NCBI GenBank assembly: GCA_949285905.1
Contig: CASDZV010000063.1
Span: 5,050 to 69,049, forward strand
DNA from: an uncultured Spirochaetales bacterium
Lineage (GTDB): Bacteria; Spirochaetota; Spirochaetia; Sphaerochaetales; Sphaerochaetaceae
Direction of reading: 5' to 3'
Length of the DNA stretch: 64,000 nt
Part shown: one piece after another, positions 1 through 64,000 of the stretch
Position numbering within the stretch: position 1 is the first letter of the stretch
How the letters are laid out: each line of letters begins with the position of its first letter
The notes under the pieces: model-generated
Told to the model about the DNA's origin: nothing
The model's input: the letters and a program-made list of their open reading frames with translations, nothing else
The model's database searches: none
Position numbers and translations under genes: made by a program

Positions 1-162
1 GACAATGGCATCTTTTATGTCCAGAGCCCTTGCAATGCCTTTTGCAAAGACAGTCTTTCCTGCCCCGAGGGAACCGATCAGGGAAACAACATCGCCTTTT
101 CTCAGCACAGAACCGAATCTGTACCCGATTTCCTCTGTCTCTTTCTCTGAATTGGAGATCAT
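1..162 (-). CDS. tsaE: TsaE (tRNA t6A biosynthesis ATPase), N-terminal 54 codons; gene runs off the window start
   Basis: Manual reverse translation gives MISNSEKETEEIGYRFGSVLRKGDVVSLIGSLGAGKTVFAKGIARALDIKDAIV. The P-loop GSLGAGKT followed by FAKGIARAL is TsaE/YjeE-like. The ATG at 162-160 overlaps the upstream stop (TAATG). Confidence 0.75.
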   Translation of the reverse strand, partial: MISNSEKETEEIGYRFGSVLRKGDVVSLIGSLGAGKTVFAKGIARALDIKDAIV

Positions 163-1427
163 TATTCCTCCTCGTGATGATGGTGCTCACAGCCGCAGCT
201 GCAGTCATCTTTTTCTATTTCTGCAATTTCCGCCTGATAGGCATCATCGTCATCATCTTTTGAATCATCATGGACTATCTCTTCATGAATCAGCTCTCCG
301 ATCTTCTCTCCGGTCTTCTTCTCATACTCTGCAATGAGATTCCTGACAATCTCATCGTTCCCGGAAAGATATCGTGCCTTCTCAAGATACTCCCTTGCCT
401 CATCCAGCTCATCATCCTGCAGATAGAGGTATGAGAGGTTTGAAGCGACAGTGAGGTTGTCCGGATCAAGATCTGCAGCCGTCTCGAGATATGTCTTTGC
501 AAGTGTCCTGTCTCCGACTTCAAGCTCTGCGATGGAGAGCTCGTTGTAGATATCTGCACTGCTTTCCCCAAGCTCAAGACACTTCATCAGATCTTTTCTT
601 GCCTCTTCGAACTTACCTGCCTTCCTCAGTGCCCATCCCCGGAGGAAATAGCCATTCCAGACTTTGGGATTGCGTTCGATGAAGCGATCTGCCGCAGCGA
701 TGGCCTTCTCTGTGTCATCAAGCATGATGAAGTCATATGCTTCTTTGATCTCTTCATCATTCTCAAGCTGCACCTCTATGCGTGAAAGGAGTTTCTTCAT
801 CTCCTGCTTCTTCTCTCCTTCCTCCGCTGCAGCCATATAACGGTCAAGATAGTCCTTTGCTTCTTCGAGGTTGCCTGTGAATGCCTCATACGAAGCGATC
901 TCAGCAAGGATATCTGCATTCTCTCCGAAACGTCTGAGACCATCCTTGAGGGTGCGCTTGGCAGAGAGAAGGTATTCATCTTCCTTCTCCTCATCTCCTT
1001 TGTCCCTTGCATCGACTGCCATTGCAGAGTAGAGGGTGGCGAGGTTGATGCACGAGGCACTCTGTGGCATGAGATGGTAGACAGCAAGGAATAACTCCTC
1101 AGCAAACTCGTAATCCTTCTGCTCTTCTTTTGCGATTGCTGCTTTATTCAGCTTGTCCGGAAGCATCGGGTCGACTGTAAGGACAAAGTCCTTGAAATAT
1201 GATGCGTCCTTGTGATTCTCATCATATGCGATGATTGTCAGCATTCCGGAGACAATTGACTCGAGTGAGATTCCTTCCGGTGTCAGCCGTGTCTCTCCTG
1301 CGGCAAGCTGTACAGGAAGCATGATGTTCTGATCGAGACGGAAAATATCGCTCTCGATCCTCATTCCCTTCGGTACCTTGATGTATCTGATTGATCTGAG
1401 ACTTTCTTCTTTATTCATAATGCTCAA
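162..1427 (-). CDS. TPR-repeat protein with acidic Cys/His-rich C-terminal tail
   Basis: 421 aa ORF. It has repeated A/Y/L-rich 34-residue-type helical repeats (e.g. AEELFLAVYHLMPQSA, EEAKDYLDRYMAAA, WNGYFLRGWALRKAGKFEEARKDL, DEAREYLEKARYL). The tail is DDDDDAYQAEIAEIEKDDCSCGCEHHHHEEE. Confidence 0.75.
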   Translation of the reverse strand: MSIMNKEESLRSIRYIKVPKGMRIESDIFRLDQNIMLPVQLAAGETRLTPEGISLESIVSGMLTIIAYDENHKDASYFKDFVLTVDPMLPDKLNKAAIAKEEQKDYEFAEELFLAVYHLMPQSASCINLATLYSAMAVDARDKGDEEKEDEYLLSAKRTLKDGLRRFGENADILAEIASYEAFTGNLEEAKDYLDRYMAAAEEGEKKQEMKKLLSRIEVQLENDEEIKEAYDFIMLDDTEKAIAAADRFIERNPKVWNGYFLRGWALRKAGKFEEARKDLMKCLELGESSADIYNELSIAELEVGDRTLAKTYLETAADLDPDNLTVASNLSYLYLQDDELDEAREYLEKARYLSGNDEIVRNLIAEYEKKTGEKIGELIHEEIVHDDSKDDDDDAYQAEIAEIEKDDCSCGCEHHHHEEE

Positions 1428-1658
1428 TAAAAAGTCCTATAGATACGGCTGCTGGTTGCTCTTGAACTATTGTTCAAGGGGGGATCTTTGTTGCCCGCTT
1501 TCTGTTCCCATGGGGAGCAATGCCGCTAAGGCTATTCCCGATCCCAATTATATGGTTTGCTCCAAGAGGCTTCAGATGAGCCGTTCTATAGGTGAGTTGA
1601 GTTTAACACAGTTTCCGAGAGGGTGGAAGTGCTCTTGATTATCGAGTATGATTTTCCT

Positions 1659-2126
1659 ATGGAAATGTTTATTTATGGTCTCGGTGCGGGACTTATCATA
1701 GCGGCGCTGGTTGCATTTTACTTCTCTCTCAAGATCGGGAAGCTCAATGATGCAAAGAACAAGGAAGTCCAGAAATACAAGGACATGCTTTCTGACAGGA
1801 TGGAGCTTGAAGCCGAAGGACTGAAGAAAGTCAGAGAGGAGAATGAGGAGCTGAAGAAGATGAATGAGAATCTTCGCGTCTCTCTTCTCGCTCTCCGTGA
1901 CAAACCTGGGAGAAAGGAGATGCAGAGGCTGCAGATACTGCAGAAGGCTGCTGACCGCCTTACTCTCAACAGTCCAGGTTTCGGTCCTGTGTGGCAGGCT
2001 GCGCTCAAAGAGAGCGAGGATGAGTTCCAGAAGGTCTATTCCGGCTTCCTGCCATTTATAAAGCGTCATATACCTAAACCGACAGATGCAGAGGTTGTTG
2101 ATGTTCAGGAGGGTGGCAATTCCTGA
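1659..2126 (+). CDS. hypothetical membrane-anchored coiled-coil protein
   Basis: The ORF track gives 1623-2126. An internal ATG at 1659 gives MEMFIYGLGAGLIIAALVAFYF (one N-terminal TM helix) followed by a charged heptad-like segment (KEVQKYKDMLSDRMELEAEGLKKVREENEELKKMNENL). The start is uncertain. Confidence 0.5.
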   Translation: MEMFIYGLGAGLIIAALVAFYFSLKIGKLNDAKNKEVQKYKDMLSDRMELEAEGLKKVREENEELKKMNENLRVSLLALRDKPGRKEMQRLQILQKAADRLTLNSPGFGPVWQAALKESEDEFQKVYSGFLPFIKRHIPKPTDAEVVDVQEGGNS

Positions 2127-2881
2127 TCCATCTCCAAGAGTATCCCGCTGAAGCGCTCTGGGGTGGTTATTATGTATTTCTTCTTCACTTCCTTCCTGTC
2201 CTTGCGGAATGTGTGTCCCAGGCTTATATAGCCTTCTGCCTTGAATGGCTGCTTCACACCTTTCGGAAGGAACATGTTTGGAATCATCACACCGGTTGTA
2301 CTTCTTTCCCCCTCTCCGTTCCTGGGTGAGAGGATGTCGAGTTTGACTGAGAAGAAAGTGTATGCTCCATGCACTCCTATTCTGACAGTTGAAGATCCTG
2401 CTGCATCGATTCTGATGCCCATGTCGAAGTCAAAACCGAACGACATGTCGAGATAAGTGTATTTTGTATCAGTCTGCACTGACTGTCTGTCGGAATAATC
2501 CAGCTTATATGCCGCTCCCAGTCCCATGTACCATATAGCATCATCTCCGATTGCTCTTCTGAATGATGGGCCTAAGCTTGTAAGAAAACGGAATGAGCGC
2601 TCGAGATTCTCCTGTATCGTCTCGTCATCCTCATCGTCAAAGACTGAGAGTATGCTTGAGTAGGGCGCCTGTATACCTAAGCGGAGATAGATTCCGGTTG
2701 TCATGTCGCTGCCGATGAAGCCATAGCCTGTATAATCGAGGCCGAAAGTATCATCGGTATTGATCTGCAGGGAATCTTCGGAAACAGTCTCGAAAAAGGT
2801 GAAGTCATAGCCAGGGAACATGGCACAGAAAAGTGCAGAAGGCAAAAGTATAAGCAGAAGAGAAAGCAGCACCTTTTTCAT
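2105..2881 (-). CDS. secreted protein, possible outer-membrane beta-barrel
   Basis: Signal peptide MKKVLLSLLLILLPSALFCA. Alternating hydrophobic/polar strands (YMGLGAAYKLDY, LDMSFGFDFDMGIRID, VRIGVHGAYTFFSV). Confidence 0.55.
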   Translation of the reverse strand: MKKVLLSLLLILLPSALFCAMFPGYDFTFFETVSEDSLQINTDDTFGLDYTGYGFIGSDMTTGIYLRLGIQAPYSSILSVFDDEDDETIQENLERSFRFLTSLGPSFRRAIGDDAIWYMGLGAAYKLDYSDRQSVQTDTKYTYLDMSFGFDFDMGIRIDAAGSSTVRIGVHGAYTFFSVKLDILSPRNGEGERSTTGVMIPNMFLPKGVKQPFKAEGYISLGHTFRKDRKEVKKKYIITTPERFSGILLEMDQELPPS

Positions 2882-2984
2882 TTCTTATATTATAAAGGCT
2901 TGTTTTCATGATTGTGAACAGAGTGAGCGCTGCATCCTCCTATTGTCCCGATGGACGCTACAGAGAATCATCAGAATGGAAGGC

Positions 2985-4895
2985 TTAACACTCAGCCTTC
3001 TCTTCCAGCTCTATCCAGCGCTCAGTCTTCTCATCCAGTTCAGCTTTCGCTTTCTCATAGCTCTCTGTCCGTTCCCTGAGTGTGCCGAGAGCAGTTGTCT
3101 CTGCAGTTGAGAAGGATTCTTCAAGCTCTGCAACAAGAGCCTCCAGTCTTCCTATTTCCTCCTCAAGTGCTTCTTTCTCCTTCTGTTCTCTGAATGAGAG
3201 CCCTTTTTTCTCACGGGGAGCTTTTCTTGGCAGGGATGGAGAGGAGAACACAGCTTCCTTTGCTTTGTCTTTTTCCTCATCTTTGTATTCTTTCCACTGA
3301 GAGTAGGATCCGGGGAAGAGTGTTATCTTCCCGTTCTCGATAGAGAGCGTCATGTCAGTGGTGAGGTCGAGAAATGTCCTGTCATGGGAGGATATGACAG
3401 CACAGCCGGAAAATGTTGTGATATAGCTTTCCAGCATCTCCATCGTCTCGATATCGAGATCGTTGGTGGGTTCGTCAAACAGGAGGAAGTTCGGATTCGA
3501 GACAAGTCTTGTGACAAGGTACAGCCTCCGCCGTTCTCCGCCGCTGAGCAGTGCAATCGGCGTCCTCTGCATTCTCACTGGAAAGCCGAATAGCTCCAGA
3601 AAGCGTGAGGCTGAGACTTCCTCGCCGTCTCCTAATATGACTCTGTCTCCGATGTCTTCTGTGTATTCAATGACTGTTTTGCTGCTCTGAATATCCCGTC
3701 CAAGCTGGTCGTAGTATCCGAAAACAGTATTCTGTCCCTTATCCACAATACCTGTATCTGGCAAAGTGTGCCCGGAGAGGATATCAAGGAGAGTAGATTT
3801 CCCTGTGCCGTTGTCTCCGATAAGCGCAATCTTCTGTCCTTTTACGAAGGAGAAGGAGAAATCTGAGAAAAGATGTTTTCCTTCATAGGATTTGGAGATA
3901 TTCTCAATCTCCAGAATCTTCTTTCCGAGCCTTCTTTCGCTGCTCTGGAAGGCTCTCATCTTCTCTTCTGGTTTTGTTATCTCGCTCTTCATTGCCTCAA
4001 TTCTGTCTTTCCGTCCCTTGTCTTTGCCAGTACGGGCCTTCGGGCCATGCCTGAGCCATTCCAGTTCTCTGCGCAGAATATTCTCCAGCCTCTCCTGATA
4101 TTTCTCATCCATTCTCATGCGCTCTGCTTTGCGCTCAAGATATGCGGAGAAGGATCCTGGATGACGGTAGAAGTGAGCACCATCCAGTTCCCAGATAGTT
4201 GATGTGCATTCATTGAGTATATGGCGGTCATGTGTGACGATGCATACAGCACATCTGGTGTTTTTTGTCCATTCTTCCAGATACTCGATTGTCTTGATGT
4301 CTAGGTGGTTCGTCGGCTCATCCAGAAGGAGGATATCAGGATTCAATGCAAGGACACGCGCGATGGCTGCTTTCTTCTGCTGTCCGCCGGAGAGTTCCGC
4401 CATCTTCCTCGATGGCTGAATTGATTCTCCCAGATCTGTCAGCACTGCCATGTAACGCCTCTCGATATCCCACAGATTCTCTTTCTCGATGATCTGATAG
4501 AGTTCTGTGTATCGCTCGGCATTCCCATCTTCAAGCGCTCTCTGATAATCCGAGAGAAGCCTGAGTGCCCTGGATGGAATGAGGTGGAGGAATCCCATCA
4601 CATCTGTTCCTTCGGGATATGCCACTGTCTGCTCAAGAAGAAGCACAGCCGCATCTTTCCTGACAGATATATTTCCCTCATCGGGAAGGAGCTCTCCTGC
4701 AATGCATTTCAGGAATGTGGACTTGCCACTGCCGTTCCTGCCGACGATTCCTACTTTCTCACCCTCTTCCAGCGCCAGTGTCACATCTTCGAAAAGAGGT
4801 ATGTCCCTGACAGTCTTGGAAAGATTCTCAACTGATAAAACAACCACACCTGGATTGTACACAATCTTGCCGATTACTGGTAGAATCTCCACCAT
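2985..4895 (-). CDS. ABC-F family ATPase (Uup/YheS-like, two ABC domains plus C-terminal coiled coil)
   Basis: Two Walker A motifs (GRNGSGKST, GDNGTGKST), two signature motifs (LSGGQQKK, LSGGERRR), Walker B motifs LLLDEPTNHLD and LLFDEPTNDLD, and a Glu/Lys-rich C-terminal coil. The true start may be an internal GTG (VVLSVENLSK). Confidence 0.9.
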   Translation of the reverse strand: MVEILPVIGKIVYNPGVVVLSVENLSKTVRDIPLFEDVTLALEEGEKVGIVGRNGSGKSTFLKCIAGELLPDEGNISVRKDAAVLLLEQTVAYPEGTDVMGFLHLIPSRALRLLSDYQRALEDGNAERYTELYQIIEKENLWDIERRYMAVLTDLGESIQPSRKMAELSGGQQKKAAIARVLALNPDILLLDEPTNHLDIKTIEYLEEWTKNTRCAVCIVTHDRHILNECTSTIWELDGAHFYRHPGSFSAYLERKAERMRMDEKYQERLENILRRELEWLRHGPKARTGKDKGRKDRIEAMKSEITKPEEKMRAFQSSERRLGKKILEIENISKSYEGKHLFSDFSFSFVKGQKIALIGDNGTGKSTLLDILSGHTLPDTGIVDKGQNTVFGYYDQLGRDIQSSKTVIEYTEDIGDRVILGDGEEVSASRFLELFGFPVRMQRTPIALLSGGERRRLYLVTRLVSNPNFLLFDEPTNDLDIETMEMLESYITTFSGCAVISSHDRTFLDLTTDMTLSIENGKITLFPGSYSQWKEYKDEEKDKAKEAVFSSPSLPRKAPREKKGLSFREQKEKEALEEEIGRLEALVAELEESFSTAETTALGTLRERTESYEKAKAELDEKTERWIELEEKAEC

Positions 4896-6429
4896 GATCC
4901 GGGAATTATCAATCTCGCTAACACCTCAGGAGGCATCTGAAGAGAGCGCCATCAGGCATGCCGCATGCCGCAAAGCCGGTATCAGAAACGTGGATGGCAT
5001 CGGGGTGAGAATTCTGCGCCGCAGCATTGATGCAAGACGGAGAGATGTGAAAATCAATCTCTCCCTGAGGCTTTATATCAATGAGAATATGCCGGATCTG
5101 TACCAGAAGACTGTTTTTCAGGATGTTCATAAGGCAAGACAGAGTGCTGTTGTCGTGGGTTTCGGACCTGCCGGAATCTTTTCTTCTCTCACACTTCTTG
5201 AGAATGGCATACGTCCTATTGTCATTGAGCGCGGAAAGGATGTGCAGGCAAGACTTAGAGACACTGCTCTCCTTTCAAGGGATGGAATCCTGAACACGGA
5301 ATCGAATTATGCTTTCGGGGAAGGAGGCGCAGGTGCGTTCTCAGACGGAAAGCTCTACACGCGTTCGAATAAAAGAGGTGATGTGAACAAAGTCCTCTCT
5401 CTTCTTGTCCAGCATGGAGCGGACGAGGATATTCTCTATGAAAGTCATCCTCATATCGGTTCGGACAGGCTTCCTTATATCATCAAGCGTATGCGCGAGA
5501 CGATCATCGCACATGGCGGTGAAGTCTATTTCGGAAAGAAAGCTGTGAAGCTCATAGAGAAGGCGGGTGAGACAGCTGGTGTTGTCTGCTCGGATGGAAG
5601 CGAGTACCTGGGGCCTGTTATCCTCGCAACCGGGCACAGTGCAAAGGATGTCTATTATTTTCTCAGGGACAGCGGCTTCCAGCTGGAGGCTAAGAGCACA
5701 GCAGCTGGTGTCAGAGTTGAGCACAGGCAGAGCCTTGTTGACAGCATCCAGTATCATACAGACGGGAAAAGGGACCCGCACCTGCCTCCTGCAACCTACT
5801 CATTTGTCACACAGGTCCGTGGTCGTGGTGTCTACTCATTCTGCATGTGTCCCGGTGGTGTCATTGTTCCTGCTGCATCTGAGGAGGGGCATCAGGTTGT
5901 CAATGGCATGTCTCCTCATTCGCGTGCGGGACGTTTTGCAAACAGCGGTATCATCGTAGAGCTGAGGAAAGAGGAGCTTGATGACAATGATCCGTTTTCC
6001 ATGATGCGTTTTATCGAGGAAATTGAGCAGAAATGCTTCAATCCGGGTTTTGCGGCTCCTGCCCAGCGTCTTGATGATTTTCTCTCAGGGAGAGTCTCTT
6101 CTTCATTTCCTGAGACAAGCTATCCCCGTCCTCTTGTCTCCATGAGTATGGATGAAGTGCTTCCTCCCTTAATAGCCTCGTCCCTCCGCGAAGGTTTTGA
6201 GGCTTTCAACCGCATGACGCGTTCCCGCTTTGTCTCAGAGGAGGCATTGCTGATAGCTCCGGAGACGCGGACATCATCTCCTGTACGCATCCTGAGAAAT
6301 GAGAAGATGCAGCAGGGCAGGGGGTTCTATCCTGCAGGAGAAGGCGCAGGTTATGCAGGAGGCATTGTCTCTGCAGCAATAGACGGAACGGAAGCGGCTC
6401 TGAGACTCGGAGGTGAATATGCACATTAA
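4894..6429 (+). CDS. FAD-dependent protein (COG2509-like NAD(FAD)-utilising dehydrogenase)
   Basis: The listed ORF 4579-6429 runs antisense through the ABC-F gene. The plausible start is the ATG at 4894 (MIRELSISLTPQE). It has the dinucleotide-binding motif VVVGFGPAGIFSSL and a C-terminal GEGAGYAGGIVSAAIDG. Confidence 0.8.
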   Translation: MIRELSISLTPQEASEESAIRHAACRKAGIRNVDGIGVRILRRSIDARRRDVKINLSLRLYINENMPDLYQKTVFQDVHKARQSAVVVGFGPAGIFSSLTLLENGIRPIVIERGKDVQARLRDTALLSRDGILNTESNYAFGEGGAGAFSDGKLYTRSNKRGDVNKVLSLLVQHGADEDILYESHPHIGSDRLPYIIKRMRETIIAHGGEVYFGKKAVKLIEKAGETAGVVCSDGSEYLGPVILATGHSAKDVYYFLRDSGFQLEAKSTAAGVRVEHRQSLVDSIQYHTDGKRDPHLPPATYSFVTQVRGRGVYSFCMCPGGVIVPAASEEGHQVVNGMSPHSRAGRFANSGIIVELRKEELDDNDPFSMMRFIEEIEQKCFNPGFAAPAQRLDDFLSGRVSSSFPETSYPRPLVSMSMDEVLPPLIASSLREGFEAFNRMTRSRFVSEEALLIAPETRTSSPVRILRNEKMQQGRGFYPAGEGAGYAGGIVSAAIDGTEAALRLGGEYAH

Positions 6430-7123
6430 CTGGAAAGAAATAAGAGAAGGCATCCATGATGGCTTCCCGATCTTTCTCGGATACTTCACGACAGCTCTTG
6501 CCTTCGGTCTGCTGACACGTACAAGCGGATTCCGTTTTGTTGAAGGCGTCCTGACAAGCATGATCACATTCGCAGGCTCAGGGCAGTTCCTGATGATGAA
6601 TCTCTACAACGCAGGCTCAATGCTCCTGTCTATTGTTGTCTCTGTCTTCTTCATCAACAGCCGGTATATCTTCATGGCTTCATCTCTTTCCCAGCGCCTG
6701 GAGAATCCCAGATCTGTTCCCGGTCGTCTGATGTGCGGTTTCGGAACAGTAGATGAGGTCTTCACTGTCGCATCGTTCAAAGGCAGAAAGCTTTCATACA
6801 GCTATATGGCCGGTCTTATATTCACATCCTACACAGGGTGGGTCAGCGGTACTGCTATAGGCTATGCTGGTGGCACATTCCTTCCTGATGTTGTACAGAA
6901 AGCTGCTGTGATAACAGTCTATGCCATGTTCGCATCTCTTCTGGGATCGGAGACAAGAAGAGGTATGAAAGCAGTGCTTGTTGCGTCTCTTTCTGCACTT
7001 CTGAATTCTCTTTTGATACTTGTCGCAGGATTCTCTACAGGGCTCTCATTTCTTATCTCAATGATAGCTGCTGCAGTTTTCGGCGCATTGATTTACACAG
7101 ACAAGGAGGCTGGCCTTGAATAA
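6413..7123 (+). CDS. azlC: AzlC-family branched-chain amino acid exporter subunit
   Basis: 236 aa polytopic membrane protein. The N-terminus GIHDGFPIFLGYFTTALAFGLL is typical of AzlC, and the gene is followed by an overlapping small AzlD-like gene. Confidence 0.75.
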   Translation: MNMHINWKEIREGIHDGFPIFLGYFTTALAFGLLTRTSGFRFVEGVLTSMITFAGSGQFLMMNLYNAGSMLLSIVVSVFFINSRYIFMASSLSQRLENPRSVPGRLMCGFGTVDEVFTVASFKGRKLSYSYMAGLIFTSYTGWVSGTAIGYAGGTFLPDVVQKAAVITVYAMFASLLGSETRRGMKAVLVASLSALLNSLLILVAGFSTGLSFLISMIAAAVFGALIYTDKEAGLE

Positions 7124-7427
7124 GATTCTGATGATTGTCCTCTGCGCAGGTGCAACACTTCTTCCTCGCATCATCCCATTTTTCGCATCCTCAGCTCTTT
7201 CAAAGCTTCCGAAGTTCATACGCAAATGCATGATGCTGCTTCCAGTCGCAGCTCTTGGTGCTCTTATCTTCCCGCTCTCTCTCACAGATTTCGGCACAGA
7301 GTGGTATGCAGGACTTGCAGGTGTTGCTGTCGCGTTCATAACATCGCTTCTCAGAGGTCCGATGATTCTCTCAATCATCCTTGCCCTTGTCTCTACAGCA
7401 GGAGTTCTCCTGGTGTTTCCGATGTGA
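7116..7427 (+). CDS. azlD: AzlD-family small membrane protein
   Basis: 103 aa hydrophobic protein that overlaps the azlC stop. This is the canonical azlCD arrangement. Confidence 0.65.
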   Translation: MNKILMIVLCAGATLLPRIIPFFASSALSKLPKFIRKCMMLLPVAALGALIFPLSLTDFGTEWYAGLAGVAVAFITSLLRGPMILSIILALVSTAGVLLVFPM

Positions 7428-7653
7428 AAAGCAGGGTGAAGCCGCTTCCGATCTTCTTGTCCTTTTAATAAAGCGTAATCTTTGCTTTGCGTGTCATCTG
7501 ATTGGATTTCAGTGAAGATTGTAATCATGGGAGAAGTGCATAGTGAATTCAGTATAATTAATTAAGATGCAATTCTGTTGCAAACAAATTTATTACAAAC
7601 AACTTTGCTTGTAATAATACTGTGAAATGCTATTATTACCTCAAGGAGTGAAT

Positions 7654-9027
7654 ATGAAATTCATTGGCAGAGAGAAAGAGCTGAAAGTGATAAGAGATAC
7701 GCTGAACGACGATAATGCAAAAGCTCTGCTTGTGTATGGCAGACGGAGGATGGGGAAGACTACGCTTATTAAGGAAGCTGTGAAGGATCTCGATGCTGTC
7801 AAAATCATATACAAAGGGAAGATTCAGCCGATTGCCAGATCTATAGAAGAGCTGTCTGTGATGATAACCAGAGCTATTGGTCTTGGGGATATCCCATTGC
7901 CATCTTTTGAGGCAATCTTTTCACTGCTGAGGAACAGGCATGAATGCTTTGTGATAGTCCTCGATGAATATCAGGATATGAAGAAGATAGAAGGGGAAGC
8001 AGTAGATGCTCTTATAAGGAATGCTATGGAAGATATGAGCGAGAATATAAAGCTTATTATCTCCGGATCTTCAATCAGGATGATGGATGCCTTGACGCGG
8101 AGTGATAATCCTCTTTATGGGCGATTCAAAGCACAGGTTCTTGTCGATGAAATGGATTATTATGACTCTGCAAAATTCTACCCGTCATATACGGTGAGAG
8201 ACAGAATCATACTTTACAGTGTATTCGGAGGAATTCCATGGATTAATGAATCCATTGATTCTGAACTCAGCGTTAAGGATAATATCATCAAGCTGCTTTT
8301 TGAGAATAAAGGGCTTGCAAGGGCTTATGTGGAAGATGTCATCAATGTTGAGTGTTCGCAGATAAACTACTCAACAGAAATTTTCCGCTGTATCCGCAAT
8401 GGGAAGAAACATTTTTCGGAAATCCAGTCTTATATCAGCATCCCGTCAATCAGGACGCAATTGACAAGAGTCATTAAGAATATGATGGATGTTTCATTGA
8501 TAAAAAGAAGATTTCCAATCAATTCTAAATCAGCCAAGACTGCTTTCTATGAGATTTCCAGCAATGTGGTACGTTTCTATTTTGCTTATCAGAATGCGAT
8601 AAACGATGAGAATGCCTTCAATCTGGACGCTCTCTATCAATGCGCTGTTGAACCAACCCTGAATACATTTGTCAGCTATCGATTTGAAGAGATTGCCCGC
8701 TCTTATTTCATCAGGTTGTCAATGAGTGGGAAAAGAGGAGGGATCCTTAGCGCTGGGACATACTGGTTCGATGATAGGAAAAAGCGTCAGAATGGAGAGT
8801 TCGATGTTGCGTTGCTGCTGACTGATGGTACATATGAAATCTATGAATGCAAATTTCTGAAGTATAAAGCAGATAAGCGCATGGTGTTGGAAGAGAAGGC
8901 CAAGGTTGATCAGGCTCCACTGGTCGGGGTGAGGAAATTCGGAATGATTTCATCTTCCGGTTTTGAATGCAATGCAATAGATGATGTGATATTGATCAGT
9001 GGTGATGATCTCTACACATTGTCGTGA
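7654..9027 (+). CDS. ATPase of the archaeal-ATPase/DUF234 family (intact paralog)
   Basis: AAGGAG RBS 5 nt before the ATG at 7654. The N-terminus is FIGREKELKVIRDTL...LLVYGRRRMGKTTL (Walker A), Walker B is VIVLDEYQ, and the C-terminal region RFEEIARSYF...GEFDVAL is typical of the DUF234 module. Confidence 0.8.
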   Translation: MKFIGREKELKVIRDTLNDDNAKALLVYGRRRMGKTTLIKEAVKDLDAVKIIYKGKIQPIARSIEELSVMITRAIGLGDIPLPSFEAIFSLLRNRHECFVIVLDEYQDMKKIEGEAVDALIRNAMEDMSENIKLIISGSSIRMMDALTRSDNPLYGRFKAQVLVDEMDYYDSAKFYPSYTVRDRIILYSVFGGIPWINESIDSELSVKDNIIKLLFENKGLARAYVEDVINVECSQINYSTEIFRCIRNGKKHFSEIQSYISIPSIRTQLTRVIKNMMDVSLIKRRFPINSKSAKTAFYEISSNVVRFYFAYQNAINDENAFNLDALYQCAVEPTLNTFVSYRFEEIARSYFIRLSMSGKRGGILSAGTYWFDDRKKRQNGEFDVALLLTDGTYEIYECKFLKYKADKRMVLEEKAKVDQAPLVGVRKFGMISSSGFECNAIDDVILISGDDLYTLS

Positions 9028-9033
9028 GAAAAC

Positions 9034-9061
9034 AAAACCCCATCTGTCTGAATGAGGTTTT
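9034..9061. terminator. hairpin between convergent ATPase gene and tRNA-Val
   Basis: aaaacccca / tgaggtttt arms (one mismatch) around a 10 nt loop, flanked by A- and T-runs, so it could act in both directions. Confidence 0.45.
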
Positions 9062-9063
9062 AC

Positions 9064-9135
9064 TGGGCGCGAGCAGGATCGAACTGCTGACCCCTACCGT
9101 GTGAAGGTAATGCTCTCCCGCTGAGCTACGCGCCC
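9064..9135 (-). tRNA. tRNA-Val (anticodon CAC)
   Basis: The reverse complement GGGCGCGTAGCTCAGCGGGAGAGCATTACCTTCACACGGTAGGGGTCAGCAGTTCGATCCTGCTCGCGCCCA folds by hand into a 72 nt cloverleaf. It has a 7 bp acceptor stem, a D arm GCTC/GAGC, an anticodon loop TTCACAC and a T arm AGCAG-TTCGATC-CTGCT. CCA is not encoded. Confidence 0.9.
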
Positions 9136-9241
9136 GAATCAAGCTGATTATGCCCATATTTCAGATAAGTGTAAAGCTGATTAGCGAAAATCTGCAGATG
9201 AAGTTCAGATGCTTCACAAATCCAATGCACCTTATGAGAAA

Positions 9242-9793
9242 TTATGGCAGATACAAAGTGAAGCTGTGTCCGCATTCTGGGCATGTGACTGTTATTGTCT
9301 TACCTGTATCGGCTATTGCGGGAAGGCCATCTGTTATATCGAGAAGAGCACCGGGACGTATATATGAGACTGTGATGCCCTCGTTTTCGTACAATCTTCG
9401 CTCAAGATCTGACAGCCGCCTCAGAAATACTGCTTCTGAAACACCTGCATCTCCAAGGATTCCAGGGAAACCCGTGAAACTTTCGGGAAGAATTGCTGTA
9501 TCTGCATTCTCAAAATGCAGTGCGGCATCAAGGGTGCTTTCACTCACGCCATTCATTACAACTATGACAGAATTGCCATCTTCTTCGATTCTGTAGATGC
9601 CCTCGCCAAGATTCTCAGCAAGAAGCCCATTCCAGCGCTTATAGTAGACATAGTCATCAAGGGGAAGAATCTCTCCGTTTTCAGCCATCAGTGAGTAACA
9701 TTCTCCGCGGTGTTCCGGGATGATGACTGTATAATCTGCAAACAGCAGCGAAGCTATTGATAATACGGCAATGAGTGTGATCAGTTTCTTCAT
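9242..9793 (-). CDS. secreted hypothetical protein
   Basis: 183 aa with signal peptide MKKLITLIAVLSIASLLFA. No recognisable catalytic motif. The C-terminal end is CPECGHSF. Confidence 0.55.
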   Translation of the reverse strand: MKKLITLIAVLSIASLLFADYTVIIPEHRGECYSLMAENGEILPLDDYVYYKRWNGLLAENLGEGIYRIEEDGNSVIVVMNGVSESTLDAALHFENADTAILPESFTGFPGILGDAGVSEAVFLRRLSDLERRLYENEGITVSYIRPGALLDITDGLPAIADTGKTITVTCPECGHSFTLYLP

Positions 9794-10305
9794 TTCTACC
9801 TCACGGACATGGAGCTGAAATCTCTGTGCGCACCATTATATGTCAGTACTGTGATTTTCGTAATACTTACTGGATTTAATGATTGATGCATTTGCAGTTT
9901 TTCACAAAGATCTCAGAGCATATATATGCCGGAAAATGTAAGTTCCTTTTCTGTTTTTCGATATGTTTCCTGTAGTTGTATATAACTGTGTATGAGGGCA
10001 GAATTATTCTTTTCTGAATTTCCCAAAGGAAAATTGCGGAGAGTACACATAGTGGAACATGACAGTGAAATGGCGAAATGAAGCTGTCGGAGCAGCAGAA
10101 TATAAAGAGCTTGAAAGAATAAGCATCGTAGCATATCCCTCAGTCAGGGAAAGACGGTATTATATGCTCTCCAGATCTGGTTTCATGAATAATCTCAAGG
10201 AGTTTGCTGCAAGAAGTGATGGAATGATCACACTGATTGATGGCGGTGCGCTTCTTGATGATTAGCGCCGAAGCGTTCCTGGGAAAATTCATTTGCACCT
10301 GCAGA

Positions 10306-11517
10306 TTACTGTATTTCCAGATCCGGAGAGAAGATATCTCTGCCTGAGACAAGGATGTAATCAGAATCTGTGAATGAAAAGCCCTCGAGTGATACGAAAC
10401 CAATCCGTCTTACATTCAGCTCTCCGATATCACGGATTTTGTCAGCTTCTTCTTCGGCAAGTGTTCTGCTCACTGGTTTTATTAGGTGCTTAACTTCAAA
10501 GACATCGTAGCCATCTCTATAGGCGATTGCACAGTCAAATTCTCCGTTTCTGTGGTTTTTCTTATCGTCATACCAGTACATGCCGACATCGCAGACACCT
10601 TGCAGTATTCCTTTCCTTACACAGCGTAAGAAATAGGATCGCGCAATATCCTCAAAACGATAACTCAGAAATGTATCAAGTGATGGTTGTACGAACTGTG
10701 TATACACGGCATCGGCTCCAAACTGCTGTATCCTTGATCTGTTTGCATGAACATATGTGAAGTAAAAACGCAGGAGATTGTCGCTGATTGCATAAAATGT
10801 AGTTTTCTTATCATCTGGACGATTAATGGGATGAATGCATGTTATCATCTCATTGTCAATCAGTTTCTTCAGAAGTTTCGAGAGATTGCCGGTGTTGCGC
10901 GGGTCCAGCTTTTCTCTGAGATCGCTATATGTTCTTTTACCATTGCCAAGTAAAGCAAGCAAGGAATATACAGGGCCGAGCTTCCTGTATTCCTGCATTA
11001 TCGCACGTTCTACCATTGATCTTACTATTCCTTCAGGTTCAAGGAATAATCTCTTGATGTTGTCTTCAAGCGTCAGTGATGTGTCCAAATGTTCAAGAGA
11101 CGCCGGCAATCCCCCGAAAATAGCAATAGTATCGACTTTCCATCGTAATTCTGCTTCAGGGAAGAATAAAGCGCTGTCATAATAATCAAATGGTTCAAGA
11201 TGCAGTATGAGGTCAAAGCGGTCGAAAAGTGGATTGTCGCTATCGAGAAGTTCTTTCATTACGGTCACTTCAGAACCCAGCAATATAATCTTGACTTTGC
11301 TTCCCTTCAGACTATCAATAATCTTTTGCATCATTGAATCTGTTTCTTTTCCACCATAACTTTCCTTGAGATTGTTGTATTCATCAAGAATTACGAGAGT
11401 ATCTTCGTCAAGACTTTTCAAAAAGCGGAAGAAATCGGGGAATGTGGAAAAAGTACGGTTTGAATCGCCGAATGCGAGACAATATTCCGATGTAATATCA
11501 TCAAGATTGACCGACAA
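10306..11517 (-). pseudogene. C-terminal ~400 codons of a second DUF234-family ATPase, severed from its N-terminus by an IS insertion
   Basis: The translation lacks a Walker A motif but keeps Walker B (LVILDEYNN) and the DUF234-like tail (RFEDIARSYF...GEFDCAI), paralogous to 7654-9027. The missing N-terminus lies at 12921-13101 on the same strand. Confidence 0.8.
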
Positions 11518-11531
11518 TCTATCCGCGCAAG

Positions 11532-11553
11532 CTCCCGGCTTCTTAAGCGGGAG
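11532..11553 (+). repeat. left-end subterminal hairpin of the TnpB element
   Basis: ctcccggcttcttaagcgggag forms a 9 bp stem with one bulged G and a CTT loop. Confidence 0.7.
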
Positions 11554-11602
11554 TTAGCGGATACCGGTTCCATCATCTCCAGCTATCTGCTATAATTATC
11601 AT

Positions 11603-12907
11603 ATGGAATCGAAGCGTTCGGAAGCCACCAGGAACAGGATAAGAGCAAGCCTGAAAGCCACCCGCGAGAAGCGGATGCATCAGGAGAAGCGCGTCGTGCT
11701 CCTTAAGGTGAACAGGTCCACGCTCTCATCCTCCGATTCCGACCGTTTCGGCAGGATATTCGCCGAGGCGAAATGGATCCGCAACAGCATCATCGCGCTC
11801 GATGACGCGCAATCCTATAAATACGACGAGCATAAGAAGGTCGTCCATTACGACAAGGACAGGAACCCGATAACCGATGATGTCACCATGCCGTCCGTCT
11901 ATCACAGAGGGGTTGCGGATGCGGTCTTCCGCGATATATCGAACCTCGCGAAGGCGAAGGCCAAGGGCATTGAGGTCGGGAAGCTCCATTTCGTGAAGAG
12001 CGTCGATTCCATAGACATCAAGACCGGGTTCATAAAGATAAAAGGCTCCGAGGTGATATCCATACCGGGCTTCCCGAAGCTCAGGGTATACGGGCTCGGG
12101 CAGCTGAAGCGGTACGGGGATTCATACGAGATCGCGGACGGGAAGCTCATAAGGAAGCCCTCTGGCTATTATGTGGCAATCACGGTCTGCATAGACAAAG
12201 ACAATATGCCGAAGAGGGCGAAGACGGGGAAGACTGTCGGGCTCGACTTCGGGCCTTCGAAGATAACCACGTCAGATGGCGAGGTGTTCGCTTATTACGA
12301 GGAGGAAACGGAGCGTCTCAGATTCCTGGAGCGGAAGCTCTCAAGGAAGAAGAAAGGCTCGACCCGCTATAAGCGCTGCCTCATACAGATCAGGGTGGAA
12401 CGCGAGAAGGCATACAACCGGAAGATGGATGCGGCGAAGAAGGTCATCGCTGATCTGATGGAAAGATACGATACCGTGTATTTCCAGGATGAGATGATAG
12501 CCTCATGGCACGCATCCCCTTCCTATTCAGGCCGCGTGCAGCATTCGTTCGTCGGAGCGGTGAAGGCGCTTCTGATGGGCATCTTCAGCGGAACAAACGG
12601 AAGGCGCGCATTCTGCATACAGCGCGGGTTCCCGACGACGAAGCTCTGCTGCACATGCGGCGAGATGAACAGCATCGGACGGTTCCAGAAGGAATTCCAC
12701 TGCGCCTACTGCGAGAGCGAGGAAGGCGACAGGGATGTCCATGCTGCGGAAACGATAAGAAAGCTTGGCTCGGCTATAAGAGCCCAGTGGCTGGACGAGC
12801 CCTGCGTGGAGGGTGATTCCTCTATCCTCGGCGGAGTGCTGGAGCACTACCGCAAGGGACAAGATCGCCTGATGAAGCGAAGATTATCCGAAACCGCCGC
12901 TTCTTAA
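11603..12907 (+). CDS. tnpB: TnpB (OrfB) RNA-guided nuclease-type transposon protein
   Basis: 434 aa. RuvC-like motifs GLDFGPSK (D), VYFQDEMIA (E) and DRDVHAAETI (D) flank the Zn ribbon CCTCGEMNS...FHCAYCES. Confidence 0.9.
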   Translation: MESKRSEATRNRIRASLKATREKRMHQEKRVVLLKVNRSTLSSSDSDRFGRIFAEAKWIRNSIIALDDAQSYKYDEHKKVVHYDKDRNPITDDVTMPSVYHRGVADAVFRDISNLAKAKAKGIEVGKLHFVKSVDSIDIKTGFIKIKGSEVISIPGFPKLRVYGLGQLKRYGDSYEIADGKLIRKPSGYYVAITVCIDKDNMPKRAKTGKTVGLDFGPSKITTSDGEVFAYYEEETERLRFLERKLSRKKKGSTRYKRCLIQIRVEREKAYNRKMDAAKKVIADLMERYDTVYFQDEMIASWHASPSYSGRVQHSFVGAVKALLMGIFSGTNGRRAFCIQRGFPTTKLCCTCGEMNSIGRFQKEFHCAYCESEEGDRDVHAAETIRKLGSAIRAQWLDEPCVEGDSSILGGVLEHYRKGQDRLMKRRLSETAAS

Positions 12908-12940
12908 GCGGGGGGTAGTTCATGCTGTAGCTCTCCTTCG
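12770..12940 (+). ncRNA. predicted omega/reRNA region of the TnpB element (scaffold over the tnpB 3' end and right end, guide reading into the flank)
   Basis: Inferred from the known TnpB architecture only. The tnpB stop codon lies inside the right-end hairpin (12897-12911). The RNA ends were not determined. Confidence 0.3.
12897..12911 (+). repeat. right-end subterminal hairpin of the TnpB element
   Basis: ccgcttcttaagcgg forms a 6 bp stem with a CTT loop and contains the tnpB TAA stop. Confidence 0.7.
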
Positions 12941-13101
12941 TACATAGATAGCTGATGATCTTTCCATTGAAATGCTCGGAGGCTTTCATGACAAGGCTCG
13001 TTTTTCCAACTCTTCTTCTGCCATATACTAAAGAAGCATTATTTTTTTGATGACAGAAATGATTTCAAGCGTTCGAGCTCTTGATTGCGTGAAATGAACA
13101 T
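12921..13101 (-). pseudogene. N-terminal fragment (Walker A region) of the IS-disrupted DUF234-family ATPase, additionally frameshifted in an A7 run
   Basis: GGAGG RBS, then an ATG at 13101. Translation gives MFISRNQELERLKSFLSSKK and then a stop. After a 1 nt shift in the homopolymer at 13042-13048 it reads NNASLVYGRRRVGKTSLVMKASEHFNGKIISYLCTKESYSMN, colinear with the intact paralog. Confidence 0.75.
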
Positions 13102-13347
13102 GTAGCCTCCATATTATTGAAATGTAATTCAATGAATTTAATTTCAGTAAATTAATAACGTGAAATAAAGTTGCTTTCAACTGCTGAAATTTGTTTCAGT
13201 AAGGTGGTTCACCGTAGAGATGAAGAGAAACAGACAAGGATTCTGTATGAGCTGAAGCAGCAGCCTTAACAAATCACAATCGAGTCTTAAGAAACTGAAA
13301 TTTACAGACATCGCTCTCTGAATGATGATGACACAAAGAGGTGAAGA

Positions 13348-14253
13348 ATGTCTGAGAGCCTGAACAAGAAGAAGATCAACTGGGCACCATATATACTCAT
13401 TGCACCGACAGTGATTCTCTTTGCGTGTCTTCTGCTTTATCCGCTTGGCAACGTTTTCTATCTTAGCTTCCAGAATAAACTGCTTTCCCGTCCAAAGCTT
13501 GACGGTTTTGCAGGATTTGATAATTTCATCACGCTGTTCACAGACGATCCTGTGTTCTGGGAAGCATTCCTGAACTCAGTGAAATGGGTTGTTGCAGAAG
13601 TCGGTCTTCAGTTTGTGTTCGGACTCGGTATCGCGCTTCTTCTCAAAGAGCGGTTCCGTGGCTGTGGTATTTTCCGCGCTATTCTGTTTTTGCCATGGGC
13701 GCTGTCAGGTGTTCTTGTCTCGATGCTCTGGTCAATGATGTATTTTGAGAATGTCGGTGTGTTGAATGACCTTTTCCAGCGTCTTGGCATCATTTCAGAG
13801 CCTGTCGCATGGACAGGGAATATCAATACATCATTCTGGGCTGTCGTTGTCGCTGAGCTTTGGAGGGGCATACCGTTCATCGCTATCATGATTCTCGCTT
13901 CTCTCCAGGCGATTCCGGATGAGCTTTATGAAGCCTGCCGTGTCGATGGCGGTGGCAGGATAATGAGCTTCCGCCACATCACATTCCCGTACATCAAGGA
14001 GACAGCCGTCCTCACGACACTTCTGAGAGTTGTCTGGGAGTTCAACAGTGTCGATCTGATCCTGAATCTGACAGGAGGAGGTCCTATCCACAAAACAACA
14101 ACACTTGCTGTCTATCTTGCCAATACAGCCAGACGCGATGGGAATTTCGGTTACGGCAGTTCCATAGCCGTCGTTTCATTCTTCATTCTCCTTGTGTTCG
14201 CATTTCTCTATCTGAAGCTCAGCAATTATGGAAAGGAGGAGAATGCTGTATGA
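13348..14253 (+). CDS. carbohydrate ABC transporter permease (MalF/UgpA-like)
   Basis: 301 aa polytopic protein with an EAA-type loop (ASLQAIPDELYEACRVDGGG), at the head of a sugar ABC operon. Confidence 0.85.
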   Translation: MSESLNKKKINWAPYILIAPTVILFACLLLYPLGNVFYLSFQNKLLSRPKLDGFAGFDNFITLFTDDPVFWEAFLNSVKWVVAEVGLQFVFGLGIALLLKERFRGCGIFRAILFLPWALSGVLVSMLWSMMYFENVGVLNDLFQRLGIISEPVAWTGNINTSFWAVVVAELWRGIPFIAIMILASLQAIPDELYEACRVDGGGRIMSFRHITFPYIKETAVLTTLLRVVWEFNSVDLILNLTGGGPIHKTTTLAVYLANTARRDGNFGYGSSIAVVSFFILLVFAFLYLKLSNYGKEENAV

Positions 14254-15095
14254 GAAACATTCTTCAAAACAGGCGTCTGAGACACAGGATTCTTGTACTT
14301 GTCCCTCTTTTTATAGCTGCAGTCTGGACACTCTTCCCGATATACTGGACTGTCGTTACATCATTCAAGACAAGTGCAGAGATAGCGGCAAAGCCCATTT
14401 CATATTTTCCTCATGCAGCAACTTTTGAGAATTATATCAAAGCATGGAGCATCGGAGGCTTCTCGCGCTATTTCTTCAACAGTGTCTTTGTCTCTGTTCT
14501 CAGCATGATATTCACTGTCATTCTGGCTACGATGGGTGGCTATGCCATGGCACGTTACAAGTTCAGAGGGAAAACTGCATTTACGCTTCTGCTTCTTTGC
14601 ACCCAGTTCATCCCGACAGCGATGCTTATCATACCGCTCTTTCAGATTTACAAGACAGTGTCTCTCATCAATTCACACTGGTCGCTCATAATCACATACT
14701 CAGTGTTCCACATCCCATTCAATGCAATGCTTATGAGCACGTTCATAAAAGGCATTCCGTTCTCCCTTGAGGAAGCTGCCAGAGTTGATGGCTGCACGGC
14801 AAGAGAAGCGTTCATGTATGTCCTGCTTCCTGTCCTTATGCCTGGTGTGGCGGCAATCGCTGCATACTCATTCATCAGCAGCTGGAATGAATACCTCTAT
14901 GCGCTGATGTTCATGACATCACAGCGTAAATATACTCTGCCGATAGGCCTGAGCATGATGATAGGCGAGTACAGCATCAATTATGGCCAGCTTACTGCTG
15001 GCAGCGTGATTGCGCTTCTGCCTGTCGTGCTGCTCTTCATGTATGTTCAGAAATACATGGTATCCGGTCTCAGTGCCGGAGCTGTAAAAGGATAG
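14250..15095 (+). CDS. carbohydrate ABC transporter permease (MalG/UgpE-like)
   Basis: 281 aa with EAA loop FIKGIPFSLEEAARVDGC. ATGA overlap with the upstream permease. Confidence 0.85.
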   Translation: MRNILQNRRLRHRILVLVPLFIAAVWTLFPIYWTVVTSFKTSAEIAAKPISYFPHAATFENYIKAWSIGGFSRYFFNSVFVSVLSMIFTVILATMGGYAMARYKFRGKTAFTLLLLCTQFIPTAMLIIPLFQIYKTVSLINSHWSLIITYSVFHIPFNAMLMSTFIKGIPFSLEEAARVDGCTAREAFMYVLLPVLMPGVAAIAAYSFISSWNEYLYALMFMTSQRKYTLPIGLSMMIGEYSINYGQLTAGSVIALLPVVLLFMYVQKYMVSGLSAGAVKG

Positions 15096-15113
15096 TGAAA
15101 ACAAAAGGAGATA

Positions 15114-16394
15114 ATGATGAAAAGATTTCTCATGATCGTGGCGGTGGTGGCTATTGCTTTATCCACTGTATTCGCACAGGGCGGCTCTGACCGCATCACT
15201 CTTACGTTCTGGGATGAGAATGCTGGAGAGACCAGGACTCCTTATTATCAGCAGCTCATTGATGAATTCAATGCTTCACAGGACAGAATCACAGTTGTCT
15301 ATGAGGGTATCCCATCCTCGTCCGCGAAAGAGAAGTATGATGTTGCGATAGCAACAGATACAACTCCGGATATCGGACACTGCAATGCTGCATGGGGCTC
15401 TAACTGGCTTGCACAGGAATGCCTGATTCCTCTTGATGATTACTTTGCAGCCTGGCCTGAATCTGAGTATATCAATAAGGAGTATCTGGCACTTAACCGT
15501 GGCCTCGATCCCGAGGGACGGCTTTTCATGATTACTGATACAGTTGCGACACCTCTGATGTGGGTACGTACAGACATGTTCGAGGAAAAGGGTGTGAAGA
15601 TTCCTCAGACCTGGGATGAGTTCTTTGCTGCAGCTGAGAAGCTGACAGATAAAGCAAATGGAGTATATGGATTCTCAATCAGAGGCGGGGCTGGCAGTGT
15701 CGTTGAGCTTCAGCATGCGCTTTATGCTTATTCTGGCATTCCTTCCTATTTCGATGAGAACGGCAAATGCACCATTAACAATCCCGATCATGTTGAATTC
15801 CTCCAGCGCTACGTGGATATGTACAATGTCTATACAGCTGAAAGCGATATCACAAATGGATACAAGGAAATGGTTGCGGCCTTTGATGGCGGATCTGCTG
15901 CCATGATTTTCCATAACACAGGATCGAAAGCAGAGCATGGAGCTGCTCTTGAGCCGGACCAGTATCAGGCTGTGAGATTCCCTGTTTCCAAGAGAGATAC
16001 ATACTCTTATACAGCAGGAAGCCAGGGCGGGTACTGCATCTTCGATACATGTGAGCACCCGGATGAAGCATGGGAGTTTATCCAGTTCATGCTTTCTGAG
16101 CATGCAAACAGTTACTTCAACGAGATGATCGGACAGGTTCCGATGAACAATCTTGTTCTCGAGGAGGAATGGGTTGCAGAGTCCCAGTGCACAAGCGAAG
16201 CTCTGAATACTCTTGCAGATCCGAAGTGCAAGCTTGTCTCCCAGCCGAAGTATCTTCCTGAATATTCGCAGATTATGGAAACAGAACTTCCTCCGATGTT
16301 CCAGGCAGTTCTTGCTGGCGAAATGACTGTCGAGGACTTCCTCGATACATGGGCAGATGCTTTCACTGAAGCATATGCTGCTTACAACGCATAA
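15114..16394 (+). CDS. extracellular sugar-binding protein (ABC family 1 SBP)
   Basis: Signal peptide MMKRFLMIVAVVAIALSTVFAQG. About 420 aa, Trp/Tyr/Asp-rich, positioned after two sugar permease genes. Confidence 0.8.
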   Translation: MMKRFLMIVAVVAIALSTVFAQGGSDRITLTFWDENAGETRTPYYQQLIDEFNASQDRITVVYEGIPSSSAKEKYDVAIATDTTPDIGHCNAAWGSNWLAQECLIPLDDYFAAWPESEYINKEYLALNRGLDPEGRLFMITDTVATPLMWVRTDMFEEKGVKIPQTWDEFFAAAEKLTDKANGVYGFSIRGGAGSVVELQHALYAYSGIPSYFDENGKCTINNPDHVEFLQRYVDMYNVYTAESDITNGYKEMVAAFDGGSAAMIFHNTGSKAEHGAALEPDQYQAVRFPVSKRDTYSYTAGSQGGYCIFDTCEHPDEAWEFIQFMLSEHANSYFNEMIGQVPMNNLVLEEEWVAESQCTSEALNTLADPKCKLVSQPKYLPEYSQIMETELPPMFQAVLAGEMTVEDFLDTWADAFTEAYAAYNA

Positions 16395-16440
16395 AGAGAT
16401 GTGGCTGCTGCCTTAGGGCGGCAGCTGATACAATCGCTAT

Positions 16441-18207
16441 ATGGCCGAACGCAGATTCAGATTTTCATTCCAGATGGTGATAGCCGGGATATTCATTCCT
16501 CTTATTACCTGCATAGTCATAATCACAGGCGTTGTCACGCTTTCGATGGTGGAGAACAATCAGCGCAACATCATCGGAGCCAACACACAGAGCGTGCTGC
16601 GTCTGACAGATGGATATTTCAGTTCCCGTCTTTCCGATGCCGTGGCCTCTATGATAGCAATTTACAACTCTTCAGTATTATCTGCGGTGCTCGACAGCAT
16701 ATCCCAGTCAAGTTCTATGTCCCCGTCTTCTTATCTGCAGCTTCAGAACCTGCTGGATAATGCCTTTGATAGTAATTACAGTATGGTCAGCGCCGTCGGC
16801 ATAGCATTTGAGGATTCTCCATCCTTCCTCTATAAAAGCTACCAGCACATTAAAGCTATAGATTATGACTGGCAGAGGATGCACGATATGACAAAGGGGA
16901 CTTTCCGTCTTGTCTGGCGATGCGTTGGAAACAATAGCTGTTTTCAATATAGCGGCAATGAGGAAAACAGTGCGGGAATATGTATAGAAGGTGTATCGCA
17001 GAAAGGCGCAGCTTTCGTTATCTGTCTTGATATCAGGGAAGATTTCATCAAATCGTCATTCGCAAACCTCCTTGTTTCTTCTCCAAGTGCGCTTATCGTC
17101 AAAGACAGTGAGGGATACGTGAATCTGATAGAGCCCACTCTGGATGACCCTGCTGGACTTATTCAGAAACTCAAGGGAATCGGTTCTCTTTCTGGTACGA
17201 TACGTTCTGATGATGTTTTCGCGGTATATGACTCAATTCCCATCAACGACTGGTCTGTCATTGTCGCCTTCGATGATTCTGAACTTTTCGAGAGCCTTGC
17301 TCCAATCAGGAATGTCATTGTTCTGATGGCAATTCTCATCGGTGTGCTTGCAGTTCTTCTTGCTGTGCTTTTCAGTGTGATTATCTCACGACCTGTGAGA
17401 TCGCTTGCATCAGAAGTGGCAAGGATAGATGTAGATGATATTGCCAATGCCACACTCTCCCAGACAGATTCCCATTTTTATGAAGTGTCGATACTCCGCG
17501 AGAATACCAGCTCGCTTTTAAAGCGTATCAATCAGCTGATTCAGGATATAGAGCAGAGGCAGCAGGAGAATCTCCGGATGCAGAACAGCCTGCTTCTTTC
17601 ACAGATCAACCCGCATTTCCTGTACAACATGCTCTATTCAATAGCGCAGGAATGCAGGATGGGTGAGACAGAAGAGGCCAGCGAGATGCTTTATGAGCTT
17701 TCATCATTTTTCCGTCTTGGACTGAACTCCGGGCGGGAAGTTGTCCCCCTTTCTGATGAGAAGGAGCATGTCCAGAATTATCTCCGTCTTATCTCCAGAA
17801 GTTTTCCTTATGGTCTGGATTGGGAGGTATCGATACCTCCTGGCCTCATGGATATGAAAATGCCGAGAATGACGCTTCAGCCTATCGCGGAGAACTGCTT
17901 CAAGCATGGTCTCAGAAACAGGCGCAGCCGTGGAGTCATAAAGATAAGTGCAGATAAGCAAGATGACGCACTTCTCATTACAGTTTCAGACAATGGCATC
18001 GGAATCACACCGGATAAACTCCGGAGCATCAATGAGACTATCCTCACAGGGAAGCATTCTGTGGGATTCGGAATATACAACGTAAGTGTACGACTCAGAA
18101 ATTACTTCGGAAAAGGCAGCACTGTCTCAATAAAGAGCGAACCTGGAAAAGGAACAGAGGTGACTATCCTGATCCGATACGATAAGGAGAACAGCAATGA
18201 GCATTGA
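16441..18207 (+). CDS. YesM/LytS-type sensor histidine kinase
   Basis: Two TM segments flank a ~270 aa extracytoplasmic domain. The His_kinase motif is QINPHFLYNMLYSI and the HATPase motifs are ITVSDNGIGI and GFGIYNV. Confidence 0.85.
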   Translation: MAERRFRFSFQMVIAGIFIPLITCIVIITGVVTLSMVENNQRNIIGANTQSVLRLTDGYFSSRLSDAVASMIAIYNSSVLSAVLDSISQSSSMSPSSYLQLQNLLDNAFDSNYSMVSAVGIAFEDSPSFLYKSYQHIKAIDYDWQRMHDMTKGTFRLVWRCVGNNSCFQYSGNEENSAGICIEGVSQKGAAFVICLDIREDFIKSSFANLLVSSPSALIVKDSEGYVNLIEPTLDDPAGLIQKLKGIGSLSGTIRSDDVFAVYDSIPINDWSVIVAFDDSELFESLAPIRNVIVLMAILIGVLAVLLAVLFSVIISRPVRSLASEVARIDVDDIANATLSQTDSHFYEVSILRENTSSLLKRINQLIQDIEQRQQENLRMQNSLLLSQINPHFLYNMLYSIAQECRMGETEEASEMLYELSSFFRLGLNSGREVVPLSDEKEHVQNYLRLISRSFPYGLDWEVSIPPGLMDMKMPRMTLQPIAENCFKHGLRNRRSRGVIKISADKQDDALLITVSDNGIGITPDKLRSINETILTGKHSVGFGIYNVSVRLRNYFGKGSTVSIKSEPGKGTEVTILIRYDKENSNEH

Positions 18208-19558
18208 TATGAGAGAAGTTATGAGCCTCAATCTTGGATCAGGGGCAGGGCAGTTTAAGGTGATGCCGCTCAAGCTTGGTGGTGGAGAGCGGGGTTTCGT
18301 TGCATTTTATGCGTCATGCTATGACGTTGATGTGAATTACAGCATGTTTGTGCTACCGACTGATGTGCTTCATGGAATTGCCTTCACCGGTAAGGGGGAA
18401 GTGCTTTGGAAGCGCACTTTCGGGATAATGCCAAGCGCCGCGCTTTATTGTTTCACTGCCATCGATATGGATGGTGATGGCATTGACGAGATCTACATTG
18501 TCGATAACACAGATCCTGAGCACCCGTTCTGGGTTGAGGCTTTTGTCCTTGAGGAGCTTGATGCCTTGTCAGGCGAGGTGAAGGGACAGTGGAAATGGCC
18601 GAATTATGGTGGTCTTGAGCGTTCTCCATGGTATTTCCGCAATCATGTCTTTGCCGGTTATGACAACTCTTCTCCAGTTCTTGTATGTGCGCAGGGAACG
18701 TATCAGGACATGTATTTCCAGGCATACGGGCCTGGTATGGCTGAGAAATGGACACTTTCAATCGGAAAGGATGATAAAGGTGCCCGTGGAAGCCATTCCT
18801 TCCCCATCGTTGATATCAACAATGATGGTATAGATGAAGTCATGTGGGGTGAGCGCTGCCTCTCACTCAATGACGGGCATGAGCTTTTCTGCATTGAGAA
18901 GGACAGCTGGAATGGTCACTCTGATATGTGCCAGCCTGTATATAACTGGGACTCAGGGAAGTGGTATGTGTATATCAACAGGGAGTCAGATGAGGATATT
19001 GCTCCACGCATCGGGCTTTATGATGATAAAGGGCGTCCTGTATGGACTGCTGTTGACTGGGGCCACATACACAAAGGCTGGATCGGACGTATAGGGGAGG
19101 ATGGGGAGCTTCTTGCGAACGGAATGAGAATCACAGGACAGACTAAGGACGCAACTGGACGGTATTATACAGGTATTACAGAGTTTGTCTTTGACGCCAT
19201 GACAGGAAAACCGATGAAGATTCCGTTCAGCCTCTTTGACACAGCTCCCGTTGATGTCGATGGTGATGGCAGGCACGAGATACTCAGAGGGGTTGCTTCA
19301 GGAGATACAGAACTCATTGACAGAGAAGGAAAGCGTATCTGCCATTTCGGAGGAAAGGTTGCTATGAACACGAAAATACTGGACGCTCCGGGAGAGCAGG
19401 TCATGATTTACTATCCTGACGGCACTGTGAAAATCTTCGGTGACGCGAATGCCGAGGACTCTGAGGCAGCACTCAGAAGGTACAGCAGCAGCTATTACCA
19501 GAGGAACCAGTATGCCAGGAATATCGAGAACAATATCTGCATGCATGGAGGAATCTGA
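18197..19558 (+). CDS. cytoplasmic FG-GAP / beta-propeller-like repeat protein (possibly PL11 rhamnogalacturonan-lyase-like)
   Basis: 453 aa with no signal peptide. Repeated Ca-binding-type DxDxDG motifs: IDMDGDGIDEIYIV, DINNDGIDEVMWG, VDVDGDGRHEILRG. It overlaps the kinase stop by 11 nt and the regulator start by 1 nt. Confidence 0.5.
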   Translation: MSIDMREVMSLNLGSGAGQFKVMPLKLGGGERGFVAFYASCYDVDVNYSMFVLPTDVLHGIAFTGKGEVLWKRTFGIMPSAALYCFTAIDMDGDGIDEIYIVDNTDPEHPFWVEAFVLEELDALSGEVKGQWKWPNYGGLERSPWYFRNHVFAGYDNSSPVLVCAQGTYQDMYFQAYGPGMAEKWTLSIGKDDKGARGSHSFPIVDINNDGIDEVMWGERCLSLNDGHELFCIEKDSWNGHSDMCQPVYNWDSGKWYVYINRESDEDIAPRIGLYDDKGRPVWTAVDWGHIHKGWIGRIGEDGELLANGMRITGQTKDATGRYYTGITEFVFDAMTGKPMKIPFSLFDTAPVDVDGDGRHEILRGVASGDTELIDREGKRICHFGGKVAMNTKILDAPGEQVMIYYPDGTVKIFGDANAEDSEAALRRYSSSYYQRNQYARNIENNICMHGGI

Positions 19559-21081
19559 TGCGGCTTCTGATAGTAGAAGATGATGCCATGATTCTCCGTG
19601 GCCTTGTGAAAGGCATTGACTGGAAACGCTATGGTTTTGCCGAGGTAAGCTCTGCGCCTGATGGGGAAATAGGGCTTGAACTCCTGCGGAATAATCCTTT
19701 CGACGTTGTCATTACAGACATCAACATGCCATTCATGGACGGTCTTGAGCTTGCAGAGATCATAAGCAAGGAATTCCCTTCAGTAGTGACTATCATCCTT
19801 ACTGGGTATCAGCGGTTTGAGTATGCGAAGAAAGCTCTGCACCTTGGTGTGTTCGAATACTTGATGAAACCCGTTTCCGAGAAACAGCTTGATGAATGCA
19901 TGGCCCGTGTTCAGAGCAGAATCATGAAGCGGAGGGAAGAGCGGGTTCAGATAGAGCTTGGCAGGGAAAAGCAGCGTAATGATTTTTTCGACAAGCTCTT
20001 CTTCTCTGGAATGGACAGCGATGAGTATGAGGTATCTGTAAACAATTTGGGCCTCCCTGATTTAAGAAGCCGTCCGTGCTACTCTGCCATAGCCTGCTTT
20101 ACCGATTACGGCAATACTTCTCTCAGTGTCTCTGACTTTGAAGCCGCTGCAGAGAGATGCGCGGAAAAAGCAGAGTATCTTTTCGGGCCAGAGTGCTATG
20201 TCTGGCGACGCAATGGTGATGAGCTGAATATTCTGACAGCATGCGACTCGTTTCCAGAGGCGCTGGAGATGTTTGTCAGATACACGGAGTCTGAATGCTC
20301 ACTTTCTGTCTCAGTCTCTGCTGTATCTTCTCCATTTGAGAATGTGCTTGAATCTTATAAGAACGGGCAGGGGCTTTTAGATTGCACAAGACGGAGGAGC
20401 GGGAAAATCATATGGTATCCGGAGCGTTGCAGAAGGAATACAGACGATGATGATATCAGCGCGCTCTCAGATGCGATGCTTCGATTCATCTATGAAGGGA
20501 AAGGCAGAGATGCTGAATCCGTGATTCAGTATATCTCAGACAGCTTTCCTGATGACGCTGTACTATACACAGTGCTATACCAGCTGAGCGAAGCGTATCA
20601 TTCTCTTGGTCAGAAGCATTTGACTTCCAGTTCTGTAGATTTTGCTTCTCTTTTCCAGCAGTTTGCTGTGAAAGATAAACGCAGCAAGATGCAAATACTC
20701 TCCGAGATCGCATGGCAGCTTTCTGATTCATTCCCATCTTCCGACAAAAGTGCAGACAGCATGAACAGCAGGATGCTTGAGTATATCGACAAGCATTATG
20801 CTGATTCCCAGCTTTCGCTTACCCAGCTTGGAGACTATATGGATATGTCTCCGGTATATCTCTGTTCTCTTTTCAAGAAGAGGAATGGTATTTCCTTCAC
20901 TGAGTATGTTACTGACATGAGGATGACAGAAGCCTGCAGACTGCTTCGTGAAACGGAAATGAAAGTCTTTGAGATCTCTCAAGCTGTAGGACTTCCGAAT
21001 AATCAGTACTTCACGACGCGCTTCAAGAAGCTCTTTGGAATGACGCCACTTGAATATAGAGATAATAATCAGCGACCTTAA
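19558..21081 (+). CDS. YesN-type response regulator (REC domain plus AraC-type HTH)
   Basis: N-terminal REC (LLIVEDDAMI...VVITDINMPFMDG...LMKP) and C-terminal AraC HTH (SLTQLGDYMDMSPVYLCSLFKK...TTRFKKLFGMTPLEYR). Confidence 0.9.
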   Translation: MRLLIVEDDAMILRGLVKGIDWKRYGFAEVSSAPDGEIGLELLRNNPFDVVITDINMPFMDGLELAEIISKEFPSVVTIILTGYQRFEYAKKALHLGVFEYLMKPVSEKQLDECMARVQSRIMKRREERVQIELGREKQRNDFFDKLFFSGMDSDEYEVSVNNLGLPDLRSRPCYSAIACFTDYGNTSLSVSDFEAAAERCAEKAEYLFGPECYVWRRNGDELNILTACDSFPEALEMFVRYTESECSLSVSVSAVSSPFENVLESYKNGQGLLDCTRRRSGKIIWYPERCRRNTDDDDISALSDAMLRFIYEGKGRDAESVIQYISDSFPDDAVLYTVLYQLSEAYHSLGQKHLTSSSVDFASLFQQFAVKDKRSKMQILSEIAWQLSDSFPSSDKSADSMNSRMLEYIDKHYADSQLSLTQLGDYMDMSPVYLCSLFKKRNGISFTEYVTDMRMTEACRLLRETEMKVFEISQAVGLPNNQYFTTRFKKLFGMTPLEYRDNNQRP

Positions 21082-21090
21082 GAATGCAAT
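20948..21090 (+). repeat. direct repeat copy 1 (functional 3' end of the response-regulator gene)
   Basis: agtctttgagatctctcaagctgtaggac...cgcgcttcaagaagctctttggaatgacgccacttga...aatgcaat is repeated at 21993-22124. Confidence 0.85.
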
Positions 21091-21166
21091 TCCGGATATT
21101 CGGCATGTTACATTTCTCCATAATGAGCAGGCTGACGTTCATGAGGAAAAGAGGGTGAAGTAATTG

Positions 21167-21601
21167 TCATATTCCAATTTTGGTTTCATTAGCTGTATCA
21201 CTATTCTTCATCTTGTTCAGGAATTCTGCCGGAGTACAGATTGTTATGTCATCCACTTTTCCAAGTGATATGAGATCATCATCTCCTGATACGATATACA
21301 TGCACTCTGCATCGAGTGCGCAGGAGATGAATTTGTCATCATCAGGGTCTCTGCATATGCTGATTTTGGATGAAGGGATAATTACTTTAAATAGTTTGAA
21401 GACTTCATCAATAAGATGCTTCTTCAGTCTGGATGGATACTTCTTGGTCATTCTCTCGATGACATCATTGTACTCATCCCATATTTCAGGTGAAATATAC
21501 GCTTCATTCTGTTTTGCAATCACAGTCTGGAGAACCTTGAGAGGAAGTCCTCCGAAGAAGACAGCAGAGATGAAGACGTTCGTATCTATTACAATCTTCA
21601 T
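21167..21601 (-). CDS. PIN-domain toxin (TIGR00305-like)
   Basis: The N-terminus is MKIVIDTNVFISAVFFGG, with later acidic residues (DPDDDKFISCAL, VSGDDDL). ATGA overlap with the upstream antitoxin gene. Confidence 0.8.
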   Translation of the reverse strand: MKIVIDTNVFISAVFFGGLPLKVLQTVIAKQNEAYISPEIWDEYNDVIERMTKKYPSRLKKHLIDEVFKLFKVIIPSSKISICRDPDDDKFISCALDAECMYIVSGDDDLISLGKVDDITICTPAEFLNKMKNSDTANETKIGI

Positions 21602-21870
21602 GCAAGTTCTTTCCTTGCTTTTCTGGATTCGGTTATAGCTGCATTAATATCCTCTTCTGTAAGTCCTTCTTTCTCCGCATATTCCCTGGCTTTTGCAAGT
21701 GCGGCTGAAAGCTTATCCTCTGATGGAAGTTCAACAGGCTTAAGGATGATGTTCTCACCGTCGGAGTAAATGACAAGCTGGCTTCCTTCCTTTATTGATA
21801 AAGCTTTACGATAGCTTATCGGAATGGCAATCTGACCTTTAGAGGAAACTGAAATGAGCTGCATGGTCAT
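21598..21870 (-). CDS. AbrB/SpoVT-type antitoxin
   Basis: AAGGAG RBS 8 nt before the ATG at 21870. MTMQLISVSSKGQIAIPISYRKALSIKEGSQLVIY is a swapped-hairpin AbrB-like N-terminus. Confidence 0.75.
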   Translation of the reverse strand: MTMQLISVSSKGQIAIPISYRKALSIKEGSQLVIYSDGENIILKPVELPSEDKLSAALAKAREYAEKEGLTEEDINAAITESRKARKELA

Positions 21871-21992
21871 AGTAAAACTCCTTGTGTAAGAATTTCTTAC
21901 ATTTATAATATACCATGACACACAGTGTCTCAAGAAGAAAGATGCATATTGATTATCTGCTAGTCTCAAATATAAGAACACATACTCTACAA

Positions 21993-22124
21993 GTGAAACA
22001 AAGACAGAAGTCTTTGAGATCTCTCAATCTGTAGGACGAATAATCAGTGCTTCACGACGCGCTTCAAGAAGCTCTTTGGAATGACGCCACTTGAGTGCAG
22101 AGATAATAGTCCGAAAATGCAATG
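21993..22124 (+). repeat. direct repeat copy 2 (decayed, non-coding copy of the regulator 3' end)
   Basis: It aligns by eye to 20948-21090, with a 4 bp deletion (ttcc) and scattered substitutions that break the frame. Confidence 0.85.
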
Positions 22125-22170
22125 ATGACAATATATTGAATAATATGTTTCCATCAGCGATAATCCAAAC

Positions 22171-22839
22171 ATGAATGAAAACATTAAGCCAATATTAGAC
22201 ACTGTCACTGAAGCCATTGCCGATGAAGTTCCTATCCTTAATAAGATTCTGAAGTGGAAGGAAATATACAGAAGCATCACCGATCAGCTATTTCTTGATA
22301 AGCTTGAACGAATACTTCTAGGTGCAAAAGAACCTATGACTGAAGATAAATGGAAAATCTTCTGGAATAAGTTCCGGGAGAAGATGAAAGACAAGGATGA
22401 TGCTTATCAGTTCATGCTAAACATTGAGAGAATCAATGAAATCGGGAAGTGCCATTACTTCTCAAACCTCATCAGATGCTCAGTTATCAACAGCATGGAC
22501 AACAATCTCTTCCAGATACTTTGGAATATCATCGCATCATGTAACATTCCATGCCTCCAATATCTTGAGAGACAAAAAGTGGAAAATCCAGCACTAAAAG
22601 ACTACTTCTCAACGAGCCTTTATTACTACGGACTCTTTGAGCCGGAGGATACAGGTAAAGAGGAATGCGAGTATAAGATGACTTCCCTTGGTAAGCTACT
22701 GAAAGATGCAAGTCTTAATTACAATGGTCTGGAAGAGGAAATGATGCTTCCATCTCCGAACCAGCTTCCTCCTGTGGATGTTCCTGAGCCGGTAACTAAT
22801 ATGGTACTGCAATGCAGATTGTCTGAATTAGACCAGTAG
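22171..22839 (+). CDS. hypothetical protein
   Basis: 222 aa ORF, helical and Lys/Glu-rich, with no motif I recognise. It opens the AT-rich accessory block. Confidence 0.5.
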   Translation: MNENIKPILDTVTEAIADEVPILNKILKWKEIYRSITDQLFLDKLERILLGAKEPMTEDKWKIFWNKFREKMKDKDDAYQFMLNIERINEIGKCHYFSNLIRCSVINSMDNNLFQILWNIIASCNIPCLQYLERQKVENPALKDYFSTSLYYYGLFEPEDTGKEECEYKMTSLGKLLKDASLNYNGLEEEMMLPSPNQLPPVDVPEPVTNMVLQCRLSELDQ

Positions 22840-23532
22840 ACTGAGCCTCGCATGTACCGCTTGCTCAAACTTGCTGTCAGAAACAAACCAGTGACAGAAT
22901 TTACAGAGTGCTATGAGTGCTGCCTTTTCCTGGGCTTCCGGATCTGAGTCATCACATTCGCAGAGAGTATCGAGATCTGCGATGATATAGTCTCGCATCC
23001 TGATAGTGTGCTCACCAACAATCTCAACACCGAAGAAGAATGAGTCCTCACTTGCAAAGGCTTTGTCTGAGAATCTTCTTACATCGCTGATAAGATAATC
23101 CATGAATGAATCGAGATTCTCGACCGTTGTAATATTCTTCTTGACTAAAGCAGCTTCCGCTTCTGAAACAGCAAGAAGATTTCTTCCTGTAAGTTCAGCA
23201 AGTGTTTTCTCTGTTTCACCAGGTTCTCTTCTGCCAGGAGTGTTCGGTGAGACATAAAGGTATTGAGAATCAGCATTCAGATCCTCACAGATGATGCCGT
23301 CAAAGTCAGGGAATAGCTCATCAGCTTCAAGACAGAACTTCAGTGTTGGCATCCCAGTATCTTTAGCAATCAGGTAATTCATAAGATAGCGTTCAACAGC
23401 GCATTGTCCGCATTTGAATTCTTTCAGAATCATCTGAGAGTAGAATTCAGATCCTATCTGAACAGGATTGCATTTGATTTTGTAAACTTTTGAGTTTCCG
23501 CCTTCTCCAATGAGATATTTGCTAACTGTCAT
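22828..23532 (-). CDS. hypothetical protein with kinase-like glycine loop
   Basis: The internal ATG at 23532 gives MTVSKYLIGEGGNSKVYKIK...MILKEF...IICEDLNADS...YIIADLDTL. The order resembles protein-kinase-fold G-loop / Lys / catalytic loop / DxD motifs, but the match is imperfect. Confidence 0.5.
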   Translation of the reverse strand: MTVSKYLIGEGGNSKVYKIKCNPVQIGSEFYSQMILKEFKCGQCAVERYLMNYLIAKDTGMPTLKFCLEADELFPDFDGIICEDLNADSQYLYVSPNTPGRREPGETEKTLAELTGRNLLAVSEAEAALVKKNITTVENLDSFMDYLISDVRRFSDKAFASEDSFFFGVEIVGEHTIRMRDYIIADLDTLCECDDSDPEAQEKAALIALCKFCHWFVSDSKFEQAVHARLSLLV

Positions 23533-23684
23533 TATCGTTTCCAGAAAGAAGAATAACACAGCCAATAATGCAATTAATACATTTCTCCTTAAGGAGGGTA
23601 AAATTCATTCAATCCATCATTTTGCTATTGACAACTATAAGAACAGGGGGGTAAATTATGGTCAGATAATTTTTCAAGAGAGGG

Positions 23685-26084
23685 TTGAAGATGAAAAAAA
23701 GATCAATCTTTTTGACAATCAGCCTCATTGTCGTTGCAATCTTAGCTGGTTGTAATAATGAGGTTGTTTACCCAGCATTCCCGTCGACGGTTGTTATTAA
23801 CCAGACCGGAGATTTCATGAAAGGTCAGCCATTTGATGCTTCGAAGTTCGAGGTTGTCGTGACTTACCTTGGTGGAAGCTCAAAGACATTCAAGAATGCT
23901 GCACTTACAGTCGCAATTGGCGAAGGTGGTGTACAGGGCGGCGAGGAAGTTTCTGTAAACGTTGGAAACGACTACTATGGTGAGCCTGTTGAATACACTG
24001 CAAATATTGCCAATGTTTATGATGTTTCCTACATCTCAGCTACAACAAAGAAGGCTGTTTTTGCTACAACAGATACTAATCCACAGGATTTTGTCGTAAC
24101 AGCTTACTATGGTGAGAATAAAGAAGTTCTTCCTACAAGCTACTACACAGTATCAGTTGCTGAAAAAGCAGATGCTGCAACAACTGTTGAGGGATATGCT
24201 GAAGCTACAGAAGTCCCAGGTACAGCTACAATCACACTTGCATTCGCAGATACTGTAAAGACAACTGTTGATGTAACTGTTTCTAAGGCAGCTGAAGAGG
24301 ACAAGATCATCACAGGTCTCAAAGACGTTAACTACAGCGGAAAGATTCCTGCATTCAATTATGATGAGGCTCCAGAACTTGATCTCAGCAAGCTTATTGT
24401 GACCGCATACTACAACAATACCGAAGAGACAAGGGCTCTCACAGCAACTGAGCTTGCAGAAGCTAATATCTATTTTGTTGACTTTACTACAGAGCTTCCA
24501 ATCAGCAAGTATGACTTCATCACAAACAAGAATGTTAAGATTGCTGTAGAGTATGGCGATTTCGGTCCTGTTGTGACAGCTGGTGCACCTGGTTTTGCAA
24601 CTCCAGTTATTACGGCAGAGTATGTCGGTGCAGAACTCAACGAGAAGGCTGCTCTTGATCTTACAGCTGAGGACTTCTATGTAACACTCAATATCGAAGA
24701 CAAGTATTCGATTCTCAATGATTTCGATATTGTTCTTGCTACAGCAAGTACAACAGCACCAACAGAAACAAGTTTTGTTGAATATACAGGAACAGAAGTA
24801 CCTGCAACACTTTATGCATACATCGGTCTTGATGGTGTTTATAGTGCAGCTGAGGAAGTTGGTGTCAAGGGATATGTAGAGCCTTCTATCAGTGCAATTT
24901 CTGCTGAGTTCAATGCAGAGGCAGCAGGTGTCAAGCTTCCTGCAAAGGGTCTTTACAAGACAGCTCCAGCTACAAAAGACATCGAAGCAGGTATTACAGT
25001 AACTGGTACAAAGGGAACAGAGACTGTACCTGTAACAGGTGGTGACATTACATATAAGTATCAGCTCGATGGAAAGGACCTTGCTGCAAGCAATGTTGAT
25101 CTCACAGGTGTTGATGAACTCACAGTTGTTGTTACTTATAATGATACATTCACAACAACTGTCAGCGTACCTCTTGCAGAGCCTGTAGCTGAAATAATCA
25201 AGCTTATTCCTACATACTCGCTGACAAGCTCAACAGGTCTCCCGATGTATGGTGCAACAGTTGACTGGAGAATTCAGGGTACTGCATCAGCAGAGGTATA
25301 CACATTTGATTATGAAGGTGATTTCAGGATCTACAAGAACGACATCCTGACATCAAGTCTTCCAACAGATGCAAATGACTGGGTGAAGGAGAATGCATCT
25401 TACCGCGTAGTAATTGACAAAGCAGATGGCACTACACTTGCTAGTGCAGCTGTTGATGCTCCTGATTCAGTCGTTGCTTATGCTACAGTTGATGAGGATT
25501 CAATTGAGTTCAAACTCAACAAGACAATGCTTGTTGGTACAACAATTCTCTATAATGAATCAACAAATACTGCAGGAATTGCACCAACTGATTTTGTTGC
25601 AGTTGAAGGAACTTGGACACCGAATGGTACAGCAGAAGCTCCAAAAGTAACTGAAATTATCGTGGATTACGATGAAGTTGAAGTTGCTGATGGTACAAAC
25701 AATATTAAGCTCAAAGTATCTTATGTTGGCGACGATGGAACAGAAAAGGAAATTACAATTCCATACTCATTTGAGGGTGTTGGATACATTACCTCGGAGG
25801 GATTCACCCTTACAGTTAATGAAGAAACACTTTCAAATAATGGTAATCTTAAGAGCAATTGGGAAAGATGGGATGTAAGTGATTTTGTGGTATCTTCTTA
25901 TCAGAAAGTTGGAACTGTTGAGGATCCTCAGATTACTGCAATAACAGTCAATAATACTCCTGTTGATCTTAGTTCTGATTTCGAGCTTGCACCTGGTGCA
26001 ACTGTTACTTTTGAAATCACATATGTTGGTTCTGCTGGATCCAAGACAACATCAACACTTAGTCTTACTGTTGTTGGAGCTTAA
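23685..26084 (+). CDS. large surface lipoprotein built from repeated Ig-like (Big_2-type) modules
   Basis: Lipobox VAILAGC. 799 aa, Thr/Val/Ala/Glu-rich, with recurring strand pattern (VVVTYLGGSSKTF, FVVTAYYGENKEV, LIVTAYYNNTEET, LTVVVTYNDTFTT, IKLKVSYVGDDGTEKE, VTFEITYVGSAGSKT). Confidence 0.7.
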   Translation: MKMKKRSIFLTISLIVVAILAGCNNEVVYPAFPSTVVINQTGDFMKGQPFDASKFEVVVTYLGGSSKTFKNAALTVAIGEGGVQGGEEVSVNVGNDYYGEPVEYTANIANVYDVSYISATTKKAVFATTDTNPQDFVVTAYYGENKEVLPTSYYTVSVAEKADAATTVEGYAEATEVPGTATITLAFADTVKTTVDVTVSKAAEEDKIITGLKDVNYSGKIPAFNYDEAPELDLSKLIVTAYYNNTEETRALTATELAEANIYFVDFTTELPISKYDFITNKNVKIAVEYGDFGPVVTAGAPGFATPVITAEYVGAELNEKAALDLTAEDFYVTLNIEDKYSILNDFDIVLATASTTAPTETSFVEYTGTEVPATLYAYIGLDGVYSAAEEVGVKGYVEPSISAISAEFNAEAAGVKLPAKGLYKTAPATKDIEAGITVTGTKGTETVPVTGGDITYKYQLDGKDLAASNVDLTGVDELTVVVTYNDTFTTTVSVPLAEPVAEIIKLIPTYSLTSSTGLPMYGATVDWRIQGTASAEVYTFDYEGDFRIYKNDILTSSLPTDANDWVKENASYRVVIDKADGTTLASAAVDAPDSVVAYATVDEDSIEFKLNKTMLVGTTILYNESTNTAGIAPTDFVAVEGTWTPNGTAEAPKVTEIIVDYDEVEVADGTNNIKLKVSYVGDDGTEKEITIPYSFEGVGYITSEGFTLTVNEETLSNNGNLKSNWERWDVSDFVVSSYQKVGTVEDPQITAITVNNTPVDLSSDFELAPGATVTFEITYVGSAGSKTTSTLSLTVVGA

Positions 26085-26183
26085 GGAATCTTTGTTGACG
26101 GTCGCTGGGGAACCAGCAATGACTGAAAGCCGCTCCGGGTCTTAGGACTCGGAGAGAGGCTGAATCTTTCTGGGAGGAAGACT

Positions 26184-26408
26184 ATGGAAGAAAAGACTGA
26201 GTCCCTCCGGAAACAAAGAATTCCACGAGAGAAAAGGCAGGAATGTCTTAAACTCTTCGAATCGGGATACGGTTATAAGAAGACTGCGCAGCTTGCAGGA
26301 TTGAACAGATATACTGTTCGTGAATACAAGAGGCGCTACTCCTCAGGTGATATCACCTGGGCTGAAAGGGGAGATTTTACATCTCAACAAATGGCTGATG
26401 GAAACTGA
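26184..26408 (+). CDS. small helix-turn-helix protein (transposase-OrfA-like HTH)
   Basis: 74 aa. GYGYKKTAQLAGLNRYTVREYKRRY resembles the HTH of IS3/IS630-type OrfA fragments. A strong terminator follows. Confidence 0.55.
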   Translation: MEEKTESLRKQRIPREKRQECLKLFESGYGYKKTAQLAGLNRYTVREYKRRYSSGDITWAERGDFTSQQMADGN

Positions 26409-26413
26409 AGCAG

Positions 26414-26445
26414 ATGCCTGCCGGAATTTCTGGCAGGCATTCTTT
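26414..26445 (+). terminator. rho-independent terminator
   Basis: atgcctgcc / ggcaggcat 9 bp stem followed by tctttat. Confidence 0.7.
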
Positions 26446-26644
26446 ATATGGGGATCCATATGAAGTTACTATATTGAACTTGATAATCAAATCGCAGGTT
26501 CTTCCAAGAAATCGCAATTGTAAAGATTGCGAATAATTTTGCCAATGATTCTAATGGAAAGTGGGTTCATGTGCTCTTGCAAGTAGTTTTTATCAAAATG
26601 TGATTTTAACTGCTGAATTATGTTAGATACAAAAGGAGAAAGAT

Positions 26645-27805
26645 ATGTATACTCTAAAGCAGAGACTCGAAAACGAATATTATATTGAGGTGCGATACAC
26701 CAGAATTAGATATCCAAAGGATGGGGCATCTCCATATATTTTAAAAGACAATTTTGGGAAAAAGGACCTAGATCCAGATAACAAAAGATTCGTCATAGAT
26801 CAATTGTTTAAGGGTAAAATAGAAAAATGCAAAGAATTGGAATACGACGGTATTCAATATAAAGTCGATTTCGTAGAAGGAAAGGTAATCAGAATCTGGA
26901 ATCCAGAAAAATGCGAAGTCTACGAGTGCAAGTTTATTACTAGCTATCTGAACAAAATTGATGAAATAATCAAAATCAGTACCGATAAAAAAGTATATTT
27001 CCGGGGGCAGTCGTCAATACAAGACTGGCTTCCATCACTCTACAGGAAGACGCAGTGGGTTGAAAGTGAATACAAATTAAACTTGAATGTTCTCTCAAAG
27101 CATGTGGATGAGTTTAAAGATTGTAAAACTACTATAGAGAAATTAATAAAGCTCAAGCATTATAATCAGCCATCACGTCTTCTTGATATTGTTGCTAATC
27201 CTCTCATGGCTCTTTACTTTGCAGCAGATAACAGTGGAAATACAGGATTACCGGGTGCTGTAGCAGCTGTTTTTTCTGATCCGCGTAAGGAAAAATATAC
27301 CCTCAATAGTGACACAGTACTGCTTTTAGCAAATCTTTCAAATGTGGACTTTTCGGAATATTGGTGCATGAATGACAAAAATAAAGCATTACATAAGAAC
27401 GAATGCGGGAAGAATAATGATTATTTTTCCGAATTAGGGCATCAATGTAGAGTTGAATCAGGAATTGATAGTTATTTCGATAATCTGGGTAAGAATGAGA
27501 CAACATCAAACAGCGAGACATCAAAATGTATCATCATACGTCCGGAAATGAATAATCCTCGGATAATACAGCAACAGGGGCTATTTCTTTTATGTGGTTT
27601 TGATTATAACCAGCATTTAACTCTTCCATTAAGGGAATACAACAGCTTTTTTGAAGACAGTAATGGCAAAAGGGTATATTTCGTATTTTCTACAAGGACA
27701 ATGAAAATAATTAAGCAACAGCTTGCCACATATGGGATAAATAAAAGCCAAGTTTACTTTGACCTTGAGAAAACTATTGAATATGAAAGAGAGAATTGTC
27801 TTTGA
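26645..27805 (+). CDS. FRG-domain protein
   Basis: 386 aa. KKVYFRGQSSIQDWLPSLYR matches the (F/Y)RG signature that names the FRG domain, followed by LKHYNQPSRLLDIVANPLMALYFA and PRIIQQQGLFLL. Confidence 0.7.
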   Translation: MYTLKQRLENEYYIEVRYTRIRYPKDGASPYILKDNFGKKDLDPDNKRFVIDQLFKGKIEKCKELEYDGIQYKVDFVEGKVIRIWNPEKCEVYECKFITSYLNKIDEIIKISTDKKVYFRGQSSIQDWLPSLYRKTQWVESEYKLNLNVLSKHVDEFKDCKTTIEKLIKLKHYNQPSRLLDIVANPLMALYFAADNSGNTGLPGAVAAVFSDPRKEKYTLNSDTVLLLANLSNVDFSEYWCMNDKNKALHKNECGKNNDYFSELGHQCRVESGIDSYFDNLGKNETTSNSETSKCIIIRPEMNNPRIIQQQGLFLLCGFDYNQHLTLPLREYNSFFEDSNGKRVYFVFSTRTMKIIKQQLATYGINKSQVYFDLEKTIEYERENCL

Positions 27806-28111
27806 TTAACAAAGAAGCTTGTTAAATTAGCGATTGCATGTTGCGAATGAAATAGGACAGGTGGGCGTTGAAACGGACAGTATCTGCGGAGGGCAAGGCC
27901 AACCGCAGATGAGAAGGATCTCACTTTTCTTTTGAAACGACTACAAGGAAAGAGCCTTGTTGCCAATACGACATAATAAGGCTGTTGATACAGTATGAGG
28001 TTAGGTCTGTTTCTTTGCTCCTTTCGTATTTATGAGATAACTCCTTAATATCATAAGAGCTAAAAATTCTGAATTTTAAATACAGAATTTGCATATAATT
28101 TGCAAATTCGT

Positions 28112-28141
28112 TTGACAAAACCAAAATTATGCACATATTAT
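28112..28141 (+). promoter_or_regulatory. sigma70-like promoter for the ATPase cassette
   Basis: TTGACA (28112-28117), an 18 nt spacer, then TATTAT (28136-28141), 17 nt upstream of the ATG at 28159. It is preceded by a duplicated aatttgca motif. Confidence 0.4.
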
Positions 28142-28158
28142 TCCTTTGAGGGGAAAGA

Positions 28159-29397
28159 ATGTTACTGGAATTTACCTGTTCTAACCACAAATCAATAAAA
28201 GACAAAGTCGTGTTCTCTATGATTGCTGGAAGTGACAAGACCTTTGATGAATATCTTAAAGATATCGGATCTCATAAAGTGCTCCGTTCAGCTGTGATAT
28301 ATGGTCCCAATGGATCAGGGAAGAGCAATTTCATTAATGCTCTTGCTTTTGTAAGCAGCTTAGTTGCTACTAGCATAAACAATCAGCCAGGGCAGGGTGT
28401 TTATCAATCAAGGCATAAGCTGAGTGCGGAGGATACTCCTAGTGAATATACAATACAGTTTATACATGATGGGATAAGATATGCATATGGCTTTTATGTT
28501 GTGAAGAATAAGATTGATACTGAATATTTGTATTCTTTTCCTAAGGGAAGGCAGCTTAAGATATTTGAGCGATCTGGTCTTTCGGTAAAGCCAGGAGACA
28601 GATATAAATCAGATTTTGAATTAAGCACCACGATACTCAAGGATAATCGATTGTTTTTGTCATGCGCTGCAAATTACAGTAACGTGAAGGAGATAGAGGG
28701 CGCCTTTTTCTTCTTTTCCAAGGAAATGGTTGTTTATAACCCTGAGATTAATAATTGGACAGAGTATTCAATATCCTTGATGCAGAATGATGAGCAGATG
28801 AAAAGATTATTCATCAGCATACTCCAGTCACTGGGAACAGGAATAATAGATATAAGAGCTAAGTTGGAGAGTGTCAAATTATCTGATTTCCCGCAGCATG
28901 ATCAGCTGCCTGTTGCACTTAGGGATCTGATAGGAAATAAAGATCTTAATAAGATTGAGGCTAAAGTCATATATGATCAATTTGAAATTGATTTGATGAC
29001 AGAAGAGTCTGAAGGCATTAAAAGACTCTTTCAGATGATATGTCCTATCATTGATATTCTCAGTACGGGCAAGATCTTAATTTGTGATGAAATAGAATCA
29101 AGCCTGCATGAATCTATAGTATCGCAGATTGTACAGATGTTCCGCGACTATAAAAAGGATGCTTCCGCTCAGCTTATTTTCTCAACACATGATACCAGTC
29201 TTCTTGATCTGGATTTGTTCCGGCGGGATCAGATATGGTTCACTCAATTGAAGGATGATCGTTCAACTGATTTGTATTCCCTTGCGGAGGTGAGAAATGT
29301 CCGTAAATCCGAGAATATAGCTAAAGGTTATATCTCTGGAAAGTATGGAGCCATTCCGATGCTCAACAAATCATTCTTTGAGAATCTGGATAATTGA
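28159..29397 (+). CDS. ABC/SMC-like AAA ATPase (AAA_15/AAA_21-type)
   Basis: Walker A is IYGPNGSGKSNF, Walker B is ILICDEIESSLHESIV and the H-loop is IFSTHDTSLLD. The long insertion between Walker A and Walker B is typical of defence-associated ABC-like ATPases. Confidence 0.8.
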   Translation: MLLEFTCSNHKSIKDKVVFSMIAGSDKTFDEYLKDIGSHKVLRSAVIYGPNGSGKSNFINALAFVSSLVATSINNQPGQGVYQSRHKLSAEDTPSEYTIQFIHDGIRYAYGFYVVKNKIDTEYLYSFPKGRQLKIFERSGLSVKPGDRYKSDFELSTTILKDNRLFLSCAANYSNVKEIEGAFFFFSKEMVVYNPEINNWTEYSISLMQNDEQMKRLFISILQSLGTGIIDIRAKLESVKLSDFPQHDQLPVALRDLIGNKDLNKIEAKVIYDQFEIDLMTEESEGIKRLFQMICPIIDILSTGKILICDEIESSLHESIVSQIVQMFRDYKKDASAQLIFSTHDTSLLDLDLFRRDQIWFTQLKDDRSTDLYSLAEVRNVRKSENIAKGYISGKYGAIPMLNKSFFENLDN

Positions 29398-29417
29398 TTT
29401 CACTCGAGTGGGGGACA

Positions 29418-29921
29418 ATGATGGCTGAAAGGAATCTGGAATTATCATCTAGGAAAGAGGCCTGCCGAAATAAGGTTGCGGCAAATGTAATAAGGTTTGA
29501 TCTTAATCAGATACTGGGCCATTTCTCTGAGACTGCTTCAGCAATTAAAACTCAATTTGCTATTGCTGATGAATTGCAGGGTCTTGGTAAGGTAACAGAA
29601 GCTGAGTACATATGGAGAGCACAGATTATCTTTCTTGCTGGTGCCTTGGATTTCTATATGCATGAGCTGACAAAATTCGGACTCTGCGAGATTTATGACA
29701 ATAAATGGGACGAAACTGATAAATATAACAACATCATGATTCCAATGGAAGTTTTGGTAAAAGCTCTAAAAGGCGGAGAAGAAGCAGATTGGTTTCTTGA
29801 ATATATCAATAGCTATTTTCAAGCAGTAACTATGGTTTCCAATGACTCGATAAAATCGCAGTTTAATCTTTTGGGTATCAATTATCGGAATGTTGCAGAC
29901 AAAGCGTTTTATCAACAGTGA
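29418..29921 (+). CDS. hypothetical alpha-helical protein (possible N-terminal part of a HEPN-like protein)
   Basis: GGGGGA RBS, then the ATG at 29418. 167 aa with no recognisable motif. Its TGA overlaps the GTG of the next ORF (GTGA). Confidence 0.55.
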   Translation: MMAERNLELSSRKEACRNKVAANVIRFDLNQILGHFSETASAIKTQFAIADELQGLGKVTEAEYIWRAQIIFLAGALDFYMHELTKFGLCEIYDNKWDETDKYNNIMIPMEVLVKALKGGEEADWFLEYINSYFQAVTMVSNDSIKSQFNLLGINYRNVADKAFYQQ

Positions 29922-30121
29922 AGCGAAGAAAAACGGTAGATAAGCTGAAACTCCGTTTGAATGAATTGTTTTACAGACGCAACTTAATTGCACATCAGAC
30001 TGATAGACTTCATTCCGATGCCCAAAGAAAGAACATTTCCAAGGAGATTGTTACATTATTTATCGATGATGTGGAAAAAATTGGTCATGCAATTGATGCT
30101 GAAGTGAGAAACCTGTATTAG
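29918..30121 (+). CDS. small ORF with HEPN-type Rx4H motif
   Basis: 67 aa. LNELFYRRNLIAHQTD contains R-N-x-x-A-H (29978-29995), the core of many HEPN RNase families. It may be the frameshifted C-terminus of the preceding ORF. Confidence 0.5.
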   Translation: MKRRKTVDKLKLRLNELFYRRNLIAHQTDRLHSDAQRKNISKEIVTLFIDDVEKIGHAIDAEVRNLY

Positions 30122-30309
30122 GCCACTGCTACTTTGCGTAGCGTGTATGCCAATATGCTATCAATGATGGTCGCCACGATGGAACCATGGAATTCAAGCC
30201 CTCGGAATATGGCCTGTGACCATTGCTTTTTTTCAAAATCATATTGTTCTCATGGCATAAATCCAAGATATGGCAGCTACATCATCTTTGCCGATACAGC
30301 ACTCCCCAA

Positions 30310-30744
30310 TCAGGTAATGACGCCTTTCTGGATGATTGCATTAGCGTATAGAGATTCCTCTCCGGTTGCGATGATTGCATATGCTTTCTTTGCCTCATCA
30401 TAGAACTCGAATCGTTCCAGGTAGCCGATATCACTTTTCTTCCCACCATGTTTCTCAACGATTGCCTCGTATTTCGGAATTATAGGAGTCTCTGCTTTAT
30501 CCCCATCAACTTTCTTCATCAGAAGAACAGGAGTGTCTGTGTAAGTGTCCAAAGGAATAAGAGTGAGAATGGCCTCCAGCACATCGTCAGCATTGATACC
30601 ATCCATTCTGATAACTTTTCCGTCCTGGGCAAGACTTGTTGCCGGGAAGTTCCCATCACCTATGACAATCCTGTCTCCATGTCCCATCTCTGAAAGTATC
30701 TTGAGAAGTTCCGGCGGTATTATTTTTGGTATTCCATTAAGCAT
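30310..30744 (-). CDS. fucU: L-fucose mutarotase (RbsD/FucU family)
   Basis: MLNGIPKIIPPELLKILSEMGHGDRIVIGDGNFPA is the FucU/RbsD N-terminal signature. It is the last gene of the fuc operon. Confidence 0.85.
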   Translation of the reverse strand: MLNGIPKIIPPELLKILSEMGHGDRIVIGDGNFPATSLAQDGKVIRMDGINADDVLEAILTLIPLDTYTDTPVLLMKKVDGDKAETPIIPKYEAIVEKHGGKKSDIGYLERFEFYDEAKKAYAIIATGEESLYANAIIQKGVIT

Positions 30745-30760
30745 TGTTCTGTCCCTTTTT

Positions 30761-31438
30761 TCAGCTGTATTTTCTGTATCCTGGATGACGGCCTGTCACT
30801 TTATAGTCTTCCCGCATCGATATAAGCCGTTCGATAGTATTTCCTGGAAGCTCTTTTGCACCTCCGAGAAGATGGGCATTCATGCTGATTTTCGCAAAAA
30901 GTTCCAGTGTCTCCATTCTGTAATATGCAGTCATGATATCTGCGCCGACTGTCAGTGCTCCATGGTTTGCAAGCAGCATTGCATCATGATTCTCGAGATA
31001 AGGTGCAATCGCTTCAGGTACCTCATTTGTAGATGGTGTTCCAAAGGGCGTCACCGGTACACTTCCGATAGCAATCACAGTCTCTATCATTGAATAGTCA
31101 TCAAGCGGAATGCCGGCAACAGCATATCCTGTAGCTACAGGAGGATGTGCGTGCACTACTGCTTTTACATCGTCGCGTTCCTCATAGCATCTGATGTGCA
31201 TTTTGAATTCTGATGAGTATCGGTAACCAGATGGGGAGTCGATGATGTTTCCTTTCTTATCTGCAATCACAAGCATCTCGGGTGTGATGAAGCTTTTGCT
31301 GATGCCTGTTGGCGTGACCATTATGTTGCCGTCCGGGAGCAGGGCAGAGACGTTCCCGTCATTTGCTGCAACCCATCCAAGCTGCCACATCCTGTGACAG
31401 ACATCGCATATTACGTTTCTCATTTTGTCATGTGTCAT
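30761..31438 (-). CDS. fucA: class II aldolase, probable L-fuculose-1-phosphate aldolase
   Basis: 225 aa. The motifs GNVSA, VHAHPP and ANHGALTVG belong to the class II aldolase/adducin fold. The gene lies between the kinase and mutarotase genes. Confidence 0.75.
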   Translation of the reverse strand: MTHDKMRNVICDVCHRMWQLGWVAANDGNVSALLPDGNIMVTPTGISKSFITPEMLVIADKKGNIIDSPSGYRYSSEFKMHIRCYEERDDVKAVVHAHPPVATGYAVAGIPLDDYSMIETVIAIGSVPVTPFGTPSTNEVPEAIAPYLENHDAMLLANHGALTVGADIMTAYYRMETLELFAKISMNAHLLGGAKELPGNTIERLISMREDYKVTGRHPGYRKYS

Positions 31439-31449
31439 TGCATCTCTCC

Positions 31450-32850
31450 TTATCTTGTCATGATTCTCTTGTATCTGTTATAGGCCTCATCCCAGACTGT
31501 TGCATTGTCAGGCTCGACAGTCCGGATTTCGCTCAGCTCAGAGACGAGTTTCCTCGCTTCTTTCAGGCTAGGGATTTCTCCTCTTGTCATGAACTGTATG
31601 AGCGCGTTTCCATAAGCTGTCGCCTCTACAGGTCCAGCTATGACCGGAATAGCCAATGAGGATGATGTGAAAGAGCAGAGCAGTGCTGACTTGGAACCGC
31701 CGCCTACAATGTGTATTTCCTCATAATGCTTTCCTGTGCATTGCTCTATCTTGTCACGCGTGAGCCTGTATTTCATCGCAAGGCTCTCATTGACAAGACG
31801 GAAAATCTCACCATCGCTAGCCGGTATTTTCTGATCCGTATCACGTATATAGCTGAGTATCCGTTCCTTCATAGGACCCGGGGCCTTGAATATAGGTGCA
31901 TCGGTGTCTATGAATGCAATGAAAGGGGCTGAAGCAGCGGCTTCTTCTTCCATCTCATCATAGCTCTTCTTCAGTTCTTTCTTCAGGCATTGCAGTATCC
32001 AGAGTCCTGTGATGTTCTTCATGAAAAGATTCTTCCCATCAAATCCAGTTTCATTTGTGAATGCAGATTCCTTACTGAGCTCAGTTATGATAGGACTGTC
32101 TGTTTCCGTTCCCATCAGCGACCAGGTACCACAGCTGAGAAATAAGAAGTCCTGTTTCTCTGAAGGAATGGCTACAGCAGCTGCTTCTGTATCATGTCCG
32201 CATCCGGAGATTATTGAGACGCTGCTGCCATGCTTGTACTCCCCGATACGCTTGCCTGACGCCTTGGCCGGAAGAAATGAGAAATCGCTGAGCCCAAGAA
32301 TGTGTATCAGATCTGTATCCCAGCTTCTGGTATGCGGGTTGATGAGACCCGATGTGGATGCGATGCTGATTTCCGTATTCATTATCCCAGACAGTCTGAA
32401 GAGAATGTAATCAGGGATGAACATCACAAGGCCTCTTTGCTGTTCTGCCATGAGCTGAAAGAGAGTATTTATCTCCAGAACTTCAATACCAGTTCTCATA
32501 TACAGCTCTTTTGCTGAGATTATCTTTTCTGCTTTCTGGATTGCTCCATCAGTCCTTTCATCACGATAGCAGAACGGGGTATTAAATACTGAGCCATCCG
32601 CATCGAGAAGTACATAATCCACGCCCCAGGTATCAACACTGATGCTGTCACCGGCACAGAAAGATATCTTCTCAAGACCAGCTCCTATTTCATTCTCGAT
32701 GCGGTCAAGATTCCATCGGAGGGTATCGCCTTCAATAAGGTAATTATCAAAGCGATGTATTACATCGAGGCTGAGTGTTCCTTCAGAGAGGGTTACTGAA
32801 ATAACTCTCCCTGAGGATGCGCCTAAATCTATTGCAATTGCTTTTTTCAT
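31450..32850 (-). CDS. fucK: FGGY-family sugar kinase (L-fuculokinase / rhamnulokinase-like)
   Basis: The ATG at 32850 gives MKKAIAIDLGASSGRVI (RhaB-like FGGY N-terminus) and a later HIVGGGSKS. The longer listed ORF extends into fucI. Confidence 0.75.
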   Translation of the reverse strand: MKKAIAIDLGASSGRVISVTLSEGTLSLDVIHRFDNYLIEGDTLRWNLDRIENEIGAGLEKISFCAGDSISVDTWGVDYVLLDADGSVFNTPFCYRDERTDGAIQKAEKIISAKELYMRTGIEVLEINTLFQLMAEQQRGLVMFIPDYILFRLSGIMNTEISIASTSGLINPHTRSWDTDLIHILGLSDFSFLPAKASGKRIGEYKHGSSVSIISGCGHDTEAAAVAIPSEKQDFLFLSCGTWSLMGTETDSPIITELSKESAFTNETGFDGKNLFMKNITGLWILQCLKKELKKSYDEMEEEAAASAPFIAFIDTDAPIFKAPGPMKERILSYIRDTDQKIPASDGEIFRLVNESLAMKYRLTRDKIEQCTGKHYEEIHIVGGGSKSALLCSFTSSSLAIPVIAGPVEATAYGNALIQFMTRGEIPSLKEARKLVSELSEIRTVEPDNATVWDEAYNRYKRIMTR

Positions 32851-32851
32851 A

Positions 32852-34639
32852 TTACTTTCTGAATTCCGGTCCATATATCTGACAGGCTCTGAAATCCTGC
32901 CCTTCTTTGTCCATACCGAATGCATTCCAGCATGCGGGACGGAATATCTCATCATCGGAAATGTTATGCATAGCAACAGGAATTCTGAGCATTGAGCAGA
33001 GTGTAATCAGATCGGATCCTATGTGCCCATAGGAGATGGCTCCATGATTTGCACCCCAGTTGTTCATCACGCTGTATGCGTTGCTGAAAGCGCCCTGACC
33101 ATTGCAACGCGGTACGAACCATGTGCATGGCCATGTGTAATCTGTCCACTTCCACAGCGCATCTGACACCTTTTCAGGCAGTGATATAGTCCAGCCTTCT
33201 GCTATCTGGAATACAGGACCGAGTCCTTTCACGATATTAAGCCGCGACATTGTTACAGGCATCTCGTATTTCGTCTCGAACCTTGAGGAGTATCCACCAC
33301 CGCGGAAATAGCCGAAATTGGCAGGACTCCATTCTGTTGCCTTGAGAATTCTCTCTTCATCTTCTTCTGTTATATCGAACCACTGTTTAATCAGATGAAG
33401 GCCATTCTCTGTCGCTTCACCTGTTGCATCGAGGCATGCTGCACCGCTGTTTATGAGATGAATGAAACCTCCAGCATCTTTTGCTTTGCCATCAATATCG
33501 TATCCCGTTGCTTCTTTCACGGCAGATGCTGACCAGTATGTGCGTACATCCGCGAAAATCTGAGGCCTGTTTGTCAGCAGCTTCATGAAGAGCATACTTG
33601 TGCCATTGAGTGTGTCATTCTCTGTTGCGAGAATATATGGCTCTCTTTTCCCGTTCCAGTCGAATGAAGAGTTGAGAACCGATTCTGAGAAGTCTCCATT
33701 AGGATAGAAATCCGTCCACTGTCTCTGTCCCTGGAAGCCTCCAGCAATAGCATTATGCCCGAGTTTCTCCTCGCTGAACTCATCAGGAAGCTTGTCGTTG
33801 CCATTCATCAGGTCTTTGATGATGAGTGCCATTTTCACAGTGAATTCCCAGCTTTTTTCCATCTCGCCACCGCTTCGTCTGACGAAGTCCGGGTTTGTAT
33901 CGAGACCAGTTCTGCAATATTTGTTTTTCCAGACTATTGCTTTTTCGTACTCTGCGTGATCGTAGATGCCGATCTGCATGCGTCTGATGATCTCAACTTC
34001 GTCTACGGATTCAACTCTCATTCCGAGATAATCTTCAAAGAAGTCATAATTGATGGAAGAGCCTGCGATTCCCATACACTGCGCACCTATCTGAAGATAG
34101 CTTTTGCCTCTCATTGTCGCTGCTGCGACAGCAGCTCTGGTAAAACGGAGCAGTTTCTCCTTTACATCCTCGGGTATTTCTCCGTCTTCCAGCTGTACAT
34201 CTTTGCCATATATCCCGAATGCAGGAAGTCCCTTCTGCGCATGAGCTGCAAGAACTGCTGCAAGGTATACCGCCCCAGGCCTTTCTGTTCCGTTGTGGCC
34301 CCAGACTGCTTTGATCGTATGTGGATCCATGTCCATTGTCTCGCTGCCATAACACCAGCATGGAGTGACTGTTATTGTAATCTTCACGTTGTTTTTACTG
34401 AAATAGTCAGCACATGCAGCGGCTTCTGCAACGCGTCCGATAGTGGTTTGGGAGATGATTACTTTCACCGGTGAGCCGTTTGAGTACCTAAGATTCTCTT
34501 CCAGAAGCTTCTTGGCCTTTTCTGCCATTCCCATTGTCTGTGCTTCCAGAGAGCCTCTGACATCTAGTGCGCCTTTCCTGCCATCTATTACAGGTCTTAT
34601 TCCGATTACTGGGTATGAGTCCTTGTAGCGGTTTGCCAT
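32852..34639 (-). CDS. fucI: L-fucose isomerase
   Basis: GGAGAA RBS, then the ATG at 34639. [21 protein letters not shown] is the typical FucI N-terminus. About 595 aa, with [14 protein letters not shown] near the C-terminus. Confidence 0.9.
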
Positions 34640-34725
34640 GTTGTTCTCCTTCTGATTATGAGGATAAGGCTCATTTTCCATTTGTCTTGGTGTATAATGG
34701 GTAAAAACTAGGATTATTTTCAGAT

Positions 34726-35631
34726 ATGCAACGGACCGGAACAAGAGAAGATAAGAAAAGAGGTACAAAGGATTTCCCGATAGCATTCTATCATGTGGAC
34801 AGCATGCATCCCCGGTATCAGATGACATTCCACTGGCATCTGGAGTTTGAGATTATTATTATACATTCAGGGCATTTCGAACTTCATATTGAGGAGAGAT
34901 CATTCCGTCTGGGAGAAGGGGATATCGTTTTCATCGACGCAGGACTCGTTCATGGCGGAATTCCGTTTGATGCGGTATATGACTGCATTGTATTCAATCC
35001 AGAGCTTATCAGGCATCGTAATTATCTTGATGATGTTTTCGTACGGGATGTGCTTCATCACAGGATTCATCTGATACCCTGCATCAGAGCATCAGAATAT
35101 GACAAGAATGCTGTTCTGTGTCTTGCTTTGTCTCTTCTTGTCAAAGCTTTCTCCCATCCGGGACAGGAAGGAAATGCTTTGATAATAACGGCAGCCCTCA
35201 AACTGTTTTTCTCATACTATGAATTGCAAGGACTTTATAGCAGAGATGAATTTGCCAGAAGCAGGGGCTGGCGCGGTGTGGAACAGATTAAAGCTGTGAT
35301 TGAGTATATTGATGATAACTTCAGCAAGCAGCTGACACTTGATGAGCTGAGTCATGTTGCAGGGTTGAGTACCAGGTATTTCTGCTCATTTTTCAAGGAG
35401 TTCACAGGCCGCACCTGCTTTGATTACATCAATTCAGTGAAGATGGAGAATGCTGCGATCATGCTATCCGACAGGGATAGAAGTATCAGTGAGATTTCCT
35501 ATGCAGTTGGATTCGAGGATTCTTCTTATTTCTCGAGACTCTTCAAGAAATATATGAACCAGTCTCCCCGCGAATACAGGAAGCGGATGGAAGAATCTGA
35601 AATCAGCATGCAAACAGATCAGATGGTGTAG
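34726..35631 (+). CDS. AraC-family regulator (cupin plus HTH), divergent from fucI
   Basis: N-terminal cupin ([15 protein letters not shown]) and C-terminal AraC HTH ([26 protein letters not shown]...[19 protein letters not shown]). Confidence 0.85.
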
Positions 35632-35655
35632 AATAAAACATCAAGGGAGGTTGCA

Positions 35656-36552
35656 TTGGAATCGTTAGGAACAACGATGTTTTCCGATTTGAGTATTCTC
35701 TGGATTGGCAGATATGACTATCCAGCGGGGAGAGAGCTGGGAATGCATTCGCATAGTGGTTATCATCAATTGCTGTACTGCGTAGGAGGGGAGGCTGTCG
35801 TGATGCATGACCAGCATGATTTTCCTTTCCACAGGCATTCAATGCATCTTATACAGCCTGGAAACCAGCATGGTATACGTCCTATCGCACACGGTACATT
35901 GGAGACCCTTGACATCAAATTCATTGTAAACAATGAAGAACTCGCAATGAAATTGACAGCGCTTCCACCTGTGATGGAAGCTCCGGATGACAAATTCAGA
36001 AACATGCTTGAGAAAATCAGGAAGGTGGGGGATGAACGGAATGTTGAGTACATGGCCATGTGCCAGCTGCTGCTGGGACAACTCTTATTAGAGCTTATGA
36101 AACTTAACGCAAACTCCTCTACAGAGGAGCGTGAAATGCCTGATAACCTGTATTATCCTGAGAATATTTCTGATATAAGCAAGAAGATCATAGAGTACAT
36201 AGCTGAAAATTACAGAGAAAAAATCAAAGCACAGGATTTTGAGCATTATATGAATTTGTCATACCGCTATTTATCTAAGCTGTTTATAAATGACCTCGAT
36301 ATGACGCCTATGGATTATCTTGAGTATTATAGGTGCAGTAGCGCCAAGAAGATGCTTGCTACAAGCAATTTGGAGATAAAGCAGATAGCAGAACTCATCG
36401 GTTATCCGAATGTGCATCAGTTTTCACGTTCTTTTTCCAGAAGCATGAAAATTCCTCCTGGGGCATATCGTAAATCCATACGGTACGGTATCAAGAAAGA
36501 TGTCAGTTTCAATACGGATTTTGTCAATGGAGATAATACATTCGGTCTCTGA
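35656..36552 (+). CDS. AraC-family regulator (second, tandem)
   Basis: Cupin-like N-terminus (GMHSHSGYHQLLYCVGGE) and AraC HTH (FEHYMNLSYRYLSKLF...HQFSRSFSRSMKIPPGAYR). Confidence 0.85.
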   Translation: MESLGTTMFSDLSILWIGRYDYPAGRELGMHSHSGYHQLLYCVGGEAVVMHDQHDFPFHRHSMHLIQPGNQHGIRPIAHGTLETLDIKFIVNNEELAMKLTALPPVMEAPDDKFRNMLEKIRKVGDERNVEYMAMCQLLLGQLLLELMKLNANSSTEEREMPDNLYYPENISDISKKIIEYIAENYREKIKAQDFEHYMNLSYRYLSKLFINDLDMTPMDYLEYYRCSSAKKMLATSNLEIKQIAELIGYPNVHQFSRSFSRSMKIPPGAYRKSIRYGIKKDVSFNTDFVNGDNTFGL

Positions 36553-36665
36553 TTTCAGTTCCGATTATGATAAAAACCAATCCAAGACAGCTAAATACAA
36601 ATGCATGAACGTATTGTGTAATTCTTGGTGGAAGCACGCAAGTTTCTGCAAAAAAGGAGGACACT

Positions 36666-37982
36666 ATGCAGAAAGCTATCAGAAAACTATCAGTACTTTT
36701 CCTGTTATCGGTTTTTGTCATTTCCGGCGCATTCGCAGGCGGAAACACAGATAAGGAAGTATCAGCTGATGAGCCAATCGAACTTGTCTATTGGTCTCAT
36801 TATGGCCAGAGTCCTGCATTCGTCGAGGCATTTGCCGATTCTGTTGAACTTGCCGCAAAGAATCTCGGGTATGACAATGTCACATGCAGAGCTGAGATTG
36901 TTGAGATGTCCGGCTATGAGACAAAATACATTACGGCGTTTACAAGCGGAACAGGACCGGACTTCTTTGTAGGACACCCTAGCGACTGGGCGCTTGACGG
37001 AGGAAAGAACCCTATAGCGATGGCATTTGACGATAAGGCGGCAACTGCATGGAATGAGTCTCTTGCTCCTGTCTTCATAGCTCAGGGGATTTTCAATGAT
37101 CAGAGATATGGATTCCCTGTTGCCGGAGATAATCTCCAGCTTCTTTATATCAATACTGATGCGATGATTGAGGCAGGTCTTGATCCGGAGACAGATATTC
37201 CTTCTACGATGGATGAGTTCATGGAAGTTGCAAAGGCTCTCACAAAGAGAGATGCAGATGGTAACATCATCCGTTCCGGATTCCAGCCAAGATATCTCGG
37301 AGGAGGAGAGGGCGTTTCAGGCAAGGTAATGGCATGGTTCCATAACAATGGAGGCAAGGTTATTGCTGATGATTTCTCCACAAGCCAGGGGTATGTGAAC
37401 AGCGCGGATTCCAAAGAAGCTATGAAGTGGTTCCAGACACTTGTACAGGAGACAGCGAATCTTGAGTTCGGCGCACCTGAGACAGCATTCCAGTCAGGAC
37501 AGGCTGCTATAATTAATAGAGAAGCCTGGTTTGCAGATGATACAATTCAGAAGGCACCGAATATCAATTTTGTCTGCGCTCCGTTCCCAGCTGGTAAGAT
37601 TGATATGGCTCCGGACACAGGTACATCCAACTGGAGCAACATGGTGAATTCTCAGACAAAGTACCCTGAACTGTGCCAGGAAATCCTTGCGGAACTTGCT
37701 AAGCCTGAATATGACATCACGCTGCATGCACCTGCCGCATATGCACCAGCTTGTACAGCAACACTCACACTTGATAACGAGTATTTCGGAAAACAGCCAT
37801 ATGCAGAGGCTATGATGGCGATGATAAATAAGCCAGCAGGACCTGTTTATGACATGATTCCTGAGTGGACACAGATTGTTGCTATGTTCGGAGACACAGT
37901 TTCAGCTATCATCGGTGGCGCAGATGTTGATACAGAACTCGATGCGCTGGCAGTCAGAATAGATAATGTTCTCAATCAGTAA
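36666..37982 (+). CDS. extracellular sugar-binding protein (ABC SBP)
   Basis: Signal peptide MQKAIRKLSVLFLLSVFVISGAFAGG. 438 aa, followed by two sugar permease genes. Confidence 0.8.
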   Translation: MQKAIRKLSVLFLLSVFVISGAFAGGNTDKEVSADEPIELVYWSHYGQSPAFVEAFADSVELAAKNLGYDNVTCRAEIVEMSGYETKYITAFTSGTGPDFFVGHPSDWALDGGKNPIAMAFDDKAATAWNESLAPVFIAQGIFNDQRYGFPVAGDNLQLLYINTDAMIEAGLDPETDIPSTMDEFMEVAKALTKRDADGNIIRSGFQPRYLGGGEGVSGKVMAWFHNNGGKVIADDFSTSQGYVNSADSKEAMKWFQTLVQETANLEFGAPETAFQSGQAAIINREAWFADDTIQKAPNINFVCAPFPAGKIDMAPDTGTSNWSNMVNSQTKYPELCQEILAELAKPEYDITLHAPAAYAPACTATLTLDNEYFGKQPYAEAMMAMINKPAGPVYDMIPEWTQIVAMFGDTVSAIIGGADVDTELDALAVRIDNVLNQ

Positions 37983-38049
37983 GAGAATCTTTTAAGTCTG
38001 CGGGGCATTCAGCTTCGCAGACACAATTCAGGATTATTGGTGAAAACAG

Positions 38050-38925
38050 ATGAAAACGAGAAATAAATATATGCTGACGGGATTCCTCTTTGTCCTGCCT
38101 TCTCTTATGTATTTCATATTTGTCTTCCTGTCCCCGTTGCTGCTCAGCTTCATCAATTCGCTATGCAAGGTGAATCTGATGCTCGGTTCAAGGGATTTCA
38201 TAGGATTAAAGAACTTCACGAACCTTCTCTCCCGTGATTATTTCTGGTCTTCTCTCTGGATAACACTAAAGTTCGTCGTTATGAGCGTTCCCATGATGAT
38301 TGTTGTTGATTTATTTGTGGCAAATCAGCTCTCATCCTTTACCGGAAGCTTTGGACGGCTCCTCTCGACGATTTCTTTTCTGCCATTCATTGTGTCCATG
38401 GCCGCAGCAGGTATGGTATGGGATTGGATTCTCGATCCATCGCTTGGATTGATGAATGCGCTTCTTGGGGCGATTCATCTGCCACAGCCATTGTGGCTGA
38501 GAAGTCCTGACAGTGCATTGTATTCAACACTCCTTATCACGCTATGGATACGAGCCCCGTTCGGAATAATGATTCTTGTAGGAGGTATCCAGAATGTTTC
38601 CCCTGATTTGTATGAAGCCGCATCGCTGGATGGTGTGACTCCATTCCAGAGGTTTTTCAGAATCACGCTTCCTCTTATCAACCCGCAGCTTGTCATGGTG
38701 CTCACCCTGGAGACGATTTATGCATTCCGTGCGTTTGACCAGATCTACACATCAACTGGCGGTGGTCCTTCCGGAGCAACACGTACGCTGATGATTTACC
38801 TTATAAAAGATCTCTTCAATTCCGATTACGGGATGGCGTCAGCTCTGACAGTATTGATGCTCATAGGGATGTTTGTGATCAGTCTTCTTGAGCAGGCATT
38901 CCTCAGGAAGAAAGTGGATTATTAG
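38050..38925 (+). CDS. carbohydrate ABC transporter permease
   Basis: 291 aa polytopic protein with EAA loop GGIQNVSPDLYEAASLDGV. Confidence 0.85.
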   Translation: MKTRNKYMLTGFLFVLPSLMYFIFVFLSPLLLSFINSLCKVNLMLGSRDFIGLKNFTNLLSRDYFWSSLWITLKFVVMSVPMMIVVDLFVANQLSSFTGSFGRLLSTISFLPFIVSMAAAGMVWDWILDPSLGLMNALLGAIHLPQPLWLRSPDSALYSTLLITLWIRAPFGIMILVGGIQNVSPDLYEAASLDGVTPFQRFFRITLPLINPQLVMVLTLETIYAFRAFDQIYTSTGGGPSGATRTLMIYLIKDLFNSDYGMASALTVLMLIGMFVISLLEQAFLRKKVDY

Positions 38926-38934
38926 GAGAATGGT

Positions 38935-39801
38935 ATGAAAAAGCATATTTCTATTGGAATGATATTCAGCAGGATTCTTCTTGCTCTGTTCTTCATCTTC
39001 GTGCTTATTCCATTTGTGATGGTTATCTTCACGTCATTCAAATCCACGATGGAGATCAATGATATGCCAAACAGAGATCTCTTTCACAGGATATTCCCGG
39101 ACAATCCGCTGGATTTCACGAATCTTATCAATGTCTTCACAGGAAAGGCCGCGCAGCTCAACGGAGTTCCTTTCTACAGATATATCATCAACTCATTTAT
39201 CATAACGCTGTTGTCTCTTTTCCCCGCGTTCATACTTGCATCCACTGCTGCATATGGTTTCGCGAAGTATAGCTTTCCAGGGAAGAACATCATTTTCTAC
39301 ATGTTCCTAGGTCTTGTTATGATACCGATGGAAATGATTTCCATTCCTCTTTTTATGACAGTCAGCAAGCTACGCATGGTCAACACATATATTGGAATGA
39401 TGATTCCATCCTTTATCTCTGCATTCGGTACGTTCCTGCTGAAGGAATCGATGGAGCAGATATCAAACTCATATATAGAGGCGGGGAGAATTGATGGAGC
39501 AGGAGAGTTCAATATATTCTCACGTCTGATTCTGCCGATGCTTTCAGGCCCGATTGTCACATTCATTGTCATCAAATGCACATGGAGCTGGAATGACTTC
39601 TTCTGGCCTCTGCTTGTGGTGTCAACAGATTACATGAAACCTGTTACACTTGGACTCAGTCGTTTTTCAAATGATCTTTTCAGAGAGTATGGCCAGCTCA
39701 ATGCCGCGGTTCTTCTTAGTCTCATACCGCTGCTGCTCGTATTCATTTTTGGAAACAAACAGATCAAGACCGGACTTATGGGTGCTGGTATCAAGGGGTG
39801 A
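38935..39801 (+). CDS. carbohydrate ABC transporter permease
   Basis: 288 aa polytopic protein with EAA loop MEQISNSYIEAGRIDGAG. Confidence 0.85.
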   Translation: MKKHISIGMIFSRILLALFFIFVLIPFVMVIFTSFKSTMEINDMPNRDLFHRIFPDNPLDFTNLINVFTGKAAQLNGVPFYRYIINSFIITLLSLFPAFILASTAAYGFAKYSFPGKNIIFYMFLGLVMIPMEMISIPLFMTVSKLRMVNTYIGMMIPSFISAFGTFLLKESMEQISNSYIEAGRIDGAGEFNIFSRLILPMLSGPIVTFIVIKCTWSWNDFFWPLLVVSTDYMKPVTLGLSRFSNDLFREYGQLNAAVLLSLIPLLLVFIFGNKQIKTGLMGAGIKG

Positions 39802-39805
39802 GTGT

Positions 39806-41509
39806 ATGAAAAAACTGGAAACTAGAGAAGATTTCATAGAACTTCTTTCTGCTATGCTGACTCCGCTGAAGCCCTTCTACACCGATGCGAGAGGGCGGAT
39901 AAAGCTCTCTGGCGCTGGAGCACTGTATTGTCAGGATTCAGTTGAGATGGAAGCGTTTGCAAGACCTCTGTGGGGACTTTCCGCCCTGTGGAAGAACGGA
40001 GACAGGCTTGCACCATTTGAGGAGTGGTATCGGAAGGGTCTTGTCTCGGGATCGGATCCGTCTTCTCCTGAATACTGGGGAGAGGGAGGGGATGAGGATC
40101 AGCGTTATGTCGAGATGGCCCCGATAGCATTCGCACTCATGGCTTCCCCCGATGTTCTCTGGGATCCTCTGACGGAGGCGGAAAAAAATACTGTCGCATC
40201 GTATCTGTATAAAATAAATAATCACGAGATGCCAAAATGCAACTGGTATTTCTTCCGTATTCTTGTCAACACCGCACTTAAGCGCCTGGGCATGCCCTAC
40301 AGCGAGAAGAGGCTGAAGGAAGATGAGTCTTTCATAGAATCATGCTATCTCGGTAATGGTTGGTATAATGACGGCTACTCGGGACGGACTGATTATTATA
40401 TTGCGTTTGCAATGCATTTCTATTCATTGATCTGGTCGATGTATATCGATGATGAAAAGAAGAAAAAGATTATAATGGAGCGCGCCGAGAGATTCGCTGA
40501 GGATTTCATTTACTGGTTCTCATCATCCGGTGAATCGATTGCATATGGACGCTCCCTCACATATCGGTTTGCCCAGTGTTCATTCTGGTCTGCATATGCC
40601 GCAGCTGGTGGTAGGAATATTGCCATTGCAAAAGGCATTATTGTAAGGCACATGGAGGCATGGCTTAAAAACGGTATTTTTGATAACTCTGGCATTCTTA
40701 CTGTTGGTTATTGCTACCCTAATCTTTCGATGGCTGATAACTACAATGCGCCGGGAAGCCCTTACTGGGCACTCAAGGCTTTTGCAGTGCTTCTCATGGA
40801 CGAAAATGATAATTTCTGGAAAACGGAAACGGCACCACTTCCTCATCTTGAAAATATTCATGCAATCCCGGAGGCAAAGATGCTCATGCAGCACAGAGGA
40901 TGGGAGAGCGTATCTTTTGTTCCTGGAATGCTTGGAATGGGCTCGCTTGGTTATTTCAGTGACAAGTATGACAAATTCGCATACTCATCATCTTTCGCCT
41001 TCTCTGTTGCGCATACGTCAGAGACATTGGAGGAAGCCGCGCCAGATTCGATGCTCTGTTTCATTGCTGATGGCGTTGTAAGAGTCAGAAGGGGTTCTGA
41101 AAGTTATCGCATGGACGGAAACAGCCTCATATCAGAATGGTCACCATGTTCAGGTATAAAAGTCATCACAGAAATTACTGTCCATGGTAATTGTCATGAA
41201 AGAAAGCATACAATCGCGAGCAGTATTGGCTGCGTAGCTTATGATTCTGGATTCTCTGTGCCGAATCCGAGATCGGAGGAGAAAATACAGAAGAGAACCG
41301 ATTCTGTCTCAATTATGAGCGGAGGATATGTGTCAAACGCCTCTTGTATGAGCGGGAATGGTATGCCAGTAGTTGTCATTCCTTATCCGAATACTAACCT
41401 CCGGTGGAGGAATACGGCGTTTCCTTCAATAAAGATTGAAATCATGCCAGATACTACGACTGTTGTCGTAGACAGGTTCTATACAGAAAAGGAAGACAAA
41501 GATGATTGA
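39806..41509 (+). CDS. DUF2264-family protein
   Basis: The ATG at 39806 gives MKKLETREDFIELLSAMLTPLKPFYT...VEMEAFARPLWGL, which I recognise as the DUF2264 N-terminal pattern. The listed longer ORF overlaps the permease. Confidence 0.65.
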   Translation: MKKLETREDFIELLSAMLTPLKPFYTDARGRIKLSGAGALYCQDSVEMEAFARPLWGLSALWKNGDRLAPFEEWYRKGLVSGSDPSSPEYWGEGGDEDQRYVEMAPIAFALMASPDVLWDPLTEAEKNTVASYLYKINNHEMPKCNWYFFRILVNTALKRLGMPYSEKRLKEDESFIESCYLGNGWYNDGYSGRTDYYIAFAMHFYSLIWSMYIDDEKKKKIIMERAERFAEDFIYWFSSSGESIAYGRSLTYRFAQCSFWSAYAAAGGRNIAIAKGIIVRHMEAWLKNGIFDNSGILTVGYCYPNLSMADNYNAPGSPYWALKAFAVLLMDENDNFWKTETAPLPHLENIHAIPEAKMLMQHRGWESVSFVPGMLGMGSLGYFSDKYDKFAYSSSFAFSVAHTSETLEEAAPDSMLCFIADGVVRVRRGSESYRMDGNSLISEWSPCSGIKVITEITVHGNCHERKHTIASSIGCVAYDSGFSVPNPRSEEKIQKRTDSVSIMSGGYVSNASCMSGNGMPVVVIPYPNTNLRWRNTAFPSIKIEIMPDTTTVVVDRFYTEKEDKDD

Positions 41510-43241
41510 AGATAGATGTAAAGCACTTCTTTCTCGTTGGTGTGAGAGGCTGCGTTCACTGCAGGTAACAGGAACAGGAGATAGACGGCTTGATGGAGGA
41601 CTTTTATGCCCCGCATGTCAGATTATGCATGGAAGAGCGCAGGACGCGATGTATCCATTCCTGACAATGGCCTCCTTTACAAATGATGAGAAATGGATTG
41701 AGAGCGCAGAAGCGCTTTTTGACTGGGCTGATTACAATCTTTATCTTGGTAATGGTTTGTACCTGAATGATGTCAATCTTGAATGGAGTGGTACGACAGT
41801 ATTCACGACCGTGCAGCTTTGCGACTGTATTCTCCATCATGGTGATATCCTCGATGCTGGGTTCCGGAAGAGAATCAGTGAGAGAATCATGGCATCGGCT
41901 CAAGCACTCTCTGTGTATGAGGAACTGAAAGAAAACAACATAAATTATCTTCTTTCGAATGCACTTGCTCTCTATGAAGCATGGATGGTGACAGGGAATG
42001 ACAGGTTCAGGGATGCGTCCGGAGAATTCCTGGAATCTGGGGGGGATGCATTCCTTTCAAATGGTCTCATAGCAGGCGAGGGGCATCCTCGTGAGCCACT
42101 CTCCCCGAGAGGATGCAGTCCTGTTGATATCGGATATAACGTGGAGGAGACTCTTGTTTCATTGGCTCGGCTCTCTGTTTTGTCCGGTGATGAGAAGCTT
42201 CAGGAAAAGATCGGGCATTGCATTTTAGCTCATCTTGATTTTCTTCTTCCTGACGGAGGCTGGGATAACAGCTTTGGAACCAGAAATTTCAAATGGTCAT
42301 ACTGGGGAAGCCGGACATCTGACGGATCTCTTGAGATGTTTCTTACCTTTGCTGACAAGTATCCTGTTCTGAAAACAGCGGCTTCAAGATATCTTGGTCT
42401 GCTGGAAAAATGCACTCATTCTGATCTCCTTGCAGGAGGTCCGGATTATGATGCGATGGGGCAGTCACCATGCATTCACCATACATTTACTCATGCAAAA
42501 TCACTTGCTGCTGTAATAGATAACAATCTTGGTTTAGTGGACGATGGAGAGTCTCTCTTGTCGCTTCCACGCGAAACGCTGAGAGGTATAAAGCGTTTTG
42601 AGAATATCTCGACATATGTTGCAAGCGGGGAGAAGTATACAGCGACAGTTACAGGTAGCGACTGGAGATACTGTGAATGTGATCATACGAGCGGAGGTAC
42701 GCTCTCGCTGCTCTATGGCAACGCCTCCGGTCCTGTTCTTGCAGCTGGAATGCGCAAATACTGGATTGTTGAGTATAACAACATGCAGATCCCCCGTCTT
42801 GTCAAACATCATGAATGTGTTGTTCCGCGTATTGAAGCGGAGATTGGCGGCAGCATCTATTCGTCAATGAATGATTCATTTGCCAGAATCGGAGTTTATG
42901 ATGACAGGATAGATGTAGATGGTTACCTTGCTTCCTATGATGGACAGAGATCTTCATCGAAGTATTCATTTATCTATCATTTCAGGAGAGAATCTCTGAC
43001 TGTGGAGGTGGCAGCTGATAATGGGACATTTATTGTTCCGTTCATTGCCCATCCGGATGATGATGTTGTGATTTCGGAAAAGATGCTCAGGCGCAAAGGT
43101 GTTACTATGACATCATCAGCAGAGATCATTTTCCCATATGGAAAAGAACGTATATTCAACATGATACCGGGATTTGCGGCTGTCAGAGCTGATATTATGT
43201 TATCCGGAGGCAAGGCTGTACTGGAATTTGATTTCTCATGA
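41502..43241 (+). CDS. hypothetical protein, possibly an (alpha/alpha)-toroid polysaccharide-processing enzyme
   Basis: 579 aa with no signal peptide. CPACQIMHGR lies near the N-terminus. The gene is translationally overlapped with its DUF2264 and GH88 neighbours. The function is not recognisable. Confidence 0.5.
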   Translation: MIEDRCKALLSRWCERLRSLQVTGTGDRRLDGGLLCPACQIMHGRAQDAMYPFLTMASFTNDEKWIESAEALFDWADYNLYLGNGLYLNDVNLEWSGTTVFTTVQLCDCILHHGDILDAGFRKRISERIMASAQALSVYEELKENNINYLLSNALALYEAWMVTGNDRFRDASGEFLESGGDAFLSNGLIAGEGHPREPLSPRGCSPVDIGYNVEETLVSLARLSVLSGDEKLQEKIGHCILAHLDFLLPDGGWDNSFGTRNFKWSYWGSRTSDGSLEMFLTFADKYPVLKTAASRYLGLLEKCTHSDLLAGGPDYDAMGQSPCIHHTFTHAKSLAAVIDNNLGLVDDGESLLSLPRETLRGIKRFENISTYVASGEKYTATVTGSDWRYCECDHTSGGTLSLLYGNASGPVLAAGMRKYWIVEYNNMQIPRLVKHHECVVPRIEAEIGGSIYSSMNDSFARIGVYDDRIDVDGYLASYDGQRSSSKYSFIYHFRRESLTVEVAADNGTFIVPFIAHPDDDVVISEKMLRRKGVTMTSSAEIIFPYGKERIFNMIPGFAAVRADIMLSGGKAVLEFDFS

Positions 43242-43258
43242 TTTTGCAGGAGATTTAC

Positions 43259-44359
43259 ATGGATAACAGAACTTGGGCTGAAGGGATTCTCTCAAAAGCC
43301 ACAGAGAAGATAAAGAGTGTTGTAGAGAGGAATGCACATAAGATTCCATACATCACGACAAATGGTGTGTACGATGATTGCAGCAAGAAAAGGCCATCCT
43401 GGTGGACTAATGGTTTCTGGGCAGGCATTCTCTGGGAGATGAATGTGCTTACAGGTGATGCTTACTATGCTGATCTCGCATCTGAAGTTGAGGATGTTAT
43501 GGCACCTGGACTGACAGATTATGAAACACTTGACCATGATAACGGATTCAGATGGCTGCTGACATCTGTGTATCACTACAAACGTACAGGAAACAGAATA
43601 TCCAGAAACAGAAGTCTCCTGGCTGCGAATGCTCTTGCCGGGCGCTATAATCCTGCAGGGCAGTTTATCAGAGCCTGGAATGATGACGGCATCGATGACC
43701 GGAGAGGATGGGCGATTATCGACTGCATGATGAATCTGCCATTGCTCTACTGGGCCTCCGAGGAGACAGCAGATCCCCGTTTCCGAAAGATAGCAGAGCT
43801 CCATGCAACGAGAGTGATTGACACGTTCATCAGAAATGATGGCTCTGCGTGTCATATTGTCGAGTTCAATCCAGAGACAGGTGAACGTGTCTGCTCGCAT
43901 GGCGGGCAGGGTTACAGCCACGGCTCATCCTGGACAAGAGGCCAGGCCTGGGCGGTTTATGGCTTCATGCTCAGTTTCATACACACAGGAACTGAGAAAT
44001 ATCTGAAAGCTGCCCGGAGAGTAGCAGATTATTTCATCAGCACTATGCCTGAAAGCTGGCTTGTTCCCATAGATTTCAGGCAGCCTGCAGACATCAGTCT
44101 GGAAGATTCCACAGCAGCTGCCATAGCTGCGTGCGGCATGATTGAGATTGGTGATGAAAAGTATTTGTCTTGTGCTGTGAATATGCTTAAAACGCTTGCA
44201 GACAAGCGTATGAATCTGGATTCTGCTGTCGATAACCTGATAGAAAACGGCTCTGTTGCATACCATTCAGATGAACATCACAGGGGAATTGTCTATGGCG
44301 ATTTCTTTTTCATCGAGGCGCTGATGAAGCTGGCAGGAAAGAGTTTTTTCCCATGGTAG
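43259..44359 (+). CDS. glycoside hydrolase family 88 (unsaturated glucuronyl/galacturonyl hydrolase)
   Basis: AGGAGA RBS, then the ATG at 43259. GH88-like motifs: WWTNGFWAGILWEM, HDNGF, WAIIDCMMNLPLLYW and GSSWTRGQAWAVYGF. Confidence 0.8.
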   Translation: MDNRTWAEGILSKATEKIKSVVERNAHKIPYITTNGVYDDCSKKRPSWWTNGFWAGILWEMNVLTGDAYYADLASEVEDVMAPGLTDYETLDHDNGFRWLLTSVYHYKRTGNRISRNRSLLAANALAGRYNPAGQFIRAWNDDGIDDRRGWAIIDCMMNLPLLYWASEETADPRFRKIAELHATRVIDTFIRNDGSACHIVEFNPETGERVCSHGGQGYSHGSSWTRGQAWAVYGFMLSFIHTGTEKYLKAARRVADYFISTMPESWLVPIDFRQPADISLEDSTAAAIAACGMIEIGDEKYLSCAVNMLKTLADKRMNLDSAVDNLIENGSVAYHSDEHHRGIVYGDFFFIEALMKLAGKSFFPW

Positions 44360-44531
44360 GAATAGTTACTGCTGTGTAGAAGTATTTCATATGGACCGAG
44401 GCAGGCTGGCTCAGCAATCTGACTCAGTCTGATGAAGTTTCTGAAATTCCTTGCTTTCATTTTTCTGAGCATCAGTTTAGAATTAATTTGACTAAAGAAT
44501 TCTTGAGATTTAAAGAAAAATGGAGGTGGAT

Positions 44532-44795
44532 ATGAACCTTGCCAGAGTGTCCCAGAATGGACAGATTACAGTCCCCGCTGAAATCAGGCGTCAGCTTGGT
44601 TTGAAATCCGGTGACAAGATTCTGTTCTTTCGGAATAATAACGGAGAAATTGTTATGATCAATGCATCTGTTTCTGCTCTCCTAAAAGCCCAGAATGCAT
44701 TATCCGGAGTCGCAGAAGAAATCGGAATCCGAGATGAGAATGATATTCAGTCGCTGGTGGATTCTGTACGATATGATGGGAAGAAGAGATTGTGA
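44532..44795 (+). CDS. AbrB/SpoVT-type antitoxin
   Basis: GGAGG RBS 5 nt before the ATG at 44532. MNLARVSQNGQITVPAEIRRQLGLKSGDKILFF. Confidence 0.75.
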   Translation: MNLARVSQNGQITVPAEIRRQLGLKSGDKILFFRNNNGEIVMINASVSALLKAQNALSGVAEEIGIRDENDIQSLVDSVRYDGKKRL

Positions 44796-45178
44796 GAGTG
44801 CTCATTGACACTAATGTGCTGTTTTCAGCACTGCTCTTTCCATTATCGAAACCAGCAATAGCGTTGAGAAAAGCAGTTAGTGAACATACTGTTGTTCTGT
44901 GTGAACAGAATATCGCGGAGCTTAGGGAGATTATATCTAGGAAAGCCCCGAATTATCTTTCTGTCATTGACGCGTTCTTTGCAGAGTTTCAGTTTGAGCT
45001 GATTCCTTCGGTCGAGAATTCTGAGATAATCATCAGAGATGCCAAGGATCAACCTATACTGAATGCGTCGATTGCCTTTGATGTGGATTTGATAATCACT
45101 GGCGACAAGGATTTCCTGGCGCTTGAAATAGCGCGACCGATCTGTATTACCGCAGCATCATTTATTGATGAATATTAG
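44792..45178 (+). CDS. PIN-domain toxin
   Basis: GTG start overlapping the antitoxin stop. MRVLIDTNVLFSALLF..., then later DAKDQPILNASI and ITGDKDF. Confidence 0.75.
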   Translation: MRVLIDTNVLFSALLFPLSKPAIALRKAVSEHTVVLCEQNIAELREIISRKAPNYLSVIDAFFAEFQFELIPSVENSEIIIRDAKDQPILNASIAFDVDLIITGDKDFLALEIARPICITAASFIDEY

Positions 45179-45245
45179 TTTTGTTCTCTTTAATTTTCGT
45201 ATGAACACCATCTGTTGAAGGATGAATATGTCACAAGGTGGATTG

Positions 45246-46115
45246 TCATTCTATTGCTGATCTATGTCGCTCCTCCATCTGGAATTTCTTCGGACCCACT
45301 GAATAACATTCCTTGAACGACCTGCTGAAATGAGAGAGATTCTTGAATCCTGTAAGCGCACACGCGTCATCAACTGAATATCCGTCAGCGAGGAGATTCC
45401 TGGCTTTCATCAGTCTGCACATCTTTACATGCTGCATTGGCGTGAATCCAGATACATGCTTGAAGAGCTTGCAGAACGCATGTCTGCTCATGCCGGCTGT
45501 CCGGCATATGTCATCAAGTGAGAAATCCTCATCAAGATGTGTGTATATGTAGTTAAGTGCTTTCAGTAAAGCGGGGTAGGAATACGGCATATCGATGCTT
45601 CCTATCAGATGTACACGTCTGTATTCCTTGTTTATCAGAAGGAGAATAAGGCCTACACATAGTTTCTTCTGCAACTCATATCCGTAGTCTCCTTCCTTGT
45701 TCTGAATGAGCTTGTCGAGTATGTATTTCAGCTCACTGTGTGTTTCTTCTGATAGTGTCAGTTTCTGCGGATGTTCGGAGAAACGCAGAAAAAAACACTC
45801 AAGGAGAAAATCCTCATTGGCAGATAATGACTCAATGAACGATGGCTGGAAATAGAGTACGTATCTTTCATATATGCATTTCCTGTCAAAACAAATGCCA
45901 TGAAGATCCATGTTGTTGAAGATGAATACAGTTCCAGGTTCTATGCTGATGTCCTCATTGTTCACGATGCACCTTGATGGTCCTTTCTCTATCAGCAGAA
46001 TTTCCAGCGCATCATGGTAGTGGTAAGAGAGCATCCCGCTCTCCATTTCAGATATGTGGTGCTGCACTGAAAAATCATTGCTGAGAATCTCTTTGAACTG
46101 TTCCCTGTCTTTCAT
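45246..46115 (-). CDS. AraC-family regulator
   Basis: Cupin-like N-terminus (HYHDALEILLIEKG) and AraC HTH (FSLDDICRTAGMSRHAFCKLFK...SHFSRSFKECYSVGPKKF). Confidence 0.85.
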   Translation of the reverse strand: MKDREQFKEILSNDFSVQHHISEMESGMLSYHYHDALEILLIEKGPSRCIVNNEDISIEPGTVFIFNNMDLHGICFDRKCIYERYVLYFQPSFIESLSANEDFLLECFFLRFSEHPQKLTLSEETHSELKYILDKLIQNKEGDYGYELQKKLCVGLILLLINKEYRRVHLIGSIDMPYSYPALLKALNYIYTHLDEDFSLDDICRTAGMSRHAFCKLFKHVSGFTPMQHVKMCRLMKARNLLADGYSVDDACALTGFKNLSHFSRSFKECYSVGPKKFQMEERHRSAIE

Positions 46116-46239
46116 CTTATGCAGATTATAGCGCTATTAAGTGAAATGAGAATGGACAATGACACAATAAGTCAAATTTTTCACACAAGTAAAACAATAT
46201 TCCGGAGGCACTCAGGTATTCTATGAATGAGGGTATGAG

Positions 46240-46629
46240 ATGAATGATTTTCTTTCCCGCCAGAAAGATGCGAAAAGACTAATGGAGATGATGAGAACAG
46301 AAAGAGAAGAGGAAACGTTTGTCTCTCTTTTCAATGATTACATCAGGGACAAGTTCAACATTAATAAAGATGTCTCATGCTCTGATCTTTATAATCTTGC
46401 TCTTATGAGCATAAGAGGTGGAACGGAGTCTTCTGCGGATGTCACTTCTGTTTCCGAAAAGCGTGATTGTCACAATATCTCATCCCCAGTGAAGAAGCTG
46501 ACGCTTTTTCTCTTCCATGTGGAAAAGGAGTTCGGAATAGTGTTTGATGACTGGAAGCTGCTGGATGTGAACACGACTGATGATCTCGCCCGGTATTGTT
46601 ATTCTCTGCTTGGAGTACAGGATGTTTAG
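46240..46629 (+). CDS. hypothetical protein with ACP-like C-terminal helix pattern
   Basis: 129 aa with a GAGGG RBS. The C-terminus HVEKEFGIVFDDWKLLDVNTTDDLARYC resembles carrier-protein helices 2-3, but no DSL serine motif is seen. Confidence 0.45.
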   Translation: MNDFLSRQKDAKRLMEMMRTEREEETFVSLFNDYIRDKFNINKDVSCSDLYNLALMSIRGGTESSADVTSVSEKRDCHNISSPVKKLTLFLFHVEKEFGIVFDDWKLLDVNTTDDLARYCYSLLGVQDV

Positions 46630-47776
46630 GTCAGCCTTTCCCTTTTTCAGAAACAATAATCTGATTTACTTTGACAATGCCGCAATGACACAGCTGCCAG
46701 AAGTTGTGATTGACCGTCTCACTGATTTCTACAAGTCAGAGAATGCTAATATAGGGCGGGGGAGCTATCCGCTTGCAAATGCGCTTCATGATGAATATGA
46801 GAAGACGAGATGCAAAGTCGCTTCTTTCATTGGAGCCGCAAGTGGAGATGAAATCATATTCACACCAGGTTGCTCATATTCCATTAATCTCCTTGCAAAC
46901 AGCTTCGTCTGTAGTTTTGTCAGGAGAAGGCCCGGGAAGATCATCATAGGAAACCTAGAGCATAATTCGAATTATCTTGTCTGGAAGAAACTGAGCGAAG
47001 AGACGGGGACGGATGTTGAGTTCTTTGACTACGGAGAGCTTCCTGATGGAGACATCTCTTTTGCGGCAATTACAGCATCTTCAAATGTCGTCAGTTCCGA
47101 CTTCAATCTGGAACACATGATAAGTGAAATTCACAAAAGAGGAGGCCTGGTTCTTGTAGATGCAGCACAGCTTGCAGGACACAGAGAAATAGATGTCTCT
47201 TCTCTTGACTGTGACTTCCTCGCATTTTCCGCACACAAGATGTATTCAGTTGCGGGGTGCGGAGTGCTTTATGCGAAAGAGAATTATATGCATATGTTTG
47301 AGCCTTATCTTCTTGGAGGTGGCGTAGTGGATGGGACAGCTTTCAAAGAAGCACCTTATTCCATGGAGGTGGGAACACCGAACGCTGCATCTGTCATCGT
47401 TCTCTCATCTGCAATAGATTTCCTTGCTTCAGCAGGCTTTGATGCAATAGAGAAAGAGGAAGCAGAACTGAAGAGAACTCTTCTTGCTGGATTGCATAAG
47501 CTTGATGATATTGTCATACTCGGTCGCCCAGGGCATTCTCCGATAGTCTCCATGTGTTTCAATCATGCAAACTGCACAGATGTGGCTACTCTCCTTGCAG
47601 ATAGTGGCTGTGCAGTTAGAAGTGGCAATCAATGTTCTATTCTTGCTATGAAAACTCTTGGCATTGATGAGTGCTTACGGGTTTCGCTCTCGTTTTACAA
47701 CACCACAGATGAAGTCGAGGCTTTCGTTCAACGCCTTGGTAAAATACTGGCTTTTCTGAGAGGTTGCGATGCTTGA
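46622..47776 (+). CDS. class V aminotransferase, cysteine desulfurase (SufS/CsdA-like)
   Basis: The ATG at 46622 follows GGAG. FDNAAMTQLP, the PLP lysine FSAHKMY and the catalytic cysteine VRSGNQCS are present. Confidence 0.8.
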   Translation: MFRSAFPFFRNNNLIYFDNAAMTQLPEVVIDRLTDFYKSENANIGRGSYPLANALHDEYEKTRCKVASFIGAASGDEIIFTPGCSYSINLLANSFVCSFVRRRPGKIIIGNLEHNSNYLVWKKLSEETGTDVEFFDYGELPDGDISFAAITASSNVVSSDFNLEHMISEIHKRGGLVLVDAAQLAGHREIDVSSLDCDFLAFSAHKMYSVAGCGVLYAKENYMHMFEPYLLGGGVVDGTAFKEAPYSMEVGTPNAASVIVLSSAIDFLASAGFDAIEKEEAELKRTLLAGLHKLDDIVILGRPGHSPIVSMCFNHANCTDVATLLADSGCAVRSGNQCSILAMKTLGIDECLRVSLSFYNTTDEVEAFVQRLGKILAFLRGCDA

Positions 47777-48158
47777 TGAAATACTGGAAGAGCTTGATAT
47801 GCTTTCAGATGATTTTGACCGTTACAGTTATCTTGCAATCAAAGCAAAAGAGTTCTCCGAGCCTGAGGGGCTGAGAAGAGAGGAGAACAGGATTCCAGCC
47901 TGTACATCACCATTCTGGGTAAGGATAGATGAAAAGGATAACAGGATTTATCCATACTGTTCCTCAGACTCTGTGTTCATGCATGGTGTGGGAAATATCA
48001 TATGCTCTCTCTTCTTTGGAATGGATAAGAGCGAGATTCATGGTGTGGAGCGCAGTGTGCTGAATACTGTTCTGGAAAAGACAAATACGGATTCTGTCAG
48101 AGCAAGAGGAATCAAGCAGCTTTTTGATTCAATAATGGCAAGAGCGGAAAAACAATAA
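47769..48158 (+). CDS. SufE/CsdE-like sulfur acceptor
   Basis: 129 aa. IPACTSPFWV is equivalent to the SufE active-site Cys loop. It overlaps the desulfurase stop. Confidence 0.65.
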   Translation: MLDEILEELDMLSDDFDRYSYLAIKAKEFSEPEGLRREENRIPACTSPFWVRIDEKDNRIYPYCSSDSVFMHGVGNIICSLFFGMDKSEIHGVERSVLNTVLEKTNTDSVRARGIKQLFDSIMARAEKQ

Positions 48159-48227
48159 ACACGATTAGCAAAAAAAGATGCCAGTGCCTCTGATACATTC
48201 AAAGCATATATAAAGGAGAACCTCATT

Positions 48228-49679
48228 ATGAAGAAAGCAATGGATGTCAGGATTAATATCAAGCCTGTATATAGTAATCTGGTACACTCTGCAATCTGGG
48301 AAGGTCCATGCAGAGTAGGAGCTGTGGAAGAGCTTGATCCGCGATATGAAGTCAGGGCAGGTCTGGAGAAGATGAAGGTCTGGTACAATGAGCTGAAGGC
48401 GCATATCTCTCCATCTCTGGCAACTGTGCTTGAACCGGAGTATATCCAGTTTGATGAGAGTTTTGTCGTTAAGGACAGTGAACTCGAAAAGCTTCAGAAA
48501 AATCTGGATCAGGTTGATCTCTTTCTGATTACTTACAGAATCCCTGGAATAGAGAGACTTGGCAAGCCGATAGCGATGGTCGACAGAGGCCCGACTTCAG
48601 TTGACCTCATTGGCTTCTACATCTCAGAGGGCATAGAGGCATATATGGCTCATGAATGGGATGAATTCAATGAGCTCATAAATGCGCTTTATGTGAAAAA
48701 AGCTATGCATAATACGAAAATACTCATAATGACAGCCTCTAATGAGTTTTCCGCTGGTGTCAATACGAGCATTCCGTACAAGTATGGGCTCTTTACGAAA
48801 TATGGAATCAGACATACTGCAATTCCGATGGTAAAAGTCTTTGATGAGATGTCAGGTGTCGATGAATCTGAATGCGAAAAGCTTGCCGCAGCTATTCATG
48901 ATAATGCAGAAGAGGCGCGTATTGATGTCGGGTATATCACAAATGATGTCAGATACTATGAAGCGATTAAGGTCCTCATGGACAGATTTGATTGCAACGC
49001 ATTCACTACAGCTTGCAAGGAGCTCTGTGCATCCCGCTTTCCTATGAAACATAAATGTACTCCATGTCTTTGTCACACACTTCTCAAGGATCAGGGCTTC
49101 CCGGCATCCTGTGAGGAGGACCTTAACGCACTCATGGCTGTGATGGTCTTCATGTATGCTACAAAACGTTCTGTTTTCATGGGCAATCCTTTCCTTGTTC
49201 TCAAAGGATCAAGTCCTTTAAGGGATGAAGGGGTGAGTCGGGTAGTGTTTGGACCTGATGATGGCTTTGATAGGGAAGTGCTTGAGGTTCAGCATTCCGT
49301 GCCATCAAGATTCCTCAACGGATTTGACAGCTCTCCTATGCCATATGAGCTTGGCAGTTTCACGCACGCAGGCTGGGGGACGAAATATCAGATCAATATG
49401 GCAGAAGGCGAGACAAGAACAGTCACACTTGGAAGATTCGGCAGAACCGGCAAGAAGATGATTCTCGCTAAGGGGACTATCGTTGGCTGTTCATACACCG
49501 ACGATGCATGTTCTCCTGCTGTTTATTATGACATCTGTGGCGGAGCAAGAGAATTCAGGTTCGCACTTGCAAAAGGTGGGTATGGGCATCATTTGGCGGT
49601 TGTCTATGGTGATCAGATTGATCTCATGAGGAAAATCGGCTGGGTTGTAGGTTTCGATACTGAAGTATTCGGTGTCTGA
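48228..49679 (+). CDS. AraA/FucI-superfamily sugar isomerase-like protein
   Basis: 483 aa. SCEEDLNALMAVM, EVQHSVP and GGYGHHLAVVYGD are spaced like the E/E/H/H metal and catalytic residues of L-arabinose and L-fucose isomerases. The specific activity is unknown. Confidence 0.5.
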   Translation: MKKAMDVRINIKPVYSNLVHSAIWEGPCRVGAVEELDPRYEVRAGLEKMKVWYNELKAHISPSLATVLEPEYIQFDESFVVKDSELEKLQKNLDQVDLFLITYRIPGIERLGKPIAMVDRGPTSVDLIGFYISEGIEAYMAHEWDEFNELINALYVKKAMHNTKILIMTASNEFSAGVNTSIPYKYGLFTKYGIRHTAIPMVKVFDEMSGVDESECEKLAAAIHDNAEEARIDVGYITNDVRYYEAIKVLMDRFDCNAFTTACKELCASRFPMKHKCTPCLCHTLLKDQGFPASCEEDLNALMAVMVFMYATKRSVFMGNPFLVLKGSSPLRDEGVSRVVFGPDDGFDREVLEVQHSVPSRFLNGFDSSPMPYELGSFTHAGWGTKYQINMAEGETRTVTLGRFGRTGKKMILAKGTIVGCSYTDDACSPAVYYDICGGAREFRFALAKGGYGHHLAVVYGDQIDLMRKIGWVVGFDTEVFGV

Positions 49680-49979
49680 TTGTATACCTTTGATTGTAGG
49701 ATTTCAGCCCTGTTGTGTTTCTGAAAGAACAGAAATAACAGGGCTGTTGGGCAATAAAAACACCTGGGAAAGTCATTAATCCTAATATGATATGTGAACC
49801 ACAATAAATCGTGTATATACGCATTGTCGTTGCAATGATGATATCGAAAGACAAGCTTTCTCCCGTTGATATCTTATTTATCCCCCCTAAAGCCATACTT
49901 GAAAGCACTAATATGGCAACTTTTGCCTTGACCTCGTTACTTTGCAGGTGGTACCTTATTGGAAGTATTGGGAGATCAT

Positions 49980-50570
49980 ATGAAAAGAAAGATATTATCT
50001 GTCCTTTGTGTAGCATTTATCGTACTTTGCTTTGTTTCTTGTAAGCCGGATGCAACTGGCAAAGACATGCTTGAGCAGACAGGTTGGCTCAAGGTTCTTA
50101 TTTCCGATTTCAATCTTGGCGGTATGATTGCCGATGCGGCAGATGATGACTCCGCAAACCTGGATGTTGAGATATCAAAGGATAGTGATTCCGATGTTTA
50201 TTATGCGACTATTTCGCTCAATCACTATGGTGTTAACAAGAACTCGATGATTAGGAGTGGTGAGATATATCTCACAATGCTGGCCCCTGGTAACAGTGTT
50301 CAGTCTATGACAGTAAGTTCTGATTCAATGATCGTAGATCTTGAAGATGACGCAGGGAAGACATATACCCTTAAAAACCTGAGTGTGAGTACGATGGGTG
50401 ATACTACTGAGGATGTTGTTAATGTAACGGGACTTACAATAGAAATTGTAAAGAATGCTGATGGTGACTCTGAGTATCAGTTTAAAATCGGAGAAGGATA
50501 TACTGTCACTATCCAGGATTTGTTCTTCAGAACAAGTCTCGCTTCTGCAAAGTACAGCATGTATAACTAA
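49980..50570 (+). CDS. lipoprotein, function unknown
   Basis: GGGAGA RBS, then the ATG at 49980. MKRKILSVLCVAFIVLCFVSC carries the lipobox. Confidence 0.6.
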   Translation: MKRKILSVLCVAFIVLCFVSCKPDATGKDMLEQTGWLKVLISDFNLGGMIADAADDDSANLDVEISKDSDSDVYYATISLNHYGVNKNSMIRSGEIYLTMLAPGNSVQSMTVSSDSMIVDLEDDAGKTYTLKNLSVSTMGDTTEDVVNVTGLTIEIVKNADGDSEYQFKIGEGYTVTIQDLFFRTSLASAKYSMYN

Positions 50571-50593
50571 ACTCTATTCATCAGATTATATAA

Positions 50594-50624
50594 AAGGCGG
50601 CAGCAATCAGTTGCCGTCTTTTTT
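50594..50624 (+). terminator. rho-independent terminator
   Basis: aaggcggca / tgccgtctt stem followed by T6. Confidence 0.7.
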
Positions 50625-50742
50625 ATGAGACTTTGTCCTGAGTTTCAACACTAAGGACATGAATATACAGCGGCACAAAGGTCGCTAGTATCAAACTGGA
50701 CAGCAGGAAATCATCCGCGGAGATGGCCTGCTGCTTCTTTTT

Positions 50743-51990
50743 CTAAGCAAGAGCAGGTGCTGCTTCTATGTTGACGGTCACACCAAGATTCTGCAGTTTC
50801 TTGATGTACATGTTTATCTTGCTTTCGGTATTGAACTTGTTATAGTAATCCTCTCCGAGATCCTTGAATGGGACATGGTCTCTTACGATGTAGTAGATTG
50901 CGATGAGCAATGAATGTGCAACTGCTATCTTCGCCCTGTTCTTTCCTCTTCGTATCATCAGCCTTGAGTACTGGGCGGCAAAGAAGGAACCCTTCGCTCT
51001 TGAAGCGCCCTGTGCGCACAGTACGAGCGTTGTCCGCAACAGGGAGTTGCCTCTGCGTGTCTTCCCGCTTCTCCTTTTTCCTGCGCTTTCATTATTTCCA
51101 GGGCATACTCCAGCCCATGACGCGAGATGAGAGGCTGTCGGGAATCTGGACATGTCGGTGCCGATGACAGAGAGGATTGTCTTCGCAGAGCTCTCGCCGA
51201 CGCCAGGGATCTCCATCAGCATCCCGACAAGCTCCTGCTGGTCTGGAGAGAGATTGTCATCTATGACGGAATCTATCTCATCAATCTGCTTGTTAAGGTA
51301 TACGATGTGCTCAAGGCATATACTGATCATCTTCCTCTGTACAGGGGTGAGCACTCCATTCAGATCATCTGCCAGCTCTTCAGGGGTTGCTTTGAGGCGG
51401 GAGGAGATGAGGCCGTCTGCAATCATTCTCCGGATGTCATCAGCTGTGATGGCTTCTCCATTGATGATGCAGGAGAGTAGATGCAGCCCGGACTTGCCGA
51501 TGATTGAGGATATTGTTCCTGAGATCTTTATGTTCCCGCCCTCAAGCATCTTCTGTATCCTGTTCTGCTCGCTCGCCGTATCCGCTGTGAGGCTCTTGCG
51601 GTAGGTCAGAAGCTCCCTCAGCTCCCGTTGCGGCTTCGATGGTATGTAACTCGCCCTCAGCAGCCCGTGCCTCAGAAGATCCGCAATCCATTCGGCATCA
51701 AGCGTGTCTGTCTTTCTCCCCGGCAGCGTCTTGATGTGCTGCGCATTGACAACCATGGCCGGTATATCCTGCGCCTCCAGTATGTTGTATAGTGGCTTCC
51801 AGTATGAGGCGGTGCTTTCCATCGCAACCATCTCGCAGCCGCTTTCCTTCAGCCATGATGAAAGCTCTATCAGTTCCCTTATCGATGCTCCGAATTCCCT
51901 CGTCTCCTTCCTGCGTCCGCGCATCAGGCAGCAGACAAGTATCTTCTTGTGCACATCCACGCCACAGCATACGGAATACATCACTTCCAT
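50743..51990 (-). CDS. IS110-family DEDD transposase/recombinase
   Basis: AAGGAGG RBS, then the ATG at 51990. The motifs CGVDVHKK, VAMESTASYWKPLY and the C-terminal Transposase_20-like IPGVGESSAKTILSVIG...LASWAGVCPGNNESAGK are present. Confidence 0.9.
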   Translation of the reverse strand: MEVMYSVCCGVDVHKKILVCCLMRGRRKETREFGASIRELIELSSWLKESGCEMVAMESTASYWKPLYNILEAQDIPAMVVNAQHIKTLPGRKTDTLDAEWIADLLRHGLLRASYIPSKPQRELRELLTYRKSLTADTASEQNRIQKMLEGGNIKISGTISSIIGKSGLHLLSCIINGEAITADDIRRMIADGLISSRLKATPEELADDLNGVLTPVQRKMISICLEHIVYLNKQIDEIDSVIDDNLSPDQQELVGMLMEIPGVGESSAKTILSVIGTDMSRFPTASHLASWAGVCPGNNESAGKRRSGKTRRGNSLLRTTLVLCAQGASRAKGSFFAAQYSRLMIRRGKNRAKIAVAHSLLIAIYYIVRDHVPFKDLGEDYYNKFNTESKINMYIKKLQNLGVTVNIEAAPALA

Positions 51991-52190
51991 ACAGGCCTCC
52001 TTGGTTGGATTACGGCAGACCTCCCTTTGCTTGCTCAATTTTTTATACGTCCTCTTTGTTTTGTCTCTTGACCATACTTGTCCATTTGCCTGAAACTCTA
52101 TTCTTATTAAGGAGATAAGCAAATGTTTAAATTCAGACCAGTTGTTCTGCTTCTTCTGTCAGTGTTGCTTCTTGCTGCCTGTGATGTCTT
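51991..52190 (-). ncRNA. candidate bridge-RNA region in the 5' non-coding end of the IS110 element
   Basis: About 200 nt of untranslated leader lies between an extended -10 promoter (TGTATAAT, 52200-52193, minus strand) and the recombinase ATG. The prediction is by analogy with IS110/IS621 only. Confidence 0.3.
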
Positions 52191-52192
52191 TC

Positions 52193-52200
52193 ATTATACA
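52193..52200 (-). promoter_or_regulatory. extended -10 element (TGnTATAAT) reading toward the IS110 recombinase gene
   Basis: Plus strand attataca is TGTATAAT on the minus strand. There is no convincing -35. Confidence 0.35.
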
Positions 52201-52306
52201 GCTCTTCCTTCTGCGAACATTTCTCCAGCTGTTAAATATGTAGCAACTGCAGACTGATCATTAACTAGTATAGCGATGCCCACCGGATGATGAGCATCAA
52301 AGGTTG

Positions 52307-52852
52307 TTAGACTTCGTTCTGTTTTGTGTAAGCAATGTTGATGTTCTTCTCATCGTTGCCATAGAGATCATAATAACGATGGAATACATCTGCGATACTT
52401 ACCTCTGCTGCATAGCAGTACAGTTCTAGCAGATGAAGCGTTATTGTCTTTGCCTTGCTTCTGAAATCTGAGCCTACCCGGGCAGTTTCCCAGCCAAGAC
52501 GCTTGCTCATTGTAGCTCTGCATGTGTCAGAACCTGTCTTCTCATGCATCAGGTTCTGTACAACACGTAACAGCAGTCTTCTGTCGTGGACAATCGGCTT
52601 GAAGTTTTCAGATGGCTCTAATGCAAGAAGTCCTTCAGGCCCTTCTGTTTCCATCACTGTCAGTGCCTCGAATACATTGAACCCCAGTGGATAGACAATA
52701 TCTTCAAGCATATTGAGACCCACACCCCAGTAGTCAAATCCAACTGTTGATACATATCCGTATGAGAACTTCGGATATTTCTCCATCCTCTCATAGCAGA
52801 GCAAGAAATAGAGCAACGCTTTTCTTGTGAAAATTGTAGTAAATTTAGTCAT
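52307..52852 (-). CDS. hypothetical protein
   Basis: 181 aa ORF with no signal peptide and no recognisable motif. Confidence 0.45.
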   Translation of the reverse strand: MTKFTTIFTRKALLYFLLCYERMEKYPKFSYGYVSTVGFDYWGVGLNMLEDIVYPLGFNVFEALTVMETEGPEGLLALEPSENFKPIVHDRRLLLRVVQNLMHEKTGSDTCRATMSKRLGWETARVGSDFRSKAKTITLHLLELYCYAAEVSIADVFHRYYDLYGNDEKNINIAYTKQNEV

Positions 52853-53071
52853 CTCCCTCTCCTTACAATGATGCTCCGCCGCTTTTCCAGATAAATCAAT
52901 GATTTAAATGTCGAATATTGAAAACTATTTATAGTGAATTATTCCAGATTGTGTGATATGCGTGCGATGGCACTTTTGTGTGAATTAGTCAATGAGAAGA
53001 CTCTATTTTGTCCTTCTTTTGTGAATACGGGTAATTTTATTGCAGTCAAAGAGCTTGTATCTGTTATCATT

Positions 53072-54325
53072 ATGGTGATGAATGGAAAAAAGAGAATAGC
53101 AATAGTAGCTGTAGCTCTCATTGCTGCAGCCGTCGTCGGATTAGCCGCATTACGAGTCGCTGGTGTGTGGGGGACTAAGCCTGCTGTCTCTGTTTCTGAC
53201 GCCGAGATGGTCCCAGCAGAGCCAACTTCTGCTTCTGCTGTTAGTGTTCCTGTTGATATTTCTTCTGAGATGCCAGAAGAACCTCCGGCCGTTGAGATAA
53301 CAGAAGAAGCATATGAAACTGTAGCTACCGCTGCTGAAGAAGCAGAACCAGCTATTATGGAAATACCTTCCACGGCTTTGCCTGTTGTGGTCTCTCTTGA
53401 CGGCCTCGTTGCTGAGGTCGGGAATGAGAGTGCTGTCATATCTTATCCTGCTGATATCTCCGATGAGGATATTCAGTCAATCATCGCAGCTTCTGATGAT
53501 AAATATGGCCTCTCGGAAGCAGGTGTTACTTACGTGGTTGAAGAGCCTGGTGTGATGAGAGTTCATTATGGTGGTATGAGTGAAGAAGAGGCTGCAGCGT
53601 GGATTGGTGTGCTTTATGATGAGGCTTTAGCTGTTCTTTCCGAGCCTGTGCCCGTGGAAGATAGTGATTCTGTAGAAGAAGAGACTGTCGCTCAGTCCCA
53701 TCTCTACGTTCCACCAACGCCGGTTGTTTCTGACTCTGTTCCATCTTCTCCTGTGCTTTCTTCACCAGTAGTCACTATTGTAGAAGAACCTGTCGTCACT
53801 GTTATTGGGAAAGAGGAGGCTGGACCTGAGGTCCGCATTATTGTCGGTTCCGGTGTCTCTGCTTCCGATATCGCAGATCCGTCCCTGAATATCGCACTTG
53901 GGTTTGAGGTCGGTGATATCATCACACTCGGAGATTCTGTCTCAATCGGACTCAGGACAGATGCAGCCCTGGATTTAACGATGCCGCAGCTTATTATGGG
54001 CAATACAATGGGCATCCCATATTTCTATGGCACTCAGAGCATAACACTCTCGCTGGATATGAAGCTGATGTTTGATTTCGATATCGGCATCGGTGACATA
54101 TATCTTGGAACAGGTGCCGGTATAGTTTTCGGTACTGCCACAGGCCAGAATGCTGTGCTTTCAGGATATGCTCTGTCATTTGACTGGTATGCAGTAGCTC
54201 TTGCCGGTATCCGCTTCGATATTCTCCCCAATCTTTCGATTGGAACAGAGCTTGAATATAAATTCTTGGTAAATGAGGCAAGGCATGTATTCGGAGCGCG
54301 CTTAGTGCTCACTGTAAGATTCTAG
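53072..54325 (+). CDS. membrane-anchored protein with Pro/Glu/Val-rich linker and C-terminal beta-barrel-like domain
   Basis: The ATG at 53072 gives MVMNGKKRIAIVAVALIAAAVVGLAAL. A low-complexity PEEPPAVEITEE / VPSSPVLSSPVV region follows. The C-terminal end has alternating strands ending in ...RLVLTVRF (terminal Phe, as in many OMPs). Confidence 0.6.
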   Translation: MVMNGKKRIAIVAVALIAAAVVGLAALRVAGVWGTKPAVSVSDAEMVPAEPTSASAVSVPVDISSEMPEEPPAVEITEEAYETVATAAEEAEPAIMEIPSTALPVVVSLDGLVAEVGNESAVISYPADISDEDIQSIIAASDDKYGLSEAGVTYVVEEPGVMRVHYGGMSEEEAAAWIGVLYDEALAVLSEPVPVEDSDSVEEETVAQSHLYVPPTPVVSDSVPSSPVLSSPVVTIVEEPVVTVIGKEEAGPEVRIIVGSGVSASDIADPSLNIALGFEVGDIITLGDSVSIGLRTDAALDLTMPQLIMGNTMGIPYFYGTQSITLSLDMKLMFDFDIGIGDIYLGTGAGIVFGTATGQNAVLSGYALSFDWYAVALAGIRFDILPNLSIGTELEYKFLVNEARHVFGARLVLTVRF

Positions 54326-54694
54326 AAGTTCTTTCGCTTTTTCCTTGTCTTTCTGTACCTGATTGCGTACTTCCTTTAAGCTTTCCATCCTGCGTATGGG
54401 GCGGAGGAAGTACATGACAGTGAGCGTCATTGTCTCTCCATAGATATCTTTGTCAAAAGACTCAATATTCGTCTCAATTGTTGCTCTTGAGTCATTGTCG
54501 ACAGTAGGGCGTCGCCCGATGTTTGTAACGCCGATGAATGTGCCGTCCTTGAGATGGACGACAGAGGCATAGACGCCTTCAGGCGGAATCTCTGAGCCCC
54601 TCTGAGGTCTGAGATTAGCTGTGGGCATTCCCACAGTGCGTCCCAGACCTTTGCCGTGTATGACAGTACCTGTAATGACTGCGATAGGAAGCAT
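54302..54694 (-). CDS. monofunctional riboflavin kinase domain protein
   Basis: 130 aa. GTVIHGKGLGRTVGMPTANL and DIYGETMTLTVMYFLRP match the C-terminal kinase half of RibF. No FAD-synthetase half is present. Confidence 0.75.
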   Translation of the reverse strand: MLPIAVITGTVIHGKGLGRTVGMPTANLRPQRGSEIPPEGVYASVVHLKDGTFIGVTNIGRRPTVDNDSRATIETNIESFDKDIYGETMTLTVMYFLRPIRRMESLKEVRNQVQKDKEKAKELLESYSEH

Positions 54695-55095
54695 CAGAAT
54701 GTCACAGTCTCATCTGAAGCTGTGAATGAAGAGAAGACAGCAGTCGCATTCTCCAGAGCAAAGACTTCAGTGTTACCATCGTCCTCATCATACATTCTCC
54801 TTAGCTCTGGATAGGCATCGAGCATGCTCTTCCTTGCTTCTCTCCTGTCATCTTCTACAGCTTCTGCTGCAACTCTCAGCCATGTGCCATCGGCGAATGC
54901 GCAGATTTCAAGTTTCGGATTGCTGTGAAGCTGCATTGATACAGACTTCTTCTTGCCAGTCTGTATATATAGTTTCCCTTCAAACTCATTGATTGTTCCG
55001 AATGGTCTCACCCTCGGCTGTCCGTTATCGTCAGTCGCCAGATAATAAGTACCGGCTTTCTTGAGAAACGCAACAACATCTTCTTTTGTCTTCAT
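54694..55095 (-). CDS. pyridoxamine 5'-phosphate oxidase-family FMN-binding protein
   Basis: 133 aa with a split-barrel pattern (YYLATDDNGQPRVRPFG...LYIQTGKKKSV). ATGA-type overlap with the riboflavin kinase gene. Confidence 0.6.
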   Translation of the reverse strand: MKTKEDVVAFLKKAGTYYLATDDNGQPRVRPFGTINEFEGKLYIQTGKKKSVSMQLHSNPKLEICAFADGTWLRVAAEAVEDDRREARKSMLDAYPELRRMYDEDDGNTEVFALENATAVFSSFTASDETVTF

Positions 55096-55303
55096 ATTTG
55101 CCTCCAGTCATAATAATAAGCTGAAACAAAGAAATCGTTAAACTCTGACTGAAATATGATTATTAGAGCAGGTTCTGACCCCAAGATTGCATTAATCTGC
55201 TGAATTTTGATGAAGTTTTTTCCTTTTACGAATGTGAGTTCTTCACAAAATCTTAACCTCTGCTATACTGTGAGCACAATATATTACCAATAAGGAGACA
55301 CAC

Positions 55304-56329
55304 ATGAAGAAGCTTCTCGTGCTCGCTCTTGTTCTCATCCTTCCTTTTATGGCTTTCGCCAGCGGAAGCAGTGAGACTGCGGATGATGATACATTCCGTA
55401 TCGCATTGATTATTGAGAACACTATTGATGACAAGGGCTGGTGCCAGTCAATGCATGATGGCATTACTCAGGCTATTGCTGAGATGAGCGATAAGAACAT
55501 CGAATACTCTTATGCAGAGAAGATGCTCCCGGTCGATGCCGGTTCTATCGCACGCCAGTATGTTGCTCAGGGCTATGACCTCATCATCGCTCATGGTGCA
55601 CAGTATAAGAACTTTGTGCTTGAGATGGCTGAAGAGTATCCAGATGTATCGTTTGCTTTCGGAACTTCATCAGAGATCGGACCTGAGAATGTCTTTACAT
55701 ACATGCCAGAGTCTGAGGAGACAGGTTTCATCAACGGTATCATCGCTGGAACAGACACTACAGCTAATATCATCGGTCTTGTAGGTCCAGTCGACTCTGG
55801 TGACTCTGCCCGCTACAATCGTGGTTTCGTGCTTGGTGTCCAGTCAGTGAATCCGGATGCAAAGATTCTTGTTGCACACACAGGATCATTCTCTGATTAC
55901 GTCAAGTCATCTGAGGTTGCCACATCACAGCTTGGAAATGGAGCAGATATCCTCACAGGATCTTCCCAGCAGGCTATTGGAGCTCTCCGCGCAACAGCAG
56001 AATCTCCGACCGCGATGTGGGTAGGCCAGGACCTTGCCCAGCTGACAACAGAGGAAGGAAAGGCAAAGTGTATCGCAGCTTCTGCATACAACTATGCAGC
56101 TGTCGTGAAGGAACTTGTCGAGAAAGTATCATCCGGAGTCAAGGGTGGTGAGTGTATCCCGATGAATTTCGCAAATGGCGGTTTCTTGTTTGATTACAAC
56201 CCGGACCTCAAGGCTGACTGGGTATCTGCAGATCTGGAAGCGAAGATCAATGAGACAATCGCATCATTCCAGGCTGATCCAGATGGAACACTTGCTGACT
56301 GGGCTGCTGTGGATTACTCCACACTTTGA
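55304..56329 (+). CDS. BMP-family (PnrA-like) ABC substrate-binding lipoprotein
   Basis: The signal sequence is MKKLLVLALVLILPFMAFASGSS. The motifs FRIALIIENTIDDKGW and GFINGIIAG are present. The gene is followed by a duplicated-ATPase gene and two permease genes, the typical nucleoside-type operon. Confidence 0.8.
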   Translation: MKKLLVLALVLILPFMAFASGSSETADDDTFRIALIIENTIDDKGWCQSMHDGITQAIAEMSDKNIEYSYAEKMLPVDAGSIARQYVAQGYDLIIAHGAQYKNFVLEMAEEYPDVSFAFGTSSEIGPENVFTYMPESEETGFINGIIAGTDTTANIIGLVGPVDSGDSARYNRGFVLGVQSVNPDAKILVAHTGSFSDYVKSSEVATSQLGNGADILTGSSQQAIGALRATAESPTAMWVGQDLAQLTTEEGKAKCIAASAYNYAAVVKELVEKVSSGVKGGECIPMNFANGGFLFDYNPDLKADWVSADLEAKINETIASFQADPDGTLADWAAVDYSTL

Positions 56330-56378
56330 TTCACGATCATAAAGGCAGGGCTTCGGCCCTGCTTTGTCAATTATAACT

Positions 56379-57893
56379 ATGGACAACAGAATAAAATCAC
56401 TGAAGATGGAGCACATCACCAAGCGTTTTCCAGGTGTGCTCGCCTCCGATGATATCTCAATAAGCGTAGGAGAGGGGGAAGTTCTAGCACTCGTTGGTGA
56501 GAACGGTGCTGGAAAGACTACGCTTATGAATATCCTGATGGGTCTTTATCAGCCGGATGAAGGCCAGATTCTCATAAATGATAAGCCTGTCCATTTCCGC
56601 GGACCTGAGGATGCATTCCGTGCAGGGCTGGGAATGGTGCACCAGACATATATGCTGGTTTCAAATCTGACGGTGACTGAGAATGTCGCTCTGGGGTACA
56701 GAAATGCCGGGGAGAAGCGTTTCAATCTCAAGGCTGTCCGCAGCCGCATTGAGGAAATCTCATCGCGCTATGGTCTTGCTGTAAACCCTGATGCATATAT
56801 ATGGCAGCTCTCTGTCGGTGAGCAGCAGAAGGTCGAGCTTGTTAAGACACTCTGCCTGGGTGCTAAGTTCCTTATACTTGATGAGCCTACATCAGCACTC
56901 ACACCGCAGGAGGTTGATGAACTGATTGTCCTTCTGCACAAGATGGCGAAGGAACTTTCGATTATCTTTATCTCGCACAAGCTTCAGGAAGTGAAGGCTC
57001 TCTCGAATAAAGTCACGATTCTTCGCCATGGCAAGGTTGTCTTCTCTGGAAACACTGATGACTACTCATCGCAGGAAATTGCAGCCAAGATGACAGGACA
57101 TGAGATAGTCCTTCCTCTCAACTGTGGAGAAGCAAAGACAGGTGAGCCTGTTCTTAAACTCGATAACATAACTGTTCTGTCAGACTGGAAGAATCCAGTG
57201 CTGAACAATCTCTCGCTTGAGATAAAAGCCGGAGAGATTGTAGGTCTTGCCGGTGTGTCTGGAAATGGGCAGAGAGAACTTGCTGAAGCTGTGAATGGGC
57301 TGAGGAAGACAGTAAGCGGTAAAATCACGCTGCTTGGCAAGGATATAACGAACAAGACACCTCGTGAGATTATCGATGCAGGTATGGGCTATATACCTGA
57401 AGAACGCAATACAGAAGGAATTGTCCCTCCTTTCTCCATCAAGGAGAATTTCGTTCTCAAGGATATCTCGTCACCGCTTTTCTCATCGCACGCATTCATA
57501 AACGGCAAGAAGGTTGACAGTGCTGCTGAGAAACTGGTCAAGCGTTTTGATGTGCGCTGTCCTGGAATTGAGACTGCTGCAGGGTCTCTCTCGGGTGGAA
57601 ACATCCAGAAGGTCATCCTGGCACGTGAGATTGAGAGAAAGCCTAAGTTCCTTGTCGCTGTCTATCCGACGCGAGGTCTCGACATGGGCGCTGTTGAATT
57701 CATCCATTCGGAGCTTCTTAAGATACGTGAGAGTGGAATAGGTATACTCCTTATCTCAGAAGAGCTTGATGAGATCATCAATCTTTCAGACCGCATCGCA
57801 GTCATCTACAAAGGCTCGATACAGAAGGTTCTGGAAAAGAAAGAAGCAACCAGGGAGCGTCTTGGTATTCTCATGGCAGGAGTAAAAGAATGA
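56379..57893 (+). CDS. ABC transporter ATP-binding protein with two fused ATPase domains
   Basis: GENGAGKTT, LSVGEQQKVE and ILDEPTS are present, then a second domain with GVSGNGQREL and LSGGNIQK. The start is uncertain (TTG 56364, ATG 56379 or ATG 56406). Confidence 0.85.
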   Translation: MDNRIKSLKMEHITKRFPGVLASDDISISVGEGEVLALVGENGAGKTTLMNILMGLYQPDEGQILINDKPVHFRGPEDAFRAGLGMVHQTYMLVSNLTVTENVALGYRNAGEKRFNLKAVRSRIEEISSRYGLAVNPDAYIWQLSVGEQQKVELVKTLCLGAKFLILDEPTSALTPQEVDELIVLLHKMAKELSIIFISHKLQEVKALSNKVTILRHGKVVFSGNTDDYSSQEIAAKMTGHEIVLPLNCGEAKTGEPVLKLDNITVLSDWKNPVLNNLSLEIKAGEIVGLAGVSGNGQRELAEAVNGLRKTVSGKITLLGKDITNKTPREIIDAGMGYIPEERNTEGIVPPFSIKENFVLKDISSPLFSSHAFINGKKVDSAAEKLVKRFDVRCPGIETAAGSLSGGNIQKVILAREIERKPKFLVAVYPTRGLDMGAVEFIHSELLKIRESGIGILLISEELDEIINLSDRIAVIYKGSIQKVLEKKEATRERLGILMAGVKE

Positions 57894-58975
57894 CAAAGGG
57901 TTTCCGTATTGCTTTCAAAGTCTCGATTATCGCAATTGCGGCCATTGCTGCAATATTGATGGCCTCTGTAATACTCTGGGTAATCGGAGCAAATGTCACT
58001 GACACGTTCTATACAATCGTATTTGAGCCTCTTACAAATATGCTGCATATCTCCGAGGTCCTGATCAGAGCTATTCCGCTCTGCATCATCGCACTCGGTA
58101 TCTCTGTAGCTTATCGTTCCGGGATTATAAATATCGGAGCAGAGGGCCAGATGGCGATGGGGCTCATCGCGTTTACTGGTGTGGCGCTTGCTTTCCCCGA
58201 TGTGCCACGTCCGTTGCTTCTACCCCTGGCGCTTATTGCTGCAATGATCGGTGGTGGTGTCTGGGGATTTATTCCCGGCATCCTCAAGGCAAAGCTCAAT
58301 GTATCAGAGCTTCTGTCGACTGTCATGCTTAATTACATCGCGGCTCAGTTCTATTCACTCTGTCTCAGGACTATCTACCTCGACCCGGCTGAGCAGGTCT
58401 ATGGCACAGGTACTCCGCAGTCGATGCGTCTTACAGAGAATGTATGGTTCGGCCGTATTACAGGACGCTTGCACTATGGCATCATCATTGCGATTGTCCT
58501 TGCAGTTCTCATCTACATTCTGATGTGGAAGACGACCATGGGCTTCAAAATGAGAGCTGCTGGGTCTGGCGCTAGAGCTGCCAGATATGGCGGTATAAGC
58601 GTAGGGCTTTGTCTTGCAGCTTCCATGGCCATCTCAGGCGCTTTCGCAGGTCTTGCAGGAGGTGTTGAGATTGCTGGTGTGCATCGCCGTGCAATTGAAG
58701 GTATTACCAATAACTACGGCTTCTCTGGTGTTGTCGTGGCACTCTTCGGTGGATTACACCCGTTTGGTATCATACCGGCATCGTTTCTGTTCGGTCTTTT
58801 GATTTACGGATCAACACTTGCGCCTACGATGGTCGGCGTACCTGCAAACATCGTGCAGGTCATGCAGGGTATTATCATTATCGTAATTGTCACGGCACAG
58901 ATGGTGCTCTCTAACGCATATTTTCAGGACAGGGTCTGGAGGAGATACCAGGCACTGAGAAAGAAGGAGGCCTGA
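57890..58975 (+). CDS. ABC transporter permease (BMP/nucleoside-type)
   Basis: 361 aa polytopic protein. ATGA overlap with the ATPase gene. Confidence 0.8.
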   Translation: MTKGFRIAFKVSIIAIAAIAAILMASVILWVIGANVTDTFYTIVFEPLTNMLHISEVLIRAIPLCIIALGISVAYRSGIINIGAEGQMAMGLIAFTGVALAFPDVPRPLLLPLALIAAMIGGGVWGFIPGILKAKLNVSELLSTVMLNYIAAQFYSLCLRTIYLDPAEQVYGTGTPQSMRLTENVWFGRITGRLHYGIIIAIVLAVLIYILMWKTTMGFKMRAAGSGARAARYGGISVGLCLAASMAISGAFAGLAGGVEIAGVHRRAIEGITNNYGFSGVVVALFGGLHPFGIIPASFLFGLLIYGSTLAPTMVGVPANIVQVMQGIIIIVIVTAQMVLSNAYFQDRVWRRYQALRKKEA

Positions 58976-58976
58976 G

Positions 58977-59924
58977 ATGGTTGCTGTTATCACAAATATG
59001 CTTTCAATGTGTATTCCGTTCTCTGTAGCGCTCCTTCTTGCATCAATCGGGGAGATGTTCAATCAGAGAGCAGGTGTATTCAACCTCGGCTGCGAAGGTG
59101 TGATGGCAATGGGCGCTTTTGTCGGAATGCTCATACCTTACATGGCAGGTGGCGGCGGATCTGTATCAGAGTGGTACAATGTTCTAGGCTTTGTTGCGGC
59201 AGCTGTCCTCGGAGCACTTCTCGGCCTTGCATTCGGTGTCATAACTGTGACATTCCGTGCCCCGCAGGGTATTGCAGGAATCGGTCTGCAGATGTTTGGT
59301 GTTGGAACTGCTGGAACGCTCTTCAGACACTTCGTCGGAGGTACACAGTCCATTCCGGGCATTCCTGATTTCGATATCCCGCTGCTTTCAAAGATACCGT
59401 TCTTCGGAGAAGTCTTCTTCTCCCATAACGTGATGGCATATCTTGCATACATTCTTGTTCCTGTAGCTTGGTATGTACTCTTCAAGACTTTCTGGGGGCT
59501 CAAGGTAAGGGCAGTGGGAACAAACCCGAGAGCTGCGGATTCGATGGGCATCAATGTCAGCCGTACCCGTTATGAAGCTCTTGCGCTAGGAGGTGCACTT
59601 GCAGGTCTTGCTGGTGCATACCTCTCAATCGCTCAGGCAAAGATGTTCTCCGATTCTCTCATCTCTGGCCGAGGCTTCATCGCTGTCGCGCTTGTTTACT
59701 TCGGACACTGGCATCCTGTGCAGATTATGGGAGGCGCACTTTTATTCACACTGGCCCAGACATTCCAGACAATCGTGCAGAGCATGGGAATATCATTCCC
59801 ATATGAGCTTGCTGTTATGCTTCCATATGTGCTTGTTGTAGTAGTTCTTTCGTTCACTTCACGCAATCAGACTACAGCTCCCACCGCACTTGGAAAGCCT
59901 TTCAACAGGGAAATCAGGACCTGA
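58977..59924 (+). CDS. ABC transporter permease (BMP/nucleoside-type)
   Basis: 315 aa polytopic protein, immediately downstream of the first permease. Confidence 0.8.
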   Translation: MVAVITNMLSMCIPFSVALLLASIGEMFNQRAGVFNLGCEGVMAMGAFVGMLIPYMAGGGGSVSEWYNVLGFVAAAVLGALLGLAFGVITVTFRAPQGIAGIGLQMFGVGTAGTLFRHFVGGTQSIPGIPDFDIPLLSKIPFFGEVFFSHNVMAYLAYILVPVAWYVLFKTFWGLKVRAVGTNPRAADSMGINVSRTRYEALALGGALAGLAGAYLSIAQAKMFSDSLISGRGFIAVALVYFGHWHPVQIMGGALLFTLAQTFQTIVQSMGISFPYELAVMLPYVLVVVVLSFTSRNQTTAPTALGKPFNREIRT

Positions 59925-59930
59925 CAATAT

Positions 59931-59960
59931 GCAGGCTGCTCTTTGTCGGCAGCCTGCTTT
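59931..59960 (+). terminator. rho-independent terminator
   Basis: gcaggctgc / gcagcctgc 9 bp stem followed by ttta. Confidence 0.65.
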
Positions 59961-60055
59961 ATGCAGATCTATGCCTATTTTTGATATTGTTTGATAGATA
60001 TTTCATAGATTTCCAATGAATGGCTTTCTAGGAAAAAATCTGGTAATATTATTTT

Positions 60056-61315
60056 ATGAAGTTATATCTGAAAAATATTGGTAAGATTGAGAACTGTGAA
60101 ATAGAAATCAATGGCATTTCCATTATTGCAGGTGTAAACAACACTGGTAAAAGTACGGTCGGACGTTCCCTTTTTGCCATATTCAATGGTTTTCATGCTA
60201 TTCAAAATCAGATTATAGAAGAACGAATATCTAGCATAGAGAATATTCTTGATAGGTTGGCATTCAGGGGCAGAATTTCTGATATACATCGTATGCATAA
60301 TCTTGCCCAATCTATCATTCAGGAAAATATAAATGACGCAGAATTGCTTAAACAAAATATTCTTGATTACTTTGCAGAGTATGAAAAGACTGTGGATGAT
60401 TTAATTGAGGAAGATCTGCTGAACAAAACTATATTAAGAATTAAAGAAGTTCTTGGTATTGACGACAGCACGCTGCTTAAGACTATTTTGTCAAAGCGAC
60501 TGAATGGCGAATTCAATGGACAGATTTCAAATATCTTCAATGATAATGGGAGTGAAATATCTCTTGAGATAGCTCATGAACGAATCACAACATTTATTTC
60601 TGACAATAAAGTTTTTGATGTGTACAATCCCAGTAATATTTCTCTTCACACAGAAGCAATTTACATCGATGATCCGTTTGTTCTGGATGAATCAGCAGGG
60701 GAAGGATTCTATTATCGAATGTTTACAATGCATGATCATAGGAATGTTCTTCGACAGAAATTAGTGGAAAGTCTCCGGAGTGGGAATATAGTTGATGAAA
60801 TTATCGCTGAAAATAAGTTGGACAGTATTTATCAGAAAATTTCACAAGCATGTGATGGGGATATTGTACGCAACAAAATCGGCATTGGATATAGAAAGCG
60901 GAATGACGATAAAACACTGTATATCCGCAATCTTTCCACTGGAATGAAAACCTTTGCGATTTTAAAGACTCTTCTGATTAATGGAATTGTTGAGGAGAAT
61001 GGAACGATTATCCTTGATGAACCAGAGATTCACTTGCATCCAGAATGGCAGCTACTGTTTGCAGAGCTTATTGTATTGCTTTGCAAAGAATTTGGATTGC
61101 ACATATTGATGAATACACATAGTCCGTATTTCCTGCGAGCAATTCAGGTATATTCAGGAGTCTATTCAGTTGCAGACAAATGCCGATATTATCTTTCAGA
61201 AGCAGATAGTGGAAAAGCCATTATATCTGATGTAACTGGCGATATTGAAAGAATATACGCAAAGCTTTCTGCTCCTCTTCAGCATCTGGAAGACGTGAGG
61301 TGGCATGATGATTAA
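60056..61315 (+). CDS. ABC/SMC-like AAA ATPase (AAA_15/AAA_21-type)
   Basis: Walker A is IIAGVNNTGKSTVG, Walker B is IILDEPEIHLHPEWQ and the H-loop is LMNTHSPYFL, with a ~270 aa helical insertion between them. Confidence 0.8.
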   Translation: MKLYLKNIGKIENCEIEINGISIIAGVNNTGKSTVGRSLFAIFNGFHAIQNQIIEERISSIENILDRLAFRGRISDIHRMHNLAQSIIQENINDAELLKQNILDYFAEYEKTVDDLIEEDLLNKTILRIKEVLGIDDSTLLKTILSKRLNGEFNGQISNIFNDNGSEISLEIAHERITTFISDNKVFDVYNPSNISLHTEAIYIDDPFVLDESAGEGFYYRMFTMHDHRNVLRQKLVESLRSGNIVDEIIAENKLDSIYQKISQACDGDIVRNKIGIGYRKRNDDKTLYIRNLSTGMKTFAILKTLLINGIVEENGTIILDEPEIHLHPEWQLLFAELIVLLCKEFGLHILMNTHSPYFLRAIQVYSGVYSVADKCRYYLSEADSGKAIISDVTGDIERIYAKLSAPLQHLEDVRWHDD

Positions 61316-61913
61316 CCTTTGTGATTTTCCTTTATTCCTTCGCCACATGACAACACTGGAAGAATCGTCGATAGATTCAAGCAGTGGTACTCGTATTCCT
61401 ATGATAGTTTCACTTTTTCCTGCAGTGAACTTTGATGAAGTGAAGGATGAATATAGTGCAATACACCATATCCCGCAAAAACCAAAATCAAATGATGCTT
61501 TAATGGAGGATGGTCGAGGGAATTTGGTATTTGTGGAATTCAAGAACTGCAAGATTGATAAGCCTCTGCAATATGAATTGCGTAAAAAGATATATGACAG
61601 TCTCCTTATTTTCTCAGATATCACATCAGAAACATTGTCTTATACGCGGACTGCCTTGAAGTATTGTTTAGTCTATAATGAAACGGAAAACTACAACAAT
61701 CTGACAGATGATGAATTAATTGAAAAGAATAAAGCTGTTCAGAATTCTTTTTCCTATGACAAGATTGCAAAGACATTCCTTGATTTTGCAAATAAGGAAT
61801 ATATCTGCTTTGGTTTAAAAATGTTTGGAGGTTATTGTTTCAAAGAGGTTCATACATATACGGAATCTGAATTTACAGCCTATATCTCATCATTGGAAAA
61901 CAAAAGGCTCTGA
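61305..61913 (+). CDS. hypothetical protein, possible PD-(D/E)xK nuclease fold
   Basis: 202 aa, overlapping the ATPase gene by 11 nt. SNDALMEDGRGNLVFVEFKNCK gives a D...(E)xK spacing (D64/D69, E78, K80). No other motif is recognised. Confidence 0.55.
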   Translation: MMINLCDFPLFLRHMTTLEESSIDSSSGTRIPMIVSLFPAVNFDEVKDEYSAIHHIPQKPKSNDALMEDGRGNLVFVEFKNCKIDKPLQYELRKKIYDSLLIFSDITSETLSYTRTALKYCLVYNETENYNNLTDDELIEKNKAVQNSFSYDKIAKTFLDFANKEYICFGLKMFGGYCFKEVHTYTESEFTAYISSLENKRL

Positions 61914-61971
61914 TTAACCGGCTTTTCATCTTCCTCTGTCAATTTTTCTTCAGACGTCCTAATATGAATGC

Positions 61972-63141
61972 ATGGCGAAGAAGCGTAACTGTCCTTTGGA
62001 AGGGCGTTGTGGTGGTTGTGATTACATTGGCATGAAGTATTCTGATGAGCTTCTGGAGAAGTTCCTTGTTGAGGAACAGTTCCTGTCAAGATTCTGTACA
62101 GTTTCCCCGATACTTCCATCTCCGGAGATTCTCGGATACAGATGCAAGATACAGGCGGTATGCGGCAGTGATAACGGAAAGCTTGTAACAGGAATTTACC
62201 GCAAAGGATCTCACAAACTCATTCCAGTGCGTTCTTGTCCGTTGGAAGATGAAAGAGCTGCCCCGATACTTTCCACAATCCGCACACTCTCTGCGCGCTA
62301 TCATATACAGCCTTATGACGAGGACAGAGGAACAGGACACCTCAGGCATGTTCTTATCAGGGCATCCTCATACTATGATGAGGTTCTAGTAGTGCTTGTC
62401 GCATCATCATTTGATCTTCCATCAGCATCAGATCTAGCAGCGGCACTGCACCAGAAGCATCCTGAAGTGAAGTCTGTCTCCATCATCGTCAACACTGATA
62501 AAACCAGCATGGTCATTCCAGAGAATGCGAGAGAGAAAGTAATTTACGGCAAAGGTTATATAATGGACCGTCTCCTTTCTCTTGATTTCCGTATCTCTGC
62601 CACTTCTTTCTATCAAGTGAATCCAAGACAGGCGGCAAACCTCTATACAATAGCAATGAATATGGCTTCCATAGTCCCCTCTGATACAATTATTGATGCA
62701 TACTGCGGCACCGGAACAATAGCGCTAATTGCTGCTGCAGAAGGCGCGAGACGTGTGATCGGTGTGGAAGCAAATCCCAAAGCTGTTTCCGATGCGAGGG
62801 AGAATGCAAGCCTTAACGGAATTGATAACGCTGAGTTCGTCGTCTCTGATGCTGCGAAGTGGATGAAGGAGAAAGCTAAAGAGGGAATGAAAGCTTCCAT
62901 TGTATTCCTGGATCCTCCACGTTCCGGTGCAACAGAGGAATTCCTTGCAGCATTGGGACGGATGGAACCGGAGCGCATCGTATATGTCTCGTGCAATCCA
63001 GAAACACTGGGACGGGATCTGCGATATATCTATCATTTCCTGCCGTACAGGGCTACTGGTATCCAGCCTGTTGACCTCTTCCCCGGGTCCAGCCATATCG
63101 AGACTGCCGTACTTCTTGAGCATAAGAGGACAAGACAGTAG
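61972..63141 (+). CDS. TrmA/RumA-family 23S rRNA (uracil-5)-methyltransferase-like enzyme
   Basis: The Fe-S Cys cluster is CPLEGRCGGCDY...C. SAM motif I is DAYCGTGTIAL and the catalytic motif is YVSCNPETLGRD. Confidence 0.8.
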   Translation: MAKKRNCPLEGRCGGCDYIGMKYSDELLEKFLVEEQFLSRFCTVSPILPSPEILGYRCKIQAVCGSDNGKLVTGIYRKGSHKLIPVRSCPLEDERAAPILSTIRTLSARYHIQPYDEDRGTGHLRHVLIRASSYYDEVLVVLVASSFDLPSASDLAAALHQKHPEVKSVSIIVNTDKTSMVIPENAREKVIYGKGYIMDRLLSLDFRISATSFYQVNPRQAANLYTIAMNMASIVPSDTIIDAYCGTGTIALIAAAEGARRVIGVEANPKAVSDARENASLNGIDNAEFVVSDAAKWMKEKAKEGMKASIVFLDPPRSGATEEFLAALGRMEPERIVYVSCNPETLGRDLRYIYHFLPYRATGIQPVDLFPGSSHIETAVLLEHKRTRQ

Positions 63142-63176
63142 AAAAATACAGAGAATGTGTGTATTCTCGCTCTGTC

Positions 63177-64000
63177 ATGAAGCCTCTGTCCTATGAAAGT
63201 ACTGTAAGATCCTGCTTTGTCGCATATATCGTGCAGGCGATTGTCAATAATTTTGCGCCACTGCTGTTTGTGACATTCAGCGAAAGCTTTGGTATCGACA
63301 TGGGGAGAATTACGCTCCTCATCACATTCAATTTTGTCTTGCAGCTCTGTGTTGATCTTCTGTCGACGCTCTTCGTTGATAGAATAGGGTACAGAGTGAG
63401 CATGATACTTGCGCACTTCCTGTCCGCGCTGGGGCTTCTGCTGATGGCTGTACTTCCGTTCACGATGGAAAACAGTTTCGTAGCTCTTCTTATCGCAATA
63501 GCTGTTTATGCAGTAGGAGGGGGACTTCTTGAAGTCATCGTCAGCCCTGTCGTGGAAGCCTGTCCGACGAAGAACAAGGCAAGAGAGATGAGTCTGCTGC
63601 ATTCATTCTATTGCTGGGGATTTGTTGCTGTAATTCTCATTTCTACGCTATTTTTCCATCTCTTCGGTATATCTTCGTGGCGTGTAATGGCTCTTCTCTG
63701 GATGACTGTGCCACTTGTGAATATGGTTGCATTCTTCTTTGTCCCGATTTTCCCGGTCTTGCCGGAAGGGGAGAAGGGAATGAGTGCAAAAGGACTTTTC
63801 TCATCTGGGACATTCTGGATTCTCCTTCTGATGATGCTATCATCTGGTGCCGCAGAGCAGGCTGTTGGACAATGGGCTTCTGCATTTGCGGAGAAAGGAC
63901 TTGGAGTGGGGAAGACAATCGGAGATCTTGCAGGTCCTTGTCTTTTTGCATTCATGCAAGGCATGCAAGGTTCGGCTACGGAAAGATCGGAGACAGGATT
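63177..64000 (+). CDS. MFS transporter, partial (runs off the window end; possible frame problem near 63965)
   Basis: Manual translation from the ATG at 63177 gives MKPLSYESTVRSCFVAYIVQAIVNNFAPLLFVTF...VYAVGGGLLEVIVSPVVEACP..., hydrophobic helices typical of MFS. It is absent from the ORF track because it has no stop in the window. Confidence 0.65.
   Translation, partial: MKPLSYESTVRSCFVAYIVQAIVNNFAPLLFVTFSESFGIDMGRITLLITFNFVLQLCVDLLSTLFVDRIGYRVSMILAHFLSALGLLLMAVLPFTMENSFVALLIAIAVYAVGGGLLEVIVSPVVEACPTKNKAREMSLLHSFYCWGFVAVILISTLFFHLFGISSWRVMALLWMTVPLVNMVAFFFVPIFPVLPEGEKGMSAKGLFSSGTFWILLLMMLSSGAAEQAVGQWASAFAEKGLGVGKTIGDLAGPCLFAFMQGMQGSATERSETG

Follow-up and report, generated by a model that had tools for sequence, protein, structure and literature searches.

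The locus lies on the forward strand of the window, by which we mean the whole 64-kb stretch of DNA analysed, and comprises an intact gene for a Rad50/SMC-like ABC ATPase followed by the two-part remains of a gene for a predicted HEPN ribonuclease (Table 1). The operon has its own sigma-70-like promoter, as the initial annotation had stated, and most homologous loci keep TTGACAAAAC at this position. The region shows no general enrichment of promoter-like sites, with 11 observed where 15.2 are expected.

Table 1. Features of the ATPase–HEPN locus in window coordinates.
Feature	Position	Strand	Basis or remark
AT-rich stretch	26500-30000		GC 0.32-0.40
Operator-like perfect palindrome GAATTTGCA-TATAATT-TGCAAATTC	28085..28109	.	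5 nt ahead of -35 box
Palindrome core TTTGCA-N7-TGCAAA	28088-28106
Sigma-70-like promoter TTGACA-18-TATTAT	28112..28141	+	11/12 positions match
Rad50/SMC-like ABC ATPase, AbiLi/RloA type, intact, 412 aa	28159..29397	+	Pfam, PADLOC, motifs
HEPN_RiboL-PSP pseudogene, N-terminal 5/7, original frame	29418..29918	+	alignment to residues 1-167 in intact 232-aa homologues
Lesion 1: in-frame TGA at usual glycine codon	29919..29921	+	codon comparison; GGA in 8/9 aligned loci
Lesion 2: -1 frameshift, one A lost from A-run	29929..29933	+	codon comparison
HEPN pseudogene, C-terminal part, -1 frame	29930..30121 (ORF 29918-30121)	+	PF18735
Predicted catalytic Rx4H motif RNLIAH	29978-29995	+	PF18735 family motif

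The low GC content attributed to the cassette is real, but its left edge lies near 26500, about 1.6 kb earlier than first claimed, and the AT-rich stretch also contains a gene with an FRG domain. According to the GC profile of the window, the flanks have values of 0.38–0.44 upstream and 0.44–0.48 downstream. The FRG gene (FRG/PDC-S15 in PADLOC) adjoins the cassette, whose other neighbours in the window are sugar-catabolism genes, with no hsd genes among them. All other loci lack the FRG gene, which was for this reason rejected as a possible third component. A search of positions 25900–30500 against Rfam gave no match at E ≤ 1, i.e. no known non-coding RNA like those reported for AbiD/AbiF systems.

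The ATPase contains a Walker A motif (GPNGSGKS), a signature-like ESEG, a Walker B motif (ILICDEIE) and an H-loop (STHD), all of which are invariant across the ATPase alignment (A4). Its homologues have 412–427 residues and cover 100% of the window protein, and no stop codons are found inside the alignments. Pfam matches to AAA_21 (7.9e-24) and SMC_N (1.5e-9) agree with the ABC/SMC-like identity originally assigned to this 412-residue protein, and the PADLOC AbiLi model PDLC02335 matches it at 2e-87 (291 bits). The protein is too short to hold a long coiled coil, and none is present. A sequence search of the PDB recovered generic ABC motifs only; Foldseek, run on a low-confidence model (pLDDT 61.6), returned matches at E ~1e-10 to PtuA, Rad50 and SMC heads, with PtuA as the best PDB structural match. 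On plasmids, the top two ATPase homologues examined (~37% identity) are each followed by a RloB/PF13707 gene, and three further matches have annotated RloB genes alongside. The RloB partner of one ATPase relative matches PF13707 at 6.7e-44. HEPN-paired and RloB-paired ATPases are mutually equidistant and interleave in pairwise identity.

Downstream of the ATPase gene are two ORFs (29394/29418–29921 and 29918–30121, the latter with the sequence YRRNLIAHQTD), which had been described as separate genes for a helical protein of 167 residues and a protein of 67 residues. By profile score and alignment, they are two pieces of one HEPN_RiboL-PSP (PF18735) gene. The 67-residue ORF alone scores 26.1 bits at profile positions 127–189 of 191, below the Pfam gathering cut-off of 28.4 bits; the joined ORFs reach 32.3 bits at positions 23–189 of 191, and an intact homologue (P0087) scores 39.8 bits. 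More than 200 intact homologues of 232 residues cover 98–99% of the joined sequence from end to end, and all 119 other HEPN homologues among the matches listed are single ORFs of 224–256 residues. The cassette accordingly has two genes and not three, since both small ORFs belong to the same gene, and its effector slot is held by a HEPN protein, as had been suspected.

The R-N-x-x-A-H sequence singled out as a HEPN motif proved to be a genuine Rx4H motif, invariant in the family: R-N-(I/L)-I-A-H is found in all 40 close HEPN sequences, R-N-x-I-x-H in all 8 diverse ones, and close and distant homologues alike keep R-R-N-x-I-x-H-x-x-D without variation. The ABC-paired subfamily carries an extra conserved N-terminal tail. 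Neither the ATPase nor the HEPN protein matches TOPRIM/DUF4435 or HNH, in agreement with the earlier reading. The separate 175-residue ORF has no match in PADLOC, NCBIfam or Pfam, the joined HEPN sequence has none to any PADLOC family at E ≤ 10 or to Pfam RloB, and a PDB sequence search with the HEPN profile also gave no match. The AlphaFold2 model of the protein is all-helical (pLDDT 76.7). Foldseek returned no match to this model at E ≤ 0.001 (best E 0.35 in the PDB and 0.22 in BFVD), with HEPN proteins among the best of the weak matches: 2hsb and HepT 7bxo_D, both with a TMt of 0.56, and in BFVD a MAE_28990-like HEPN protein (probability 0.96, TMt 0.54). The top-ranked HEPN match in BFVD, at E 0.28, is not significant.

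The HEPN gene starts at ATG 29418 or 29421, 20–23 nt past the ATPase stop codon, and its N-terminal part retains the conserved ALDFYMHE block. Codon-level mapping against the nine homologous loci that could be aligned locates two lesions. Frame 0 continues beyond the TGA with S-E-E-K, where homologues have (G/S)-T-E-K, and so retains the family-invariant Glu. At the second lesion, the window has GAA GAA AAA CGG against GAA AA(A/G) ACA in the homologues, and beyond the A-run only the -1 frame fits them (T-V-D-K-L-K-L-R-L-N-E-L-F). The HEPN gene is dead here and only the ATPase can still be made. Because of these two lesions, the cassette in its present form cannot work as a system; the proposal of a candidate defence system in this genome is not supported, since its effector is a pseudogene, and the window locus is a relic. 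Nonsense, frameshift or deletion lesions are also found in the HEPN gene of five other species. This repeated loss of the effector alone fits a putatively toxic effector.

Intact copies are well represented elsewhere. Carriers of such pairs include Acetatifactor muris DSM 23669 (NZ_JANJZD010000016.1), Bhargavaea massiliensis NRS-1537 and Butyribacter (allele P0087). In 35 of the 35 species loci with upstream DNA, the gene immediately upstream of the HEPN gene, in the same orientation, encodes an ATPase homologue (36–77% identity), a result that bears out the expected co-occurrence of the partner with homologous ATPases. The two are separate genes in every one of these loci, and the ABC ATPase is the sole conserved neighbour of the HEPN gene. 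In the 31 loci with two full-length proteins, the genes are separated by a median of 22 nt, and the ATPase and HEPN identities correlate (r = 0.96). The pairing holds down to 34–39% HEPN identity, in Oscillospiraceae, Erysipelotrichaceae and Bhargavaea. The module is common in gut Firmicutes; one HEPN homologue is seen on 639 contigs, and a 50%-representative search gives a family of 653 clusters. A homologue search with a diverse HEPN profile found only close relatives among the matches listed.

The palindrome upstream of the promoter is unique within the window at ≤1 mismatch. Its exact core occurs in 13 of 57 loci, once in each, just upstream of the ATPase gene and nowhere else there. With ≤2 mismatches, the core is found in 27 of 34 species loci, 74–88 nt upstream of the ATG and about 23 nt before TTGAC. 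The left edge of the homology between locus L009 and the window falls at 28088. The ATPase–HEPN family may autoregulate through this putative operator, TTTGCA-N7-TGCAAA; neither protein has a recognisable DNA-binding domain.

Defence genes often adjoin the ATPase–HEPN loci, consistent with the proposed defence-island setting: PADLOC matches among 118 flanking ORFs include SoFic, bSEFIR, IetA, PD-T4-1, restriction enzymes and NucC, a tally made without a matched background. SIR2-HerA, HicAB with Fic, or Csm6 lie nearby at other loci. Some intact copies are located amid housekeeping genes (Dorea).

Pairs of an ABC ATPase and a nuclease (OLD, Gabija, PARIS, AbiL, Septu and retron PtuAB) form a major class of bacterial immunity, and several of them cut tRNA. 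AbiL from Lactococcus (AbiLi and AbiLii) and RloA/RloB share with the present family a two-gene operon in which an ABC ATPase precedes an effector with a short gap or overlap. The ATPase itself is also alike, as seen from the AbiLi match at 2e-87 and from the plasmid relatives at ~37% identity that precede RloB genes. Their effector, however, is the TOPRIM/OLD-like AbiLii/RloB, whereas here it is HEPN_RiboL-PSP, with no match to the RloB or AbiLii models. With HEPN in place of AbiLii/RloB, PADLOC rules would not call AbiL. Since the nearest plasmid relatives are paired with RloB/TOPRIM, the operon appears to be an AbiL-like chassis with a swapped effector. The earlier view that the combination has no known name is therefore right in part: no named system with the pairing was found and the HEPN protein matches no PADLOC model, but the ATPase matches AbiLi. 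Literature searches covering RiboL-PSP, AbiL with HEPN and PD-T4-4 with HEPN turned up no account of the pairing, although an earlier mention is possible. Judged by these comparisons, the novelty is an effector swap on a known AbiL-like chassis, not a wholly new architecture.

PrrC and RloC also join a HEPN RNase bearing an Rx4-6H motif to an ABC ATPase module for regulation or sensing (PMC3710099, PMC3458546), but in these proteins the two are fused in one polypeptide, while here they are encoded by two genes. PrrC is linked to type I restriction–modification, a linkage to hsd that the window cassette does not have, and the long, zinc-hook-bearing coiled coil of RloC has no counterpart in the present ATPase. 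The HEPN family differs as well, RiboL-PSP being said to be distantly related to AbiD/AbiF. By analogy, the ATPase–HEPN pair functionally resembles a split PrrC/RloC. PARIS (AriA/AriB) is alike in having an AAA_21/AAA_15-type ABC ATPase and a small nuclease effector; AriB, however, is a DUF4435 TOPRIM nuclease, absent here, and the AriA model matches our ATPase at the generic AAA_21 level only (5.4e-24). In PARIS, the ATPase oligomer sequesters the effector, AriA holding AriB (PMC12409363), and the subsequent release leads to tRNA cleavage (PMC12409363, PMC13064643). This mechanism is, by analogy, the best template for the ATPase–HEPN pair. Septu and the retron-associated PtuA/PtuB are likewise two-gene combinations of an ATPase and a nuclease, with the structural match to PtuA mentioned above, but PtuB is an HNH nuclease, for which there is no match here, and the PtuA sequence models are weak on the ATPase (2.4e-7). 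ABC ATPases have been described as coupled to TOPRIM, HNH, NERD, PIN or fused HEPN effectors (10.1101/2024.01.29.577857; 10.64898/2026.07.10.737580).

The locus is thus probably a decayed two-gene operon of an AbiLi/RloA-type ABC ATPase and a 232-residue HEPN RNase, for which we infer a defence role and the HEPN target. For intact copies, the most likely mechanism would be abortive-infection or toxin–antitoxin-like defence of the PARIS/AbiL/Septu/PrrC class. The operon would be transcribed from the conserved promoter, guarded by the conserved palindromic operator and its presumed binder. An ATPase oligomer would keep the HEPN RNase inactive and sense a phage cue, upon which it would free or activate the HEPN protein. 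The latter would then cut tRNA or mRNA, its presumed targets, through the Rx4H site, and translation would stop. In this genome, a nonsense mutation and a 1-nt deletion have killed the effector gene.

More tentatively, and with somewhat less than even confidence, we suggest that the intact members may constitute an unnamed anti-phage system that is common among gut Lachnospiraceae and further Firmicutes, and in which the TOPRIM effector of an AbiL/RloA-type ATPase has been exchanged for a RiboL-PSP HEPN RNase, so as to form a natural split version of PrrC/RloC; the ATPase would hold the HEPN protein by its N-terminal tail, which is conserved and disordered. An AbiL-type chassis with a HEPN protein would imply that the effector position can be filled either by a metal-dependent TOPRIM nuclease or by a metal-independent HEPN RNase. 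The pair would offer a two-protein version of the PrrC/RloC logic that is easier to dissect, and the abundance of the HEPN family in human and animal gut Lachnospiraceae would make it relevant to phage–host dynamics in the microbiome. The conserved putative operator and the repeated effector-only decay provide clues to regulation and toxicity.

Several of these features would also suit a toxin–antitoxin or addiction cassette that mainly stabilises its island or mobile element, with HEPN as the toxin, the ATPase as its neutraliser and no dedicated anti-phage role. The two-gene operon is tight, its palindrome abuts the -35 box as is typical of autoregulated toxin–antitoxin modules, the cassette occurs in differing contexts and has a clear-cut edge at the operator, transposases and toxin–antitoxin genes lie nearby, and the toxin gene has been lost repeatedly. 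We nevertheless consider this reading unlikely: tblastn with the intact HEPN protein found no match in 72,556 plasmids, where addiction modules would be most useful, and the tested relatives PARIS, Septu and AbiL are both anti-phage and toxin–antitoxin-like, so that one role does not preclude the other (PMC13064643, PMC12409363). A housekeeping module for RNA processing or DNA repair, made of a Rad50-like ATPase and an RNase without any role in conflict, would account for the likeness to Rad50/SMC heads and for the copies amid metabolic genes. It is hard to reconcile with the patchy species distribution and ready loss, with the AT-rich island, varied contexts and defence-gene neighbours, or with a 412-residue ATPase without a long coiled coil, and is in our opinion extremely improbable.

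Decay of the HEPN gene also has to be weighed against a split protein that still functions, either by reassembly of the 166- and 67-residue pieces or by recoding to full length. The GTGA stop/start overlap at 29918–29921 resembles translational coupling, the A-run could permit -1 slippage, and three samples, covering two contexts, share the same split form. Yet no Shine–Dalgarno sequence precedes the GTG, the 119 other homologues among the matches listed are all unsplit, the lesions in other species are unrelated and random as decay would give, and the predicted fold is interrupted between its third and fourth core helices. Programmed frameshifting was ruled out, as the TGA is upstream of the slippery A-run in the ancestral frame and slippage therefore cannot rescue the gene. 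A functional split is thus highly improbable. The break could otherwise be an assembly or sequencing artefact in a strain with an intact 232-residue gene, given that one lesion is in a homopolymer, a classic site of error. This we regard as having a negligible chance: the gene has two independent lesions, of which one is a substitution (GGA to TGA). The identical split recurs in three metagenome contigs that come from different samples and were assembled independently, one of them with another upstream context, and an NCBI genome assembly likewise contains the same truncated protein.

Other PF18735 proteins belong to the same Pfam family and have the Rx4H motif too. A 2013 description of the RiboL-PSP family predicts an active RNase that is either fused to endoRNase L-PSP or encoded in one operon with ParB (PMC3710099); an ABC ATPase partner, as seen here, is not mentioned in it. 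In HEPN-MNT toxin–antitoxin systems, a minimal nucleotidyltransferase antitoxin lies beside the HEPN gene, the position taken here by the ABC ATPase. A tblastn search of 50,697 phages with the intact HEPN protein gave one distant match. A HEPN homologue of a Pf-like Pseudomonas phage scores 52.7 bits with PF18735 and has a ParA-like ATPase as its partner.

The two small ORFs downstream of the ATPase gene had been described in the initial annotation as separate genes (167 and 67 aa), the second carrying an RN..AH HEPN-type motif. In profile searches the 175-aa ORF alone gives zero matches, and the 67-aa ORF alone scores 26.1 bits against Pfam HEPN_RiboL-PSP (PF18735), just below the cut-off of 28.4 bits and restricted to the C-terminal third of the profile. 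When joined, the two ORFs reach 32.3 bits over profile positions 23–189 of 191. A search of 5.8 billion proteins with the joined sequence yielded more than 200 relatives and also recovered the exact 166-aa truncated product. Among the matches listed, almost all full-length relatives are 232 aa long, with 56–67% identity and 98–99% of the joined sequence covered, and nearly all contain PF18735. The two ORFs are thus pieces of a single broken HEPN gene, and the cassette has two genes rather than three. The motif itself had been correctly recognized, as RNLIAH (29978–29995) corresponds to the invariant Rx4H motif of the family.

Features of the ATPase–HEPN cassette and its upstream region
Feature	Position	Strand	Remarks
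FRG-domain protein, 386 aa	26645-27805	+	Pfam FRG 7.9e-11; PADLOC PDC-S15 1e-53
Perfect palindrome GAATTTGCA-N7-TGCAAATTC	28085-28109		Stops 5 nt short of the -35 box
Promoter-like site TTGACA-18-TATTAT	28112-28141		Matches 11/12 positions
ORF, 412 aa (ATPase)	28159-29397	+	Pfam AAA_21 7.9e-24; PADLOC AbiLi 2e-87
ORF, 175 aa from first possible start	29394-29921	+	Real start is ATG 29418 or 29421
ORF, 67 aa	29918-30121	+	PF18735, 26.1 bits alone
Lesion 1, GGA to TGA	29919-29921		Codon comparison with nine homologous loci
Lesion 2, A-run minus one A	29929-29933		Codon comparison with nine homologous loci

Codon-level comparison with homologous loci places a premature stop and a one-nucleotide loss in this gene, indicating that the local HEPN copy is a pseudogene, a point missed in the initial annotation. 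From one lesion to the other, the original frame continues as S-E-E-K, which matches (G/S)-T-E-K of the homologs and keeps the family-invariant Glu. This makes the TGA a genuine nonsense mutation of the ancestral frame, located upstream of the frameshift, and excludes rescue by ribosomal slippage. An assembly or sequence artifact is very unlikely, since three metagenome contigs from independent assemblies carry the identical split sequence, and the upstream context differs in one of them. The HEPN gene has also been independently inactivated in five other species (loci L022, L024, L034, L035, and L044, at about 6001–6700, or 2397–3140 in L024), where we observe a nonsense mutation, a nonsense mutation plus frameshift, an N-terminal frameshift, an N-terminal deletion, and a remnant. 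No stop codons are found in the ATPase alignments. Decay confined to the HEPN gene suggests that its product is a toxic effector that is readily lost. For further work, an intact homolog is a better subject than the window copy.

The AlphaFold model of one such intact homolog, P0002, is all-helical (pLDDT 76.7, pTM 0.74). Foldseek searches with this model returned no significant match in PDB or BFVD; HEPN proteins are among the best weak matches, namely AF_0298 (2hsb) and HepT (7bxo_D), both with a target-normalized TM of 0.56, and a phage MAE_28990-like HEPN protein (probability 0.96, TM 0.54). This agrees with a HEPN fold but does not establish it, and the HEPN assignment is based on the profile match together with the conserved Rx4H. 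In alignments A2 and A3 of the HEPN proteins, the N-terminal tail (residues 1–23, window 29418–29490) shows a nearly invariant R-N-L-x-L-x-x-R-x-E-x-T-R-D-K pattern, and these ~23 residues are predicted to be disordered (pLDDT < 50). The tail is retained by ABC-paired members, including distant ones, and is missing from a ParA-paired phage homolog, making it a candidate ATPase-docking peptide.

The 412-aa protein is an ABC/SMC-like ATPase, as originally proposed (Pfam AAA_21, 7.9e-24, and SMC_N), but its family had been missed when it was presented as part of an unrecognized system. Among defense models, PADLOC AbiLi (PDLC02335) matches it at 2e-87, with a score far exceeding those of AriA, PDC-M12A, HEC-01A, mad3, and PtuA, identifying the ATPase as a member of the AbiL family. 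It is full length against hundreds of homologs of 412–427 aa (68–78% identity), which share an invariant Walker A, Walker B, signature-like motif, and H-loop. By sequence, the PDB offered nothing beyond generic ABC motifs; the AlphaFold model is poor (pLDDT 61.6), and Foldseek relates it at ~1e-10 to Septu and retron PtuA and to Rad50/SMC heads.

The ATPase and HEPN genes form a conserved pair. Scanning a single genome for each species gave 36 loci. All 35 that include upstream DNA have a homolog of the window ATPase (36–77% identity) immediately upstream of the HEPN gene and in the same orientation, bearing out the association across genomes. Full-length versions of both proteins are encoded at 31 loci; the gap between the genes there has a median of 22 nt, and ATPase identity correlates with HEPN identity (r = 0.96). 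The pairing persists at 34–39% HEPN identity in Oscillospiraceae, unclassified Clostridia, Erysipelotrichaceae, and Bhargavaea massiliensis (Bacillales); the HEPN subfamily comprises 653 clusters (50% identity, E ≤ 1e-3).

The HEPN gene was not found in the plasmid collection. The closest ATPase homologs on plasmids (~37% identity) have RloB-family genes next downstream (PF13707, 6.7e-44), the AbiL/RloAB architecture. HEPN-paired and RloB-paired ATPases are equally far apart; for example, the Bhargavaea HEPN-paired ATPase shares 42% identity with the window ATPase and 42% with a Clostridium RloB-paired ATPase. They thus form a single ATPase family with interchangeable effectors. AbiL itself, an ABC ATPase with a TOPRIM/OLD nuclease, has been grouped with PARIS (PMC13064643, a 2026 review). 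Recent surveys name TOPRIM, HNH, NERD, and PIN as effectors coupled to ABC ATPases and record HEPN solely in fused form, within PrrC and RloC (10.1101/2024.01.29.577857; 10.64898/2026.07.10.737580). The 2013 HEPN survey lists RiboL-PSP as a predicted active RNase family, distantly related to AbiD/AbiF and either fused to endoRNase L-PSP or in an operon with ParB; its entry does not name an ABC partner (PMC3710099). The HEPN protein has no match among the PADLOC models, and no paper naming the ABC ATPase–HEPN_RiboL-PSP pairing was found in the literature covered, which does not extend to the main ABC ATPase classification. The view of an unnamed combination therefore holds for this conserved module, for which we could find no name, but not for its AbiL-family ATPase; the initial annotation was largely correct in observation and partly right in interpretation. 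By analogy with PARIS, Septu/retron PtuAB, and PrrC/RloC, an ATPase oligomer would most likely restrain the HEPN RNase and sense infection, and the released or activated HEPN dimer would then cut tRNA or mRNA, aborting the infection.

The promoter-like site noted for the cassette is present, in a region without enrichment of promoter-like sites as a class. The adjacent palindrome looks like an operator. Its core, TTTGCA-N7-TGCAAA, occurs once in the 64-kb window, and 13 of 57 loci carry a single exact copy at the corresponding position; when ≤2 mismatches are allowed, 27 of 34 species loci have it, at a constant ~23 nt from TTGAC. In these 27, among loci L012–L046, it abuts the -35 box, ~74–88 nt upstream of the ATPase start. 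Related palindromes take this position in distant members and also in L050, an RloB-paired relative. The cassette encodes no DNA-binding protein.

The AT-richness reported for the cassette is confirmed (GC 0.32–0.40 across 26500–30000 vs 0.44–0.48 downstream), but the stretch starts ~1.6 kb further left than originally given and includes the FRG-domain gene, directly upstream of the ATPase gene. PDC-S15, its PADLOC match, is a single-gene candidate, and the FRG gene is not conserved beside the pair in the one-genome-per-species set. Between 28088 and 30695 the window and metagenome contig L009 differ by a single mismatch, this homology starting exactly at the left edge of the palindrome; in place of the FRG gene the contig carries an ABC transporter (ABC2_membrane and ABC_tran genes, L009 1–2312) that is absent from the window. 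This makes the site to the left of the cassette a variable hotspot.

Elsewhere, one intact copy adjoins SIR2-HerA, HicAB, Phd/Fic, and a transposase, another two SIR2 genes and a TraG-like gene, and a further one has Csm6 ~5 kb away and a variable mobile segment next to it. Across 35 species, 118 ORFs that flank the pair were compared with PADLOC models, and the matches (E ≤ 1e-10) include SoFic, bSEFIR, PD-T4-1, IetA, PDC-S04, type IV and IIG restriction enzymes, and NucC, a suggestive count that is given without a matched background. In one Dorea locus, the flanks hold housekeeping genes.

Pfam gives no match at 1e-5 for a 799-aa ORF at 23685–26084 (+), whose N-terminus is lipoprotein-like (…LAGC) and which contains repetitive Thr/Val-rich segments. 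Two features mark the left edge of the AT-rich island: a 74-aa HTH ORF within 26184–26441 that resembles a transposase N-terminus (HTH_23, weak IS630), and, at 26413–26441, a strong 13-bp hairpin with a T-run after it. Together they may be an insertion-sequence remnant. In the Pf-like filamentous Pseudomonas phage WX-TY (L048, PV296014.1, 2676–4308), overlapping genes adjoining the integrase encode a ParA-like ATPase (AAA_31/CbiA, 3.9e-26) and a 202-aa HEPN_RiboL-PSP protein (52.7 bits). Here the same HEPN family has another NTPase partner, which echoes the ParB operon remark of the 2013 survey.

Follow-up and report, generated by a model that had tools for sequence, protein, structure and literature searches.

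The two overlapping genes examined here form an islet that is probably a mobile, self-contained module directed against phages or other mobile elements, with an OLD-type ABC ATPase as the putative sensor and a small PD-(D/E)xK protein as the putative nuclease effector. They lie in a 64,000-nucleotide stretch of DNA from an uncultured Spirochaetales bacterium (contig CASDZV010000063.1), called the window below. Judging by sequence comparison, the pair is most likely a sequence-distinct relative of the phage-defence pairs HEC-02, PD-T4-4 and WonAB. A previous sequence-only reading of this DNA had noted a resemblance to two-gene ATPase-plus-nuclease defence systems. We will show that this resemblance is supported by an intact ATPase, a conserved catalytic triad and strict pairing of the two genes, and that it is less novel than the earlier reading implied, because the architecture has already been validated in PD-T4-4, HEC-02 and WonAB.

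Results

The positions of the features discussed in the text are collected in Table 1. Both open reading frames are present as had been claimed.

Table 1. Features of the two-gene islet and its edges, in positions of the window.
Feature	Position	Strand	Basis
GC-rich hairpin at the end of the Bmp-type ABC transporter operon; left edge of the variable islet	59931..59957	+	RNA fold
TGgTAATAT, extended -10-like box; candidate promoter	60041..60049	+	read from sequence
419 aa ABC-type ATPase (AAA_21/AAA_15; OLD/PtuA/Rad50-like head, helical insert)	60056..61315	+	Pfam, PADLOC, fold
Walker A GVNNTGKST, residues 26-34 with K32	60131..60157	+	alignment of 34 orthologues
Walker B D321-E322 (within ILDEPEIHLH, Walker B plus D-loop)	61016..61021	+	invariant in alignment
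Shine-Dalgarno sequence of the small gene, GAGGTGG; lies within the ATPase gene, at its 3' end	61297..61303	+	read from sequence
201 aa small protein, predicted PD-(D/E)xK-fold nuclease effector	61308..61913 (maximal ORF from 61305, 202 aa)	+	
Predicted catalytic core: D64 (61494-61496), E78-F79-K80 (61536-61544)	61494..61544	+	family conservation, AF2 strands
Likely right boundary of the variable segment	61881..61896	+	exact 16-mer, equal to the final 16 nt of contig L077

The islet (59960-61913) has a GC content of 35.1%, compared to 44.8% (sd 3.4%) for the whole window. It is the lowest-GC stretch of such length within the window, equalled only by the cassette at 26-29 kb, and its description as an AT-rich two-gene islet is therefore correct. 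The same holds for its placement: on the left it is preceded by a nucleoside-type ABC operon (Bmp/ABC_tran/BPD_transp_2) that ends in a hairpin, and on the right it is followed by an RNA methyltransferase gene of the tRNA_U5-meth_tr family. The hairpin has a calculated folding energy of -23.1 kcal/mol (z = -3.4), and none of 200 shuffled sequences folds equally well. A simple terminator scan missed it, because just three T follow the stem.

A contig from another strain (L077) provides a variant of the same site. It is 97.6% identical to the window across 57820-59959, where the homology ends, and a PIN_3/RelB toxin-antitoxin cassette occupies the site in place of the gene pair. The right edge of the variable segment can be placed only weakly, because this contig ends at the very 16-mer that it shares with the window. 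The PIN/RelB cassette is an alternative cargo, and no empty-site allele was found; neither were target-site duplications or att-like repeats around the islet, nor any credible Rfam match for an RNA element within or around it. The module is compositionally foreign and located at a strain-variable site, and the two-gene cassette is horizontally acquired.

We now consider the larger gene. Its product scores above the Pfam gathering cut-offs for both AAA_21 (9.5e-19, 69 bits; cut-off 27) and AAA_15 (2.5e-16, 60.7 bits; cut-off 32.1). Among the PADLOC models, PD-T4-4_A ranks first (2e-23), followed by HEC-02A (8e-20) and then by NsnB, AriA and PtuA. The AF2 model (pLDDT 87, pTM 0.88) retrieves Rad50, SMC heads, PtuA and OLD in Foldseek, with E-values of 1e-8 to 1e-6, a probability of 1.00 and TM-scores of about 0.4-0.56. 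Pfam, PADLOC and the fold thus concur that the protein is an ABC/SMC-like ATPase, as suggested previously, and more specifically one of the OLD/PtuA type.

The three motifs that had been picked out (GVNNTGKST, ILDEPEIHLH and the H-loop NTHSPYF) are all found and are invariant across 34 orthologues, including G26, N28, G31, K32, S33 and T34 of Walker A and H355 of the H-loop. Also invariant in this alignment are Q156 of the Q-loop and S294, G296 and K298 of the signature. In the C-terminal helix (residues 398-417), Y401, L404, L408, Q409, L411 and E412 are invariant. All catalytic motifs are kept, and at the level of the sequence the protein is a catalytically intact ABC ATPase; its role is predicted to be that of the sensor or regulator subunit.

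For the small gene, the start codon has to be decided between two possibilities. The two reading frames do overlap, as had been reported, by 11 nt if translation starts at 61305. The likelier start is the second ATG, at 61308, which would give a protein of 201 residues and an overlap of 8 nt. This start is favoured because the homologues align beginning one residue past the second ATG and because the overlap in their gene pairs is also 8 nt. The position of the GAGGTGG sequence suits it as well.

The proposal to check conservation of the gene pair in other genomes leads to a clear outcome: the pair is strictly kept as a unit, in contexts that are varied and sometimes rich in defence genes. An ATPase orthologue is located directly upstream of the small gene in every one of the 59 genomic loci whose upstream DNA is available, and likewise in six of six viral contigs and in four further metagenome contexts. 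The identities of the ATPases and of the small proteins co-vary (Spearman 0.71, n = 52). The two genes are always adjacent, translationally coupled and co-diverging. A third conserved gene was not found, the 96 neighbours being spread over 153 Pfam families.

The hosts include Bacillota, Fusobacteriota, Spirochaetota, Desulfobacterota, Saccharibacteria and one Methanosarcinaceae MAG, with most of the family in Lachnospiraceae and further anaerobes of the gut and mouth. The module is sporadic across phyla, and sometimes found on viral contigs. Defence genes in its neighbourhood comprise pAgo-SIR2, Cas6, AbiLi, DRT, CapP/RmrA-like proteins, a PD-T4-4_A-like ATPase pair and a type II MTase. Most of the immediate neighbours are housekeeping genes, so any enrichment of the family in defence islands is probably modest.

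A different function that has to be weighed here is that of a selfish addiction module, similar to a toxin-antitoxin system, in which the small protein is a toxin held by the ATPase and the pair stabilises its carrier locus without a dedicated antiviral role. The pair is indeed compact, mobile and compositionally foreign, a classical PIN/RelB toxin-antitoxin system is found at the same chromosomal site in another strain, and degenerate copies exist, as expected of dispensable selfish genes. Pfam also names AAA_21 a "putative AbiEii toxin, type IV TA", but this label is a historical name and not evidence. On the other hand, a search of PLSDB gives no homologue among 72,556 plasmid records, although plasmids are the typical place of enrichment for addiction modules, and all tested systems of such architecture act in phage defence. 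We therefore consider the addiction scenario unlikely. It is also only partly a rival, because abortive-infection systems and toxin-antitoxin modules overlap mechanistically.

Next, we turn to the nature of the small protein. A word-indexed search gives 255 homologues, and an exhaustive profile search extends the family to 1,419 clusters at 50% identity. The best 150 homologues listed are all standalone proteins of 111-234 residues, mostly 180-215. The protein of the window has no match in Pfam, NCBIfam, PADLOC, PHROGs or the sequences of the PDB, and a Pfam scan of 53 diverse relatives returns scattered chance matches only. The earlier statement that it belongs to no recognisable family is thus valid for the window protein itself, but not entirely for its relatives, 9 of 53 of which weakly match the HEC-02B models of PADLOC (best E 3.7e-6). 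Weak matches of family members to Cas4, CARF-PDDEXK, NERD and DruK models were also observed.

The segment NDALMEDGRGNLVFVEFKNCK, which had been singled out as a possible nuclease signature, is present in the protein and carries D64, E78 and K80. These residues, until now a guess, turn out to be the feature that a large family conserves best: among 53 diverse members, D64 and E78 are found in all 53, while position 80 is K in 51 and R in two. Further conserved positions are S62 (53/53), D44 (D in 52/53) and K95 (K in 52/53). In the AF2 model (pLDDT 87, pTM 0.82), D64 precedes a strand at 65-68 and the ExK motif is located in a strand at 74-80, followed by a helix at 86-107 and a strand at 118-124. 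The D...ExK triad of the small protein is thus invariant and set in a beta-beta-alpha-beta context.

The sequence-only reading also called for HMM and structure searches for a PD-(D/E)xK core. In addition to the invariance of the triad, these reveal weak matches that are nearly all to such nucleases, none of them significant. Despite the confident model, Foldseek gives no match at E <= 0.001 by which the alpha-beta-beta-beta-alpha-beta core of the superfamily could be recognised, the best being NucS (E = 0.036, TM 0.20), and the TM-scores are in the range 0.2-0.33. The top 50 matches, all non-significant, are nearly all PD-(D/E)xK nucleases, and the weak lists contain NucS/EndoMS, HamA, bunyaviral cap-snatching endonucleases, the Avs3 nuclease domain, XPF/Mus81, EcoO109I, BamHI, McrC and Cas4. 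Because no structural match is significant, we base the assignment on the motif and on the make-up of these lists, from which the small protein is predicted to be a nuclease of the PD-(D/E)xK fold.

Another option considered is that the small protein has a REase fold but is inactive, and serves as a nucleic-acid-binding sensor or adaptor, with the ATPase or a host factor as the effector. There is a precedent in the Menshen protein NsnA, which uses inactive REase domains as sensors (PMC12065111), and none of the structural matches to active nucleases is significant. However, such domains characteristically lose the D/ExK residues, while here D64 and E78 are invariant, position 80 is K or R in 53/53 members, and D44 and K95 are also kept. 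This makes the inactive form quite improbable.

A DNA-repair role is in our view very improbable. In that case, the pair would be a housekeeping or accessory module consisting of a Rad50/RecF-like ATPase and a structure-specific nuclease similar to NucS/Mus81, in line with the presence of Rad50 and SMC heads among the top fold matches of the ATPase and of NucS/EndoMS and XPF/Mus81 among the top weak matches of the small protein. The ATPase, however, has neither a coiled-coil nor a zinc hook, conserved repair neighbours are absent, and by sequence the ATPase is closest to ATPases of defence systems. The sporadic and patchy distribution, the foreign composition, the variation among strains of one species and the occurrence on viral contigs also speak against this role.

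Discussion

Having arrived at an ABC ATPase paired with a predicted PD-(D/E)xK nuclease as the preferred assignment, we compare it with the known systems. HEC-02 (Hma-embedded candidate 02) was validated from Dickeya dianthicola; it consists of an ABC ATPase and a NERD-like PD-(D/E)xK protein, and defence needs both genes (Payne et al., bioRxiv 10.1101/2024.01.29.577857). The organisation is shared, with co-oriented, adjacent genes, the ATPase first and a small overlapping nuclease gene (169 aa in HEC-02) second, the overlap being 8-11 nt here and 4 nt in Dickeya. The window ATPase matches the HEC-02A model PDLC04214 (8e-20) in two partial stretches, and other ATPase families score equally. 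Compared directly with the validated HEC-02A by BLASTP, it shows 28% identity over 152 C-terminal residues (E = 4e-14), but is 77 residues longer and has a different insert.

For the second gene, the similarity to HEC-02 is remote. The small protein of the window has no PADLOC match of any kind at E <= 1, HEC-02B included. Since a single HEC-02B sequence is uninformative in hhalign (probability 0.9%), family profiles were compared instead, giving a probability of 21% over 50 columns around D..ExK, and cross HMM searches are marginal. The hosts also differ, being chiefly gut and oral anaerobes here and Proteobacteria in the case of HEC-02.

WonAB leads to abortive infection and depends on the motifs of its ATPase as well as on the lysine of its nuclease, which in the published model is placed at the dimerised C-termini of the ATPase (Adams et al., Nat Microbiol 2025, PMC12137116). 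The gene order is shared with the present pair: an OLD-type ABC ATPase comes first, and then a small protein, here predicted to be of the variant PD-(D/E)xK type as well, whose core reads D-x(~12)-E-x-K. WonA resembles the window ATPase at generic ABC motifs only (29% over 84 aa in BLASTP, the aligned regions being Walker A and the part from the signature to the H-loop). An operon of the type "OLD-ABC ATPase + novel REase" was reportedly predicted by Krishnan et al. in NAR in 2020.

WonB and the novel REase share with the family here the layout of the motif, namely a strand that ends in D and is followed by xxD and by hhhEhK(G/N). Over 63-66 columns spanning this motif, hhalign gives a probability of 22-28% (E = 6e-4 to 1e-3). 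The signatures differ, however, with CDY...VELKG.D..HA..Q in WonB and SxDAL...FVEFKNG...KKIYDS in the present family, and strings diagnostic of the latter are absent among the matches listed in the parts of the WonAB hit tables that were consulted. A member of the small family is also carried by a genome of Anaerovibrio, the genus of the published novel-REase exemplar (Anaerovibrio lipolyticus); the cluster of the homologue from Anaerovibrio sp. JC8 has no A. lipolyticus entry.

PD-T4-4 (Vassallo et al. 2022), which forms higher-order complexes (bioRxiv 10.1101/2025.07.10.664194), likewise pairs a P-loop/ABC ATPase with a PD-(D/E)xK nuclease. Its A subunit is the best PADLOC match of the window ATPase, but the match is partial, and none of the 53 members of the small family matches PD-T4-4_B at E <= 0.05.

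Septu (PtuAB), PARIS (AriAB), Gabija, OLD and AbiL are similar in that a nuclease is controlled by an ABC ATPase of the AAA_15/AAA_21 radiation, and Foldseek places PtuA and OLD near the head of the match list for the window ATPase. The effectors of these systems are, however, HNH (PtuB), Toprim (AriB, GajA, OLD) or RloB-like (AbiLii) proteins rather than PD-(D/E)xK nucleases. A partner of the Toprim (DUF4435), HNH or RloB type, as in PARIS, Septu, Gabija and AbiL, was rejected, because neither the small protein nor its relatives give a Pfam or PADLOC match to any of these.

As to whether the pair simply is a known named system, the answer is twofold. There is no PADLOC call, the similarity to HEC-02B and WonB is remote, and PADLOC v2 would not be expected to call the module of the window. 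The architecture, on the other hand, has been described and validated in PD-T4-4, HEC-02 and WonAB.

WonAB, Septu and PARIS suggest, by analogy, a possible mechanism. In it, the ATPase would form a head-to-head dimer around ATP, and its conserved C-terminal helix (398-417) would bind the nuclease in a complex that is inactive. Some cue from the phage would then alter ATP binding or hydrolysis, such that the nuclease is activated or released. Finally, D64, E78 and K80 would, together with a divalent metal, cleave nucleic acid, and the infection would be aborted.

If the module indeed functions in defence, a large unannotated family joins the nucleases controlled by ABC ATPases. This would improve the defence annotation of human and animal gut genomes, which are under-served by screens centred on E. 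coli, and would provide a compact system of about 1.85 kb for examining how one ATPase scaffold suits very divergent mini-REase effectors. The conceptual gain would be modest, because the architecture and the abortive-infection logic are established for HEC-02, PD-T4-4 and WonAB.

A more far-reaching proposal, which we regard as speculative and rather doubtful, is that the family (~1,400 clusters at 50% identity, concentrated in anaerobes of the gut and mouth and invisible to current defence HMMs) could constitute a fourth lineage, independent in sequence, of abortive-infection systems of the ABC-ATPase/mini-REase kind, with an effector that targets RNA (e.g. tRNA) and, in the present genome, a leaderless mRNA. 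The RNA target would liken the effector to AriB, PrrC and WonB, the last of which acts without simple DNA degradation.

The leaderless transcript can be discussed separately. As had been stated, the ATPase gene has no Shine-Dalgarno sequence, none being found within 18 nt of its start, whereas GGAGG is present upstream of most of its orthologues. The TAATAT box that had been pointed out does exist (60044-60049), but its spacing to the ATG is 6 nt and not 9. It is preceded by TG at 60041-60042, which corresponds to the extended -10 form. A consensus promoter scan skipped it because no -35 element is present. A leaderless ATPase transcript starting from this candidate promoter is plausible. In the closest relative (L001), TATACT is separated from the ATG by 6 nt and a Shine-Dalgarno sequence is likewise absent, and the leaderless-type start seems to be characteristic of the host genome and not of the islet in particular.

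The islet and its boundaries

The AT-rich islet consists of two co-oriented genes, which the sequence-only reading had likened to two-gene ATPase-plus-nuclease defence systems and placed between an ABC operon with a terminal hairpin and an RNA methyltransferase gene. Both ORFs, every peptide motif quoted for them and both flanks are indeed present in the sequence. The segment that begins directly after the hairpin and runs through the stop codon (59960-61913) has a GC content of 35.1%, compared to a window mean of 44.8% (standard deviation 3.4%, computed over windows of the islet's own length). This makes it the lowest-GC stretch of its length in the window, the sole rival being the 26-29 kb region. 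Direct repeats flanking the islet were looked for, and none were found.

Features of the islet, the other AT-rich cassette of the window (26645-29921) and related loci (window positions unless a contig is named)
Feature	Position	Description
Upstream operon	5' of islet	Bmp/PnrA-type substrate-binding protein, double ABC_tran ATPase, two BPD_transp_2 permeases
GC-rich hairpin (10 bp)	59931-59957	At end of upstream operon; -23.1 kcal/mol, z = -3.4
ATPase ORF	60056-61315	Co-oriented with small-protein ORF; 419 aa
Small-protein ORF (maximal)	61305-61913	Co-oriented with ATPase ORF; 202 aa
Likelier small-gene start	61308	Preceded by GAGGTGG at 61297-61303
Downstream gene	3' of islet	tRNA_U5-meth_tr family RNA methyltransferase
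PDC-S15 / FRG-domain protein	26645-27805	PADLOC candidate, E = 1e-53
AbiLi ATPase	28159-29397	E = 2e-87
175 aa ORF, probably AbiLii	29394-29921	4-nt overlap
Starts with a -10-like hexamer	2881(-), 7627, 11603, 16441, 22171, 60056, 61972 and others	Usually without Shine-Dalgarno sequence
PIN_3/RelB pair	L077:2139-2987	Opposite strand; same site as window 59960-61896
Viral contigs with the pair	L078-L083	Six, predicted viral (IMG/VR)

The reported 11 nt overlap of the two genes holds for the maximal small-protein ORF, but not for the likelier start. The latter is favoured because alignments with homologues begin one residue past the second ATG, and because in the homologous pairs the two genes share 8 nt. 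For the small gene of a contig that is otherwise near-identical (L074:7425-7991), the publicly annotated start is M15 (window 61347, 188 aa); the N-terminus conserved among the homologues argues for the upstream start instead.

Pairing of the two genes

In a scan of GTDB genomes, 65 loci were found to encode a relative of the small protein. At all 59 that include upstream DNA, an ATPase orthologue ends at the start of the small gene, and in most of them it matches over its full length, a few being truncated or degraded. The same gene order was seen in four metagenome contexts and the same pair on six IMG/VR viral contigs, so the conservation of the pair in other genomes is borne out. The identities of the two proteins to those of the window also co-vary (Spearman 0.71, n = 52). 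Among the 96 nearest flanking neighbours from about 50 loci, which fall into 153 Pfam families, no family was seen more than four times, and no conserved third component was found. Gene order thus shows the ATPase and the small protein to form one obligate, putatively translationally coupled unit. Four loci (L045, L059, L065 and L070) carry a partial ATPase gene, a partial small gene or both, a sign that the pair is decaying in some genomes.

The ATPase

The 419 aa protein scores above the Pfam gathering thresholds of both AAA_21 and AAA_15. Since many PADLOC defence ATPase models match it at similar strength (PD-T4-4_A 2e-23, HEC-02A 8e-20, NsnB 1.8e-19, AriA 2.7e-19, PtuA 3.4e-17), it is assigned from its sequence to the OLD/PtuA-like ABC radiation, with no clear fit to one named family. 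In an alignment of 34 orthologues (50-57% identity), the invariant residues are G26, G31, K32, S33 and T34 of Walker A, Q156, S294, G296 and K298 of the signature region, D321 and E322 of Walker B, H355 of the H-loop, and Y401, L404, L408, Q409, L411 and E412 of the C-terminal helix. The AlphaFold model is confident (pLDDT 87, pTM 0.88), with a helical insert (residues ~49-153) and a C-terminal extension, and its Foldseek matches are Rad50 and SMC heads, PtuA from Septu and retron I-A complexes, and OLD (E 1e-8 to 1e-6). Together, these results point to a predicted catalytically competent ABC ATPase, and the earlier ABC/SMC-like assignment stands. With Rad50 among the matches, a repair module was also weighed; it is less likely than a defence role.

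The small protein

Taken alone, the small protein has no match in Pfam, NCBIfam, PADLOC, PHROGs or PDB sequences, as expected from its description as having no recognisable family. It nevertheless belongs to a real and large family. A word-indexed search gave 255 relatives, and an exhaustive profile search 1,419 representative clusters at 50% identity (E <= 0.001; 939 at <= 1e-10), the best 150 of which are all standalone and short (111-234 aa, in most cases 180-215).

We now consider the D64/E78/K80 triad, which had been guessed from residue spacing and proves to be the right one. Across 53 diverse members, which share 28-57% identity with the window protein, D64 and E78 are invariant, as are S62 and F79; K80 is lysine in 51 and arginine in two, and D44 and K95 are each kept in 52. 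In the AlphaFold model (pLDDT 87, pTM 0.82), D64 opens strand 65-68 and E78-x-K80 lies within strand 74-80, after which come a long helix (86-107) and strand 118-124. This modelled placement is as expected for a PD-(D/E)xK core. The proposed HMM and structure searches gave a more mixed outcome: nothing significant was found by Foldseek in PDB and BFVD (best E = 0.036, TM 0.2-0.33), but the weak matches are almost uniformly PD-(D/E)xK enzymes, namely NucS/EndoMS, Hachiman HamA, bunyaviral cap-snatching endonucleases, the Avs3 nuclease domain, XPF/Mus81, EcoO109I, BamHI, McrC and Cas4. Similarly, the PADLOC models of HEC-02B are weakly matched by 9 of the 53 relatives (best 3.7e-6), and those of Cas4, CARF-PDDEXK, NERD and DruK by some. 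The conserved triad, its modelled placement and the make-up of the weak matches make it quite likely that the small protein is a strongly diverged PD-(D/E)xK-fold nuclease, in fold and active site jointly. An inactive REase sensor, which would share the fold, is less likely than a defence nuclease.

Mobility and hosts

An identical islet is present on three contigs of the window's own species. A fourth, L077, encodes an identical permease and is 97.6% identical in DNA up to 59959, but diverges directly past the hairpin, where it carries a PIN_3/RelB toxin-antitoxin pair in place of the ATPase-nuclease pair. L077 ends in 16 nt that equal window 61881-61896, within the 3' end of the small gene, which weakly suggests cassette replacement at a hot spot with a remnant left behind. 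The islet is of foreign composition and lies at a strain-variable site. With a toxin-antitoxin pair at the same site, a purely selfish addiction module comes to mind for our pair as well, and is less likely than defence.

Most hosts are Lachnospiraceae or other Clostridia; Leptotrichia, Treponema, Desulfovibrio and Anaerovibrio are also among them. Copies in MAGs of very distant lineages, namely Methanosarcinaceae (L050), Saccharibacteria (L069) and Bacteroides thetaiotaomicron (L022, a 6.4 kb contig), are due either to broad horizontal spread or to short contigs placed in the wrong bin. Among PLSDB plasmids, no member of the family was found. A relative is encoded in one GenBank phage record (MT835532.1, unannotated, from human faeces) that was checked for the small protein alone; together with the viral contigs, this means that some copies may be prophage-borne. 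Housekeeping and cell-wall polysaccharide genes make up most of the neighbours in other genomes, a minority being defence genes (pAgo-SIR2, Cas6, AbiLi, a DRT, CapP/RmrA-like proteins, a tandem PD-T4-4_A-like ATPase pair and a type II methyltransferase). At L005:4657-8597, a full-length PD-T4-4_A-like ATPase (E = 4.5e-37) and a 218 aa protein without any family match are the immediate upstream neighbours of a copy of the pair, giving two ATPase-plus-small-protein modules in tandem.

Comparison with known defence pairs

The intact ATPase motifs, the invariant triad, the obligate pairing, the foreign composition and the strain-variable site all support the defence reading, and we consider the pair a probable defence module. 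Its architecture has been described before: an OLD-type ABC ATPase comes first and a small variant restriction-endonuclease-fold protein second, and three such systems are validated. PD-T4-4 of E. coli, classed as a PD-(D/E)xK nuclease plus a P-loop NTPase, assembles into higher-order complexes (bioRxiv 10.1101/2025.07.10.664194). HEC-02 consists of an ABC ATPase and a NERD-like PD-(D/E)xK protein, both genes being needed for defence in E. coli (bioRxiv 10.1101/2024.01.29.577857). Defence by WonAB, from the Vibrio cholerae WASA-1 prophage, is abolished by mutating Walker A, Walker B or the H-loop of WonA and by WonB K71A; in the published model WonB sits on the C-terminal extensions of the WonA dimer, and it is destabilised once the ATPase is inactivated (PMC12137116). 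The outcome is lysis-independent abortive infection, in which phage DNA replication is not blocked and DNA not simply degraded (PMC12137116).

The window ATPase is 28% identical to the validated Dickeya HEC-02A over its own C-terminal 152 residues (E = 4e-14), and aligns with a WonA homologue at generic ABC motifs only. Its best PADLOC match is PD-T4-4_A; none of the 53 small-protein relatives matches the PD-T4-4_B model. Cross HMM searches between the small-protein family and the known partners were marginal; hhalign gave probabilities of 21% (50 columns) with the HEC-02B profiles and 22-28% (63-66 columns) with WonB/novel REase profiles built from the tables of PMC12137116, both alignments covering the D...ExK core and the next helix. 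By analogy, the pair probably works like these systems and belongs to the same superfamily, while at the level set by their models its sequences place it in none of the three families. A match to a named system is thus found for the architecture but not for the family, and PADLOC v2 would not call the pair.

The WonAB authors see a relation to the 'OLD-ABC ATPase + novel REase' operon that Krishnan et al. (2020) had predicted; its exemplar is from Anaerovibrio lipolyticus, and it is present in 0.96% of genomes (PMC12137116). As Anaerovibrio sp. JC8 carries a member of our family (WP_085022515.1 and WP_085022514.1), that exemplar might belong to it as well. Family-diagnostic strings were not found among the matches listed in the available part of the published hit tables (PMC12137116). 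The pair is best filed as a sequence-distinct form of the ABC ATPase plus mini-REase defence pairs, with no new category opened.

By analogy with WonAB, Septu and PARIS, the ATPase dimer would keep the nuclease on its conserved C-terminal helices until a phage cue changes the ATP cycle; the nuclease would then be activated or released, cut nucleic acid and abort the infection. The substrate could be DNA, as with many PD-(D/E)xK defence nucleases, or RNA, since WonAB does not simply degrade DNA. The interest is moderate: this is a large family that lacks annotation and is concentrated in anaerobes of the gut and mouth, and the pair is a clean candidate for experimental validation. Considering also the PDC-S15 candidate and the AbiLi and probable AbiLii ORFs, the contig carries several predicted defence-like modules (at least three).

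Translation start of the ATPase gene

As noted earlier from the sequence, the ATPase gene has no Shine-Dalgarno sequence, none being found within 18 nt of its start. The TAATAT box, however, ends 6 nt before the ATG rather than 9, and is preceded by TG (TGgTAATAT). Canonical GGAGG precedes most ATPase orthologues; the closest relative, L001, also has no Shine-Dalgarno sequence and reads TATACT + 6 nt + ATG. Of the 44 large ORFs in the window, 10 start 5-7 nt downstream of a -10-like hexamer, against 7.2% of all ATGs (binomial P ~0.001); under a stricter definition the figures are 3 of 44 against 0.8% (P = 0.005). These features make the suggested leaderless expression of the ATPase plausible. 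This looks like a habit of the host genome taken up by the islet rather than a peculiarity of the module, and leaderless mRNAs may be common in the host organism. The methyltransferase gene at 61972 is among the ten, with TAATAT + 6 nt + ATG.
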